IMG/VR virus record: IMGVR_UViG_3300049489_000263
Coordinates: 1 to 52,739 of that record
Length of the DNA: 52,739 nucleotides
Direction: 5' to 3' (one strand)
Source of the DNA: a virus
Taxonomy: Duplodnaviria; Caudoviricetes
The notes below the pieces were generated by a model that searched no databases, was not told where the DNA came from, and was given only the letters and a program-made list of their open reading frames with translations. Below, piece by piece: positions 1 through 52,739 of this stretch; the first letter of the stretch is position 1; each line of letters opens with the position of its first letter. The position numbers and the translations under genes were made by a program.

Positions 1-86
1 GTAGGATAATCCTACACTCACGCACGGCGTCTTGACTTCTGACCACTTAAGTCCCGCCTAGCCTTGCCTGATACTTGATATCAAGA

Positions 87-134
<48 letters not shown>

Positions 135-298
135 TCTCGGATATCAGGAGTTGTGTGTCCAAACCGGGCCGCGTTGTGTGGGAGTACACGATGGCTAGAT
201 TTGGGCCAAACCGGGTCGCGCTGTGCGGGAGTACCCTAGGGCAGCGCCAGGTCGCACGGGCGTCGAACTAACACGCAAACAAACCCACCCAGGTCGAT

Positions 299-396
299 CA
301 ACTATTAACATGGGTCAGTCTCGACTCTCATCCAACTATTAACATGGGTCAGTCTCGACTCTCATCCAACTATTAACATGGGTCAGTCTCGACTCT
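299..396 (+). repeat. 34-bp tandem repeat x2.9 (CAACTATTAACATGGGTCAGTCTCGACTCTCATC), iteron-like
   Basis: Units start at 299, 333, 367; identical, no spacers. Confidence 0.92.
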
Positions 397-621
397 GGTC
401 GCCTAGCCAGGTCTCGACACAAGTCAACGTGATCGTGCGTTAACTTTGCCAGGCCGATTTCAGAGTATCAGGCTTGACGCCTGCGCCCCGATCGTGAGAC
501 TACGTGCATGACGCCAAAGGCCCGACTTGAGCGACCTGCCGACTGCAACGCTAGTTGCGGGCGGGCCGCCATAAGTGGCCAAGCGTTAACAAACCCGGCT
601 CAAGCCGGAAGGACGTGCACC

Positions 622-1530
622 ATGGCTCTTCGCATCACCCTCGCAGCCCGTGGCTCTGACTCCAAGGCGTACGCCTTGGCGACTCTGCTGCCCCTCGCCC
701 ACAACGTCATCCGGCGCGGCTTCGACATCTCAGAGCCGCTGACGGTCGGCGCCGACGACGGTACCGGAACCTGTCCGGTGGCCCTGGTCAAGGCACTGGT
801 CGGCGCCAACCTGACCGACAAGGGCGAGCCGAAGCCACTGCCACTGCCTGAGGCGGCCGACGGGGACCAGCTCAGGAAGCATTCCGACGAAGCGCCGACC
901 CGTGTCCCGGCCCTCGTTGCGCTGGAACGCTTGGAAAACCTGCCGGAGGAATGGGCGGAACTGACCGGCCGTGTCGTCGACGGCGCCCGGCGCACCTGCG
1001 CCGTCATCCTCGCCTACGCCCTGACCGGCCGTTGGTTCGCGCCGGCCATTGTCGAGACCGACAAGACCGGCCTTGCCGTGTCCGTGGCAAAGAACATTGC
1101 CAAGACTCTTTGCGTCCGTCAGGATTGGGAGGGTGCCGCCCGCGCCCTGGTTCTCGACACGGCCACGCCCTCGCCGCTGACGATGTCCTACGTGATGTCG
1201 GCCTTGTCGCTGACCCATGGCGCTGCGACTGCCGTCAAGGACGCTGTGATCCTGCTGCGCCGCTTCCCGGCCGTGAAGATCGTCGGGATGAAGGTGTCCA
1301 AAGAGTGGCGCGCCGGACTCGTCATGGCGAAGAATGCGCCGGACGAGACGGAAGCACAGCGCATCATTGACGCCATCGTCACGGAAGGCGGGAAGGATGT
1401 CACGCTCGCCAAGGTGGCGGATTTCCTCGCCGAGCAACCCGGCGCGTTTGCGAAGCGCATGGTGGACGCGCTGGCCACGGACAATTGGGAGGAGATCAAA
1501 TCGGCCTTGTCCAGCGTTTGCAAGGCCTGA
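622..1530 (+). CDS. Divergent ParB/Srx-like protein
   Basis: ATG 622 after GGAAGG RBS; GRVVDGARR resembles the ParB_N (I/V)DGxRR motif, followed by a candidate HTH (LTMSYVMSALSLTHGAAT); strong codon bias. Confidence 0.55.
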   Translation: MALRITLAARGSDSKAYALATLLPLAHNVIRRGFDISEPLTVGADDGTGTCPVALVKALVGANLTDKGEPKPLPLPEAADGDQLRKHSDEAPTRVPALVALERLENLPEEWAELTGRVVDGARRTCAVILAYALTGRWFAPAIVETDKTGLAVSVAKNIAKTLCVRQDWEGAARALVLDTATPSPLTMSYVMSALSLTHGAATAVKDAVILLRRFPAVKIVGMKVSKEWRAGLVMAKNAPDETEAQRIIDAIVTEGGKDVTLAKVADFLAEQPGAFAKRMVDALATDNWEEIKSALSSVCKA

Positions 1531-1623
1531 TCGGACTACGGCAAGGGCCATCGGCCCTTGCCAATGGGCCGCTAGACAACCTCTAGCGGCCCATTGGCAC
1601 TAACGCCAACGAGGAGTCAAACC

Positions 1624-1872
1624 ATGAACCTACAAATCGCGCTCCCAGGCATGAACCTGTCCGGTATAGGCTCCCTCCGCCTGGGCCATGCACCGGCCGA
1701 TGCTGGCTTGCTTGTGTTGGACCACGTCCGTGTCCTGCGGAATGACATGCTGGACGCTTTGAAGTCCGGCGCTGATTCCCGTACCATCGGTGCCCTGGCG
1801 CGCCGACTGGCCCAGACGAATCACCTGGCGGCGAAGTGCATGCGTATTGCGGGACCTATCCAATGGTCCTAG
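1624..1872 (+). CDS. Hypothetical protein
   Basis: ATG after GAGGAG RBS; co-oriented with upstream gene. Confidence 0.6.
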   Translation: MNLQIALPGMNLSGIGSLRLGHAPADAGLLVLDHVRVLRNDMLDALKSGADSRTIGALARRLAQTNHLAAKCMRIAGPIQWS

Positions 1873-2051
1873 AAGCACTGTTGCAAACCGGACCTGGCCT
1901 GTTCCAAACCGTGACGCTAAGCGTCCCGGGCCGGCTGGCCGTCGAGCGGATACGGCTGATTTTGAGGCCGCAAGGTGAGATTCTGGAATTGATACACGTA
2001 CCACACGAACACACCCGGACCATAGGGCACAAGAGAGGACCAGGATCCTAA
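1863..2051 (+). CDS. Hypothetical protein
   Basis: ATG overlaps end of upstream gene. Confidence 0.35.
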   Translation: MVLEALLQTGPGLFQTVTLSVPGRLAVERIRLILRPQGEILELIHVPHEHTRTIGHKRGPGS

Positions 2052-2186
2052 CACTAGCCTATGATATCCTGGACGCGAAGCAGCCATCTGTACTCCTGGC
2101 GCACAGCATCAAGCGGTTGAACGAAGCCCAGCGCGAGGAACTGATGCTGCGTCGAGTACTTCCGGTCTGATATCGAGTATCAAACC

Positions 2187-2225
2187 TAAAATACCCTCTT
2201 GAGCAATGCTCAAGAGGGTATTTTA
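2187..2225. terminator. Perfect 19-bp inverted repeat, bidirectional terminator-like
   Basis: TAAAATACCCTCTTGAGCA-A-TGCTCAAGAGGGTATTTTA; A and T runs at both ends; closes the + strand operon. Confidence 0.75.
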
Positions 2226-2251
2226 TTGACCTTCGCTGGGCTGTGCACTGC

Positions 2252-2373
2252 CTGATACCTGAAATCACCCTCGCCGGGCTACCTGGCGAGGGTTCTTTGC
2301 GTCCATTTGGCTAGCTGATACCCGAAATCACCTCGGCGGGCTGCCCGACAAGTGTTCTTTGCGTCCATTTGGC
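2252..2373 (+). repeat. Degenerate ~60-bp direct repeat x2, each starting with TGATAC-N3-AAATCA
   Basis: CTGATACCTGAAATCACC...GTTCTTTGCGTCCATTTGGC at 2252 and CTGATACCCGAAATCACC...GTTCTTTGCGTCCATTTGGC at 2315. Confidence 0.8.
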
Positions 2374-2457
2374 CTGATTTGGGCCATTTGGAGACATTAA
2401 ACCCAGGGGTTGGTGATTTTGGGTATCAAATGGCAGTCGGGTGGAGCCAACACGCCC

Positions 2458-2501
2458 GACCCAAGAGCCATTGACCCAAGAGCCATTGACCCAAGAGCCA
2501 T
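2458..2501 (+). repeat. 15-bp tandem repeat x3 (GACCCAAGAGCCATT)
   Basis: Read directly. Confidence 0.9.
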
Positions 2502-2843
2502 CGAGCAAATGCCTGGCAGATATCTAGTATCATGTCCACACGGGCAATGTCCACACGGGCCAGGACAAATGTCTAGTAGGCAGAACAAATGCACTACATC
2601 CCATGACTGACACTTATTGTCACCACTAGACCGCTACCCTATACGTGCTGCATGGACAAATCTTCAAAAACACGGAATCATCACGTACAGCCCGTTTCTC
2701 CCGGACCATGCAATGCCATGTCCGGCCGATTATCCTGGCCCTGCGTCGGGGTAATGCCACCTCTCCATGTCTTCGCAACCTCCACCCGAGTCCCGGCACC
2801 CACTGGATGATTAGTCCCCACGTCGCAGGCCCAGAATACCGTG

Positions 2844-3356
2844 CAAGTCCAATGCCTCACAAGACTTGGACCGTCTGGAGCATTCTGGATCTTTCAAAAG
2901 TCATAAATCCTTGCCACCACTAGACTTGGACCGTCTGGAGCATTTTCCATCCCAACCTTGCACCAGTATTTAAAAACCATAAAAATTTCCATATCGCACA
3001 CATAAAAATCATCAATCCATCAAATCATTTAATAGAGGGACCCAAGATATGCTCTTTACTGGACTTACAACTTCTGGACGGATTCTTGCCCTCTAGATCG
3101 AATGCTCAATCCATCCAACCCTAGTTCTGGCAAGGGCTTACGTCAAATGGACCTGTCGCGTGCCCCGAGTACTAGGGCTGCTAGTAGGTGTGCATCCCCA
3201 AACCACCATCACAGGCCACAAATGCCCAGCAGCCCACGAAACAAGCCCGCCCAGCCAAGAAACCTGGCTGGGCGGGCTAGGGCACACTAACTGCTATAGG
3301 AGCTAGGCGAGGCTGTTCTGCCCTAGTAATATAACTCCTGTCCTAGCAAGCACTTA
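2844..3356. repeat. Five spaced inverted-repeat motifs YAAnn-N15-RCTTR in a non-coding region
   Basis: Copies start at 2844, 2904, 3043, 3116, 3332, all with a 15-nt spacer; AGACTTGGACCGTCTGGAGCATT repeated at 2862 and 2922. Confidence 0.65.
3244..3278 (-). terminator. GC-rich hairpin, probable terminator of the - strand early operon
   Basis: AGCCCGCCCAGCCA/TGGCTGGGCGGGCT 14-bp stem followed by TGTTT on the - strand. Confidence 0.55.
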
Positions 3357-3456
3357 CGTCAGGCACCACTTCTAAGGCATCAAATCATGCCTAAGCCGTG
3401 CAGCTACAGCACTAACGGATGCTAAGATTCGCGGTATCAGGCGCCCGAGCCTGCAA

Positions 3457-4143
3457 TCACATCACACGACCATACGCCGGGTCCACTGGCAGCTCCCATT
3501 CCCACAGCCGTGTATATCGCTCAATCAGCCCAGATAGGTCGCTCACCATCCGCCGCTTATACAACACACTCTCCACCGCGACCCCATCGCAACACAGCAT
3601 CAGGTCAACCATCAGCCACACCGCGCCCTCCAATGCCCCGTAGGTCTCGAGCTGGAGATCGAATCCACCCAACCCGGTGCCCGGAACATCGCTAACCTTC
3701 CCCGATGACCGGTACACATACCCATCCTTGGGGTAGGGCCGCTTCTTGGCCATGAAGCCCGATAGCTTGGCGTCGACGACGACCACCGAACCATCCGCAT
3801 CCCGCGCTAAGAGGTCGTACTTGCCCACGACGGGCACCCCACCCAGCAATCGCGGCTCAGGGTTGTCCTGGACGGTAACACCAGTCCACTTCACGACCGC
3901 AGCAGGCAACACCGACCACTTCCGCCAGTACTCCAACACTCCTTGATATCGTGTATCAGGGGCCGAGGAATCTCCCGACAGAGCGTTCTTCCACACCAAA
4001 TCCCAATCCCGGCCAGCCAACATGGCCGGCGTCGGTGGCATCCGCTCCTTCAGAATATATTGCCGGTACCAATCACCTGGATCCTCCTCCCAGCGCGATA
4101 GCGACGACGGAGACAGGTACGCTAATTTGTCCTTAACCTTCAT
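3457..4143 (-). CDS. PD-(D/E)XK exonuclease (RecB/Cas4-like family)
   Basis: LSPSSL..W..DP..WY..YI N-terminus, GKYDLL...VVVDAK catalytic motif, QLETY. Confidence 0.85.
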   Translation of the reverse strand: MKVKDKLAYLSPSSLSRWEEDPGDWYRQYILKERMPPTPAMLAGRDWDLVWKNALSGDSSAPDTRYQGVLEYWRKWSVLPAAVVKWTGVTVQDNPEPRLLGGVPVVGKYDLLARDADGSVVVVDAKLSGFMAKKRPYPKDGYVYRSSGKVSDVPGTGLGGFDLQLETYGALEGAVWLMVDLMLCCDGVAVESVLYKRRMVSDLSGLIERYTRLWEWELPVDPAYGRVM

Positions 4144-4176
4144 GCAAGCTCCTCGGAGCAAAGGTGAATCGTCCAA

Positions 4177-4920
4177 TCACAGCACACCCAATAGCCGTGG
4201 CTCAACCCGTGCCCCGCCCACCTGCCTGAACCCCACTAGCACGCGGGATCCTACCCAATCAGAGCGTCGGCGGGCTGTATCATCTAGCCCCGTCCCGACC
4301 GTGATGCTCGGACCCGAGTCGAACCTAACCGTCAATGACCCAACCATCCCGACCAGGCGACCCTCCCCCGCATTAGTCCCCACCACGACGCCTTCCTCGC
4401 TATCCGTGGCCTTGATCTTGAGTATCCACCTTCCCCGGCCCGGCCTATAAATCCCATCGTCACGCAGGATCACGCCCTCTCCCCCACGCGCCACAACAGA
4501 GGCGTACAAACGTTCCACGACCACGCGATCGCCAGGCATCACGACCCTCTCCTGTGGCACCACTCCTGGATGCAGAGATATCGCCCTAAGCCGCTCACTG
4601 AATCCACCCCTGTGCAGCGGAGCATCGAACACCCTATATTGTATCTGGTCCCACCGGCTATCCGGCCGCTGGCGCTTGGTGATACTGAGTATCGAGTGCA
4701 ACGTCAAGCCGGGTGCCCATAGTTCCCCATCGAGCCCGTAAGGGGCGGACGGGATCCACTTATCTATCCACCACGCGGGCGCCGCGATCTTATTACCCAG
4801 GCGCGACCACAACGTTCCATCCCACAAGGCACGCATCCCATCCAGCTTCTCTGACACCCACCACACCCCCGAGGTGGGCCACCGGTCCTTCATATCTTGC
4901 CCTAATGTTGGTACAATCAC
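4177..4920 (-). CDS. Minimal ATP-dependent DNA ligase
   Basis: SEKLDGMR (motif I), LDGELW, VFD, GEGVILR, LKIK, C-terminal OB fold with VGTGL; GTGA overlap with upstream gene. Confidence 0.92.
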   Translation of the reverse strand: MIVPTLGQDMKDRWPTSGVWWVSEKLDGMRALWDGTLWSRLGNKIAAPAWWIDKWIPSAPYGLDGELWAPGLTLHSILSITKRQRPDSRWDQIQYRVFDAPLHRGGFSERLRAISLHPGVVPQERVVMPGDRVVVERLYASVVARGGEGVILRDDGIYRPGRGRWILKIKATDSEEGVVVGTNAGEGRLVGMVGSLTVRFDSGPSITVGTGLDDTARRRSDWVGSRVLVGFRQVGGARVEPRLLGVL

Positions 4921-5378
4921 AGACCGATCCTCCTGGCCCGTCGGGCCAATGCGGCACCACATAAGGATATGGTACCTGGTGACACCCCTAGGCGAACCGC
5001 AACCTCACCATCAGTGAGCCCTTCCAAGCGTCCGGCCACGAGTGCTGCCTCGCGCCCAGTCAGCTGCAACACTCCAAGGATCGAGTCCGTATCGTCCAAG
5101 CCCATTCCGTCCGGCGCTGGCACGTCACACAGTACTTGCCGACCCGTCCGACGCAGCCAATCCAGCCCAACACCGCGCATCGTGACGGCTACATACCGGG
5201 CGGATATGGGACCAGGCCGGCCATCTAGGCGCTCCATGGCGATATCGAACATCACCCCAGCCACGTCAGGGTCACGACTCATACATTGGGCCATCCAATA
5301 TACGCCGCAGAGCAGCTCCTCCTGTGTCCTGGCGGACTCGACCATCCGGTTAGCCTCAGAGAGGCTTGGTGTGCCCAT
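4917..5378 (-). CDS. ECF-type sigma factor-like protein
   Basis: ~153 aa; region-2-like RGVGLDWLRR and region-4 HTH LTGRE...LEGLTDGEVAVRLGVSPGTIS. Confidence 0.65.
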   Translation of the reverse strand: MGTPSLSEANRMVESARTQEELLCGVYWMAQCMSRDPDVAGVMFDIAMERLDGRPGPISARYVAVTMRGVGLDWLRRTGRQVLCDVPAPDGMGLDDTDSILGVLQLTGREAALVAGRLEGLTDGEVAVRLGVSPGTISLCGAALARRARRIGL

Positions 5379-5913
5379 GATAGTGGACCCCAAAGGCCGA
5401 GCCTAACTCAGCCGCACGGTGTGATGTGTTGTATCGTTGGTCGAGTAGCAGGCCGTCCAACTGATAGAACGCCCAGGAGGCGGCGATCTCATCTCGCCAA
5501 GGTTCAGCTGGGACAAAGGTCATGGCCCACACAAATGTATCAAGGAACCGAGCCCCAACGGAGGCATCGCGCACCACGATCAGCCCTGAGTTAAGCTCCT
5601 CCCTGCCATCGAGACACTCATATCGCCGATTCCCGATATCAGCGCACATACCCACGGACAAGGTTGTAGGTACCGGGCACGGCCGTTGCATCAGGATGTC
5701 GCAGTCCATCCCCACATATCCACGAGCGCAGGCCTGGGCCTTGAGCCACCCGGCCCTGGCCAAACCCGTATAAGGACTAGCCTCCACCATCCGAGCTTGC
5801 CCACTCCAGGCCGGATCATCTGATACCAGGCACCAGTCCCAGCCGGCAACTTCCATCCCGCGGATCCAGGGCTCAACATTGAACTTGCCCCACACGACAC
5901 CAGCTACTTTCAT
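5356..5913 (-). CDS. Glycosyltransferase, GT8/GT-A-like
   Basis: MDCD DxD motif, LNSGLIVV, LDQRYN, VHYHGHTKP (GT8-like C-terminal H..G..KP). Confidence 0.7.
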   Translation of the reverse strand: MKVAGVVWGKFNVEPWIRGMEVAGWDWCLVSDDPAWSGQARMVEASPYTGLARAGWLKAQACARGYVGMDCDILMQRPCPVPTTLSVGMCADIGNRRYECLDGREELNSGLIVVRDASVGARFLDTFVWAMTFVPAEPWRDEIAASWAFYQLDGLLLDQRYNTSHRAAELGSAFGVHYHGHTKPL

Positions 5914-5914
5914 G

Positions 5915-6136
5915 TCAGCACCTATACAGGATATGGCGGTTGCGCGGATCCAACTCACACGTGCCAGGATTGGGCAACCCACACTTGAACGTAGGTGCGG
6001 GATCGATCTCCCAGACTGAACGGATGCCCGTAGGATGCTCCGCGTTCAAGCGGGCGGTGGTCTCCGCATCCGACAGACGAGTACAGACCGATGCAGCACA
6101 GATGCCCACGGAATAAGCGTCGAACTCGGCTACCAT
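5915..6136 (-). CDS. Hypothetical protein
   Basis: Tightly packed in operon. Confidence 0.55.
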   Translation of the reverse strand: MVAEFDAYSVGICAASVCTRLSDAETTARLNAEHPTGIRSVWEIDPAPTFKCGLPNPGTCELDPRNRHILYRC

Positions 6137-6366
6137 GACTCACCCCGCCCAGGACGCGGAACCTCAATAGGAGGGAACCGTCGAGCCAACCACTCCTCGT
6201 GGAGGCCACGATAATGCTCCATCCGCTCAGCGGGTATCCGAGCCCGGACCCGCCCATCTGGGTTCACGATATCAGTGCAGCCACGTGTGGCGGCGATGCC
6301 CAGGATCACATCCCGGCCGAACGGCCAAGCGCGGGCTTCAGTGCGTGAGAGTATGTATTCAGACAT
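6130..6366 (-). CDS. Hypothetical protein
   Basis: Overlapping start/stop with neighbours. Confidence 0.55.
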   Translation of the reverse strand: MSEYILSRTEARAWPFGRDVILGIAATRGCTDIVNPDGRVRARIPAERMEHYRGLHEEWLARRFPPIEVPRPGRGESW

Positions 6367-6946
6367 GAGTGGCTCCTAAGTCCCAAGGTTTCATGAGGCG
6401 TTCCTGGTCCGCGATGTTGCGGATCAGCGACTGTACGACCGACTTCGGAACTGGTAGGCAGTACCGGTCCCAGGGTACCGCACTGGAGGTGAGCCAGTCC
6501 TCGATACTAAAGGTCTGGCACCCCACAGACACGACACCAGGACTAATCAACCAAGCTGTCCATACCAGGCACGACGCCGCGATCGACGACCCAACCAGCA
6601 CGCACGGTCCATGAACCTTGTGGCCTGGTTGCACGGTACCGCGTATCGTGCAGCCTCTAGCCACACCATGCACGCTGCCGCCTTCAACAACAGCTTCTGA
6701 GACCTCGCCCGATACGTGGCCGCCCTCGACGGTGCTCTTATAGACTAGGCCAGAGATCCGGCCAGAGACCTTGGAGTATTCGACACATCCACTAATGTAG
6801 GAGCCTGCTCCAATCGTCGAACGATAGACCATTCCAGTGATCGTCACAGCCTTGCCGATATTGGAATCACCAGTCACTCGGCCGCCTTCTGGCGTCAGGT
6901 ACATCCCAGGATTGACCCGCTTGTAGCCCATGCGTCTAGCTAACAC
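6359..6946 (-). CDS. Beta-helix-like Gly/Val/Ser repeat protein
   Basis: Repeats such as ITGMVYRSTI, ISGLVYKSTV, VSGEVSEAVV; C-terminal SVGCQTF..EDW. Confidence 0.6.
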   Translation of the reverse strand: MLARRMGYKRVNPGMYLTPEGGRVTGDSNIGKAVTITGMVYRSTIGAGSYISGCVEYSKVSGRISGLVYKSTVEGGHVSGEVSEAVVEGGSVHGVARGCTIRGTVQPGHKVHGPCVLVGSSIAASCLVWTAWLISPGVVSVGCQTFSIEDWLTSSAVPWDRYCLPVPKSVVQSLIRNIADQERLMKPWDLGATHV

Positions 6947-7148
6947 GTGTCACCTCCACGACGCAAGTATTGCGCTCGTCGAACGTGCACTCGGCGTGCA
7001 CACGCCCACCATGTTCGAGGGCCTCGATTACAGCCCATGCCCGTGGGCTGAACCGTCCAGACAGCGCGTTGGCTGATACAGGTGCACCCAACGGCCAGTC
7101 CCCTCGAATCGCTTTGTCCTTGTCGGATGAGGGTGTGATGAGATACAT
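6936..7148 (-). CDS. Hypothetical protein
   Basis: ATG after GGGGAG RBS. Confidence 0.55.
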   Translation of the reverse strand: MYLITPSSDKDKAIRGDWPLGAPVSANALSGRFSPRAWAVIEALEHGGRVHAECTFDERNTCVVEVTRVS

Positions 7149-7234
7149 GATAGTCTCCCCGGTAAGTATGGGCCTAACCATACTGACTCGGCTGGACGGG
7201 GTACAAGTACCCCGTCGGGTCGTGTCAGCTTCTC

Positions 7235-7459
7235 TTAGTCGTCCAAAGTCTCGACACGCTCGTATTGGATGTTGCCTAGATCGTCCTTCCAGATTATGTG
7301 TGTCTGGAAGTTGCCACCATCCCATATGTCAACCAGGCGCTTGACGTTAGGCACCCAATCCACAGCCTGTATGAGCGCGTGGTAAGCGGCGCGTTCAGCA
7401 TTCTCTGCTTCGACACGCTTGCGTTGGGCCTGGATCCAGGTTCTGATGAGGTCTTTCAT
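7235..7459 (-). CDS. Hypothetical protein
   Basis: ATG after GGAGG RBS. Confidence 0.6.
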   Translation of the reverse strand: MKDLIRTWIQAQRKRVEAENAERAAYHALIQAVDWVPNVKRLVDIWDGGNFQTHIIWKDDLGNIQYERVETLDD

Positions 7460-7826
7460 GGTTCCTCCATGTTGGGTGTTTGGGTAGGCGTTCAGCGATC
7501 CGTTGTCTGATACCATGCATCACAACTCCATCAGGCATCGGCTCGTGGAAGGGGTATGGCCGCCAGTCCAGCGTACACACCACCCCACGCCGCGTCAGTT
7601 CAGCCTTCAGTTCCATGAACCGTGCTGCCAGCCACGGGCCATATGGCAAGAAATATGCCATATGGCCTGTGCCCAAGGTCGGTGTCTTGGGCCGTGGCCC
7701 TGGGTGCCCGTATCGCTTATACCTAGCCCAAGCAAACGGCACCATCCGGGGCAATTCACGGTACTCTGCCAGCAAGTGCTGGTCACACAACTCCGCTGGC
7801 GGTACGCCCATGTTGATCCTGGTCAC
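7395..7826 (-). CDS. denV: Pyrimidine-dimer DNA glycosylase / endonuclease V
   Basis: MTRIN...PAELCDQHLLAEYRELPR and LGTGHMAYF match T4 endonuclease V (N-terminal Thr and catalytic Glu kept). Confidence 0.93.
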   Translation of the reverse strand: MTRINMGVPPAELCDQHLLAEYRELPRMVPFAWARYKRYGHPGPRPKTPTLGTGHMAYFLPYGPWLAARFMELKAELTRRGVVCTLDWRPYPFHEPMPDGVVMHGIRQRIAERLPKHPTWRNHERPHQNLDPGPTQACRSREC

Positions 7827-8074
7827 GTCGGGTACCTCCGCTTATGGGCAGCCCGCTTGTGCTCCAGACGCTCGGCTCTGAGCCTGGCTGCCGCGTCCGG
7901 ATCGTAGGGTGCAGCCTCATGTAAGGCGAACCGGGTTGGTTCGTCGGCGCGCGCGCGCGCGGCCGTAAGGGTCTCGAATGATGAAGTCCCATCAGGCGTC
8001 CTGTCCCGAGCCTGTACCAGATCATCCATGGCCAAAGCAGCCAGGCTCATAACGAGGTAGCTTGCCTTGTTCAT
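7823..8074 (-). CDS. Hypothetical protein
   Basis: Coupled stop/start, GGAGG RBS. Confidence 0.55.
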   Translation of the reverse strand: MNKASYLVMSLAALAMDDLVQARDRTPDGTSSFETLTAARARADEPTRFALHEAAPYDPDAAARLRAERLEHKRAAHKRRYPT

Positions 8075-8286
8075 TATCGCCTCCTAGTGAGCCAATATGT
8101 CACCGTACCACTAGATAGCATCTTATATAGCCCGATCAGTGCTACAATTGGCCAGAACCAAATAATCAGCGCGCACAGGGCAAGGAGAGCCGCCAGCGGA
8201 GCGTCGTCATCCTCGAACCCTATAATCCGACCAGTAATCAGGAGTGTCAGATGCCCGCAGGCTATGTATATTAGAAGGATGTTCAC
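8074..8286 (-). CDS. Small membrane protein (2 TM)
   Basis: Two hydrophobic segments separated by acidic FEDDD loop. Confidence 0.6.
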   Translation of the reverse strand: MNILLIYIACGHLTLLITGRIIGFEDDDAPLAALLALCALIIWFWPIVALIGLYKMLSSGTVTYWLTRRR

Positions 8287-8900
8287 AACGCCTCCAGCCG
8301 CTGATTCACAGCATCACGCAGTTGAAGCGCCTCGGCCTCAGTCGATGTATATGGCCAATAGCGGTAGTGCGACGGATCAACCGTCGGAATCTCAGCAGAC
8401 TTGGCTACGACATACAGGCTATCCACATTCAGGCGTTCACACAGAGCCTTGATATACTCGTAATGGTATCCATCCATCAGGCAGATCCAGTATCCTGTGC
8501 CGCGCTCGTGCTGCGGATCGTTGGTAACGCGATAGTTGTCCGGAAGCTTGTTCGTGTAGACCACGAGCTTGTCGTCCTCAACTCGCGTAAGACCGTAGCC
8601 CTCCACAACAGTGGCATGATCCTTGAACCACACGTGGACTGCATCGTGGATACGCACATCGTGAGTCAGGCTATCATCCAGGTACCATTGAGGGATGTAG
8701 TCTTGGTCGATGATGATCCTCCAGCAACAGGGATCGGACAGCCAATCCCCATCAGATGGTGAACACTCCACACGAATGAACTGCGGCATGTCGCTGGTAT
8801 CAGGTATCCCTTCACGCTGTAGGATCCTGGTGTGACTCATGCTATCGGTCGGCATATGCACCGACTCAGGAGTGAGGATGAGCGAGACGGGGTTGCACAT
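8283..8900 (-). CDS. Hypothetical protein
   Basis: ATG (MCNPVS) after GGGAG RBS; the longer ORF-track start overlaps the tRNA. Confidence 0.65.
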   Translation of the reverse strand: MCNPVSLILTPESVHMPTDSMSHTRILQREGIPDTSDMPQFIRVECSPSDGDWLSDPCCWRIIIDQDYIPQWYLDDSLTHDVRIHDAVHVWFKDHATVVEGYGLTRVEDDKLVVYTNKLPDNYRVTNDPQHERGTGYWICLMDGYHYEYIKALCERLNVDSLYVVAKSAEIPTVDPSHYRYWPYTSTEAEALQLRDAVNQRLEAL

Positions 8901-8941
8901 GGTGTGCTCCCTATGGTTGTGGCCCTTTGGGCCGGATGTAA

Positions 8942-9016
8942 TACACGGGGAGGGACTCGAACCCTCAAGAAAGCGGCTTCTAAGGCCGCCGCGTTTGCCA
9001 GTTTCGCCGCCCGTGC
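8942..9016 (-). tRNA. tRNA-Leu(TAG) with short variable region, no encoded CCA
   Basis: Acceptor GCACGGG/CCCGTGT, D-loop with TGG, anticodon arm GCGGC-CTTAGAA-GCCGC, T arm GAGGG-TTCGAGT-CCCTC, discriminator A. Confidence 0.85.
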
Positions 9017-9042
9017 GTGGCTGCCCCGTAGGGCAGCGGGAG

Positions 9043-9264
9043 TCACAACAGCTTGGACAACTCGTCGATAGTCTGTTTGATCGCAGCCTTGAGGCGTTGG
9101 ATCTCGTCATCGACTGGTACAAAGATCACGCTGCATCCGTCTTGTCGTCGGCTAGCCGAGCATGGTGCCCTATAGCAAGCTATATCATCTTCTCGGAACG
9201 CACATTCCTCGCAAGAGACGGATGCTTTGGCCACATAGCCAGTAGGTGCTTCATGTGGGTTCAC
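9043..9264 (-). CDS. Cys-rich hypothetical protein
   Basis: CEECAF...C...C...R.DG.SVIF; ATGA overlap. Confidence 0.6.
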   Translation of the reverse strand: MNPHEAPTGYVAKASVSCEECAFREDDIACYRAPCSASRRQDGCSVIFVPVDDEIQRLKAAIKQTIDELSKLL

Positions 9265-9512
9265 AGGTAGATCCCCTTCTCAATAAGGCTATCGACCATG
9301 GCTCGATAGTGTGAATCGGGCCTCACCACCGGTTCAGGAACCGGTTCCTTGTCTTTAGAGTCACGCATGTACTTGGCCTGATCCCGGCATCGAACGTGAT
9401 ACTTGATGTTGGGACGGTTCCGTTGGAGCGGCTTCCCGCATACCGCGCAGATGATGGTCCTCACGATACGCTCCTCAGTATGCCATCTTCCAAGGTGATC
9501 TGGGCATACCAA
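9261..9512 (-). CDS. Zinc-finger hypothetical protein
   Basis: CAVCG...KYHVRC; start uncertain. Confidence 0.5.
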   Translation of the reverse strand: MVCPDHLGRWHTEERIVRTIICAVCGKPLQRNRPNIKYHVRCRDQAKYMRDSKDKEPVPEPVVRPDSHYRAMVDSLIEKGIYL

Positions 9513-9670
9513 CGGTGAGGCTTCGGGTAGTGTGGGCCTGATATCGTGTATCGGCCCGTGTGGTGGTACTCAGTACCGAACGGCGTCAGCGTGTACGCGG
9601 ACACCTTCTGGCCCACAAGCGCCTTGAGGGCCTTCTTAGTGGCTGGGTTGGATGAGATGTAGGTGGTCAT
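9461..9670 (-). CDS. Hypothetical protein
   Basis: ATGA overlap, GGAG RBS. Confidence 0.65.
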   Translation of the reverse strand: MTTYISSNPATKKALKALVGQKVSAYTLTPFGTEYHHTGRYTISGPHYPKPHRWYAQITLEDGILRSVS

Positions 9671-9978
9671 ATGGCACTCCGAGCGACGATTGTGTAGTCG
9701 TCCGAGTACCCGGCCGGGCCGATAGCCTTGAGGCCATCAGTCTGTATCCAGTGCGTTGGCGTCGAGGCTAGCGCACCTCTCCACCACCCACCGCCGAGTT
9801 CTTCGGTCAGTACGACCGGCCCGGCAGCGATGGTCAGCCATCTACCGGCCTCCAGTCTTACGTGCTTGAGGTCACGGTCATGGATCCAGCCCGGCTTGAT
9901 TTCGGATATCAAGCGCGCACATTGCCGACCCGTCACCCTGGACCCATAGCGGTCCAGCCAGTAGATCAGTGAGTGCAT
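9667..9978 (-). CDS. Hypothetical protein
   Basis: Start lies within the 22-bp direct repeat. Confidence 0.6.
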
Positions 9979-10526
9979 GCCGCCCTCCCAAACACCGGCG
10001 CAACATTTGCCAGTAGCCAGTCTCGCTGTGCAGCCCAGGCCGCAGCCCTGGTCGCAGCCCTGGTCGCAGCCCTGGTCGCAGCCCTGGTCGCAGCCCAGGC
10101 CGCAGCCCAGGCCGCAGCCCTGGCCGCAGCCCTGGTCGCAGCCCAGGCCGCAGCCCAGGCCGCTTCCATGGCCGCTTCCATGGCCGCTTCCATGGCCGCT
10201 TCCATGGCCGCAGTCCTGGCCGCGGATAGCTCGTCATTACTTGCTTCGCCGTTTGCAAACTGTTCGGCAACGTAAATTGCAATCTTGCTACGTTCGTCGG
10301 TCAATAGATGTTGCACCTGCCGTGCGCAAAATACAGCGAAAAGCCGCAATGTTTTATCGTCGCAAACGCCATCCCGTGTGAGTATCCAGATACGCCAGTC
10401 GTGCCGCATATCTTTCCGATGCCAAAGCGCTTCCATGCTGGTGCATCCTGTCCCTATCGCCCATGCTTTGCCTTTTGCGCAGGCTAGGTGCGTGTAGCAG
10501 AATTGTTCAGGAGTCAGTGAGTGCAT
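9966..10526 (-). CDS. Protein with Ala-rich tetrapeptide repeats ([12 protein letters not shown])
   Basis: 12-bp tandem units at ~10030-10225; N-terminal domain [12 protein letters not shown]...[10 protein letters not shown]. Confidence 0.8.
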
Positions 10527-10535
10527 GCCGCCCTC
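9966..10535. repeat. 22-bp perfect direct repeats (TCAGTGAGTGCATGCCGCCCTC) flanking the Ala-repeat gene
   Basis: Copies at 9966-9987 and 10514-10535. Confidence 0.93.
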
Positions 10536-10723
10536 ACGATCTGCCTCGGCACGTGGGCCAGCTTAGGTGAGCGGTGGATGACCAGTCCGGTCTCGCCTAA
10601 GAGGTACTCGTACCCCTTCTCGGCTTGCACGGCCAGGATGGTGTCCCGTGCTATGCGGGACTGATAGGCCCAGGCCAAGGGCCTGGTGCCGGTGTCTGTA
10701 TGGACGACCATGGTCGTCTCCAT
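10514..10723 (-). CDS. Hypothetical protein
   Basis: Ends within the 22-bp repeat (RAACTH*); start uncertain. Confidence 0.55.
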   Translation of the reverse strand: METTMVVHTDTGTRPLAWAYQSRIARDTILAVQAEKGYEYLLGETGLVIHRSPKLAHVPRQIVRAACTH

Positions 10724-10748
10724 GCACGTGTGGCTGTGCTGCCTTCGG

Positions 10749-10967
10749 CTACCCGCCGATGGGTTGTATGGGTCGATAGGTATCAACCTTGACGGCTGTA
10801 CCTTGAAAGATATCAAGTGCGCTATTCGGTATTAGAACCAGCTTTGGATGTGCGTCACACAAGGAACGCGCAATCGGCCGGCTGGTCTTCAACCACTCCG
10901 CTGCCTCGCGGACTGTGAACGACTGTCCGCGGCTCATGTTCAGCAGGTACTTGTCGATCGGGTGCAT
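10749..10967 (-). CDS. Small winged-HTH-like protein
   Basis: FTVREAAEWLKTSRPIARSL resembles an HTH. Confidence 0.5.
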   Translation of the reverse strand: MHPIDKYLLNMSRGQSFTVREAAEWLKTSRPIARSLCDAHPKLVLIPNSALDIFQGTAVKVDTYRPIQPIGG

Positions 10968-11178
10968 AGTGGTCTTTCAGGATGCGGGCGAGCCCATCGC
11001 GGGATCCACCCTTGGGTAGGCAGGTATGAGCGAGCGTCCAACGTCTATTGACCTTGCGCCAGTAGCCAAGACGACCACAGATACGGCATCTGACGCCAAT
11101 ATCCTCTATCAGCATGCGCTCCATGTAGTCGTCGTCGTCGTCGTAGTAGTCACCGAACATATAGTCTTCAGCGGCCAT
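10855..11178 (-). CDS. Hypothetical protein, acidic N-terminus plus CxxC
   Basis: DYYDDDDDY...CRICG; first gene of the early operon. Confidence 0.5.
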   Translation of the reverse strand: MAAEDYMFGDYYDDDDDYMERMLIEDIGVRCRICGRLGYWRKVNRRWTLAHTCLPKGGSRDGLARILKDHYAPDRQVPAEHEPRTVVHSPRGSGVVEDQPADCAFLV

Positions 11179-11317
11179 GTTGCACCGCCTTGATGCCCAA
11201 GTGGCACACTGCCCAGCAGGCAGGGACAGATATCCACCATGGTACACCACACCAGGTGAACGCCAGGGCTGCCGGGAGGCAGCTGATACCTGATATCAAA
11301 GCGGTCATAACGACTCC

Positions 11318-11349
11318 TGATACGTATCAGAAAGGGTTATAAGTTAACG
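11318..11349 (-). promoter_or_regulatory. Conserved phage promoter copy A (CGTTAACTTAT-N4-CTTTC-TGATACGTATCA)
   Basis: 27/32 identical to 25870-25901; upstream of the - strand early operon. Confidence 0.75.
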
Positions 11350-11473
11350 GCCGCCCACAATGGACGACCCTGGCGCAGGCTATAGCCTACGGCTGGACGT
11401 ATAGTGCATGCCGGGACGGCAGGCTCCACCTATACAGGCTGCCCGGCCAGGGAGTGTGTCACACGCTACGGCG

Positions 11474-11490
11474 TTGGCACGTCACTTGCT
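11474..11490 (+). promoter_or_regulatory. sigma54 -24/-12 box
   Basis: TTGGCACG-TCAC-TTGCT, exact RpoN consensus. Confidence 0.75.
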
Positions 11491-11492
11491 AC

Positions 11493-11509
11493 AGCAAACG
11501 CCGTGCCAA
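11493..11509 (-). promoter_or_regulatory. sigma54 -24/-12 box
   Basis: TTGGCACG-GCGT-TTGCT on - strand, pointing into the early operon. Confidence 0.78.
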
Positions 11510-11514
11510 TTAAC

Positions 11515-11531
11515 TTGGCACGGTGTTTGCT
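11515..11531 (+). promoter_or_regulatory. sigma54 -24/-12 box
   Basis: TTGGCACG-GTGT-TTGCT, exact RpoN consensus. Confidence 0.75.
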
Positions 11532-11548
11532 AGCATTGTTAACACCTG

Positions 11549-11662
11549 TTAACTAACGAGTCTTCCGATACATATCAGGATGACGATCAATACGATGGGC
11601 GCGGCCATGATACAAATACCGATCTTAAGTATCAGAGTGATGAACCTCATGTGCCGTAGCAT
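11549..11662 (-). CDS. Small single-TM peptide (37 aa), not in ORF track
   Basis: MLRHMRFITLILKIGICIMAAPIVLIVILICIGRLVS*, AGGA RBS. Confidence 0.5.
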   Translation of the reverse strand: MLRHMRFITLILKIGICIMAAPIVLIVILICIGRLVS

Positions 11663-11675
11663 TTCCTGTTCGTAG

Positions 11676-12122
11676 TCACACACGGCCTGTAGCCCTCCCC
11701 AAGACCCACGCTTCCTTGACGTTATAGCCGGCTAACGCAGTCGGCTTATCGAACATTGGATCCAACACATCGTGCCCATCGAACGCCACTGCATGATACT
11801 TGGTATCAAGCATACAGATCAGGATCGCTCGGCGTTTGGCTATAGCGTGCAAGAACCTACGGACAGGCTCCTTATAGAGGTCGCGTCCTTCCAGCGTTGG
11901 GCGCGTTTCGACCACGTAGAAACACTTCCCAGCTTGATGGGCGAAGTCCTGGCAATCTGTGAGCAGTAACCCGCGATACTTGAGGTTCCCAGCGAGGTCT
12001 GGGAACCAGATATCAAGATCGTCGATGCCCAGGACCTCCAGGATCTTCTCGGGCGACGAGTCCATGACCATGGCGAGGCTATACAGCACGCACCTGGGTT
12101 CAGTAGTTGTTAGGTGACGCAT
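11676..12122 (-). CDS. Papain-like (C39-like) cysteine peptidase domain protein
   Basis: RCVLYSLAMV (Cys), HAVAFDG..VLDP (His/Asp). Confidence 0.55.
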   Translation of the reverse strand: MRHLTTTEPRCVLYSLAMVMDSSPEKILEVLGIDDLDIWFPDLAGNLKYRGLLLTDCQDFAHQAGKCFYVVETRPTLEGRDLYKEPVRRFLHAIAKRRAILICMLDTKYHAVAFDGHDVLDPMFDKPTALAGYNVKEAWVLGRATGRV

Positions 12123-12903
12123 AGTTCACTCCATGCTTGTCGAGCCATGTTTGGAATCTGTCCATTGCCAAGGGCCTTAATCCGCTCCACCCAATCGGCC
12201 ACCCCATCAGCCAATCGGTCCAGTCCGGGTTCAGTTTGCCACCAAGTTGTTCTGTTAATTGCCTCGCCCCGGCAAGCTGTTTGGAGTCTACTACGCATGG
12301 CGTGTAGAATGTCTCTATGAAACTTTGGAGTCCCCAGCCAGCTTTCTCCGACGCCCCTGGAAAGTTCCTGTTGCCACACACTGTTGGCGTAGGCCAAGAT
12401 CCACATACGTTCGCGCCTCTTGTGTGGGGCCAAGCAATCTCTAGCTTGTAGACATTGCCAAACAGCATCGTACCCGAGTGAGGCAAGGTCGCACAAGACA
12501 AGGTCGAGACCTCTGATTCTGAGCATCGAACTGTTCTCAATGAGAACGAATCTGGGTCGTACCTCACCAATAAGTCTGGCAAACTCTCGCCACAGTCCAC
12601 TAGATTTTCCAGATATTCCAGATCCAGTACCTGCGGAACTGATGTCCTGGCAAGGGAATCCTCCAGATATGATATCCACGCACCTGCTCCATTCTCTCCC
12701 GTGCAGCGTTCGCACGTCGTTCCAGATTGGGAATCTTGGCAGCATTCCGTCAATCTGGCGCTGTAGTAGGACGTTAATGCAGTAGGGATCTGCTTCGCAA
12801 GCGCAGACAATCTCGTGCCCGCTGAGTAGGCTTCCGAGGATGCCTCCGCCAGCGCCGGCGAATAAGTGCATTTCTCGTAATTGTCCGTTACGAAGTGCCA
12901 CAC
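12100..12903 (-). CDS. C5 MTase beta subunit in an overlapping alternative frame (M.EcoHK31I-type)
   Basis: Stop-free 267-codon frame over the alpha gene with WPTPT and LNPDWTDWLMGWPIGW (motif IX-like), which alpha lacks; true start uncertain. Confidence 0.75.
   Translation of the reverse strand: MWHFVTDNYEKCTYSPALAEASSEAYSAGTRLSALAKQIPTALTSYYSARLTECCQDSQSGTTCERCTGENGAGAWISYLEDSLARTSVPQVLDLEYLENLVDCGESLPDLLVRYDPDSFSLRTVRCSESEVSTLSCATLPHSGTMLFGNVYKLEIAWPHTRGANVCGSWPTPTVCGNRNFPGASEKAGWGLQSFIETFYTPCVVDSKQLAGARQLTEQLGGKLNPDWTDWLMGWPIGWSGLRPLAMDRFQTWLDKHGVNYASPNNY
12110..12901 (-). CDS. C5 cytosine DNA methyltransferase, alpha subunit (motifs I-VIII, X)
   Basis: LFAGAGG, GGFPCQDIS, IENS, RERMW, ALGNGQ. 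Confidence 0.92.
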   Translation of the reverse strand: MALRNGQLREMHLFAGAGGGILGSLLSGHEIVCACEADPYCINVLLQRQIDGMLPRFPIWNDVRTLHGREWSRCVDIISGGFPCQDISSAGTGSGISGKSSGLWREFARLIGEVRPRFVLIENSSMLRIRGLDLVLCDLASLGYDAVWQCLQARDCLAPHKRRERMWILAYANSVWQQELSRGVGESWLGTPKFHRDILHAMRSRLQTACRGEAINRTTWWQTEPGLDRLADGVADWVERIKALGNGQIPNMARQAWSELCVT

Positions 12904-13358
12904 TTATCCTCCAGCAACGATTCAGGTATCTCGATCACGGTATCGGCTACAGCACGTAGCTCGCGGGACACTCCACACGCCAATACGACCACCACGGACC
13001 CCATATCACGTAGCCTCCGCACAGCCGGAGCCATATCGCCATCAGCGGATCCAAGCACAATCTTACCCATGCGTGGCGCAAGCATGTCATCATACATCCC
13101 AACATCCCAATCGGCCTTCTGCTTGCCGTTGCTGAAGGTCTTCAGATGCTTGAACTTGGTCTCCCAGCCCTGCTTCTTGAGAGCATGGATGAATGCTTTG
13201 GCCTCGGCACCTGAGTAGGCTCCGTAGGCTACACAACGCGTGAGCGTGCCAAGGTCAAGGCAGAACTCCCGGTACTTGGAGTAGTCCAGGTGCCTGCCAA
13301 ACCGTTTGCGCAAGCAGTAATACATATTTGAGACATCAACGTAGATTCCTAGTTGCAT
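12888..13358 (-). CDS. NYN/LabA (PIN-like) domain protein
   Basis: YVDVSN, KADWDVGM..D, LGSADGDMAP, VSRELRAVAD. Confidence 0.9.
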   Translation of the reverse strand: MQLGIYVDVSNMYYCLRKRFGRHLDYSKYREFCLDLGTLTRCVAYGAYSGAEAKAFIHALKKQGWETKFKHLKTFSNGKQKADWDVGMYDDMLAPRMGKIVLGSADGDMAPAVRRLRDMGSVVVVLACGVSRELRAVADTVIEIPESLLEDKCGTS

Positions 13359-13442
13359 ACCTCCCCACGTATAGCAAAAGTACTGTGCCTAATATCGCCC
13401 AATGGGCGCTCCAACCTAGCATGATACACGATATCGGCCATA

Positions 13443-13934
13443 TTAGAAGGGCGATTGCCGTTCCAACAGAACACGCGCAACGCCAATAGGATCTATCAGT
13501 TCCTGTACCCATTCGATCGCTTGGAGGGCTCTGGTGCTTGGTGTCTGTATCCAATCGTGGTTCCTACAAAGTAAGAGTCCCTCGGCCCACAATATGTCTA
13601 GATCCGCGCGTTTGATGTCAGGGTCCTTGAGATCAACGCCATACTTAATCTCCACGAGCCGGTCGATCCGATCGGTCAGGTCCTTGATGTTGCAGCGAGG
13701 CTTCACATAGGTACAGATATCCCCTACGTATGCCTCGTGGAAATCATGACACAACCCTTCCAAGCCAATCAGCTTCCAACATGCCAATGAGTGTTGAAGC
13801 ACTGTCCACGGCACAATGGTGTGCCCATTGTATCGCACTTGCCTGCTTAGTGGGATCAGGATGTCTTCTGTACAGATCTGGTCGATAAGTTCCAGGTCGA
13901 ACAGCCGACCAGTATAGGTGGTCATTTCGGACAT
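13443..13934 (-). CDS. HD-domain phosphohydrolase (YfbR/YfdR-like)
   Basis: RYNGH...TVLQHS, CHDFHEAYVGD, KRAD. Confidence 0.85.
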   Translation of the reverse strand: MSEMTTYTGRLFDLELIDQICTEDILIPLSRQVRYNGHTIVPWTVLQHSLACWKLIGLEGLCHDFHEAYVGDICTYVKPRCNIKDLTDRIDRLVEIKYGVDLKDPDIKRADLDILWAEGLLLCRNHDWIQTPSTRALQAIEWVQELIDPIGVARVLLERQSPF

Positions 13935-14104
13935 GGTGGATCCAGCAACGCACAATCAATCTCTGCGTCACAGAACTTGTTATCTAGGTCGCAGAATCCT
14001 GATACTGATCGCGGATGCTTACAATAATAGAAGAACCGATTACCTTCATCAGTATCGAAAGAATCTGACTCGCCGTATTCACACTTCCAAAAGTTGATCT
14101 TCAT
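13922..14104 (-). CDS. Small Cys-rich protein
   Basis: Coupled ORF, 5 Cys. Confidence 0.5.
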   Translation of the reverse strand: MKINFWKCEYGESDSFDTDEGNRFFYYCKHPRSVSGFCDLDNKFCDAEIDCALLDPPCPK

Positions 14105-14373
14105 ATCTTACTCAGGAGACGCTTCTTCAAGCGACCAGATGTGAGGATCTCAATAGCCCGCACCACATCCCGGCGCTCAGGACCAGTCAAGCGCAGGCGC
14201 TTGATGATCGCTTCGATGATACGCAATATCGGTCCACCGATATCCTCGATCTTGCATACACGCGAGCCATGTCGCCAACCATCTACGTAAAGCCTATCAT
14301 TCAGCAACCCGATGCGGTGCCGTTGGGCTAGGTCAACCAGCCGTTTCAGGCGCGGGTGTGTTCGTAGGTCCAT
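14101..14373 (-). CDS. Hypothetical protein
   Basis: ATG after AGGAGG RBS. Confidence 0.6.
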   Translation of the reverse strand: MDLRTHPRLKRLVDLAQRHRIGLLNDRLYVDGWRHGSRVCKIEDIGGPILRIIEAIIKRLRLTGPERRDVVRAIEILTSGRLKKRLLSKI

Positions 14374-14436
14374 TGGTCCTCCTAGGATCTTGATATCTTT
14401 ACACAATGCAGGCATACAACAGTACACGTCCACGGC

Positions 14437-14841
14437 TTACCCATGTGCCCTCAATCGTAGCGTCAGGCGTTTCTGGTAGACGAGCAGTTCTTCCTTACAG
14501 ATATCCAGATACTCTTTACCAGTACCGAATTGCACCATCCAATGGTAGCCCATATCCTTAGGCTCGCCGATTGGATGCAGATCCTTGCCGTGCGTAAGCA
14601 AGTATTCTTTGGCAACGAACTTGGCAACCTCACTTAGTGTTGGTATAGGGCGCGTGAGTTTGTGACAGACCAAACATAGATATACAGGCTTATTATCCAC
14701 TTGCACGTACTGATCGACGGTATAGTGGCACACACTGCAAGTCGTCCACGAACGTTGCTCCTCACAAGTGCAGCAGACACGATGCTCGGTAGTCTGTGAG
14801 CCACATCTTGTGCAACGATATACAGTATCAGTGACGATCAT
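14437..14841 (-). CDS. Zinc-ribbon protein
   Basis: Several CxxC pairs. Confidence 0.6.
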   Translation of the reverse strand: MIVTDTVYRCTRCGSQTTEHRVCCTCEEQRSWTTCSVCHYTVDQYVQVDNKPVYLCLVCHKLTRPIPTLSEVAKFVAKEYLLTHGKDLHPIGEPKDMGYHWMVQFGTGKEYLDICKEELLVYQKRLTLRLRAHG

Positions 14842-15116
14842 AGGGCCTCGAAGTAGACGCAGCCGAAGTTTGCATCGGTCTCTAAATAGTCAAACGATCC
14901 ATCACCGTAGGTATAGATATCGATGCCGTGTGCTAGCTTCTGACAACGACAACTTATCCACCCATCTAATGGATATCTGTCTTCAGCATAAGATGCTAAC
15001 TTAGCCACAGTGTCTTGCTTATGCATCCAGTGTTTGCATACTCTACATTTCATACGACACCTGCTGCATGAGCTAGGCAGTTTCGCTGTAAGCAGACAGG
15101 GCATTCGCGGACGCAT
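14838..15116 (-). CDS. Cys-rich hypothetical protein
   Basis: CRVCKHW...NFGCVYFE; start uncertain. Confidence 0.55.
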   Translation of the reverse strand: MRPRMPCLLTAKLPSSCSRCRMKCRVCKHWMHKQDTVAKLASYAEDRYPLDGWISCRCQKLAHGIDIYTYGDGSFDYLETDANFGCVYFEAL

Positions 15117-15336
15117 AGCAAGCGCCTTGCAAATAGTCGTGGACCTTGAAGGCTGCTCGGAAGGCTGCTAGGAACTCTTTGCCGTGGTCGTGGCTACGTA
15201 GATGCTCGTAGTGGATAACCACTGCGTTGCGTGATGCTGATATCTCGTAGGGTCCCAGAGGTTCGGAATCGTCGAAATCTTCTGCGAATGTGACCACTGT
15301 GCCATCGTAGGCTGTCTGGCATTGACGGTGTTTCAT
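15073..15336 (-). CDS. Hypothetical protein
   Basis: ATGA overlap with upstream gene. Confidence 0.55.
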   Translation of the reverse strand: MKHRQCQTAYDGTVVTFAEDFDDSEPLGPYEISASRNAVVIHYEHLRSHDHGKEFLAAFRAAFKVHDYLQGACYASANALSAYSETA

Positions 15337-15692
15337 GCGGGTCTCCACAAGTACGTTAGCACTCCAGATGCACACATACGTTCCCACAGTACGAGTGGTA
15401 CGCGTGCTGACCAGCCGGTTTCAAGGCAAGTGATCACTACGTACCCTTTGCCAGCCGTACCGATCTTCCGCCTAACCTGGTACTGAAACACGCTACCAGA
15501 GTGTAGGACCTGTACCGTGTCGCCAACTTTCGGAGCACTGTTGATACCAGCCTGACCAATCATCCTACACAGTGTTTGCAACCGCTCAGCCAAGTCACAA
15601 GCATCTGGTGCTGTGTCGAAGCTCTTGGTCGGGCCGAAGTAGGCGTCGTACACATTCTCATAAGCACGAGCTAGTTCAAGTAGTTCGTTCAT
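15333..15692 (-). CDS. Hypothetical protein
   Basis: ATGA overlap. Confidence 0.6.
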   Translation of the reverse strand: MNELLELARAYENVYDAYFGPTKSFDTAPDACDLAERLQTLCRMIGQAGINSAPKVGDTVQVLHSGSVFQYQVRRKIGTAGKGYVVITCLETGWSARVPLVLWERMCASGVLTYLWRPA

Positions 15693-16024
15693 AATAGGTA
15701 CATGCTCCAGTTGTAGCGGGTGAATAGTTTCTTGTATTCATCGGTTGTAGCACCAGTTAGGACCCACACGCCTGCGCCGTGCGCACAGAATAGTGGGAAG
15801 TCCCTAAGCTGGGCAGGAGTGAACTTCGACCCTTTCATGCCCGGAAGTTTGACCTCTATCCAGCGCGATCCATAGGTTGGGTGGCTAGCATAGAGGTCGG
15901 GGAATCCGCTCTGATACATATTGCCGTGCGTCTCTTTGACGAACCAGCCATAGTTACGCAGCATGCAAATGATCTCATGTTGGATCTTATCTTCCGGCCG
16001 CTTGCGAGTGACGATTTTATCCAA
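15689..16024 (-). CDS. VRR-NUC endonuclease (Holliday junction resolvase-like)
   Basis: E..IQ..I, GFPDL, WIEVK, TPAQ. Confidence 0.9.
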   Translation of the reverse strand: MDKIVTRKRPEDKIQHEIICMLRNYGWFVKETHGNMYQSGFPDLYASHPTYGSRWIEVKLPGMKGSKFTPAQLRDFPLFCAHGAGVWVLTGATTDEYKKLFTRYNWSMYLL

Positions 16025-16403
16025 GCACTAACTTCAGCATAGCCAGCACGGTTGGCTTGAGCTTCTGTTTGCCAACGTTCGATTTGAATGCGTCCAGTTT
16101 GATATCGGGTATCTTGACCTCGATCTCCAGTTCTCCCAAACGCTCTAACTCATCCCGCCCCTCTGGCGTGAGGCGGTGAGCCTCGCCATTGGGCGTTGGG
16201 ATCGTGATGGGCTTGTCGTTTGCATCGCGTTCACACATCGTCGCCACGATCCGCTTACGGGCTGCCTCCATGATCTTGACCTTCTCCTCGACGGCAAAAA
16301 TGGCCTCAGCCACCGTGAGCGCGAAGTCTGCCTCGAAGGCCATGTCACCCAAGCCAGCGAGGCCAGCCTGGATAGTCAGCAGTTGGTTATTGGTTATCTT
16401 CAC
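16017..16403 (-). CDS. Hypothetical protein
   Basis: GTG with GGAG RBS, GTGA overlap. Confidence 0.65.
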   Translation of the reverse strand: MKITNNQLLTIQAGLAGLGDMAFEADFALTVAEAIFAVEEKVKIMEAARKRIVATMCERDANDKPITIPTPNGEAHRLTPEGRDELERLGELEIEVKIPDIKLDAFKSNVGKQKLKPTVLAMLKLVLG

Positions 16404-16609
16404 TTTGACTCCTTCAAGATGGCGACGATCAGGAACCGGATCGCTTGGTAGTAGTTGCCCTTGGCAATGCACTCGATAGCTCGCACCGCGCACATCTGAG
16501 GCGTCGTGTGGTTGAGCCAGATATTCTGCACGATTGGGTCGGTGCCTACGAGGTCATCGAGCGTGAACGGCAGCCCTCGGATGACACGGCGTATCTGAGT
16601 CTTATTCAA
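16400..16609 (-). CDS. Hypothetical protein
   Basis: Coupled ORF with AGGAG RBS. Confidence 0.55.
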   Translation of the reverse strand: MNKTQIRRVIRGLPFTLDDLVGTDPIVQNIWLNHTTPQMCAVRAIECIAKGNYYQAIRFLIVAILKESK

Positions 16610-16982
16610 CTGGAGTCTCCTTGTAGTAGCGTTGGTCGATAGCGGTGCGTTTGCCAGCCGCAGTGAATAGCGATTGTTTCACAGCCTTGCGTAGATTCTT
16701 GAGCGCCTCCGCTAACAGAAGTACCTCACGGAAGTCGTCCTCACCCATGTCCTTGTACATCTTCCAGGTCTCTGGCGGCAAGAGCTTCCAGATCCGATCG
16801 TACTCATCCATCAGAGCATTCAAGATGGATACACGGCTCCAGATGTACCGGAGTTCGGTGAGTGGCTCAAGGTCTAGGAGGTCTAGGATATCCTTACGCA
16901 CAGGGCGTACGTCGTAGTTGTCAAGCCTAAAAGCCACATCCTTGATACGCTGTATCAGGTCAGTGGCAGTCTTTGTCGTCAA
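16602..16982 (-). CDS. Hypothetical protein
   Basis: Operon packing. Confidence 0.55.
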   Translation of the reverse strand: MTTKTATDLIQRIKDVAFRLDNYDVRPVRKDILDLLDLEPLTELRYIWSRVSILNALMDEYDRIWKLLPPETWKMYKDMGEDDFREVLLLAEALKNLRKAVKQSLFTAAGKRTAIDQRYYKETPVE

Positions 16983-17382
16983 GGAGCCCCTCCTTCCTCA
17001 TCCAGAACAAGCATTGTTCTCTGGTGAATGTACACACGCCGCGTATACCTCTGAAATATAGCCTCTGCCTCAACAAGTTGACAGTCAGATATGCTAGTCC
17101 AGCGCGTTGCTTACGGAACCAATACTTGAGCTTCGACAAGTCGCGCGCTTTGATGGCCGCGAACGAATGGTCCGTGTCGTCCCGGATGATGGCGTCCTTG
17201 ATGGCTACACGATTCATGTAGCTACGCAACATGCTGAGCCGTTTGATGTCGGCATCTAGCCGCATGGCCTCAGTCTGAAACGACATTTCTCGCTGAACAA
17301 TCCGCTTAGCTATTTCTCGGCCCAACTCCCGAGCTTTTTCATCCATTCCATCTTGATCAATGGGATGTGCTTCCTCAGGCAC
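16960..17382 (-). CDS. Hypothetical protein
   Basis: Operon packing. Confidence 0.55.
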   Translation of the reverse strand: MPEEAHPIDQDGMDEKARELGREIAKRIVQREMSFQTEAMRLDADIKRLSMLRSYMNRVAIKDAIIRDDTDHSFAAIKARDLSKLKYWFRKQRAGLAYLTVNLLRQRLYFRGIRGVCTFTREQCLFWMRKEGLLDDKDCH

Positions 17383-19613
17383 TCGACCTCCCGATTCACA
17401 GTATCATGTACTGCGTCAACTACGTCTGGTGAACACGGACACATAATCTCGTCATGAACGTTCATAGGGATCACTTTCCACGTAGACACGCCTACAGGCT
17501 GGTGGTCCCACACAGCTACCTGTACCCGCTTAGTAGCTTGGGCACCGGTACTCTGTATCTCGTGGTTGGCCGCAGCCCGCATGTTGCCGGCTTGGATCCC
17601 AAACGATGCCCCAAACAAGGCTGAACGTGTTGCGCCACAGGCCGTCTGCTCACGGTCGCGCCGCACCACCTTAACCTTGATCTTAAGCCACTCTTTGGGC
17701 GGGTCCTCGGCTAGGTCAAACAGGATCTTGCAGATCCGGTTTTCCAGCGTGAAGTATCGTTTGAAGCCAAACAATGACTCGCAATAATCGGCTGGAGTGT
17801 GCCACTCCACCTTCGACCCTAGGCCATTGGGCTGGCGCATCGAACAGAACTTGTCGAACGTGCGCCGTCTGGCCTCACCCCATTGTTTGTACTTCGATAT
17901 CCAGCGTTGATAGGCTTCGTTGGCCGCAGCTTCGGTCACGCCAACGCGAGATACCAGTGTTGCAGCTTCGCCACCATACAGCATGGCGAACACACCGTTT
18001 TTGGACCGTGAGTACTTGTTCTTATCGCCTTCTAGCTTGCTTGTGGCTAGGATGTCCTCGTAAGTCATAGGTGCGAACAGACAGGTGCCAAACAATGCGT
18101 GGATCTTCTTGCCCAACAGCAGGTCCTGGCGCAGAGCCAAGTCCTGATACACAGCATCAGCGATTGTGACCTCGAAGCCATCGAAGTCACCACCGCCCAG
18201 CTGCATGCCTGGCCAGGCCAATGGGAAACACGATCGGACTTTCTTAGAATGGTTGATACCCTGTGGGTTCAAACCATCCGCGCCACTCATACGCCCTGAT
18301 AGCGCTCCAATGACCTTGAGCGACACGTGGAACCGGCCAGCTGCGAGGAGCTTATCGTACAGTTCGATCTCTTTGCTGGCCTTGCGATAGTCAATGATCG
18401 CCTGCGCACGCTCGGCAGCTGGGTGTAGTTCCTCGGACTTGACGAGCCCTTCCTCGCAAGAGGCACATCCGGCGCCAAGGCACTTGTCACAAACAGCCTC
18501 TACGCGCCACTTGGCTATGCTCTCTAAGATGATCTTGCCTGTGCTGAGGCGACCATTCTTGAGCATCACCACCCTCTCTGTAGGTGATAGTGCTGATTCA
18601 AGATATCGCATACAGACGTCTGGAGAGTTGAAGTTCCACTCCGTACTGGAAAGGTGCTTAACGGCTGTGTCCCGAAGCGCCGTTAGTTTCGGTACGTCAA
18701 TGGCTAGCCCTTTCCACCGCACCGACCCAACCATGCACGCCAGAATGGAGTCATCATCATTTGGCGGTGGAGAGCCGAAGTGCTCATAGAGCCGCCTGGT
18801 ATATACCACGTCATCAGCCGCGTACCGTCTTGCGACCTTATTGAATGACCAATGCGAGATATGAGTTCGGATGATATTGGGCCAAGTTCCTCGCCAGTCG
18901 CCACGTTTGCCCAAGGCCGTACAGAACGGCGCGTAGCCTAGTTCTTCCGGAGGCGGAGGAGGTTCAGTCTGCTTGAATATAAGTACATTCTCGGCCTCCA
19001 AGCCTAATGCATCTTGTGCGAGAGCCTTCAACGCAGACGACGGAGCGAACTCCAGCACCAGATTCTTGAGATCAGGATTCATATTACCTAGGTCGTCGTG
19101 GATATCTCGTACCACCCAACGACGCTTCGGATCGGACTTACGCGCGAAGTACACGTCCTTGAGTTCCAGGCGCTTATCCAGTTCGGCGGCGAGCATCCAA
19201 GCTAACGCTGTCGGCACTCTCTTGATGATGACGTCCTCGCGGTCCATCAGGGTCTGGTACGGACCCTTCTTCGCATGCAGCATAATATCGAAACAACCAG
19301 CTGGCTTGATACATGGACCATCACGGGCCTCGGCTTCACGTTCGGCTATGTCGTCGATATGGTCGGCAGGGATCCAGTCTGGGTCGTGAAGTAGGAACAT
19401 TGTGTATATCTTCTGCAACTGGAACCAGTCGAATGCTAGGTTGAACCCCACGACCGTTTTAGCGGTCAAACGCTCTATGAGTTCGAGCGTATCGCGGATA
19501 GGGTTCAACCATAGGTCGTAGAGTTCAACACCTGAGCCCTCGTCATACTGCAACAATACAGCTGGACCGGTCAGGCCGCAGGTTTCTGTATCGTGGAATA
19601 CGAGGTCACTCAT
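17310..19613 (-). CDS. polA: Family A DNA polymerase with 3'-5' exonuclease
   Basis: Exo I DTET, Exo II GFNLAFD, Exo III YAADD; SGRMS, motif A GDFDGFEV, motif B RSKNGVFAMLYG, NHEIQSTGA, motif C VHDE. Confidence 0.93.
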   Translation of the reverse strand: MSDLVFHDTETCGLTGPAVLLQYDEGSGVELYDLWLNPIRDTLELIERLTAKTVVGFNLAFDWFQLQKIYTMFLLHDPDWIPADHIDDIAEREAEARDGPCIKPAGCFDIMLHAKKGPYQTLMDREDVIIKRVPTALAWMLAAELDKRLELKDVYFARKSDPKRRWVVRDIHDDLGNMNPDLKNLVLEFAPSSALKALAQDALGLEAENVLIFKQTEPPPPPEELGYAPFCTALGKRGDWRGTWPNIIRTHISHWSFNKVARRYAADDVVYTRRLYEHFGSPPPNDDDSILACMVGSVRWKGLAIDVPKLTALRDTAVKHLSSTEWNFNSPDVCMRYLESALSPTERVVMLKNGRLSTGKIILESIAKWRVEAVCDKCLGAGCASCEEGLVKSEELHPAAERAQAIIDYRKASKEIELYDKLLAAGRFHVSLKVIGALSGRMSGADGLNPQGINHSKKVRSCFPLAWPGMQLGGGDFDGFEVTIADAVYQDLALRQDLLLGKKIHALFGTCLFAPMTYEDILATSKLEGDKNKYSRSKNGVFAMLYGGEAATLVSRVGVTEAAANEAYQRWISKYKQWGEARRRTFDKFCSMRQPNGLGSKVEWHTPADYCESLFGFKRYFTLENRICKILFDLAEDPPKEWLKIKVKVVRRDREQTACGATRSALFGASFGIQAGNMRAAANHEIQSTGAQATKRVQVAVWDHQPVGVSTWKVIPMNVHDEIMCPCSPDVVDAVHDTVNREVECLRKHIPLIKMEWMKKLGSWAEK

Positions 19614-19824
19614 CAGGTTCTATCTCCGCTAGCATATGTTCGATGATCTTATACTCTGGGTCTGTGAGATCCACCACGGAGCCGGCGTGTGTAATAGAGT
19701 GGATCGTCAGTTCACCACCTTCCTCTGGATCATGGAATGTAGCTGGATAGTGCTTTGTGTAGCTGTATTCAATGCGAAGCTCAAGGTCAATGCCAAAGGT
19801 TGTGACTGTGATATCGGATATCAT
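19606..19824 (-). CDS. Small acidic hypothetical protein
   Basis: Coupled ORF; PAT..DPEEG. Confidence 0.6.
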   Translation of the reverse strand: MISDITVTTFGIDLELRIEYSYTKHYPATFHDPEEGGELTIHSITHAGSVVDLTDPEYKIIEHMLAEIEPDE

Positions 19825-20192
19825 TACCGCTTAGCCGTGTGGGCGAGGATCAGGTTATAGTTCATCCGAGCTATGTCATCATTGAGGAAGTCCCACTTGT
19901 CTCCGTCAATAAAGACGGTGGACCCACGCCGCTCCACAGCCCGGATATGAGGTATCAGGTAGGCCCTCTCATGAGCATCATCGGTCATCATCACAATGCC
20001 GACACCTGGATTAAAGCTCGCCATTTGTAGACTCCTTAATACGTCCGCCGCAGTCACGGACTGCGAAGTCTTGGAGTTCTTCATCGGAGACGTTTCCTGC
20101 TGCCCAAGCAAGAGCCCGAGTAGCAAAACTAGGCCCAAAGCTATCGAGCAGCCGACCCACCATGTCGCTGATTTCATTCCTTGATCTTGCAC
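19824..20192 (-). CDS. Hypothetical protein (true start probably near 20024)
   Basis: Fills gap between ParB and next gene. Confidence 0.4.
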   Translation of the reverse strand: MQDQGMKSATWWVGCSIALGLVLLLGLLLGQQETSPMKNSKTSQSVTAADVLRSLQMASFNPGVGIVMMTDDAHERAYLIPHIRAVERRGSTVFIDGDKWDFLNDDIARMNYNLILAHTAKR

Positions 20193-20811
20193 GCTTGGAT
20201 TCCCTCGGTTTGGCTAGGACTTGTGCATTGGCCTTGTCGGCACTGACACCCTTGTCTTTGGCATCCTTGAACTTCCTGACCGCTGCGTAAAGCGCGTCAG
20301 TGTTACCGGTACCAAGTATCGTGTAGAGTGCCCGGATGTTGGTCTGCTTGATGTAGCCCGCCTTGACCTCGACCCTTATGTCCTCGGGCAACGCCAGGTA
20401 CATGCCACGGATCTGGACCCAACCAGGTGACTTGCCAACACGTTCGGCAATGACCTCACGCTTGACGCCAAGCTGGATCAAGGACTCGATAGCCTTGGCC
20501 TCCTGGTCCAGGTCCAGGTCCGAGCGATTCATGTTCTCGGACAGATTGATGAACCGTGCCTCGACCTCGGTCAGAGGCTCCAGACGAACGATACACAGAA
20601 TCTCAGTCTTGCCAAGGATCTTGTGGGCCAACGTGCGGCGGAAGCCCGCTATGAGGCGATATTTCTCACCATCGGGGCACACGGTCACGGGCTGGACGAG
20701 TCCGTTCTTGCTGATGTCGCGGGCCAGTTCCTCAACATCGAGGGCCTGGATGTGTCCACGGCAGTTGTACGCCTTATCGTCGATAAGGTCTAATGGAATG
20801 GTCTTAAGCAT
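20011..20811 (-). CDS. ParB/Spo0J-family DNA-binding protein
   Basis: LARDISKNGLVQPVTV, LIAGFRR, NLSENMNRSDL, HTH REVIAERVGKSPGWVQ. Confidence 0.93.
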   Translation of the reverse strand: MLKTIPLDLIDDKAYNCRGHIQALDVEELARDISKNGLVQPVTVCPDGEKYRLIAGFRRTLAHKILGKTEILCIVRLEPLTEVEARFINLSENMNRSDLDLDQEAKAIESLIQLGVKREVIAERVGKSPGWVQIRGMYLALPEDIRVEVKAGYIKQTNIRALYTILGTGNTDALYAAVRKFKDAKDKGVSADKANAQVLAKPRESKRARSRNEISDMVGRLLDSFGPSFATRALAWAAGNVSDEELQDFAVRDCGGRIKESTNGEL

Positions 20812-20823
20812 GTCGCGATCCTT

Positions 20824-21024
20824 TCAAGCGTGGTCGCTCGTGTCCTTTGATATGTGTATGATTCTTGGATATTGGATATCATGATGCTCGGAGTTGCCAC
20901 ACAGTAGGCATCCGTATTCGTGGCCCTGGCGTTCAACGCCGTCTAGGTGGGCAATCTCCATCATTGGGTGCCCACAACAGTAGATATCTTCCCTATAAGG
21001 TATGACCTCAACTTTGGTTATCAT
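20824..21024 (-). CDS. Small zinc-ribbon protein
   Basis: CCGHPM...CLLCG. Confidence 0.55.
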   Translation of the reverse strand: MITKVEVIPYREDIYCCGHPMMEIAHLDGVERQGHEYGCLLCGNSEHHDIQYPRIIHISKDTSDHA

Positions 21025-21296
21025 TGCTGTTCGAACCTTCCGGTGCGGCCACAGCCGCCCAAGTTACCGATAGTAGGCGTCTGGACCAGTCCAGCGCCCT
21101 CCTGGTCAGCGCCCATTGGGGTGAGTGATTCCGCTCGGGCTTTGAGTTCGTCGACACCATATCCTAAGATGGGCCGCGACCATTCACTCAGTAGCACGTA
21201 GCGACCGGGCAGCCGGTGCTTACGGACGGTGTGGACGTGAACGTTGTTGACGTAGCCCCACAGGCTTTGATACTCGGAATCACGCCACTGAATCAT
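21021..21296 (-). CDS. Hypothetical protein
   Basis: Coupled ORF. Confidence 0.45.
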   Translation of the reverse strand: MIQWRDSEYQSLWGYVNNVHVHTVRKHRLPGRYVLLSEWSRPILGYGVDELKARAESLTPMGADQEGAGLVQTPTIGNLGGCGRTGRFEQQ

Positions 21297-23220
21297 GAGT
21301 CATGGCCTCTCTAACCTCACCCATGGTAAGGTCTTGTAGCTTGCGCTTCTTCTTGAGGTTGTCGTACACCAACTGATCGCACGGCAGGCAGAACAGGTCG
21401 ATGATCCTACAATTACGAGTCTGGCCAGGTCGATGATTACGGTCATCTGCCTGCATCCTAGCCTCACCATTGAACACGTTGCTATAGTAGACCATGGTTG
21501 GACTGGCCGTCAGGGTGAGGGCCATACCGCCAGCCATAGGATTACCTATGACACATAGCAGGTCGTACTTTTCGCGCAACTCTTTGAACCGCGGATGCGA
21601 CTGGTCCATGGCAATCAGCAGTTCGTTGCTGTCAATCTGGTCACCATCCGGCGTGTAGCCTCTGTATCCACGTCCGTCGATGCAAAGAACGTGCCAGCCC
21701 AGCTTGCGCATGAACTCCGTCAAACGGTCAACGGTGCCCATGAATCCGCCCCAGATGATGAGTCGTCCGATCTCCTCATGCTGATCCGCGATATCAGACA
21801 GCACGTCATCCTTGGGTGAGCTTACGAAGTGCGTCGTTCTGGATATAACATCCACAACGCCGAGTCCATGACACTGTGGGCATTCGATCACGTCGTCGTG
21901 GACCGGCCCAGGCTCCAACATCGGGGCCATCTGGTCCACAGGCTGATCCGGTACCGGCGCAACGATCTTACCGTTGCCACCGCACTTGGGACATACGTCC
22001 GTAGAGAGGGCCTCTTCGGCATATTGGAAGCCATCGCTAAGCTCACGCATCATCGTGAGAGCTTGGATAGCTCGTGGAGCAGTATTGGCAATGATCTTCG
22101 CAGCACGCAACATTTCGACCGTAGGCTTGATACGGATGATCTCGTAGGTCTTCTCTGGCAGATCCAGGCAATCCTTCTTGAACATCACGATCGTCAAGCC
22201 GGCCATACGGTCATAGACCTTGGCAACCTCGTTCACTGAGGGCTTGAAGGCGTGACTCTTGCCGGGTTCCCCAACCAACGCCTGATACGTAGGATCAGAC
22301 GTGGAATGGTTCTCATGGTGGGCAAGTTGGCCGCAGATGTCGCACTTGTTTGGATCGTCCTTCCAAGTCACGATGTGCGGATATACTCCACCAGTGAAAG
22401 ACTCCCGTTCTTCGATGACGCAGAGGCGCTTCTTGAACTTGTGTATATCGCCTTCGACGAACCATCCTGGGCAGGCTACTTCTGTTTGGTTGTACCAGTC
22501 GCAGGGAGTTTTCGGCGCGGGTGTTCCTGATAGCAGGACGACATAGCCCTCTCGACCGTAGGTCTTGCGGATTTCATGGGCAACTGCCATCGCTGCCTGC
22601 GAGCGTTGCGATTCTGGCGTCTTGATTTTACTGCTCTCGTCAAGGATCAGTACCCGCGGGACTTTGTTTGTGGGATGCCAATCTTTGATATCCCGTACCA
22701 GTCGCTCATAGGTGAACATCCTTGGGCGTACCTTGCTGCCCCACTTGAGTAGCTCCAAGGACACGGCCTTGACGCCGGACACTGGTCCAACGTACCAGTA
22801 GAGTTCATGGTCTGGATACTCTTTCCAGACGTATTCCATAAGCTCAATCGCAGCCAGCGTCTTACCCGTGCCCATTTCCGCCGCCCAGATGCCATAATGC
22901 CTGGTAAGGGCATGACGAACGAGCGTGGCCTGATGCTTATAGAGGCTACGATTGGGTGTATAGTCCACTAGCGGAGCATCGTAGAGCTTGTATGGGTTCA
23001 GTCCTTCGAGGAAGGCAAGTTGGAAGATGTTGCGCAGACAATTCTGGACACTCCAGACTTTGCGTGGATTCTCTTTGTCGTAGCCGTGCCACTTGGCACC
23101 GCGCATCTGTTTGATCATTGCGATCAGAGGCTTTGAGAATGGCGTCTGGATGTAGATGCGATCTTCATGATACTCAAGATCACACTTGTACTTGAAGCCT
23201 CCGCACTGCAAATAGGTCAT
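21280..23220 (-). CDS. SNF2-family (SF2) DNA helicase
   Basis: EMGTGKT, ILDES, LSGTP, GGMALTLT, QADDRNHRPGQ. Confidence 0.92.
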   Translation of the reverse strand: MTYLQCGGFKYKCDLEYHEDRIYIQTPFSKPLIAMIKQMRGAKWHGYDKENPRKVWSVQNCLRNIFQLAFLEGLNPYKLYDAPLVDYTPNRSLYKHQATLVRHALTRHYGIWAAEMGTGKTLAAIELMEYVWKEYPDHELYWYVGPVSGVKAVSLELLKWGSKVRPRMFTYERLVRDIKDWHPTNKVPRVLILDESSKIKTPESQRSQAAMAVAHEIRKTYGREGYVVLLSGTPAPKTPCDWYNQTEVACPGWFVEGDIHKFKKRLCVIEERESFTGGVYPHIVTWKDDPNKCDICGQLAHHENHSTSDPTYQALVGEPGKSHAFKPSVNEVAKVYDRMAGLTIVMFKKDCLDLPEKTYEIIRIKPTVEMLRAAKIIANTAPRAIQALTMMRELSDGFQYAEEALSTDVCPKCGGNGKIVAPVPDQPVDQMAPMLEPGPVHDDVIECPQCHGLGVVDVISRTTHFVSSPKDDVLSDIADQHEEIGRLIIWGGFMGTVDRLTEFMRKLGWHVLCIDGRGYRGYTPDGDQIDSNELLIAMDQSHPRFKELREKYDLLCVIGNPMAGGMALTLTASPTMVYYSNVFNGEARMQADDRNHRPGQTRNCRIIDLFCLPCDQLVYDNLKKKRKLQDLTMGEVREAMTHDSVA

Positions 23221-23669
23221 CGGGGCTCCAGTAGGAACGTGCGGTCAGGTAGCTCGGTACGTCGATAATCAGCAAACAATCGCTGATCCAGCAGGCCATA
23301 GAGTCTGTTGCAGAAAGCGCGCAAACGCTTATCCTCCTTCGTAGAACCTGATATGGTTAATGCCATCATGTCGGTCAGGCTCCCCGACGCGATGAGCCAC
23401 TTTTCGTACCTGTAGATGCGCAGGTTCGACTTTGTGGCTAAGATATCAAGTATCACAGGGTCATCGTCCAACAGCAAGCCCATATAAAAACAATCAGTCA
23501 GCCTACTTCTGTAGGCTGACTCCATACCTCGTAAGGCCAAGAAAGCGAATGGATCATTGGTTGAGACTCCGATATGGTCAAGTGTCTTGACCGGATTCTC
23601 GATATCATAGGCGGCTGCTTCTGTTTCTAGCAGCCGCCAATTTATTAACGACAAGTGCAGTATATTCAT
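23217..23669 (-). CDS. Hypothetical protein
   Basis: ATGA overlap with helicase; ATG abuts tRNA-like RNA B. Confidence 0.6.
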   Translation of the reverse strand: MNILHLSLINWRLLETEAAAYDIENPVKTLDHIGVSTNDPFAFLALRGMESAYRSRLTDCFYMGLLLDDDPVILDILATKSNLRIYRYEKWLIASGSLTDMMALTISGSTKEDKRLRAFCNRLYGLLDQRLFADYRRTELPDRTFLLEPR

Positions 23670-23783
23670 AAGGCCGACTGGGATTCTAACCCAGATTCCA
23701 CGGTGTGGCCATGGTCCTCCCCACGAAGTGTCTCAGCCCGAATGGGCGTCGTCAGATTTCAACCTGATTGGATGATCGGCCTT
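23670..23783 (-). ncRNA. tRNA-like multi-hairpin RNA B (114 nt)
   Basis: 8-bp terminal stem AAGGCCGA/TCGGCCTT, T-arm-like CTGGG-TTAGAAT-CCCAG, internal hairpins TCAGG/TCTGA, GCCC/GGGC, CCATGG/CCGTGG. Confidence 0.6.
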
Positions 23784-23859
23784 TGGTGGGCGGCGGAGGA
23801 GTCGAACCTCCAGGCTGCTTGGATGCCAATGGACATCAAGCATGCTAACCGTTCCGCCC
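23784..23859 (-). ncRNA. D-arm-less tRNA-like RNA A (76 nt) ending in ACCA
   Basis: GGGCGG/CCGCCC-ACCA acceptor, perfect T arm GGAGG-TTCGACT-CCTCC, one long stem TGCTTGATGTC-CATT-GGCATCCAAGCA, no D stem or standard anticodon loop. Confidence 0.72.
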
Positions 23860-23998
23860 ACAAGCGGCTGATATTGTGTATCAGCCGATGTAGCCCACGT
23901 AGGTGGCTAGCCTTCCAACCGACGGTTTCCCGCCTGTACGTTTCAACTAAGACCAGCCTGTTTCTGCTTACGATGTAGAGGCCAGGCTGGTTCTGTTG

Positions 23999-24649
23999 TC
24001 AGTGAGTCCGACCAGTGTCCTTGGCGTCAGCAGCCTGAACGTCGCTCTCGGGCGGGTTCTGGAACTTCTGCACTTCCTCAACCAGCTTACCCTGTTCGGG
24101 CAGCGGATTGGGCGTCACAGACGACGGGCTGGCCAGGATACCGAACCAAGTGTTCTTGCTGTTCTGGCACTTCTTGGCCTTGAGCGACACGACCTTGCCG
24201 AGGTTCGTCTGGATGTTGCCAGACTCACGACGGTTGGTCTTGCTGCCGCAATACAGTGTGGCGAACGACTTGGCCGAGGCAACCCACACCAGATACTCGG
24301 GACCATACATGCAGCCCGAGTTGACTACGGCGCTATCCTCGACGATCTTCTTGAACGCGGCAGACTGGACATCATGGCTGGTGACGATGTTGTCGTCACC
24401 GATCCGCATGGCCTTGGGCCGCCAGGCACAGACGAGCACATCAACTTCAGCGCCCAGGTCCTGATGCGAAGAATCACGGATCAGAGCGTAGTGGTTGATC
24501 GGGAACTTGCCTTCCTTGCAGACCTCAGATTGCGAGGTCATCAGTTGCAGGCGAGGCAGGAACGCATTGTTGCACGCAGCAGCGGCGAAGTCGTCGGCGC
24601 TGTACTTCTGCGGCAGGGCTTCAGTCAGGGTGGTGAGTTCGTTGGGCAT
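23999..24649 (-). CDS. Putative single-stranded DNA-binding protein
   Basis: FLPRLQL N-terminal strand, beta-rich body, position in replication module, strong codon bias. Confidence 0.55.
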   Translation of the reverse strand: MPNELTTLTEALPQKYSADDFAAAACNNAFLPRLQLMTSQSEVCKEGKFPINHYALIRDSSHQDLGAEVDVLVCAWRPKAMRIGDDNIVTSHDVQSAAFKKIVEDSAVVNSGCMYGPEYLVWVASAKSFATLYCGSKTNRRESGNIQTNLGKVVSLKAKKCQNSKNTWFGILASPSSVTPNPLPEQGKLVEEVQKFQNPPESDVQAADAKDTGRTH

Positions 24650-24809
24650 GTGGTTCCTTGTTGTAGAGGTATCGTACTAGGCGAGGACTTTGACTTGTCC
24701 TCTTTCCCCTGGTATGCGGATGCCTACCAGGGGCGAGTGATTATGATGTTATCACAGCTTATGCCGTTATGGCATTGGTGTCCCTAGTCGATACGAGTGA
24801 TATCCGATA

Positions 24810-25793
24810 TCAGCCGACCAGCTGGGCCTTGACCTTGGCGGCGGCCTCGGCAGCCTCCTTGGCCTTGGCATCGAGCTTCTCGGCATTCTTGGCGGCCTTC
24901 TCGACTTCGCGGCGCTTCTTGGCCGCGTCGGCGTCAGCCTTGCGCTGCTCGTCGCGGGCCTTCTGGGCCTCGACCGAAGCCTTGTCCAGATTCAGGACCC
25001 AGTTCAGCACGCACTTGGCCGCATCAGCAGCCGAGGTCGCGCCGTTGTAGTCCAGCAGCTTCTGGATACTGGAACCATCCTCGCGCAGGGCCTTGATATC
25101 GCCGAGCTTCTGGAGGTGAGCCACCGGAGTGAACTCCGAGGGCGCAGCCTCGCCGCCCTTGGCGCGGGCCTCGCGGATCTCCTTGATACGCTGGCCGATG
25201 GCCTCGACGAAGGTGGCCGAAGGCTCGGTCATGGCGCGAGCCACGAACTCACCCTGCTCGGCCTCAGGCAGCTTGGCCAGGGCGACAGCGTTGCACAGCA
25301 CGATCTTGCCCTCGTTGATGAGGGCCGCGATCTCGGGGTTCGAGATACGCGCGATCTGGAGGCGATCCTGGAGCCACTGAGTCGCGTGGCCCAGACGGGT
25401 GGCCAGGTCGGTCAGGGTCATGGTCGGCTTCATCTGGACGATGCGGCGCAGCTGGGCGGCGTACTCGTGCGGCTTGGTCTCCACGCGATGCACGTTCATC
25501 ATGATCTGGGCTTCCATGGCCGTGGCCTGGTCCAGATCCTTGATATCAACCGGGATCTCGGTCAGCCCGGCGTCCTTGGCCGCATTGTAGCGATGCAGAC
25601 CATCGAGGATCTCGAAGAAAACCTCGCCGGTCTTCTCGTCCTTGGCCTCGCGGACAGTGATGCAGCCCTGAAAGCCGATGTTCTTCATCGACTGGACGAT
25701 ACCGGCGTACTCGGGAGCCTCACGGTTGAGGGCACGCAGGGCGACCGGATTCTCACGAATCTGAGTCAGCGGGACGGTACGAATGTTGCTCAT
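24810..25793 (-). CDS. ParB-family protein with Lys/Ala-rich C-terminal tail
   Basis: ILDGLHRY, MNVHR, HTH TLTDLATRLGHATQWLQDRL; very strong codon bias. Confidence 0.9.
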   Translation of the reverse strand: MSNIRTVPLTQIRENPVALRALNREAPEYAGIVQSMKNIGFQGCITVREAKDEKTGEVFFEILDGLHRYNAAKDAGLTEIPVDIKDLDQATAMEAQIMMNVHRVETKPHEYAAQLRRIVQMKPTMTLTDLATRLGHATQWLQDRLQIARISNPEIAALINEGKIVLCNAVALAKLPEAEQGEFVARAMTEPSATFVEAIGQRIKEIREARAKGGEAAPSEFTPVAHLQKLGDIKALREDGSSIQKLLDYNGATSAADAAKCVLNWVLNLDKASVEAQKARDEQRKADADAAKKRREVEKAAKNAEKLDAKAKEAAEAAAKVKAQLVG

Positions 25794-25869
25794 GGTTCTC
25801 CTTGCAAGGGTTAAAGATACTCGTACCACCGTGGTACAGGTATCAAACGTATAACGGTGAGCAGACCGT

Positions 25870-25901
25870 TGATACGTATCGGAAAGACGGATAAGTTAAC
25901 G
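25870..25901 (-). promoter_or_regulatory. Conserved phage promoter copy B
   Basis: CGTTAACTTAT-CCGT-CTTTC-CGATACGTATCA on - strand, upstream of the ParB/replication operon. Confidence 0.75.
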
Positions 25902-26258
25902 AGTGTTATCTAATCCCCTTCCGATGGTGGCTCCCCTATACGGGCTGGGGTGGCTTATCTTTAACGCCACCGGCCGGGACAGTATGTAAGGCAGTAAGGG
26001 CCGGGCTGGACGGATTGGATGGATTGCGGAGCATTCTGGACGATTAACCCGAGTCCCGTACGGGAGTTGGACCGATTGACTAATTATCAGCCCATATTGC
26101 CACCAGTGGCCACAATTCTGGAGCATTGTGCCATTCTCTTTACGTCCAGTAGATCATCAATCCATCCAAGTAGTTATAGGATAAGGATATACAATTCTGG
26201 AAGATTTGGACGTTTCAACCGTATAGGTCAGATGGCGGAAGGCTATATGTTAGCACCT

Positions 26259-26290
26259 GTTAACTTATACTGCTATCTGATACCGTATCA
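26259..26290 (+). promoter_or_regulatory. Conserved phage promoter copy C
   Basis: GTTAACTTAT-ACTG-CTATC-TGATACCGTATCA just upstream of the primase RBS (GAGGAGG). Confidence 0.72.
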
Positions 26291-26310
26291 GTCGAGAGGA
26301 GGTTTGATAC

Positions 26311-28968
26311 TTGTACCCAACTCGTACGCAGGCCATCAAGGCCATGCTAGAAAGGCTGACACATGCTGACCTGGCGAACCTCTACAATCATGATATGGAG
26401 GTTCAAGTCAACGTAGCGCAAGACGACGGTACTCGCGTTGATCGCGAGTACAGGGGCCGTAAGCTACACTGTTGGACAGATGGCGTTACAGAATGGAAGA
26501 GTTTCCGGATTCCACTCAAGGCTAATTCTGATCCAGAGTATCAGGACTCAGCCATGAAGTGGGACCTAGCTGCCCATGCTGAAGCAATAGGACTTACAGG
26601 CTGGGACTGGAAGAACAAGGTCAGTCGTTGGGTAGCCTACGACTTCGACTCCATTCTCGGCCACGAGAAAGCTGGCCTCACGGACGAGCAGCTACGAGCT
26701 GTCCAGGACGCCGCTTCCGCCGTTGATTGGGTCACTATACGTAAGTCTACCTCTGGTCGCGGTCTCCACTTGTACGTCCATCTGGTACCGGTACCTACGT
26801 CCACACATACCGAGCATGCTGCTCTTGCCCGTGCTATATTAGGAAGATTGGCAGCACTCACAGGATATGACTTCAAGTCAAAGGTTGACGTCTGCGGCGG
26901 TGTGATGTGGGTATGGGCGCGCAAGATGCGTGGCACTGATGGGCTAGAACTTATCAAGCAGGGCACCATCCTCACAGAGGAGCCGCCTAACTGGCGAGAC
27001 CACGTGGCCGTTGTCAAAGGTACCCGCCGACGCAACCTACCCCAAGAGATCAAAGACGTTGATGCCTTCGAGCAACTCGTAGGCCAGAATCCACGTATCG
27101 AGCTTGACGACGAACACAAGCGGTTCATCCAATGGCTCAAAGAGGAAGACAAGTTCTGGTATTGGGATCAGGATAATCACCTTCTGGTCACGCACACCGC
27201 GCATGTCAAGGAAGCCCATGAAGCTCTCCAGATGCGTGGTATCTTCGACACTCTGACGCCCGCAACAGATAAGGAACATCAGAACTGCTTCTGCGCTCCA
27301 ATGCGCAAAGGCGCTTGGTCTGTGCGTCGATTTGGGCAGGGCGTCCAAGAGCACGCTTCTTGGGAACAAGACGCCTCGGGTTGGACTCGTTGTTATATCA
27401 ATAGGGTTCCCGACCTCAAGGCTGCATCCCGTGCGATGGGTGGCGTTGAGGATCCCAAAGGTGGATTCGTCTTCCGTGAAGCTGACCTAGCGGTACGGGC
27501 TGCGTCAATGATGGGTGTCGAAATCAAGATCGAGCCACGGATGGTAGCTCGTCCTGCTAAGCTACTTCCACACAAGGATGGTCGCCTAGTCATCGAGGTC
27601 GAGTCTGCCGAATCGGACGCTTCTGTTGAGGGGTGGTTGAAGAAGAAGGACACTTGGACCCAGGTCCTGAATATGCCCTTTGCAGCCAATCCTGAGCAGG
27701 ACTTCACAGCCTTGGACGAGGTGATACGCAGTATCATCACACCAACGAACGACGATGCTGGTTGGCTCGTTAAGACTGAGAAAGGCTGGATCAATCAGAC
27801 TATGGCCAATGCAAAGATGATGCTGAAATCTATGGGCTATAGCGATAAGGAACTCAACTATATCATGGGCGGAGCAGTTACCAAGCCCTGGCGTATAGTC
27901 TCTGTGCCGTTTGCTGAGGAATATCCTGGCGACCGTGAGTGGAATCAGAACTCCGCTCAGCTACGTTATAAGCCATCCGATGGTGAGGAACGTAAGATCC
28001 CAACTTGGCAAGCCCTGCTGACCCAAGCTGGCAAGGGATTGGATGCTGCTGTAGCCAGCCATCCCTGGTGTAAAGAGCATGGCCTAACGACTGGATCGGA
28101 CTATCTTAAGTGTTGGCTAGCTTCACTCATCAAGGAACCACTACAGCCATTGCCCTATTTGTTCTTCTGGTCGAAGGAACAGAACACAGGCAAGACTACA
28201 TTCAATGAATCCCTCAACATCCTATTCTCAAGAGGTCGGCAAAAGGCTGATGCTGCGCTCACTTCTCAAGCTGGCTTCAATGCAGAATTGCAGGGAGCAA
28301 TCGTTTGCGTTGTGGAAGAAATCAATCTCGGCCAGAATGCCACAGCCTATAATAGGATCAAGGATTGGGTCACGGCAAAAGAGATATGTATTCATCCGAA
28401 GGGCGGAACTCCTTACCATGTCCCGAACACAACGCATTGGATCCAAACCGCCAATGATTACTCGTATTGCCCGATATTCCCTGGAGATACTCGCATCACT
28501 GTTATTCATGTGCCTCCTCTTGATCCTATATCCGCTATGCCTCGCAAGGTATTCGATACAAGACTTGAGCAAGAGGCTGCGGACTTTCTTGCTGAACTGC
28601 TTGCCCTAGAGCTTCCGCCTCCGTGTGACCGACTCAACATACCGGTCATCGACACCGAGGATAAGCAGATCACTGCACAGATCAATGCCAACATGCTGGA
28701 ACGATTCTGTGAGGAGAACATCATACCTGCTCCAGGGTATAGCATCAAGTTCGGTGAGTTGTATGACCGATTCCAAGAATACGCTGGCGTCGAGCACCAG
28801 AAGTGGTCGCGCATCCGCGTGACACGTGAAATCACCTACCTCAAAGGTAAGAGTCGTAAGGACGCACAGATCCACTTAGCCAATGTCGGCTGGCGAGGTC
28901 AATGCGATACTCCTATGACCTTTCATTACGAGGTCAGCGATAACATGCTAGTGGAGGTACCCATATGA
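26311..28968 (+). CDS. Primase-helicase (AEP/PrimPol N-terminus + NrS-1-like SF3 helicase)
   Basis: AYDFD and KSTSGRGLHLY AEP motifs; Walker A QNTGKTT, Walker B VVEE, KDWVT, TAN. Confidence 0.88.
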   Translation: MYPTRTQAIKAMLERLTHADLANLYNHDMEVQVNVAQDDGTRVDREYRGRKLHCWTDGVTEWKSFRIPLKANSDPEYQDSAMKWDLAAHAEAIGLTGWDWKNKVSRWVAYDFDSILGHEKAGLTDEQLRAVQDAASAVDWVTIRKSTSGRGLHLYVHLVPVPTSTHTEHAALARAILGRLAALTGYDFKSKVDVCGGVMWVWARKMRGTDGLELIKQGTILTEEPPNWRDHVAVVKGTRRRNLPQEIKDVDAFEQLVGQNPRIELDDEHKRFIQWLKEEDKFWYWDQDNHLLVTHTAHVKEAHEALQMRGIFDTLTPATDKEHQNCFCAPMRKGAWSVRRFGQGVQEHASWEQDASGWTRCYINRVPDLKAASRAMGGVEDPKGGFVFREADLAVRAASMMGVEIKIEPRMVARPAKLLPHKDGRLVIEVESAESDASVEGWLKKKDTWTQVLNMPFAANPEQDFTALDEVIRSIITPTNDDAGWLVKTEKGWINQTMANAKMMLKSMGYSDKELNYIMGGAVTKPWRIVSVPFAEEYPGDREWNQNSAQLRYKPSDGEERKIPTWQALLTQAGKGLDAAVASHPWCKEHGLTTGSDYLKCWLASLIKEPLQPLPYLFFWSKEQNTGKTTFNESLNILFSRGRQKADAALTSQAGFNAELQGAIVCVVEEINLGQNATAYNRIKDWVTAKEICIHPKGGTPYHVPNTTHWIQTANDYSYCPIFPGDTRITVIHVPPLDPISAMPRKVFDTRLEQEAADFLAELLALELPPPCDRLNIPVIDTEDKQITAQINANMLERFCEENIIPAPGYSIKFGELYDRFQEYAGVEHQKWSRIRVTREITYLKGKSRKDAQIHLANVGWRGQCDTPMTFHYEVSDNMLVEVPI

Positions 28969-29198
28969 TACGCAGTATCTTCGCTCAGGTTGATGAGTCC
29001 GACAAGGTCGCGCTCATCAAGGCCCTGAGCGAACAGCGTACCTACCTAGCTAAGCTGCCAGGTGGCAGGTTCCTAGGAGTGTACGTCATGCCATCAGACA
29101 CGCTTACTATCATACACCAGGAGTGGCCATGGGCATTCGGACAGCTACACGCAAATACAAGTGCCACGACTGCCGATTCGAATGGGTCCAGTCCGTAG
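28965..29198 (+). CDS. Hypothetical protein
   Basis: ATGA overlap, GGAGG RBS. Confidence 0.6.
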   Translation: MIRSIFAQVDESDKVALIKALSEQRTYLAKLPGGRFLGVYVMPSDTLTIIHQEWPWAFGQLHANTSATTADSNGSSP

Positions 29199-29497
29199 CG
29201 ATATCTAAGTTGGACTCATTCGTCGTCTGCCCTAATTGTGAATCAGAACGTGGCGATGCTATACAGGAAGCCTACGGGCAATTGGATCTAACTGTTAAGA
29301 CCCAAGACCTTAAGTTATTGAAGAACTCTCTGGCGCAGCATATGGCTACGCTAGCTATTGCATTATTGGAGTCGGCACCATTGACCAAGCTATTGGAGCG
29401 TGGTCTGGACACCTTGACTCTAACCATTCTTGTCGGAGGACAACATGATCCTGGGAATCAGCGGGACGATGTACAGCGGGAAGTCAACCGCAGCTAA
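29123..29497 (+). CDS. Zinc-ribbon protein
   Basis: YKCHDC...CPNCES. Confidence 0.55.
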   Translation: MAMGIRTATRKYKCHDCRFEWVQSVAISKLDSFVVCPNCESERGDAIQEAYGQLDLTVKTQDLKLLKNSLAQHMATLAIALLESAPLTKLLERGLDTLTLTILVGGQHDPGNQRDDVQREVNRS

Positions 29498-29936
29498 TTT
29501 GCTTGAACAGCGCGCCCTAGAGGCCGGTCGTCCCGTAGTTAGGCTGCCGTTTGCTAAGGCCGTCAAGGAACTGGCCCTCTCATTGGGCTGGGATGGTCAC
29601 AAGGATGCCAAGGGTAGGCATGTCCTCCAGCATTTGGGCACGGACGTGTGCCGATCTATTGATAATGACTACTGGATCAAGAAGTGGCTCCTACAGTTGC
29701 CACATGACCTCACCAATACACTCGTCATAGCCGATGACGTGCGCTTCCCGAACGAGGTTGCAGCCATCCATTCCCTGGGCGGTAAGGTGATCGAGATCCG
29801 GCGCTTTGGATGGTTGAAGCGTTGGTGGATCGGCCGGAAGCATAGGTCCGAGCGCGGCATCAAGGCTGATATCGTTATACCGAACCGTGGCACCATGGAT
29901 GCCATGGCCAAACTGTTGTTCGAGACCTTGCCATGA
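29445..29936 (+). CDS. Deoxynucleoside monophosphate kinase
   Basis: GISGTMYSGKST, FAKAVK, LQHLGTD, DDVRFPNE, HRSE. Confidence 0.9.
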   Translation: MILGISGTMYSGKSTAANLLEQRALEAGRPVVRLPFAKAVKELALSLGWDGHKDAKGRHVLQHLGTDVCRSIDNDYWIKKWLLQLPHDLTNTLVIADDVRFPNEVAAIHSLGGKVIEIRRFGWLKRWWIGRKHRSERGIKADIVIPNRGTMDAMAKLLFETLP

Positions 29937-30355
29937 TGCCAGCTGCGCGCGAAGCTGCGCAACTATCAAATGATCCAAACACCAAAGTAGGGTGCGTGAT
30001 ATCTGGTATCAAGGGTGGGGCTAGTGGCTACAACTATTTGATCAAGGAAGGCATGACTCGCGATCCGGACGGGCATGGCTTCACGAAGTACGACTATGCT
30101 ATCCACGCTGAGATGCACGCTCTTGGTAACTACTTAACACAGATAGGTACCCCGAGCGGAGACGAAGTAGTGTATGTCACGCATATCCCCTGCGCGAATT
30201 GTATCAAACATTTGGCCTTCTACAATCTGAAACATCTAGCCATCTGCCTAGAAGGTAAGACCCATTCGCTGGAGGAGGGCCGCTCGTTGTGGCTCCTACA
30301 TGATTTGGGATTCTCGATATCATGGATAGCTGGGAGGAAGCTTCGTGGACCTTGA
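29933..30355 (+). CDS. dCMP deaminase-like
   Basis: S.DPNTKVGCVI, HAE, PCANC. Confidence 0.88.
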   Translation: MMPAAREAAQLSNDPNTKVGCVISGIKGGASGYNYLIKEGMTRDPDGHGFTKYDYAIHAEMHALGNYLTQIGTPSGDEVVYVTHIPCANCIKHLAFYNLKHLAICLEGKTHSLEEGRSLWLLHDLGFSISWIAGRKLRGP

Positions 30356-31205
30356 AGAACTTGAGTCCCTGTCCTTAGACGACGTGCCACGGAGCCAGAT
30401 CATCAAGGCACCGTTTGGTTGGCCTGGCGGTAAGAGTAAGTCCTTGGACTACATCTTGCCGCGCTTGCCTTATCGCGAACGATACGTGGAGGTCTTCGGC
30501 GGCTCTGGCGCAGTGCTGCTCGCCAGGCGACCGTGCAAGTGCGAGGTCTTCAATGACGCATACAGCGGCGTCACAGATTTTTACCGCACTCTCCAGTCCG
30601 ATCGGTATACCGATCTTGTAGGCTGGATACAGTCCACGCTACACGGCCGAGAGCTATTCAACCACTACCGGGACACTTGGGCAGATATCAAAGATCCGTT
30701 TGAACGGGCGTGCAGATGGTTCTATATGGTCAAGGCCAGTTTCAGCGGCCTGGGCCGACAGTACGGGCGTTCGCTGACAAATAATGCCTTCGTCAATAAG
30801 CTCTACAATTGCTTGGGTGATCTAGCTGGTGTCCATGAGCGGCTCAAGGGCGTGTGTATCGAAAATGCCGACTGGCGAAAGATCCTTCAAGATTACGACT
30901 CACCCCAGACGGTCTTCTATCTGGACCCTCCGTACGTGGATGCGTACTCTGGTACGTACCAGAATGAACTGACCATCCAAGACCATAAAGAGCTTATCGC
31001 CACCATCAGCCGACTCCAGGGCTTCGTGGCCGTATCTGGATATTCGAATCCGCTCTATGAGGCGGTTGATTGGGATGCTCGCTACGAGTGGGACGTGAAG
31101 GTTTGGATCGACGGTGGGGCCTCAACTGCTTCAAACAATAAAGAGCATTTGGATGCCAACCGTTCTAAAAGTACAACCAAGGAGGTCCTATGGGTGAAAG
31201 CCTGA
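30345..31205 (+). CDS. D12-class (Dam-like) N6-adenine DNA methyltransferase
   Basis: WPGGK, YVEVFGGSG, EVFND, LDPPY. Confidence 0.93.
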   Translation: MDLEELESLSLDDVPRSQIIKAPFGWPGGKSKSLDYILPRLPYRERYVEVFGGSGAVLLARRPCKCEVFNDAYSGVTDFYRTLQSDRYTDLVGWIQSTLHGRELFNHYRDTWADIKDPFERACRWFYMVKASFSGLGRQYGRSLTNNAFVNKLYNCLGDLAGVHERLKGVCIENADWRKILQDYDSPQTVFYLDPPYVDAYSGTYQNELTIQDHKELIATISRLQGFVAVSGYSNPLYEAVDWDARYEWDVKVWIDGGASTASNNKEHLDANRSKSTTKEVLWVKA

Positions 31206-31768
31206 TCTCGTGTATCGAACGCCTGGCTATGGAGAGTAGCGCAGAATATCTGCTAGCCAGCCCAAAGGCAGAGTATGTTCCTAATCGGCTGGTCCACTTG
31301 ATCCGGGCTGCCAAGCGGCCTAGGCCGCCAGGACTCTGCTTGGAGTTCGGCGTTGGTCATGGTGGCAGCTTGGGGCTCCTCCAGAAGGAGGTCGGCCCAA
31401 CGGTGGGCTTCGACTCATTCAAGGGATTGCCCGAGGATTGGCGGCCTGGATTCCCAGCTGGGTCGTTCGCGTGCGAGCCTCCCAAGTTGCCTGACCTAGT
31501 GATCGGCCGTATCGAGGACACGTTGCCAAAGTTTGTCGAGGCCAATTCGACGCCATGGTCGTTCGTCCATATCGATGTTGACCTCTACTCGCCGACCGCC
31601 CTGATACTCGAAATCGGGCTATGGCAAGTAGGGTCGATCATTGTGTTTGACGAGCATCATGGGTATCCTGGCTGGCAACTCCACGAAGCCTCAGCCCTTT
31701 CAGAGTGGCCTGTCAAGTATGAAGTGATATCGTATAGCGAACAACAACTAGCCATAAGGATCAGATGA
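31190..31768 (+). CDS. TylF/MycF-like SAM-dependent O-methyltransferase
   Basis: LEFGVGHGGS, GFDSFKGLPE, HIDVDLY, IVFDE. Confidence 0.85.
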   Translation: MGESLISCIERLAMESSAEYLLASPKAEYVPNRLVHLIRAAKRPRPPGLCLEFGVGHGGSLGLLQKEVGPTVGFDSFKGLPEDWRPGFPAGSFACEPPKLPDLVIGRIEDTLPKFVEANSTPWSFVHIDVDLYSPTALILEIGLWQVGSIIVFDEHHGYPGWQLHEASALSEWPVKYEVISYSEQQLAIRIR

Positions 31769-32526
31769 AGAACTCGCCTCCAACGATGCAGCATTTCAAT
31801 GGGAACCCTTGCTGCGTCATCGACACCGAGACCTCTGGTTTGGATTCCACGTTCCACGAGATACTCGAAATCGCCATAGTCCCGCTGGACTACAATTTCG
31901 AGCCGTGGAAAGGATGCTTGCCATTTTACCTCCGCATGAAACCAAATCACCCCGAGAGAATATCTCCCGAGGCGATTAGGATCAACAAATTGGATGTGGC
32001 CAAGTGCATCGCCAATGGCGTCGATCAGGAAGCCGGCTCAGAGCTTCTGCAAGAGTGGATCCGCAAGTTGAACATTCCGGCCAACAAGTATGGTTCTCCG
32101 AACCGGATCATGCCGTTGGGCCAGAACTATCAGTTCGACAAAGGTTTCATCCAGCAGTGGCTCGGGCCGGCGACGTATGATAGTATGTTTCACTATCACT
32201 ATCGAGATACGATGGTATCCGCCCTGGCTATGAATGATCGAGCCGGCTACTATGCCGAGCGGATTCCGTTCCCCAAAGTCAACCTCCAGTACCTAGCTAC
32301 GACGTTGGGCGTTAAGACCTTGGGAGCGCATAATGCACTGCATGACGCACTCACGACTGCTAGGGTGTATCAGAAATTGATGAAGTACCGCGAGGATTGG
32401 GCGTTACCCAACGGTGGGGCACTCCTTCCAGTACCTCCAGAATTAGCTGTCGATGATGCACAAGATCAGGATTATTGGAACCGTCTCGACCAACTGGCGC
32501 GTACGAACGACACCCACGTGTTATAG
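31765..32526 (+). CDS. DEDDh 3'-5' exonuclease (DnaQ-like)
   Basis: IDTETSG, GQNYQFD, HNALHDA. Confidence 0.9.
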   Translation: MKNSPPTMQHFNGNPCCVIDTETSGLDSTFHEILEIAIVPLDYNFEPWKGCLPFYLRMKPNHPERISPEAIRINKLDVAKCIANGVDQEAGSELLQEWIRKLNIPANKYGSPNRIMPLGQNYQFDKGFIQQWLGPATYDSMFHYHYRDTMVSALAMNDRAGYYAERIPFPKVNLQYLATTLGVKTLGAHNALHDALTTARVYQKLMKYREDWALPNGGALLPVPPELAVDDAQDQDYWNRLDQLARTNDTHVL

Positions 32527-33070
32527 CGTCGAAACAATATAGTGAAATGCTCTTAGCGCCCGCCGCCTTGCAAATTGCAATGGCGTGTCGGGCGCTAAGG
32601 TTTTTGGTGCGATCTGCATCGAACACATATACCGGGCGACCCTTGTAGAGGTAGGCTGCGTATGTGCTGGCCAGGATGGGTATTTGGGCGTCAATATACG
32701 GGGCCGTAGAATGGTCAGTCTGGATGCCCATAGTCCTAGGATGCAGCTTGGCCACAACATTAGCTGACCAGTTGATACCTATAGCCACGTCATCGTCTAT
32801 AGCCTTCAAGTGGTTCAGCGACTCGCCGCGTCCAACGATGGCCACCGACTTACCGGCTAACGCAGCGTAGATATTCGATATCGCCAGACCGGTCCATTGT
32901 GGCAACCACCTACTTTCTCCGGCTATACGAACACACTGCTTATCGAGGTAGGTCTCAAGCTCTTTATTAGGGCGAACGAGCAGGATGCTGCCGTCAGCTA
33001 AGCGCCTGAACTTGACCTTATGCCTAACTTCCAGATCGGCAATGAACTGGCCTTGTCTATCGACACTCAT
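32360..33070 (-). CDS. Maf/DUF115- or sialyltransferase-like putative glycosyltransferase
   Basis: GKSVAIVGRGESL, IGIN, GAKSISLYCFD. Confidence 0.6.
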   Translation of the reverse strand: MSVDRQGQFIADLEVRHKVKFRRLADGSILLVRPNKELETYLDKQCVRIAGESRWLPQWTGLAISNIYAALAGKSVAIVGRGESLNHLKAIDDDVAIGINWSANVVAKLHPRTMGIQTDHSTAPYIDAQIPILASTYAAYLYKGRPVYVFDADRTKNLSARHAIAICKAAGAKSISLYCFDAITRGCRSYAPVGRDGSNNPDLVHHRQLILEVLEGVPHRWVTPNPRGTSSISDTP

Positions 33071-33323
33071 GGCAAATGGCCCTCGTTATCTGTTGGTTCT
33101 TCTGGGTACACCATGGACGCTCGCGTAAGCAACATTCGGTCCTCACCTGCTGCATGATCCTATGTGGACATGGCCTCATTGAGAGGATGCACACGTATGG
33201 ATCCCCAGGGTCTGGCTCGTAGCCTTCTGGGGGTATAGGTGGCCGACCGCGATGGGCATAGACTAGTGAGCCATCTGGCAGCCTCCGCGCTCTGTTACCA
33301 CTTGTCTGCTGGGCAAGCCTCAT
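33057..33323 (-). CDS. Small Cys-rich protein
   Basis: PPEGYE.DPGD, several Cys; coupled to neighbours. Confidence 0.55.
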   Translation of the reverse strand: MRLAQQTSGNRARRLPDGSLVYAHRGRPPIPPEGYEPDPGDPYVCILSMRPCPHRIMQQVRTECCLRERPWCTQKNQQITRAICHECR

Positions 33324-34146
33324 ACGCAAGTCGCTGCTTGAGTCCAAGGTAGCAGCCGCACTTGAGGCATCGGTCTGGTCGGCTGAAGTTGCAAGCATTG
33401 CAGATGTCCTTTCTTGATCGGACGGTAGGCTCTGTGGCCTCTATATTACCTAGGATATTCGGTATCGCCCTCGCTAAGGATGCAACCATCTGGAACAACC
33501 CTGGCGCGGGAGTATATTGATGTTGTTCAGGACCCATCACCAACGTACCGTGTTGGCCCTTGAAGACTAGCGTATCTCCAGTCGTCAAGCCCAAGCGATC
33601 ACACGTGGCCTGATATCCGGTATCAAGTGCCAGCGAAGCTGCCGCGTCAAGGTCCCCACCTACTGAATCCGCTGTTAGTATGATGCGTTGGAAGTAGTCT
33701 TCGACAGCTCGCTGTGGGTCGCCATGCACAGCCCGTACCCAGGAACGGTTCCAAGCCTTGAGTCTCTGGAAGTCCTCAGCCAGATACTCGTCGCCAGGCT
33801 TATTGAACACCAAGATGGTAGCGATGTCCATCAGTCCAGCTTTGTAGGCTGTCAGTAGATTGTCTGTGACCACAAGCCGTGCATACCTGATGTCTAACAT
33901 ATCGGGCACGCCGTTCACGTCAACAAATACGTCGTACTGACTTGGCCAACACAATACAGGCTTGCTCCCACAAGGGCCTGCATAGTGCAGGCCCTCTTTC
34001 GTTTCACGAGTTAGGTTACAAGCAGGATAGAGGTACGGATCACTCGTGATGCAGATTGTGTCCTCTGGCTTAACTACGTCATGGAGCCAAGGCAAGTAGC
34101 CGTAGTAGTACCAAATGCTGTCTGGGCTGTAGGGAGCGTAGATCAT
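33295..34146 (-). CDS. Hypothetical protein, possible glycosyltransferase-like N-terminus + C-terminal Cys-rich domain
   Basis: RKDICNAC...CLKCGC.L..K......CP..KW; LVVTDN...YKAGLMDIATILVF loosely resembles GT9. Confidence 0.6.
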   Translation of the reverse strand: MIYAPYSPDSIWYYYGYLPWLHDVVKPEDTICITSDPYLYPACNLTRETKEGLHYAGPCGSKPVLCWPSQYDVFVDVNGVPDMLDIRYARLVVTDNLLTAYKAGLMDIATILVFNKPGDEYLAEDFQRLKAWNRSWVRAVHGDPQRAVEDYFQRIILTADSVGGDLDAAASLALDTGYQATCDRLGLTTGDTLVFKGQHGTLVMGPEQHQYTPAPGLFQMVASLARAIPNILGNIEATEPTVRSRKDICNACNFSRPDRCLKCGCYLGLKQRLAYEACPADKW

Positions 34147-35270
34147 GCGTCACCGAAGACAGGCATCCACCATACGATACCCTTCTTCGGATGCGTGATC
34201 CAGAGGGCCTGTTGTGGAGCCTCGTAGGAGAAGTTGTTCTTGTAAGCGTACTCGTCATAGCCTTTCAAGCTACCTCCTGCTATCAGACCTCCATACTGTG
34301 CGGTCTGGTGCCAATGGCCGAAGACGAGATAGTCATATCCTCGGCCCACCGCTGCCTCACGCTTACGCTTCCGGTAGTCACCAATCATCCACGGCGCTAG
34401 GGCTCCTTGGATGCCTCCACCCCCGTGGAAGCTGTCGCCATGGGTCATGTGATAGCGCCACTTGTAGACGGTCCAACTGATGTCCACGCTATCCGATACA
34501 TCGACCGTGATACGCGGATCATCAGAAACCTCTCGGCGCACAAGCTCGCCAATTAGCCAGTCCCAAGATTCGTGGGCTGCACCTTTGGCTCGCGGCTTCT
34601 TGTCCATGCGGCCGTGGTTGCCAACTACCATTGGGCAGTAGACCTTACCGAAGGCTTCCGCCAATCGACGTAGCGCCTCGGCCAATAGTGCTGAGCATTC
34701 CAGAACGGCCTTAGTCGCGGACATGGCGTTCGTCTCGCGAAGCTCGTCATGGATAGTACCGCTGAACATATCTCCACCAACCGGTACGATGATGCCTGGA
34801 TACTTGGCATCGCGTAACCTACAGGTCAGTAGGTCAATCGTAGTGTCAACGACATGGTGGACGCGCGTACGGGCTACTGATGGATTATACTGGTTGATAT
34901 TCCCAACTTGATTGGCTTGTACGACCTCTCCGTAGTGCCAATCTGTGAAGAACAGCGTAGGTGTGCCTGGAGTGTGCTTCGATTCCACTGGCTTGGTCAG
35001 CCACTCCATATTGGGCTTAGGCTGTTCCTTGATATCCGATATCAAAGTTCGGATCCAATCAGCCGTGACCGCGCGCTTCTCAGCCTCGCCCAACGCCCGT
35101 TGTAGTTCCGACACCTGTTGGCGTAGTCTGGTCTCCTCGAATGTATGATCCTTGAGCTTGACCGCCGTGACCACCTTTCGTACTTGATCTCGTGAGATCC
35201 CGAGTCGGTTGGCTGCTTCACGCAGACTCCCGGTAGCCCGGTAGGTGTCGATGATGATTGAGTCGTTCAT
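34143..35270 (-). CDS. HTH + calcineurin-like metallophosphoesterase
   Basis: SLREAANRLGISRDQV HTH; TDWHYG, GGDM, GNHG, THGD, FGHWH. Confidence 0.88.
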   Translation of the reverse strand: MNDSIIIDTYRATGSLREAANRLGISRDQVRKVVTAVKLKDHTFEETRLRQQVSELQRALGEAEKRAVTADWIRTLISDIKEQPKPNMEWLTKPVESKHTPGTPTLFFTDWHYGEVVQANQVGNINQYNPSVARTRVHHVVDTTIDLLTCRLRDAKYPGIIVPVGGDMFSGTIHDELRETNAMSATKAVLECSALLAEALRRLAEAFGKVYCPMVVGNHGRMDKKPRAKGAAHESWDWLIGELVRREVSDDPRITVDVSDSVDISWTVYKWRYHMTHGDSFHGGGGIQGALAPWMIGDYRKRKREAAVGRGYDYLVFGHWHQTAQYGGLIAGGSLKGYDEYAYKNNFSYEAPQQALWITHPKKGIVWWMPVFGDA

Positions 35271-35278
35271 CTGGTCTC

Positions 35279-38200
35279 CTAGATCACAAGTCCGTAGCCA
35301 ACAAGTGCACTACGTAGCAAATTAACCTGCGCCTTAAGATTATTCAACATAGTCTGCTCGTTGCTGCTATAGGTAGCATCAGCAGTATCTGTTATTGCTG
35401 ATGAACTCGTGGCATATTGCACAACTGGTGTAACCCCAAAGAATCCCAATTTGTAGCTAGTAGCAGTATTGAGTTTTAGACCACTGTCGGATAAATTGAT
35501 ATCGCATTGAGTGACGCCAGATGAGTTCTTATGGTATACGTCTATAGATGAATCAGTTATGACTAACCCAGCTGTTGTGTTATTAGTAGAGTTCTTTTTA
35601 TAGTAGGCTAGCCCGGAGGATCCGATAGAAAAATTGTTAACGTTGTAATTATTGGTATCATAAGATGAAAAAGTTAGTGAATAGTTATATTGGAGTAAGT
35701 ACGATCTAACGTTAGTATTGGCAATATAGGTCACTGTACTATAGATTCTACTAGCACTATATTCCACTGTAACAGTATCTGTAGAGCCGACGTGGTTGAA
35801 TAGACTCGCATCTAATGTAAAAGTAGTTAATGTGCCAGACCCAGAAATGCTAGAATCTCCAGATATCGTGATCTTATTAGTAGATTTATCGTACCCTATT
35901 AAAGATACCCAAGTGCCCGCGGACTTATCGAAAATCTGTAAGGTATTTGTATAATTACTAGTGTTATAGTTAATTAGTCTGAATCTATGTGAATAATTTG
36001 TGGGAGTAACTGGGGACTCGATTGTATAGTACTCACCACTACCAACGTCTGGTTGGTGCTGATAAGCGACTCCAGACTCGATACCGAGTATCGAGACATC
36101 ATCGCTCGTGAAAGTCTTACCACCTTGTGTAGCCGTGATCGTTGCACTGGCCAACTGGTCGGTGCCGAGCGTGAACTTAAGGTCCGAAGCGGTCCAGTTA
36201 CCAGATCCGTCTGTCGTGATACTCGTTAGTTGCGAGGCACCTTGATAGAGACGTTCGGCCGAATCGGTGCTAGATATAGAAATGCTATACGCTGTCGAGG
36301 GCGCGCCACCTGTCAATGAGGCCGTGAAGACCTCATCGCGGCTGACGACATTCGGCGTCGTCCACACTATAGCTGCGTCGGAGACGCCAACTGCCTCACT
36401 GGGGCCAATCGTTGGGCTGCCAGTTATATAGAGCGAGAGCGAGTCGTCGCCTGAGCCGCCAGTGATCTGTAGGTTGGTGAGTGTAGCTATGCCATTAACG
36501 AACGTGATGCTTGACTTGTTGATAGTATCGGAACCATCAGACCTATTCGAGTAGAGCGTATAGGTGCCGTTGATTCTGAGTATCTGGCCATCGAACGATT
36601 GGGCCGACACAGTAACCGTATAGTTTGTGGCACGTTTCATCACGTCTGGCCAGTTGACCGATAGCTTATAGTCTTTAGGAGGCTCGACTACCGTGTCGGT
36701 TGGCTTAGACGGTTGGATTGTGTAGTCCATCTCGGCTAAGCCAGTGACGACACTTGCTGGAGCGGTCGTCCAGCCCGTCACAGGATTGGCTGGATCGCCT
36801 GACCAGTAGTTGGTGTCGATTACTGGTTCACCTAGAGTCACTACGCCAGTCTTGGAGGCTAGCTCAACGTCAACAGTGATCTTGTGTTCAAGAGTGTCGT
36901 GATCGAGGTTGATGACCTGCCCGTCAAGCGTATTCGCGGATAGGGTATCCACGGTAACGCTCATCGGATCGAACGGCTGGTAGGCCGCTAGAGGCAGATA
37001 GCTCGTAGCCTTGATCCGTCGCCACGCGTTGGATTTGCGATATCCGTTGAAGTCAGCACTCAACTTGACGAGCCCCTCGATATTGTAGATCCAATAGTTC
37101 TCTGCGGATTCCTGTAGACCGAACGTGTCTTCATTGTTGAAGTACTCGTAGGTTAGGGCATCAACGGACAGGTCACGTTGCCAAGTTACCTTGAGCTTCG
37201 TGGCCACATCCTCGATGGGCCTGAACGACATTGCGAATGACGGGCCGTCGATCTGAGCCACTGTAAGGTCAACGATGCCAGCAGCTCCGCGAGTGGCATA
37301 ACCCGCGCGAGTCACGTACTGATCCGGGCTCTCGCTCAGGCACTTGACCCCGAACGTGGAGCCACTGAACTGCACAGCCAATCGGCTCTGATACGCGATA
37401 TCAGACACTAGCTCCAACACATCGCGTACATCGCGGATAGCGCAGCCTATAGGGAATAGGTTGTAATGTGTTTTGAGAGCCGTAATGTACGTGGACGAGG
37501 CGAACGAGTAGTCTGTGTAGGTATCGATCAGATACTCGATGGCGGATACGCTGTTAGCGGTTAGGCTAGAGGTCTGGGTGACGTAGATTTCCGAGTCGGC
37601 CCAACCTTCCTCGCGTTCGTCCAAGGATACAGTGAACTCTAGGTACGCGCAGTTAGATCGGATGCCAAGCGTGTTGTTGAGATACTTCGTATAGTAGCTA
37701 GATGGAACAGCTACTAGCTCGGTCTTGCTATCGACGGTTCGCTTAGCGAAGACTTGATGCACGGTTGTCGTTGGAGCTAGATTGATAACGTATCTATCGG
37801 TTCCTAAAATACGGAACTCATCGCTAGCTGCCGCGATCAGATCGGTGTTGAACGTGTGGTAGCTGAGTGAGCTAGTCGTGCCGCCGAAAACTGGACTCGT
37901 GTAGCTGTAATAGTTAGGATACTTATACGCGCCCCACGCAGCCTTTGGCACGCCAGCCACATTGTTGATGGTGCCAGAACCAAGGGCTACAGGATCATTA
38001 GCTGAGTCGAGCCAAGGCGTAGCGAACACACACTTCGTACCCTGTTGGCCGATACAGAAATTGATTCGACCTATCGAGGAAATGTAGCAGAACTTTCCAG
38101 CTAGGTTCACTCCGGCTGCTACCCACAGCACAGCTGGATCATTTAGAGCATCACCCCGAGATTGGATCGTGAGCGAGGTGTAGTAGTCCTTATTATTGGT

Positions 38201-38989
38201 AGAGATATTGAATGTATTATCGGTGAAAGATCCACTCATCAACAACCAAACCCAACGTTCGGCCGCTGGGGAACTGATGAATGGGAAGTAGTATGCCTGA
38301 TCTTCTGACCTGATATCGAATATCGCCCAGGTCTTAACTCTCAAACGAGCGTCAATGGTGCCAGTTGGCAATGAGTCATTAGTGTCGATGACAAAACTGG
38401 TCGTCGATAAATCCTCAGCCATGAAGGTCTGAGTCTTACCATTGACTGTGCCAGTGACTTTCTGGCATGGGAGCTTGATGACAGATCCAAACACCAGTGG
38501 CCACGGCTTGCCTTCTGCGTCACGTAAGAGGCCAGTTACGTCTCCGGCGGCAGGAGCATAGCCTACCTCTCGGGATTTCAGTGTCTCTAGATTGAAGGTT
38601 AGCTGCCGCGTACGTTCTTGATATCCGATATCAGACGTGATCCGTCCAGTCAGTAGGCTGGATAGGTCTTCTGAATCAGCATAGGCCAAGAATAGTGTAG
38701 CTGCCAAGCCTTCAATAGCCGTGTCCTTCATGCGAGTTTGGAGGGAGCCATCAGTGTCATTGAGCGTCACCGACACCGCACCGATAGACCCAGCATTCGT
38801 AGATTGTAGAGCCTCGGCTAAGCCACCCAGGCTAGCTATAGCGCCAACGACCTGAGTAACGCCGAGCGTTACATCGCGATCGCCATAATTGACTGGTCCA
38901 CTTGGCCAGTCTATCTGTAGGATTATGAGGGGCTCGGTCCCAGCGGCCAGGTTGATCCTGGCCGCCAGTTCCGCTGCAAGTTGCTTCAT
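35279..38989 (-). CDS. Tail tip/baseplate hub protein with C-terminal beta-rich domains
   Basis: 1236 aa, GKPWPLVFG motif, tail module position, AT-rich C-terminal part. Confidence 0.7.
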   Translation of the reverse strand: MKQLAAELAARINLAAGTEPLIILQIDWPSGPVNYGDRDVTLGVTQVVGAIASLGGLAEALQSTNAGSIGAVSVTLNDTDGSLQTRMKDTAIEGLAATLFLAYADSEDLSSLLTGRITSDIGYQERTRQLTFNLETLKSREVGYAPAAGDVTGLLRDAEGKPWPLVFGSVIKLPCQKVTGTVNGKTQTFMAEDLSTTSFVIDTNDSLPTGTIDARLRVKTWAIFDIRSEDQAYYFPFISSPAAERWVWLLMSGSFTDNTFNISTNNKDYYTSLTIQSRGDALNDPAVLWVAAGVNLAGKFCYISSIGRINFCIGQQGTKCVFATPWLDSANDPVALGSGTINNVAGVPKAAWGAYKYPNYYSYTSPVFGGTTSSLSYHTFNTDLIAAASDEFRILGTDRYVINLAPTTTVHQVFAKRTVDSKTELVAVPSSYYTKYLNNTLGIRSNCAYLEFTVSLDEREEGWADSEIYVTQTSSLTANSVSAIEYLIDTYTDYSFASSTYITALKTHYNLFPIGCAIRDVRDVLELVSDIAYQSRLAVQFSGSTFGVKCLSESPDQYVTRAGYATRGAAGIVDLTVAQIDGPSFAMSFRPIEDVATKLKVTWQRDLSVDALTYEYFNNEDTFGLQESAENYWIYNIEGLVKLSADFNGYRKSNAWRRIKATSYLPLAAYQPFDPMSVTVDTLSANTLDGQVINLDHDTLEHKITVDVELASKTGVVTLGEPVIDTNYWSGDPANPVTGWTTAPASVVTGLAEMDYTIQPSKPTDTVVEPPKDYKLSVNWPDVMKRATNYTVTVSAQSFDGQILRINGTYTLYSNRSDGSDTINKSSITFVNGIATLTNLQITGGSGDDSLSLYITGSPTIGPSEAVGVSDAAIVWTTPNVVSRDEVFTASLTGGAPSTAYSISISSTDSAERLYQGASQLTSITTDGSGNWTASDLKFTLGTDQLASATITATQGGKTFTSDDVSILGIESGVAYQHQPDVGSGEYYTIESPVTPTNYSHRFRLINYNTSNYTNTLQIFDKSAGTWVSLIGYDKSTNKITISGDSSISGSGTLTTFTLDASLFNHVGSTDTVTVEYSASRIYSTVTYIANTNVRSYLLQYNYSLTFSSYDTNNYNVNNFSIGSSGLAYYKKNSTNNTTAGLVITDSSIDVYHKNSSGVTQCDINLSDSGLKLNTATSYKLGFFGVTPVVQYATSSSAITDTADATYSSNEQTMLNNLKAQVNLLRSALVGYGLVI

Positions 38990-39723
38990 GCTTCTCTGGC
39001 CCTCTTGATGGTTTCGTACGTCCCATTACGTTTCTGGCGAGCCTTGTGTTCCTCAGGCTTGATGCCTCCTGCATAGGCATCCTTAGCGAAATCTACAGCG
39101 TCTTTGAGCGCAGCCTTATTCTTCATGATACCGCGTATCACGAGAGCAGCCGCTCCAGCGATGCCGCCACCTGCGCCTAGCATGGCTAGGATACCTTCCC
39201 AAGTAGAGGGATCTAGTGCCGTACGTAGGGCCTGCCAAAATACAGCTTCCTCGTAGGCCCGTCCGGCTTGTATATAGACAAGGCGTACAAACTGCTGATT
39301 ATTATCCGGCATAGGCCCAGGATCTTGGTTGCCCGTTGCTTGTATCGCAGGCCCAATAGCGACTCGTGCCGCGTCGATGAGTTCTTCCCTAATAGTAGCG
39401 TCGGACTCGGCTTTAGCGCGGACCAAGGCCTGATCGGCTAAGACTAGGCTCTTGCCTATCTCACGGTAGCCACAACCTGCGAAAGCCAACACCAGAACGA
39501 GTGGTAGAATCTTCGCGAACACAGCCGCAAACACTGCTTTGGCTTTATCAACCGTAATAGTCTGCCCGCCTACTTCTAGAGGGAACACGTCCTGATACCG
39601 CATATCAACGAGAGTCTGTTGGCCATCTTCTTTCTGTATGGCTCGTAGGCGATCTCGCGTGATATGCAGTTCCCTGCCTGTGATTACAATGTCTGCGGTT
39701 CGGGGTTTCGTTGTATCGTCCAT
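38986..39723 (-). CDS. Membrane/lipoprotein-like protein, possibly lysis-related
   Basis: GGAGG RBS; internal hydrophobic stretch ending LAFAGC (lipobox-like) and a second TM near the C-terminus. Confidence 0.6.
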   Translation of the reverse strand: MDDTTKPRTADIVITGRELHITRDRLRAIQKEDGQQTLVDMRYQDVFPLEVGGQTITVDKAKAVFAAVFAKILPLVLVLAFAGCGYREIGKSLVLADQALVRAKAESDATIREELIDAARVAIGPAIQATGNQDPGPMPDNNQQFVRLVYIQAGRAYEEAVFWQALRTALDPSTWEGILAMLGAGGGIAGAAALVIRGIMKNKAALKDAVDFAKDAYAGGIKPEEHKARQKRNGTYETIKRAREA

Positions 39724-39733
39724 GTTTCCTCCG

Positions 39734-42700
39734 TCAGGTATCCGTAACAATAGTCTTGACTGTTCCATCGCCGAACTTGACCTTGAGGTCTCCATCGGCT
39801 GAATCGACGTAGATCAACGCATATCCGCTTGAAGTTGCCGGCGCGGTCATCGCGTCTTTGATCTTCAGATATCCATCGGTGAACAGGTACGAATAGGCGT
39901 ACACGTAGCCGCCGTCGGCGCTGAGGAACGAGTTGCTGCGGATCGCGGCGTCGGCCCTGACATAGCCATTCCCGATCAGCACTTCGCCCGTGCTGGGCGT
40001 GCCGGGTGTCGATCCGCCTGTGGCGTAGATCGTGCCGGCCACTTCCAGCTTGTGCGTCGTCGGGGATCGGCTGAAGCCCGCTCGTCCATTTGCCGTGTCG
40101 AGGTACAGCAACGTCGTGGATGCATCCTGCTTGCGGAACGAATGCAGGTCAGCGTCATAATATGCCCTGTCGGCCAAGGTGGCATGCGTGCTGCCATACA
40201 GTTCGATGTTTGCACCGCCAGCCAGTGCGCCACCATACAGTTTCAGGGACTGCGTGTCGTCAGACTGATATATGTTTGCCGACCCGCCCGCGCCAAGCTC
40301 CAGGTTGCCGGCCACCACTAGCTTTCCCTCGGTGAGCGTCATCCACGTCTCAACCGTCGTGCTGCCATTAGGCACCCCGGTCCACAGGTGTTCTGTCTCA
40401 TGGTTCGTTGTGGTCCAGGCTGACCCGGCGCGGATAAGATACTGCGCCTTGGTGTCGTACCATGTCGAGCCGTCGTAGCCGCCGCCGACGATTTGTACCA
40501 GACCAGCGTTGTCATCAACAGCAGTCGGGGAGGATCGCGTTCCGGCGCTGCGGTATCCACGGATGGCCAGACCGCCACCAGTGCCGAAGCTCGTCCCATT
40601 GATGACTGGCGCGGTGTTGTCAGTACAGAATAGCTCAAGATTGATGTTGGCCACGCTGACGGTGCGACCCGTTGGTAACGTACCAGACGCAGCGGTATCA
40701 ATGACTGCCCCATTGGTTCGTACCAGCAACGCCTCGTCGTTGTGCGGTGTCGTGGTCCCGATCAGCACCGATGTGCTGGCATAGGCTGAGCCGTTGACTT
40801 CCAGTTCACGCGTCGTCGGGATGCGACCAATCCCAACCTTTCCTGCTGCGGTAATCCGCATGCGCTCAGTGATGGATGCGCTTCCGTTGCTGACACCAAA
40901 TATCATGTCAGCGGATTGCGAAGCGTTATAGGAACAGGCTATTGCGCCGGTTCCATTGAAGGCGGCGAATCGAATGCCAGAAAGAATGGCGTTGACGCTG
41001 TTTTGTACATTCTGCGTACGCACCGCAAGTCCGGTGCAATCCATGTTGCTCACTACAGATGTCGTGGTCAGGCCGTCATTGCTGGTGACGTAGTTGTCGA
41101 AAGCCCCAGCCACCTCCAGCGCATACGTCGTCGGCGTGCGGCCGATGCCGACCTTACCTGCTGCAAACGTGAGATCAGTAGCCACGTAGCTGCCATCATT
41201 GGCTCCATGCCGCATGAAGCGGAGAGTTCCATTGAATACGTCCAAGTGCCATGTCGTCGTGTTATCGACAAGCACGAGTTCGCCGCCCTCGGCTGAATCG
41301 TACTTCCGCAAATACAGGCCGATGCCAAAGGTGTTGGTCGGGTATACACTGATCGCCCCGCCCACCTGCAACGCCTCGGTGCCGGTGGGGTCCATGACGA
41401 TGCCGACCTTGCCGTCAAAGTACGCCGCGCCTCCTCTGGCTACACTAAAGCGGCGGTTTGTTCCGATAGGAGCATCGCCCCATACCACAAAAGCATAGTC
41501 GCCTGGGTCGCCGGATGACGGAACGACGCTCAGCGTCGGAACGGTGGGGCTTGCACCGCCATAGACCGCCGCCCGGCCGCTGACCTGCAACGCCTCGGTG
41601 CCGGTCGGCTCCATCCCGATGCCGATCTTGCTACTATTCTGGCGCAGCACCGAGTCGGCCAGGATGCCGCTGGCCCCAGCCACCGGGACGTAGCCGCTGG
41701 TCAGCGCGGTGACGGTGCCCAACAGGGCGCGGCCACCAGCCAAGCAGGCAATCGATTCTGCGTATCCAGTACCTGTACTGGAACGGCCAAGAACTGTGTT
41801 CTCTGGCACACCTGATATAGCCGTATAAGCCAGTGACGTTGATGCTCCAGAAACAGTCGAGTTACGCGAACGACTCATCTGTTGAACTGCCATCAATCGG
41901 CACTTACCAGTATTAGCATCACCCGCGTTAGCCTGATAAATTAGCTTCCACAGGACTACGCCTTCCTGGTCGACCAACCAACCGAAGTCAGAATATGCAA
42001 AATTGGCAGCCTCGGCTGCGGCAACACTACTATACTTAGCAGTGTGAGTGATGAAATAGTGCTGATAAGTAGTATCCTGGGCCGGAGCGCAGGCATGCCA
42101 AATGATGGTGGTCTCGTTATTGGTTAGGTCTGTGAGCGTCCCAGCGTTTGAATACTGGATATAAGTGCCATAGTAGAATGGCACAGATCCAATTGACCTA
42201 AGCCACGCGGTTCCATTATTGTACCATCGCTGGTATGCAGAACCAGCAGGTTGTGCCTGGATTGTGGCGTCTATATCTTCGTCTTTGAGCGTGCCACCTG
42301 ATACTGCTGGACTATTGGCAACGTCTGTAGCCGTATTCAAGGTATATCCACTTAGCGCGAATCCGCCTAGTAGTGCCTGCGTACCTTGCGTTAGATGCGC
42401 CCACTTGTGATACTCAGCATCCCGGTAGGCACTATGCCATTCTGGAAGAACCCAACCCTCAGTACCTGTGTACGTGATACGTGCGATTGGAGCGTGCTTG
42501 AGGATGTCCCACGCGGAAGTCGATACTGTCAGTACTCCAGATGCGTCTACATATACGAAGTGTTGGCCAACTGCGGTAGTATGTACTATCGTTTGCGGCC
42601 CGGTGAATGTATATTCAGTACCAAAGATCCAAGCTCTGAACGACGAGCCAGTAGGCGTGATCGTGAGTGTGCGTGTGCCGACATTGTACGAGAGTGTGAA

Positions 42701-42904
42701 CTCGCGGGTTCCAGTTTGCCGGTCATAGTAGACACCAGTGATGGGCAAGTAGCGACTCTCAATGTCCCCTAAGATCGTTGTGCGCATATCGCCAACAGTA
42801 ATTTTCTTGCTGCCCAATGAGCCAAGGGACACGTCCACGACGTATAGCAGATCAGAGTCCGTGATACCGGATATCGCACCTAGTGCGCTAACTTTCTCAC
42901 TCAT
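39734..42904 (-). CDS. Tail fibre / receptor-binding protein
   Basis: N-terminal anchor KVSAL...DLLYVVD...SKKIT; repeated GKVGIG..P....L.V.G fibre units; ERMRIT. Confidence 0.88.
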   Translation of the reverse strand: MSEKVSALGAISGITDSDLLYVVDVSLGSLGSKKITVGDMRTTILGDIESRYLPITGVYYDRQTGTREFTLSYNVGTRTLTITPTGSSFRAWIFGTEYTFTGPQTIVHTTAVGQHFVYVDASGVLTVSTSAWDILKHAPIARITYTGTEGWVLPEWHSAYRDAEYHKWAHLTQGTQALLGGFALSGYTLNTATDVANSPAVSGGTLKDEDIDATIQAQPAGSAYQRWYNNGTAWLRSIGSVPFYYGTYIQYSNAGTLTDLTNNETTIIWHACAPAQDTTYQHYFITHTAKYSSVAAAEAANFAYSDFGWLVDQEGVVLWKLIYQANAGDANTGKCRLMAVQQMSRSRNSTVSGASTSLAYTAISGVPENTVLGRSSTGTGYAESIACLAGGRALLGTVTALTSGYVPVAGASGILADSVLRQNSSKIGIGMEPTGTEALQVSGRAAVYGGASPTVPTLSVVPSSGDPGDYAFVVWGDAPIGTNRRFSVARGGAAYFDGKVGIVMDPTGTEALQVGGAISVYPTNTFGIGLYLRKYDSAEGGELVLVDNTTTWHLDVFNGTLRFMRHGANDGSYVATDLTFAAGKVGIGRTPTTYALEVAGAFDNYVTSNDGLTTTSVVSNMDCTGLAVRTQNVQNSVNAILSGIRFAAFNGTGAIACSYNASQSADMIFGVSNGSASITERMRITAAGKVGIGRIPTTRELEVNGSAYASTSVLIGTTTPHNDEALLVRTNGAVIDTAASGTLPTGRTVSVANINLELFCTDNTAPVINGTSFGTGGGLAIRGYRSAGTRSSPTAVDDNAGLVQIVGGGYDGSTWYDTKAQYLIRAGSAWTTTNHETEHLWTGVPNGSTTVETWMTLTEGKLVVAGNLELGAGGSANIYQSDDTQSLKLYGGALAGGANIELYGSTHATLADRAYYDADLHSFRKQDASTTLLYLDTANGRAGFSRSPTTHKLEVAGTIYATGGSTPGTPSTGEVLIGNGYVRADAAIRSNSFLSADGGYVYAYSYLFTDGYLKIKDAMTAPATSSGYALIYVDSADGDLKVKFGDGTVKTIVTDT

Positions 42905-43326
42905 GAAACACTCCCTGTGGCTGACATAGCCACTTGTGGACTGGACCCAGCAAACTCAGCCTGGCCTTGGAACTTACCATCAAACTCCAACTTAACTTGG
43001 AAGAAGTTCTTTGTCTGGACGAACTCTAATGTCTCGTTCAAGAGCCGACCCTTCCATATCCGACCTAGCCAATCTGTGAACTTCACATCTTGGCCGGCGT
43101 ATGTGTGCGCAAATACAACCAAATCGGTCTTATCCAGTGCTGATAGCTTGTTGAACTGCAACTCCAGCCGCCTAGTCAGCAAGGTGTTCCGATACGCATA
43201 CACTGACCCGTCGATGGTAGTGTGGACCTTGGGCCTGAACTTGTAGACTTCTAGGTCGCCTAGTTCAGGGTTCTTAAGACTCACTGTCGCAGTGGGAGCC
43301 GTGAAAGGTGCCTCTAAAAGGATCAT
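42901..43326 (-). CDS. Distal-tail (Dit)-like protein 3
   Basis: SLKNPELGD, L.L.F..L, TDW.GR.W.G; downstream of TMP. Confidence 0.6.
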   Translation of the reverse strand: MILLEAPFTAPTATVSLKNPELGDLEVYKFRPKVHTTIDGSVYAYRNTLLTRRLELQFNKLSALDKTDLVVFAHTYAGQDVKFTDWLGRIWKGRLLNETLEFVQTKNFFQVKLEFDGKFQGQAEFAGSSPQVAMSATGSVS

Positions 43327-43742
43327 ATAGACGCCTCCAGGAGCAGCGGCTGGCCTGCCTCGTCAAGCAAGTAAGTATCATCTTCCAAGAGTAGGTAGCT
43401 GTATCCACGTGTCCTATACAGAACCAGCGACAGGTCATATGCGCAGGAGTCATGGTCACACGTTACAGGCAAGTCTGGCATATCAAGGTAACAAGGGAAG
43501 GACTCGCCTAGGACTGTGACATCTATGACTCGGCCTTGATACTCTTGTACGACTCGACAAATATCAAGGACAGCTTGTTTCCTTAGGGCAGAGAACTGCA
43601 ACAACATCCTACGCACAACAATACGCCCAGGCAGTTGAGCAGTCGTGATGCCCAATCTGGCCTGGAGTGTAGTGCTGCCCAATTCCACAGTGTCTTGATT
43701 CGCGATATCAGGATCGCGTATGGTTATCGGGCCTAGTTCCAT
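43323..43742 (-). CDS. Distal-tail (Dit)-like protein 2
   Basis: ITIRDPDIAN, LQFSAL, C.YDL; similar layout to neighbours. Confidence 0.55.
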   Translation of the reverse strand: MELGPITIRDPDIANQDTVELGSTTLQARLGITTAQLPGRIVVRRMLLQFSALRKQAVLDICRVVQEYQGRVIDVTVLGESFPCYLDMPDLPVTCDHDSCAYDLSLVLYRTRGYSYLLLEDDTYLLDEAGQPLLLEASI

Positions 43743-44095
43743 ATTGTTGACTCGCGTAGTCGTAGGGTTACTTCGTAGCTACATCCATCTTTTCGTGTAG
43801 CAGCTTCTAGATCCTCATTGTCGAGGTACACGTAAAGCGTAAGCCCTGTGAACTCTGCTACCACCTCTAAGGCCTGGGCCTTATCCATGAACCACCTCAA
43901 TCGTTCTAGCTCCATACGGGTCAAGCAGTTAAAACCCAAAACATACATGGACTCACTAAGACGATCAGGGAGGCCAGCTATGCTGGCCTCCCCGATGCGT
44001 GTCTCTCGTCTAGTGATTGGATTGATCGTAGATTGCGTGTTGCCGATTTGAGGTTCAGGCAACGTTACGCTATAGGCTCCGCAGGTGAGGATCAT
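43733..44095 (-). CDS. Distal-tail (Dit)-like protein 1
   Basis: VTLPEPQIGN, LGFNCL, CSYEV; immediately after TMP. Confidence 0.6.
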   Translation of the reverse strand: MILTCGAYSVTLPEPQIGNTQSTINPITRRETRIGEASIAGLPDRLSESMYVLGFNCLTRMELERLRWFMDKAQALEVVAEFTGLTLYVYLDNEDLEAATRKDGCSYEVTLRLRESTIWN

Positions 44096-47000
44096 GGTAA
44101 CTTCACGGTCCCCTGGCGGATGCCCCGCCGCAAGAGTTTGCCGAGCTTAACAGCGTCGTAGCCTTCATTGCCACTACTCGTGAGGCTGATATTGATATCA
44201 CCCACTGTCGTCGTGGCACCACTCGCAGCCTTCGTGTTCATGTTGTGGATCGCTGGGTAGAACCTTGCGGTTGCCATGCGATTCATAACATATTCACCAG
44301 GCGTCAGTCGGGCGTTGACACTATCAACGTAACCACCTGTTGCGAAGCCTGGAGTTGAACCAGCAGTTGCGCTCGGTGATAGGGCCTTAAGTGTTAGGAC
44401 TGAATTGATCAGGTCGCGCATATTAGAGTCAGCGAAACCAACCGAAGTGCCTAGTGAGTTGAAGCTGGATACCTGAGCATTGATGCTAGACGCTAGACTA
44501 GCGGCTTCAGTCTGCGTGGACGCGAGTGTTCCATTGAGTTGACTATAGACTGCAACAGCGTCAGCTATCTCTAACCGAAGTTCTTGTAGTCTATCCTGTT
44601 GCTCGCCAGTGAGGCCAACGGTGCCTTGCTTACGGGTTAGAGCTTCTTCTTCCTTACGAAGTCCTAGAATAGTAGTCTTCTGATTCACGATATCATTGGT
44701 CAGCTTCCGTAGCTTATCCGTCACATTCGTTATGTCGCGGCCACGATTAGCTTGTACGTTCTCTAGCGAAACACTTAACTTGCGACGTTGCGCTTCTGTA
44801 TTGAAGTCGTTCTGTAATTCGGCTAGGCGCTCAGCAAGCCTGATCTTATCTCCTGCCGAGGAGAAAAGGTCTGCGCCAGCCACCTTAGAAGCTAGCGATG
44901 TGAATCTGGCCTGCCGCTCAGCAAGTCCGGCCGAGTCCAGATTCTTAAGGTCTTGCGTTAGTCCAAGGATCTCAGTGAACGTCTCCTTGTACTGATCGGC
45001 TTGTGCACGAAGCTCGTCCTGTTCCTCTTTGAGCTTCTCAACTGTGCTTGCTCCTATGTCTGCTTGACGAGTCTGAAGGTCGAGTAGCACCTTACGTGCA
45101 TCAATCTGAGTTTGTAGTGTGAGACTCGTCAATGACTCTGAAGACTGTAAGCTAGCAGCTTCTTTAGCTAGTTCCTTTTCTTCAGCTTTCAAGGCCCTAA
45201 GGTCGCTAGTTAAGTCGCCCAGAGTATCAGAGGTTCGGATATCCGAAGCCGCATCACTTAGTCTGGCGCTTAACCGTGTGGAGCCATTCTTAGCCCGTCT
45301 AGTGGCTAGAGACTCTTTTGATTCACGTATCGAAGATAGCCGACGTTCTTTGAGAAGGTTTTCGTTGACCTCGGCGATTTTCGTAGCAATAGTCTTGCGA
45401 CGTTCGTCAATAGTAGCCAGCCGAGTAGTAGCCCGGTCTTTGTCTCGGTCGTAATCCTTGGCTAGATCGAAGGCTTGCTTAAGATATTTGACTGACTGTT
45501 TTGGATCCGTTGATCCAGCTGCCTGAGCCAAGAGTGACTTGACTGATTGGCTAGTGAGTTTCAGCTGCTCGGCTACCGTTGCACCTTTCTTAGCGTCTGA
45601 CAAGAACGACTCAGAGATATCCCGATCAAGGTCAAGTAGGAAGTCGCCCAGCGTCTTGGCGTCCTTACTGACCTGCTGAATCTCGGCATCCAAATCACTG
45701 ATCTTATCAGTAAAGCCCTTAACACTTCGATCAGCAACGTACTCAAACAACCTAGCCGACCGTTTTAGAACGTCCTCGAAGTCTTCGCTATCCTTGGCTA
45801 AATTGCTGAGGATTGGAGCGAATGAAGATTGGAGGCCATTGAGCGCGTTTGATAGGTCTTTCTCAACAGTCCTAGCAGATTCTTTCAAACTTGTATTGAG
45901 GTCTTTGAGGGTCGATTTTATGAATCGATCCATCCGATCATCATACTCTTTAAGAGCCTCAGCGCCATCAGCTGTGGACTTGGCTAGCCCGCGTGCAGCT
46001 AGAGTTCCTAACCTAGCAGCATCGGGTAATGCTAATAGTATATCAACAACGTCAACTAGGCGCAGTCCCAATTTCTGAGACGCTTGATCGACAAAATTGA
46101 TGCCCTTCTCGCCGAGTTCTACAAACTTATTCTTAACTTCGGTAAGCTGTGTAGTGATTCGCTTACCAGCACTATCGTAAGCTACTTCCAGTTTCTTTGC
46201 GTAGGTCTCACCAGAATTGGCGATACGTTCCTGGGCAGATATGAAATCATTGAGAGCCGCGCCAGTCAAACCTAAGCTACCACGGAAGCCACGAAGATCG
46301 GTAATGATCTCAGCCAGTCGCTCTGGGCCTTTGGCTAACTCAGTATTGAGCCGTTGTAAGATGCCGACTAGCCCGAACTGTTCAACAGCATTCTGGGCGC
46401 TAGATACTCCCCATTCCTGGTAGAGCTTGGTTAATTCCTTGCCAGGCTTCAACAACTTATTGAACAAGTTGAGCAACTGAGTCTGAGCATCGGCAGTGGA
46501 TGAACCTTGGTTCGTTAAGACTGCTAGCGCAGCACCAACGTCCTCAAGAGGAATCCCCAACTGCTTAGCTGGAACGATTGTGCGTCCAAAAGATGTAGCC
46601 AAGTCCTTGGCTACAACGTTACCTAAGTCGATCGTGGCAAAGAGCTTAGCCGAAACATCTTGAGCATCTACTGCATTGAGCTTGTAGGTATTGATAACTG
46701 CCGATAGCAGATTCACAGAATCTTCTGCGCCAGAGGCAGTGATCTGACCAAACTTCAAGGCATCTTCTACGAATAGTTTGACCTGCTCGCGGGAGCCACC
46801 GATCTGCGTAGATAGTGTATTATAAAATGCCTGTGCAGTTTCTTGTAGATCGGTGCCTAAAGCAGAACTAACCTCTAGAACTGCTGCTGACCAGGCCTTA
46901 AAACTTGGAGTGGCCTCGTCACTTAAGGTTAAGATACGCGATATCTGCTGCTGGTATTCAAGGGCAGTAGCTGCACCTTGCTGGAAGGCGTCGGCAGCCG

Positions 47001-47460
47001 CAAAGGCCGCACGATTAGCGAAATTATATACAACGCTCTTGGCCAGATTGGCTGGATTGATTGGCAGATTAAGGCTAGTCTCTGGTTTGCCAATATTCCT
47101 AGAGGCTTCCCGAGCAGCCCTAGCCGCGATCTTCTCTCGTTCCCGCGCAGCCCTTGCCGCCTCACGCACTACGGCATCAGCCTCACGCTTAGCAGCGGTT
47201 TCAGCCGCCCTTGACCGCTGGGCTTCGATACGAGCTAATCGACCGGCCGCACGAGTAGCTGACTCGACTTGCCGATTATGACTTGTGATTATTGTACCGA
47301 CAACTCTAGCGGCTGATTTCTGTAGGCTCAAGTCCGCTGATAGCTGCGCACGAACGTATCCACGATTCGCAGCATCAATAGCCTTAAGAGCATCTTGGAT
47401 CTGCTTCGAGCCCTTAACAAAGTCACTGGCATCAAAGCCTGCTTTAATCAGATCGGTCAT
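44092..47460 (-). CDS. Tape measure protein
   Basis: ~1120 aa helical; TP901-like core (DLATSFGR...GIPLEDVGAALAVLT..G); C-terminal GFATGGYV...LTPGEYVMN. Confidence 0.92.
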   Translation of the reverse strand: MTDLIKAGFDASDFVKGSKQIQDALKAIDAANRGYVRAQLSADLSLQKSAARVVGTIITSHNRQVESATRAAGRLARIEAQRSRAAETAAKREADAVVREAARAAREREKIAARAAREASRNIGKPETSLNLPINPANLAKSVVYNFANRAAFAAADAFQQGAATALEYQQQISRILTLSDEATPSFKAWSAAVLEVSSALGTDLQETAQAFYNTLSTQIGGSREQVKLFVEDALKFGQITASGAEDSVNLLSAVINTYKLNAVDAQDVSAKLFATIDLGNVVAKDLATSFGRTIVPAKQLGIPLEDVGAALAVLTNQGSSTADAQTQLLNLFNKLLKPGKELTKLYQEWGVSSAQNAVEQFGLVGILQRLNTELAKGPERLAEIITDLRGFRGSLGLTGAALNDFISAQERIANSGETYAKKLEVAYDSAGKRITTQLTEVKNKFVELGEKGINFVDQASQKLGLRLVDVVDILLALPDAARLGTLAARGLAKSTADGAEALKEYDDRMDRFIKSTLKDLNTSLKESARTVEKDLSNALNGLQSSFAPILSNLAKDSEDFEDVLKRSARLFEYVADRSVKGFTDKISDLDAEIQQVSKDAKTLGDFLLDLDRDISESFLSDAKKGATVAEQLKLTSQSVKSLLAQAAGSTDPKQSVKYLKQAFDLAKDYDRDKDRATTRLATIDERRKTIATKIAEVNENLLKERRLSSIRESKESLATRRAKNGSTRLSARLSDAASDIRTSDTLGDLTSDLRALKAEEKELAKEAASLQSSESLTSLTLQTQIDARKVLLDLQTRQADIGASTVEKLKEEQDELRAQADQYKETFTEILGLTQDLKNLDSAGLAERQARFTSLASKVAGADLFSSAGDKIRLAERLAELQNDFNTEAQRRKLSVSLENVQANRGRDITNVTDKLRKLTNDIVNQKTTILGLRKEEEALTRKQGTVGLTGEQQDRLQELRLEIADAVAVYSQLNGTLASTQTEAASLASSINAQVSSFNSLGTSVGFADSNMRDLINSVLTLKALSPSATAGSTPGFATGGYVDSVNARLTPGEYVMNRMATARFYPAIHNMNTKAASGATTTVGDINISLTSSGNEGYDAVKLGKLLRRGIRQGTVKLP

Positions 47461-47981
47461 CGTACCTCCTGCTTGATCCACGACGTTAATCGCGGAACTG
47501 CTGATGGCCAGTGTTCTAGCACATAACTATAGAAAGCCCGTTGACCAGCTACTAGGGCGGCCCACATGGCTTCTCTCCTCGACCACTGATAGACTCTGAT
47601 ATCAAAATCTAGCCGAAAGATAGGTCGTTCTTTTGTACCATAAGTAAGCGTGAACGAACGCTTACCATATTCTTCTCCAAGGTCAGGGCCGCGAGTTAGC
47701 GACTTCCTCCATGTGCCACCCGGCGTGAAAGCGCCTTTCTGCGGGCCACGTTGAGGACGAATTGCTGATCTCGCGCCAGTGAGCATCCGTACCGCTCTGG
47801 CGAGAGGTAGTACGGATGCTCTAGACATACCAGTATCGATATGGATGGCTGGCAATGCAGCTTTCACGAACTCTCTAACAGCCTCATTAAAGAGTTTCGT
47901 CATATTTTTATGCAGGTCACGTGTGAAGGTGCCTACATCGGCTTTCAAGGGCCTATACCTGATTTTGAGCATCGTTGCCAC
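47457..47981 (-). CDS. HK97 gp10-like tail completion/neck protein
   Basis: Basic; IDTGMSRAS resembles the gp10 PVDTG.LR.S motif. Confidence 0.55.
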   Translation of the reverse strand: MATMLKIRYRPLKADVGTFTRDLHKNMTKLFNEAVREFVKAALPAIHIDTGMSRASVLPLARAVRMLTGARSAIRPQRGPQKGAFTPGGTWRKSLTRGPDLGEEYGKRSFTLTYGTKERPIFRLDFDIRVYQWSRREAMWAALVAGQRAFYSYVLEHWPSAVPRLTSWIKQEVR

Positions 47982-48174
47982 CAGCCTCCTCGAACAACCT
48001 GAGTTGTTCGTAGCCCAGGATCATCGCCTTGATCCAGGTATCGCAATCATCGAATGAATCTGCGACACCTGGCGGCCGGATGCTCAATCGCTCACACGCA
48101 CGCCAGATCACATACTCTGACGTGCGGAAGTCTGGATAGATGGGTCTTACGCTTGACCCACTCCAGCTAAAAAA
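47953..48174 (-). CDS. Tail assembly chaperone -1 frameshift extension (gpGT-like)
   Basis: Slippery T TTT TTA at 48168-48174; -1 frame open SWSGSSVRPIYPDFRTSEYVIWRACERL...NQV* to 47953. Confidence 0.8.
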   Translation of the reverse strand, partial: FFSWSGSSVRPIYPDFRTSEYVIWRACERLSIRPPGVADSFDDCDTWIKAMILGYEQLRLFEEAGGNDAQNQV

Positions 48175-48605
48175 CGCTTAGTCGCTTCCTCGATACGTTT
48201 GGTCGATAGGCCGTTAGCGTCAATAGCCGCATTGATGATCGCTACGATTTCGGTGTCTGAGAACCCCGAAGCCTTGAGATCGGCGGAGTAGTTCTTCCAG
48301 GTACCTGGATCAGTAGTGACCGAGTCCCATTCCAGACCTTCGGTGGCCCGCAGCGACTCGATGATGATCCACGACATGCGTGTCTCAGCGTAAGTTGTTA
48401 CGGCCGCTTGATACTGAGTATCATTCACGTCGCGGGCAGTAGTGCCATCCTTATACGCGATGACAGGAGCTTCTGGCTCCTTAACGATGGACTCGAAACG
48501 TGATAGATCAACGACCCCACACCTAAAAACCAAGTCGCCATCCTTGCGTGGGATAACGACGACTTCTGGGGCAGGCTTGTTGATGGGCTTACCAGCGAGC
48601 TTCAT
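48147..48605 (-). CDS. Tail assembly chaperone (gpG-like)
   Basis: Between tail tube and TMP; ends KRFLAGVGQA over the slippery site. Confidence 0.8.
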   Translation of the reverse strand: MKLAGKPINKPAPEVVVIPRKDGDLVFRCGVVDLSRFESIVKEPEAPVIAYKDGTTARDVNDTQYQAAVTTYAETRMSWIIIESLRATEGLEWDSVTTDPGTWKNYSADLKASGFSDTEIVAIINAAIDANGLSTKRIEEATKRFLAGVGQA

Positions 48606-48618
48606 AGGAGCCTTTCTG

Positions 48619-48646
48619 AAAAGCCGGCGGGTAAGGACCCGCCGGC
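48619..48646 (-). terminator. Intrinsic terminator/attenuator after major tail gene
   Basis: GCCGGCGGGT-CCTT-ACCCGCCGGC-TTTT on - strand. Confidence 0.75.
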
Positions 48647-48656
48647 GTTAGTGGTT

Positions 48657-49157
48657 TCAGGGTGACTGAGCAGCACGAACCGTGGTCGCGTACTTGGCAT
48701 TGCACTTGCCAGAGCAAGTGATCTGACCGGCACGCGGATCATGGTCGAACGATTCCCACCGGAAGTCAGGCAGGGTGATCGTTTCCTTGTCCGAAGACGA
48801 GCAGTTCGGCTCGTAGGTGACTTCGATATCCACGGCATACGGGCGGCAAGCGTCCGAGTCCGTCGAAGTCCAAGCCGAAGCCGCGCCGATCTTCTTGAGA
48901 GCATCCTCAACGCTGGGAGTGCCAGTCGTCGAGAGAGCGCCCTTGATGTATTCCCAATTGAAGGTGAAGTTAACGTCCATCGGAACGTCATCGCCTTCAC
49001 GCACCTCGTCGATCACGCCTCGATCGAGCAGATACTCCATGTTCCGCTTCTCGGAGAACGTCAGGTTGCCATCACCGATCTTGATGGTCAACTCGTGCGG
49101 AGTAGTTGCGCCGTCCTTGATCTTCATAGTGCAGTGTTTGAGACTAAGTCTGGCCAT
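48657..49157 (-). CDS. Major tail tube protein
   Basis: 166 aa beta-rich, strong codon bias, position before chaperone and TMP. Confidence 0.8.
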   Translation of the reverse strand: MARLSLKHCTMKIKDGATTPHELTIKIGDGNLTFSEKRNMEYLLDRGVIDEVREGDDVPMDVNFTFNWEYIKGALSTTGTPSVEDALKKIGAASAWTSTDSDACRPYAVDIEVTYEPNCSSSDKETITLPDFRWESFDHDPRAGQITCSGKCNAKYATTVRAAQSP

Positions 49158-49160
49158 GCG

Positions 49161-49637
49161 TCATACCTCCAGGTACATTTCGTAGTGAGCCTCCACAGTA
49201 GCCTGCAACAATGGAATTGCTGGGTCGATTTGACCGAAGTGATTCGTTTGAATCCTCTCTCGGTTCCTAATATCCTGGATTAACTCCAGGCAGCCTAGTA
49301 GCGTCTGCGTGTCATCGGTACTTGCACCGTACTTATACACTGGAATGGTGTCGGTGAAGGCTGCGGCCACGTCACCGACCATTCTATGTATAGTGTGATA
49401 CGTAGTATCAGTGATCACGCTTTGCGTCAAGACGCTAAGCTCGATGTATAGACGCCAGAAGTCCTTGCTCTCCTCGGTGTAGTATGGGCCATCCATACGT
49501 ATTTCCACCAAGTTCTCAGGCTCTGCGGGTGTTCGACTTTGACCTTCGATGAATACTTGATATTGCGTCAGCCTATCAGATAGGTGCTTACTAATTGATG
49601 CAAATATCCAACGAGCCCAGTGAGGATTTGCACTCAT
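49161..49637 (-). CDS. Tail terminator / completion protein
   Basis: Size and position just upstream of tail tube. Confidence 0.6.
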   Translation of the reverse strand: MSANPHWARWIFASISKHLSDRLTQYQVFIEGQSRTPAEPENLVEIRMDGPYYTEESKDFWRLYIELSVLTQSVITDTTYHTIHRMVGDVAAAFTDTIPVYKYGASTDDTQTLLGCLELIQDIRNRERIQTNHFGQIDPAIPLLQATVEAHYEMYLEV

Positions 49638-50953
49638 GGAGTCACCTCTTGGACTGCATTGATTCGATCACCTACCATGATATACATGTGTTCGTCCTCA
49701 TATAGCTCTACATTCTTGAGTGTGTAGACTTGGTTGCGGAATATGATTTTGTCTTCAAGAGTGATCTTGATTCTCTCGGTTCCAGTGCTACTTAGGTAAG
49801 GTAGATCCTTGATATCGACGATGAAGACTCGTTCGTTCTTCGTGAAGGTTCCACCGTAAGCGAAGTTCTTGTTTGAAGCTAGAAAGGTGAGGTCGTAGAT
49901 GAAGTCTCGTAATTGTGACACAGGCATACATACAACGCGCCTGATATACGTATCAGTATATGGCTTAGCTGATATGCCAGTAGTCACGTCGTACGTATTA
50001 GGCCCAGCGTACTGACGAAGGTAGCCAGGCAATCCATGCGTGAACTTGACTGCATACATGGTATTGCGTACCTCCGTAAGTGTATTGCGCCAGAGCCGAT
50101 GATCATATGGCGTATAGATATTCTGTGCAGTGGCCAGCATCGTGGCCAGCGGTACAGAAGCATCAACCGTACCAGTAACATAGTTAACTACGGTACCTGA
50201 ACCACTTAGTGTGGCTATAGGTGTCGTGCCAATGAACTGGCCGACAACCTTGACGACACCACTTGCTGATGTGCTTGGACTTGGCGTAGTCCCGGCAAAA
50301 GAGCCGATATTCTTGAGGCCGCCACTGGCAGCAGTCGTAACCTTTGGAACAGTACCTGCGAACGATCCACTGAACTTAAGGCTTCCAGTCGCTGAGATCG
50401 TTGGTACTGGTATCGAACCTGCGAATGCACCCGTTACTGGCTGAGCTATGTTACCTGACCCATTAGCTGTAGTTAATGGTATCGTGCCAGCAAACGAACC
50501 TTGGAACTTGAGACTGCCTGTGGCTGAAGTAGTAGCCTTAGGTATCGTACCAGCAAAAGAACCCAAGTTGTTGGCTACTGCACCAGAAGCGGCCATCGTG
50601 GCCTTGGGTGTAGTAGCAGCAGCCGAACCGTTGAACTCCAGGCTACCAGTCGCGTCGGTCGTGGCCTTGGGAGTTGAGCTAGCGAAGGAACCACTGAACT
50701 TGAGGCTTCCAGTTGCCGAGGTCGTGGCTAGCGGCGTCGTGCCAGCGAACGAGCCTAGATTGTTGGCTACCGCACCATTAACTGCGATCGTGGCCAACGG
50801 AGCCGAACCAGCAAACGATCCGCTAATCGTCTGGACGCCGCTGGCCGACATAGTGGCCAGCGGATTGGTTCCAGCAAACGTACCAGTGATACCAGAATCA
50901 CCAAGAAGAATAGTCTTGGCAGACGGTGACCTTAAGGTTAGTGCCACCGCCAT
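49634..50953 (-). CDS. ~22-aa repeat domain fused to a head-closure-like C-terminal domain
   Basis: About 11 repeats of GSFAGTxPxATxSAxG; C-terminal YDVTTG...DKIIFRNQVYTL..V resembles head-closure proteins. Confidence 0.65.
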   Translation of the reverse strand: MAVALTLRSPSAKTILLGDSGITGTFAGTNPLATMSASGVQTISGSFAGSAPLATIAVNGAVANNLGSFAGTTPLATTSATGSLKFSGSFASSTPKATTDATGSLEFNGSAAATTPKATMAASGAVANNLGSFAGTIPKATTSATGSLKFQGSFAGTIPLTTANGSGNIAQPVTGAFAGSIPVPTISATGSLKFSGSFAGTVPKVTTAASGGLKNIGSFAGTTPSPSTSASGVVKVVGQFIGTTPIATLSGSGTVVNYVTGTVDASVPLATMLATAQNIYTPYDHRLWRNTLTEVRNTMYAVKFTHGLPGYLRQYAGPNTYDVTTGISAKPYTDTYIRRVVCMPVSQLRDFIYDLTFLASNKNFAYGGTFTKNERVFIVDIKDLPYLSSTGTERIKITLEDKIIFRNQVYTLKNVELYEDEHMYIMVGDRINAVQEVTP

Positions 50954-50956
50954 GGT

Positions 50957-52739
50957 TCAGTCTCCGAACTTGAAGGTCAGACTCTGGCCACTCTTGGTCG
51001 TGCTTTCTTTCGCAGTGGCGATCATGTCGCGGGTGTTGTCGTACCACGTTACAGAGACCGCGCCATCGCCGGTACGGCTACCGGACACCAGGCGTTCATC
51101 GGTGGCATTATCGCGCACTTCCACGTCGACCGTCCCGCCACCAGACCCGCTGATCGTGATGCTGGTCGTGAAGGTGTAATCGTGCCAATTAACCCAGCAG
51201 TACGCGAAGATCTCACGCATCGGTGTCGTGATGGCCACCGTGCAAGCACCTGCCACAGGATCCACCACGTTCGTCGCCGGATCCGTGGGCCACCGCTTGA
51301 CCTTCTCCAGACCTTCGCAGGCGTGCCACTTCGGGCCCATGTTGGCGTCTGTGTTCCAGTTCGTGCCTCCCTCAACCACCCAGCCAAGGTTATCGCCGAT
51401 CTTCACGGACATCCGAGCCAAGGCCGACTGACCAGAGGTGCCAAGCTCGCTGACGACAGCACCGGCCGAACTGATGAAATAGGACGCCTCGTTGATATAG
51501 AACCGGAGCGACCCCGTCGACGATGAACTGGAGGGCGTGCCGAAGTCAGCGAAATGGTAGGACGGGAACATCGCCGTGCTATGCCGATTGCTCGCCGCTT
51601 TGTCGTAATAGTAATTGACGTACACCATGGCCATCACGCCGCCAGCCGCGGCAGGGGCTGTGGTCGCCCTGGCGCTGATGGTCAGGGTGTTCTTGCCGCG
51701 TGCGAAGCTGATACCAGAACCGGCCGCGCCGCCTGAGTCAAAGCGTTGCGTGACGGACAGCGGTCCAGACACGTCGGCCGGGGATGCGCCATAGGCGCGG
51801 GCCGTCTGGCTTCCGAAGGCGAACTCCATCGTGCCTGGGTCGGACGTTTGCTGCCACGTAATATGCGCGCCGGATTGCAGGAGACCGGCATTCGCGCCTT
51901 CCACCCAGAACTCCACCGTCTTGAACGTGCGCTCCGTGGCCGCCGTTCCGGTTGCCAGCGTCATCCCGACTTGCGCGGGGATCACGTCGGTGTGCGTGAG
52001 AACCGTACTGTTGGTGTGGTCGTACTCGTAGGTCACAACCATGAGCGCGCCCGCGTGCGCGATGGTCGCTCCCGCGACGTTGGTCACGCGCATCTTGAGG
52101 TCATGCGCGGTCGTGGTCGTGATATCGGCCCGACGCCAAATGCACTCCATGTAGTAGTCCGACTGATTCGCGGCATCGAAAGGACCGATCTGGACCTCGC
52201 TCTCGGAGTCCAGCGCCAGACCCAGCGACCAGTCCGTCGTGCCGGCCTCGTTCGTGTTGAACGGCAACACGAAGTAGCAATCTCGGATGGTCGGGCTTGC
52301 CTCTTTGATGAAGCCACTACTGGTCAACTGTGGCACGCCGCCGGTCCCGCCGACCGTCTGGAGCGTTGTCGTCAGGTCGCCAGTCAGTCCGTCGAGCGGG
52401 ATCACCAGCGTGTTCAACTGCGTGCCAAGCGTGTCGTCATACTCATACGTTATGAATAGTTCGCCGGTCGTGATCCAGTGGCGGCCGTTGGCCGCCTCAC
52501 CACGATGACATTGCCCGATACGGAAATCATACTGCTTGCTAGTGTCGCTGGAGCCCCATGCGGTGTTCATGGCTGACGTGACATCAACCTGGAACACGTC
52601 GCCGGTTGTCTCGCCAGCCGGCGTCCAGTTGTTCGTCGTCGTCCATCGTGTGCCGACCGTTGCCCAGGCGGCAGACCCCCACCGGCCCTGCATGAAGCGA
52701 TGCTCGATAGCCACCGCAGAGTTGAACGAAACGCCGACG
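50957..52739 (-). CDS. Large beta-rich virion protein, 5' end probably beyond the window
   Basis: Frame open to the window edge; Thr/Gly/Ala-rich; higher GC than flanking genes. Confidence 0.7.
   Translation of the reverse strand, partial: VGVSFNSAVAIEHRFMQGRWGSAAWATVGTRWTTTNNWTPAGETTGDVFQVDVTSAMNTAWGSSDTSKQYDFRIGQCHRGEAANGRHWITTGELFITYEYDDTLGTQLNTLVIPLDGLTGDLTTTLQTVGGTGGVPQLTSSGFIKEASPTIRDCYFVLPFNTNEAGTTDWSLGLALDSESEVQIGPFDAANQSDYYMECIWRRADITTTTAHDLKMRVTNVAGATIAHAGALMVVTYEYDHTNSTVLTHTDVIPAQVGMTLATGTAATERTFKTVEFWVEGANAGLLQSGAHITWQQTSDPGTMEFAFGSQTARAYGASPADVSGPLSVTQRFDSGGAAGSGISFARGKNTLTISARATTAPAAAGGVMAMVYVNYYYDKAASNRHSTAMFPSYHFADFGTPSSSSSTGSLRFYINEASYFISSAGAVVSELGTSGQSALARMSVKIGDNLGWVVEGGTNWNTDANMGPKWHACEGLEKVKRWPTDPATNVVDPVAGACTVAITTPMREIFAYCWVNWHDYTFTTSITISGSGGGTVDVEVRDNATDERLVSGSRTGDGAVSVTWYDNTRDMIATAKESTTKSGQSLTFKFGD

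What the first reader, a model, noticed from the sequence alone, without database searches (positions are those of the whole stretch)
23670..23859. Two abutting non-canonical tRNA-like RNAs between the SSB-like gene and the helicase unit
Seen (- strand): RNA A (23784-23859, 76 nt) has an acceptor stem, encoded ACCA and a perfect T arm, but an unpaired D region and one long stem capped by CATT in place of D and anticodon arms. This resembles the tRNA-like domain of tmRNA with no mRNA part, though it has G3-C70 rather than the alanine determinant G3-U70. RNA B (23670-23783) begins right after that CCA, has an 8-bp terminal stem, a T-arm-like hairpin and 3-4 extra hairpins, and ends directly at the next ATG. 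Inference: RNase P-processed tRNA mimics acting as decoys for anticodon nucleases, SmpB/EF-Tu/synthetase binders, or mRNA-processing signals.
Basis: partly seen in the sequence, partly recalled or inferred. Interest (0 to 1): 0.7.

Follow-up and report, generated by a model that had tools for sequence, protein, structure and literature searches.

The report
tRNA-derived RNAs punctuating a phage operon
Two tRNA-shaped RNAs that cannot read codons sit inside a phage's replication operon, and the second ends exactly at the start codon of the next gene, so they most likely act as cutting marks for the host's tRNA-trimming enzymes rather than as working tRNAs.

Summary
On the minus strand, RNA A (23859-23784) and RNA B (23783-23670) fold as described, and no standard tool calls them tRNA or tmRNA.

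Both derive from tRNAs. They occupy a conserved tRNA/tmRNA slot between a conserved 216-aa gene and an ORF150-family gene followed by an SNF2-like helicase. Related phages hold ordinary tRNAs or a full tmRNA there.

RNA B is under strong selection. Against the one close relative, all 10 changed stem bases form 5 compensatory pairs. 34 linker and T-loop bases are invariant, while nearby 4-fold sites differ by 21-50%. RNA A has been swapped for a different tRNA-like cassette in that relative.

RNA B ends one base (U73) before the ATG of ORF150, which has no Shine-Dalgarno sequence and whose start is confirmed. Two distant lineages also place a CCA-less tRNA(-like) 4 nt before the homologous start.

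Best reading (about 0.45): these are RNase P/RNase Z punctuation elements, comparable to organellar t-elements, that release a (near-)leaderless ORF150-helicase mRNA. B's constrained lower half suggests a further role.

Rivals are decoy function, uncleaved cis-leader, a TLD-only tmRNA relic and simple decay. No expression data exist. Two B sequences are known.

The parts
23999..24649 (-).
   Evidence: ORF list. Conserved in 41 viral loci. 42% identical to the L003 homologue. No Pfam, PHROGs or PDB sequence hit, so the SSB label is unverified.
23860..23998 (-). Structured 3' trailer of the upstream gene: a series of hairpins directly before RNA A
   Evidence: RNAalifold on window plus L004: 43 pairs, 3 with compensatory double changes. 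The last 43 nt before RNA A (23902-23860; alignment columns 101-143) are identical in the two phages. The whole 341-nt fold has z = -5.5.
23784..23859 (-). RNA A: 76-nt tRNA-like with a 6-bp acceptor stem plus A.G mismatch, no D arm, a long hairpin capped by CAUU (23841-23817), T arm (23811-23795) and encoded ACCA (23787-23784)
   Evidence: Sequence. Fold z = -3.47. No ARAGORN or Rfam tRNA/tmRNA call. Replaced by a different tRNA-like in L004.
23670..23783 (-). RNA B: 114-nt tRNA-derived RNA. P1 is 23783-23776 paired with 23677-23670. H1 is 23767-23752, H2 is 23747-23736, H4 (anticodon-arm position, 6 bp plus a 5-nt loop) is 23714-23698, and the T arm is 23694-23678. No CCA is encoded.
   Evidence: Fold. 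5 compensatory pairs and 100% pairing against L004. Invariant linkers. The covariance model hits only window and L004 strongly; the weak hits are all ordinary tRNAs. The 23-nt T arm plus acceptor strand is identical to tRNA-Met(CAT) genes in L165-L167.
23217..23669 (-). ORF150: the ATG at 23669-23667 follows the last base of RNA B directly, with no Shine-Dalgarno sequence; the stop overlaps the helicase start (ATGA)
   Evidence: 28 synonymous against 8 non-synonymous codon differences to L004, synonymous from codon 3 onward. The N-terminus aligns with the family across 25 sequences. No Pfam, PHROGs or PDB sequence hit. AlphaFold model pLDDT 90.9, with only weak ThyX-like fold matches.
21280..23220 (-). 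646-aa SNF2-related helicase, the downstream member of the unit
   Evidence: Pfam SNF2-rel_dom E = 7.9e-07. Conserved synteny with the 216-aa gene in the loci.

Best explanation
RNA A and RNA B are tRNA-derived elements that no longer decode. They occupy a conserved tRNA/tmRNA slot in the replication operon of a freshwater phage and work chiefly as RNA-processing punctuation.

Proposed pathway:
1. The operon is transcribed through the slot.
2. Host RNase P cuts at the 5' end of A. This frees the upstream mRNA with its hairpin-rich trailer.
3. RNase P also cuts at the 5' end of B. This gives A its exact CCA 3' end.
4. A 3' tRNA endonuclease of the RNase Z type cuts B after its discriminator U (23670). 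B has no CCA. The downstream ORF150-helicase mRNA then begins at its own AUG and is translated as a leaderless message.

Both RNAs keep only the top half of the tRNA (acceptor stem plus T arm), which is what these enzymes read, in canonical form. The anticodon arms are closed into long stems with 4-6-nt loops, so the RNAs cannot enter decoding.

What is shown:
- the structures;
- tRNA ancestry;
- selection on B's structure and linkers;
- the true start of ORF150 abutting B with no ribosome-binding site;
- recurrence of the arrangement in two distant lineages.

What is inferred: co-transcription, the cleavages, the enzymes and leaderless translation.

B's lower half is also constrained, so B probably has a second role, such as folding or factor binding, that is not identified.
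For: 1. tRNA ancestry and slot.
- The L004 counterpart of A scores 51.3 bits as Rfam tRNA with an 11-nt anticodon-loop insert.
- The weak hits of the B model are all tRNAs.
- B shares 23 identical nt (T arm plus 3' acceptor strand) with tRNA-Met genes of three other viral contigs.
- In relatives found through the 216-aa gene, ARAGORN finds tRNA or tmRNA genes in 15 of 40 loci. Rfam adds tmRNAs. Further tRNAs lie just upstream of the ORF150-family gene in L176, L184, L219 and L226.

2. Selection on B.
- 29 alifold pairs include 5 compensatory ones.
- On 21 hand-set pairs, 100% of cells pair and there are 5 double changes. Registers slid by 1-3 columns give 0 double changes and 20-48% pairing. 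16 of 500 shuffles reach the observed values.
- 10 of 42 stem bases changed and all are compensated. None of 34 linker and T-loop bases changed, although 4-fold sites differ by 21% (ORF150), 27% (216-aa gene) and 50% (helicase).

3. Start codon.
- ORF150 shows 28 synonymous against 8 non-synonymous differences, beginning at codons 3, 4 and 8.
- Its N-terminus aligns with 24 family members.
- The 20 nt upstream lie inside B's T arm and P1 and carry no SD.
- The phage does use SD elsewhere: 38 of 75 crude longest-ORF starts have an SD-like 4-mer, and GGGAG precedes the gene downstream of tRNA-Leu.

4. Recurrence.
- A script checked 116 loci holding the helicase N-terminus; several contigs were fetched twice. 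It looked for a T arm plus acceptor ending at most 7 nt before a start of the ORF preceding the helicase.
- It found this in the window, in L004/L185 (one contig), in L038 and in L226. It also gave one hit at an internal ATG in L206, judged spurious and not examined.
- In L038 (216-aa gene 38% identical) and L226, the element ends 4 nt before the homologous ATG, has no SD and has no encoded CCA.
- Where a spacer exists between tRNA and start (L176, L184, L219), it carries an SD.

5. All four start-abutting elements have closed anticodon arms: 6-7 bp with 5-6-nt loops.

6. The consensus scan finds no terminator-like site between the 216-aa gene and ORF150, and no promoter match above the shuffle expectation.

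7. Precedent: non-canonical tRNA-like t-elements direct RNase P/Z cuts that form mRNA ends in plant mitochondria, including an rps4 5' end at +2 (passages of PMC1920247).
Against: - No transcript data exist. No RNA run holds the stretch, so co-transcription, cleavage sites and leaderless translation are all inferred.
- The host is unknown, so the presence of RNase Z and the efficiency of leaderless initiation cannot be checked.
- Only two B sequences exist. The shuffle control is therefore weak (16 of 500), and the pairs were derived from one of the two sequences.
- A pure processing signal needs only the top half. B's inner hairpins H1 and H2 carry 3 of the 5 compensatory pairs, and long unpaired stretches are invariant. 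Punctuation alone does not explain this.
- Punctuation does not explain why two elements stand in tandem, nor why A differs completely between two phages whose flanks are nearly identical.
- In L038 and L226 the cut would leave a 3-nt leader, not a strictly leaderless mRNA.
- A conserved terminator-like hairpin sits about 150 nt into ORF150. It could end many transcripts before the gene is read.
Confidence: 0.45

Rival explanations
1. Trans-acting tRNA mimics. After excision, A and/or B accumulate as stable RNAs that bind and occupy a host factor that handles tRNA. Candidates are an anticodon nuclease or other tRNA-targeting defence, SmpB, a synthetase, EF-Tu or a modification enzyme. Their closed anticodon arms make them uncleavable and undecodable decoys. 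The position before ORF150 is then secondary.
For: - B's lower half is under structural and sequence constraint beyond what a cutting signal needs.
- A is swapped as a precise cassette between two phages with nearly identical flanks, as expected for a part under diversifying pressure.
- Extended, closed anticodon hairpins recur with unrelated sequences: window A (CAUU), L004 A (CAUG), L009 (8 bp plus UAAG) and L038 (7 bp plus a 6-nt loop).
- Both A versions present CAU at the tip of the hairpin.
- A has an encoded CCA, whereas the phage's only canonical tRNA does not.
Against: - No target is identifiable.
- Pfam hits on the 67 window ORFs scanned include no RNA-repair enzyme, CCA-adding enzyme, SmpB or synthetase-like gene.
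- The two A versions share no specific bottom-half architecture: one lacks a D arm and the other has a normal one. One common binding partner is therefore unlikely.
- A decoy role does not explain the exact abutment to an SD-less start in three lineages.
Confidence: 0.2
2. Uncleaved cis-acting leader. B stays on the mRNA as a structured 5' leader that controls ORF150 translation or stability. One route is the conserved GGGGAGGACC-AUG inside B: a Shine-Dalgarno-like site plus a mini-ORF whose translation melts the T arm and P1 and ends just before the ORF150 AUG, allowing re-initiation. Another route is a 5' structure that protects against decay.
For: - The 14-nt GGGGAGGACCAUGG is identical in window and L004.
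- The short frames from that AUG stop 24 nt (window) and 8 nt (L004) before the ORF150 ATG, read from the sequences.
- B's invariant single strands would fit a regulatory leader.
Against: - The SD-to-AUG spacing is only about 3 nt.
- The mini-peptides differ in frame, length and sequence between the two phages.
- The start-abutting elements of L038 and L226 contain no GGAGG and no such mini-ORF, yet have the same arrangement.
- The top half, a tRNA's enzyme-recognition surface, is kept canonical. A mere leader does not need that.
Confidence: 0.12
3. Decaying relics. A and B are former phage tRNA genes drifting toward loss, with no present function. The abutment to ORF150 is an accident of deletion.
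For: - Phage tRNA arrays turn over quickly, and the slot's content differs among relatives.
- Window A has lost its D arm, has an acceptor mismatch and gets no tRNA score.
- There is no homologue of window A to test for covariation. Only a 28-nt 3' fragment matches elsewhere (L170).
Against: - For B the idea is contradicted. All 10 stem changes are compensatory and 34 unpaired bases are invariant at 21-50% neutral divergence.
- A keeps a perfect T arm, 6 of 7 acceptor pairs, its CCA and a hairpin folding better than 200 of 200 shuffles.
- The same abutment recurs in L038 and L226.
Confidence: 0.08
4. RNA A is a truncated tmRNA. It would be a tRNA-like-domain-only remnant of the tmRNA that relatives carry in this slot, with the P2 helix closed by a tetraloop, and it would act on trans-translation, for example by binding SmpB.
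For: - Its shape matches: an acceptor stem, a D region without a stem, a long helix in place of the anticodon arm, and a T arm.
- Real tmRNAs lie in the syntenic slot of L003, L014 and L019.
- There is a weak beta_tmRNA hit over the T arm, 9.8 bits, E = 0.8.
Against: - It has G3-C70 instead of the alanine determinant G3.U70.
- No tmRNA model reaches threshold, and ARAGORN makes no tmRNA call.
- The L004 counterpart is a cloverleaf tRNA with a D arm.
- No phage SmpB was found among the 67 ORFs scanned against Pfam.
Confidence: 0.05

Closest known systems
t-elements of plant mitochondria (Forner et al. 2007, PMC1920247; passages read)
   Same: They are tRNA-like structures with non-canonical cloverleaves that keep the T-arm motif. 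Their ends coincide with mRNA ends, and they are taken as cis-signals for RNase P and RNase Z. One case puts an mRNA 5' end at +2 of the coding region. RNA A carries the GGTTCRANYCC motif those authors screened with (GGTTCGACTCC).
   Different: That setting is an organelle, not a phage. Cleavage was mapped experimentally there and not here. B's T loop departs from the motif at one base (GGTTAGAATCC). B carries a roughly 55-nt conserved insert with invariant linkers, which suggests more than a cutting signal.
tRNA punctuation of animal mitochondrial transcripts (established knowledge; named in abstracts listed)
   Same: tRNAs abut coding regions, so their excision creates mRNAs that start at or next to the AUG and are translated without a leader.
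   Different: There the punctuating tRNAs are working decoders and the scheme is genome-wide. Here it is one junction, and the elements are non-decoding.
Ordinary phage tRNA and tmRNA genes
   Same: Same genomic slot as in relatives, same top-half structure, and tandem head-to-tail arrangement. A's CCA abuts B's first base, much like the dimeric tRNA precursors of phage T4 (recalled, not checked here).
   Different: No 7-nt anticodon loop. A has no D arm and B has an expanded D region. Neither passes ARAGORN or the Rfam tRNA/tmRNA models.
tRNA-like domain of tmRNA (RF00023 family)
   Same: RNA A has an acceptor stem, a stemless D region, a long helix in the anticodon-arm position, a T arm and CCA.
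   Different: It has G3-C70, no mRNA part and no pseudoknots, and gets 9.8 bits against a gathering score of 84. The trait is not conserved in L004.
Phage T4 stable RNAs 'species 1 and 2' in the tRNA cluster, and the mascRNA released from MALAT1 (both recalled from memory; not tested)
   Same: Both are tRNA-like, non-decoding RNAs excised by tRNA-processing enzymes from longer transcripts.
   Different: T4 species 1 and 2 are not known to abut a start codon.

Membership tests
Canonical tRNA (Rfam RF00005 / ARAGORN) | Score at or above the family threshold (29 bits), or an ARAGORN call | tested here: not met
   Window A and B get no ARAGORN call, no Rfam hit at gathering and no tRNA hit at E<=10 in a 551-nt search. 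By contrast the L004 A-slot RNA scores 51.3 bits.
Canonical tRNA (Rfam RF00005 / ARAGORN) | 5-bp anticodon stem with a 7-nt loop (U33, purine 37) | tested here: not met
   A has a 10-bp stem with a 4-nt loop. B's H4 has 6 bp with a 5-nt loop in the window and a 6-nt loop in L004.
Canonical tRNA (Rfam RF00005 / ARAGORN) | Acceptor stem stacked on a T arm with a T-loop (UUCRANY) | tested here: met
   A has 6 of 7 acceptor pairs and GGAGG/UUCGACU/CCUCC. B has 7 pairs plus a -1:73 pair and CUGGG/UUAGAAU/CCCAG. That T loop also occurs in tRNA-Met genes called by ARAGORN.
tmRNA (RF00023, RF01850, permuted forms) | Model score at or above threshold, or an ARAGORN tmRNA call | tested here: not met
   The best hit is beta_tmRNA at 9.8 bits against 84. 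ARAGORN makes no call. As a positive control, L003 scores 128.5 bits.
tmRNA (RF00023, RF01850, permuted forms) | G3.U70 alanine identity pair | tested here: not met
   Window A has G3-C70 and L004 A has A3-U70. The L003 tmRNA has G3.U70.
tmRNA (RF00023, RF01850, permuted forms) | Tag reading frame and pseudoknots | tested here: not met
   A is 76 nt and has no room for either. Short frames inside B differ in frame and sequence between the window and L004.
t-element / tRNA-like processing signal | Non-canonical tRNA-like fold that retains the acceptor stem and T arm | tested here: met
t-element / tRNA-like processing signal | The element's end coincides with an mRNA end or coding start | tested here: inconclusive
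   At the DNA level B ends 0 nt before a verified ATG (1 nt after position 72), and L038 and L226 end 4 nt before theirs. The RNA ends themselves were not observable, since there are no RNA runs.
t-element / tRNA-like processing signal | Cleavage by RNase P and RNase Z | not testable with these tools
   This needs in vitro cleavage or end mapping.
Bacterial Y RNA (YrlA) and other curated tRNA-like RNAs in Rfam | Any Rfam family match | tested here: not met
   The relaxed search of 23500-24050 listed only CRISPR-DR26, snoR639, mir-724 and beta_tmRNA, all far below threshold.
Phage attP copy of a host tRNA 3' half | Identity to a host tRNA, and an integrase nearby | tested here: not met
   The 25-nt 3' end of A and the 23-nt 3' end of B have 0 exact matches in the 185,579-species genome collection. 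No integrase domain was found among the 67 ORFs scanned against Pfam. Both RNAs also have complete 5' strands.

The most novel reading that the evidence does not exclude
RNA B, and possibly the interchangeable RNA A cassettes, would be founding members of a phage family of stable, non-decoding tRNA mimics with a double use. As part of the transcript they direct host tRNA-processing enzymes to create a leaderless replication-gene mRNA. Once released, their remodelled lower halves (closed anticodon hairpins, and B's 55-nt insert with invariant single strands) bind and neutralise a host factor that targets or handles tRNA, such as an anticodon nuclease or the trans-translation machinery. That would be an RNA-level counter-defence embedded in the operon's punctuation.
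Probability: 0.15. Interest if true: 0.85.

Novelty: new variant of a known kind. Interest (0 to 1): 0.55.

Why it matters
Phage tRNA genes are usually read as codon-supply or, more recently, as replacements for host tRNAs destroyed by defence systems. This locus suggests a third use: a tRNA body kept only for its processing surface, placed so that its excision creates the translatable 5' end of a replication-gene mRNA.

tRNA punctuation and t-elements are textbook for organelles. My six literature searches found no description of such an arrangement in a phage. That is a limited search of open-access text, not proof of absence.

If confirmed, three things would follow:
- It would explain a class of 'tRNA-???' and undetected tRNA-like genes in viral metagenomes.
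- It would give a rule for finding SD-less gene starts in phages.
- It would provide a compact natural part for making leaderless mRNAs.

RNA B is also a well-constrained structured RNA with no family assignment, so it is a candidate new RNA family.

Tried and rejected
- Expression data: the look-up of sequencing runs listed no RNA holder. Laying four DNA runs on 23400-24300 gave identical contigs and no variants. Neither bears on expression.
- More B homologues:
  - The single metagenome scan, made with the helicase, returned one distant 1.1-kb locus, L169.
  - A 14-nt B motif in viral contigs returned 119 or more stretches. ARAGORN called no tRNA in any of the 119 segments cut around them, so these are chance matches.
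  - A 20-nt degenerate motif found only the known relative and three ordinary tRNA-Met genes.
  - The covariance model R1 could be run only on sequence already fetched.
- A homologues: the 25-nt 3' end has 0 matches in genome contigs and one in viral contigs (L170). That one is a lone 3' fragment with no ARAGORN call.
- Phage database: blastn of 23300-24300 found no match.
I dropped the step.
- Protein function of the neighbours: Pfam, PHROGs and PDB sequence searches gave nothing for ORF150 or the 216-aa gene. The ORF150 model (pLDDT 90.9) gave only weak ThyX-like Foldseek rows, best E = 0.012.
- Antisense ORF 23655-23978 (+, 107 aa): rejected. No minus-strand ORF of 80 aa or more (the strand corresponding to the window's + strand) overlaps L004:4806-5000, and the region differs by indels.
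- Permuted or two-piece tmRNA reading of A plus B: rejected. Each RNA closes its own terminal stem, and no model supports the reading.
- Phage NYN-domain nuclease (12888-13358) as a dedicated processing enzyme: it is present in 4 of 5 related records, whether or not they have abutting elements. There is therefore no specific link.
- Host inference from helicase relatives in genome contigs: 12 loci, mostly in MAG bins of many phyla and three in Planctomycetota chromosomes. This is too distant to name a host.
Full report
**What is there.**
- The window is a 52,739-nt viral metagenome record, estimated 58% complete. It has no nucleotide match among deposited phages.
- The minus strand reads as follows:
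  - a conserved 216-aa ORF (24649-23999);
  - a 329-nt non-coding stretch;
  - a 150-aa ORF (ORF150, 23669-23217);
  - an SNF2-related helicase (23220-21280).
- RNA A (23859-23784) has:
  - six acceptor pairs plus an A.G mismatch;
  - G3-C70 and discriminator A with an encoded CCA;
  - a perfect T arm (GGAGG/UUCGACU/CCUCC);
  - an 11-nt unpaired stretch instead of a D arm;
  - a 10-bp bulged hairpin capped by CAUU instead of an anticodon arm.
- RNA B (23783-23670) starts at the next base. It closes an 8-bp terminal stem that stacks on a T arm (CUGGG/UUAGAAU/CCCAG) and holds hairpins H1, H2, a weak H3 and H4.
- B ends at 23670, and the ORF150 ATG is 23669-23667.
- Folding agrees with this. A has z = -3.47, with 0 of 200 shuffles as good. 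B has z = -1.95, with 6 of 200 as good.
- ARAGORN and Rfam find only a tRNA-Leu elsewhere in the window.
- A relaxed Rfam search of the region gives no tRNA hit and a 9.8-bit partial tmRNA hit.
Its refutation clause, 'a strong match to a standard model', is not triggered.

**Relatives and the slot.**
- One close relative exists, contig 3300037851_000332 (loci L002, L004, L005, L185). Its flanking proteins are 94-95% identical.
- Searching with the 216-aa gene found 41 viral loci. Searching with the helicase found at least 459 relatives, of which the best 80 were kept.
- The order 216-aa gene, ORF150-family gene, helicase is conserved.
- The space around the ORF150-family gene is a tRNA/tmRNA slot:
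  - ARAGORN calls tRNA or tmRNA genes in 15 of 40 loci of the first set.
  - Rfam confirms tmRNAs in L003 (128.5 bits; ARAGORN missed it), L014, L019 and L042.
  - tRNA-Thr, tRNA-Met and tRNA-Arg genes lie just upstream of the ORF150-family gene in L176, L219, L184 and L226.

**Both RNAs are tRNA-derived.**
- In L004 the A position holds a different RNA. It is a cloverleaf with a normal D arm that scores 51.3 bits as tRNA, but it has an 11-nt insert that turns the anticodon loop into three extra pairs and a CAUG tetraloop.
- The 43 nt before A (23902-23860) and the CCA-to-B junction are identical in the two phages, so A was exchanged as a precise cassette.
- A covariance model of B hits only the window and L004 strongly (140 and 135 bits). 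Every weak hit is an ordinary tRNA.
- B's T arm plus 3' acceptor strand (23 nt) is identical to tRNA-Met(CAT) genes in three unrelated viral contigs.
- B thus reads as a tRNA with three changes:
  - the D region carries a roughly 55-nt insert (H1, H2, H3);
  - the anticodon arm is H4, 6 bp with a 5-6-nt loop;
  - position 73 (U) pairs with base -1 (A).

**RNA B is under selection.**
- Window and L004 differ at about 17% of B positions.
- RNAalifold predicts 29 pairs, 5 of them compensatory.
- On 21 pairs that I fixed (P1, H1, H2, T stem), every cell pairs and 5 pairs changed on both sides. Registers slid by 1-3 columns give 0 such pairs and 20-48% pairing. 16 of 500 column shuffles reach the observed values.
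- With two sequences, and a structure drawn from one of them, that control is weak. The partition of changes is more telling:
  - 10 of 42 stem bases changed, and all were compensated;
  - 0 of 34 linker and T-loop bases changed;
  - hairpin loops changed freely;
  - 4-fold degenerate sites of the three neighbouring genes differ by 21%, 27% and 50%.
- At the lowest of those rates, 34 unchanged bases have a probability of about 3e-4 (0.79^34, my arithmetic on the rates).
- B is therefore not a decaying pseudogene.
- For window A no homologue exists, so covariation cannot be judged.

**The junction with ORF150.**
- The ORF150 start is real. 28 of the 36 differing codons are synonymous, including codons 3, 4 and 8. 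The N-terminus aligns with 24 family members up to the conserved tryptophan at residue 11.
- The 20 nt before the ATG are B's T stem and P1 strand, and they hold no Shine-Dalgarno sequence.
- The phage uses such sites elsewhere. 38 of 75 crude ORF starts have an SD-like 4-mer, and GGGAG precedes the gene after tRNA-Leu.
- A script checked 116 helicase-bearing loci; some contigs were fetched twice. It looked for a T arm plus acceptor ending at most 7 nt before a start of the preceding ORF.
  - It found this in the window, the close relative, L038 and L226.
  - It also gave one hit at an internal ATG in L206, which I take as spurious and did not examine.
- In L038 (216-aa gene 38% identical) a 72-nt tRNA-like scoring 31 bits, with a 7-bp anticodon stem and 6-nt loop, ends 4 nt before the homologous ATG.
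- In L226 a tRNA scoring 55 bits, called Arg(UCG) but with C at position 33 and U at position 37, does the same.
- None of these elements encodes CCA, and none of these starts has an SD.
- Where a spacer of 15-25 nt separates tRNA and start (L176, L184, L219), the spacer carries an SD.

**Mechanism proposed.**
- tRNA 5' and 3' endonucleases read the acceptor/T-arm half of their substrates. An encoded CCA protects against RNase Z. Both points are established knowledge of the RNase P and RNase Z families.
- The anatomy fits a punctuation scheme:
  1. RNase P cuts before A.
  2. RNase P cuts before B, which gives A its CCA end.
  3. RNase Z cuts after B's U73, which leaves an mRNA beginning with AUG.
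- The consensus scan finds no terminator-like site between the 216-aa gene and ORF150, and no promoter match above the shuffle level. This is compatible with read-through transcription.
- The nearest precedent is the plant-mitochondrial t-element (passages of PMC1920247).
- All cleavage and translation steps are inferred.

**What this leaves unexplained.**
- B's inner hairpins and invariant single strands are constrained beyond what a cutting mark needs.
- Two elements stand in tandem.
- A is swapped between near-identical phages.
- Closed anticodon hairpins recur with unrelated sequences: window A, L004 A and L009 with 8 bp plus UAAG.
- These points keep a trans-acting decoy role alive. I give it 0.2 as a rival and 0.15 for the combined dual-use reading.
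- An uncleaved leader with an internal SD-like site and mini-ORF is possible for this lineage, but it is not shared by L038 or L226.
- The tmRNA-remnant and attP readings fail their defining tests (see Membership tests).

**Verdict.**
- The finding is a new variant of a known kind: tRNA-like processing elements in a phage, with a structurally constrained new RNA (B).
- Confidence in the punctuation mechanism is about 0.45. Interest is 0.55.

Noticed in passing
window 23496-23521 (- strand), inside ORF150: A terminator-like hairpin (11-bp stem, then GATTGTTTTT) lies about 150 nt into ORF150. It sits in a 72-nt run (ORF nt 127-198) with no difference at all from L004. That is the longest identical run in the three neighbouring genes, although ORF150 4-fold sites differ by 21%. 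It may be an attenuator or an RNA-stability element.
   Followed up: partly
window 23860-23998 (- strand): The trailer of the 216-aa gene is a chain of hairpins with 3 compensatory pairs against L004. The 43 nt before RNA A (23902-23860) are identical in the two phages. The hairpin GGCTGATA-CACAA-TATCAGCC just before RNA A has no U-tract.
   Followed up: partly
L003:3962-4346: A full tmRNA (Rfam 128.5 bits, G3.U70, tag ending AKAA) lies in the syntenic slot of a 100%-complete relative. ARAGORN missed it.
   Followed up: yes
L026:5670-5870 (same contig as L227): A 201-nt tRNA-like has a normal acceptor, D arm and T arm. Its anticodon stem is a perfect 10-bp helix enclosing an insert of about 120 nt that contains a second T-arm-like hairpin. 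Found by script. ARAGORN makes no call, and Rfam gives only a 15.8-bit tmRNA fragment.
   Followed up: no
L009:2100-2173; L236:1777-1888; L232:1323-1380; L225:675-742: Further odd tRNA-likes occur in this phage family: one with an 8-bp anticodon stem and UAAG tetraloop (55 bits), a 112-nt one with CCA (29.0 bits, exactly at threshold), and 58-nt and 68-nt mini forms. Non-decoding tRNA-likes seem common in the family.
   Followed up: partly
window 12888-13358 (- strand): A 156-aa NYN-domain protein (Pfam E = 3.2e-22), a PIN-like RNase fold, is present in 4 of 5 related viral records checked. The record lacking it is only 20% complete. It shows no specific link to the tRNA-like elements.
   Followed up: partly
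window 23217-23669 (- strand) and 24 homologues: The ORF150 family is a conserved, unannotated phage family that always precedes the helicase. Shared motifs are NW near the N-terminus, SPTRxLD, SGTL and DxTFxLE at the C-terminus. The AlphaFold model has pLDDT 90.9. The best PDB fold matches are weak ThyX-like rows (E about 0.012, TM about 0.5).
   Followed up: partly
window 8942-9016 (- strand): The window's only canonical tRNA, tRNA-Leu(TAG) at 52.7 bits, has no encoded CCA, whereas RNA A does. The gene downstream of it has a normal GGGAG ribosome-binding site about 40 nt away.
   Followed up: yes
L261, L262 (one Thermoguttaceae chromosome), L264 (Pirellulaceae chromosome): Helicase relatives at 30-40% identity lie inside complete Planctomycetota MAG chromosomes, twice in one of them. 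This hints at integrated relatives and a possible host range for the wider family.
   Followed up: no
L170:9695-9722: The 28-nt 3' end of RNA A (T arm, acceptor strand and CCA) occurs alone in an unrelated viral contig, with no 5' half and no ARAGORN call. It looks like an att-type tRNA fragment.
   Followed up: partly
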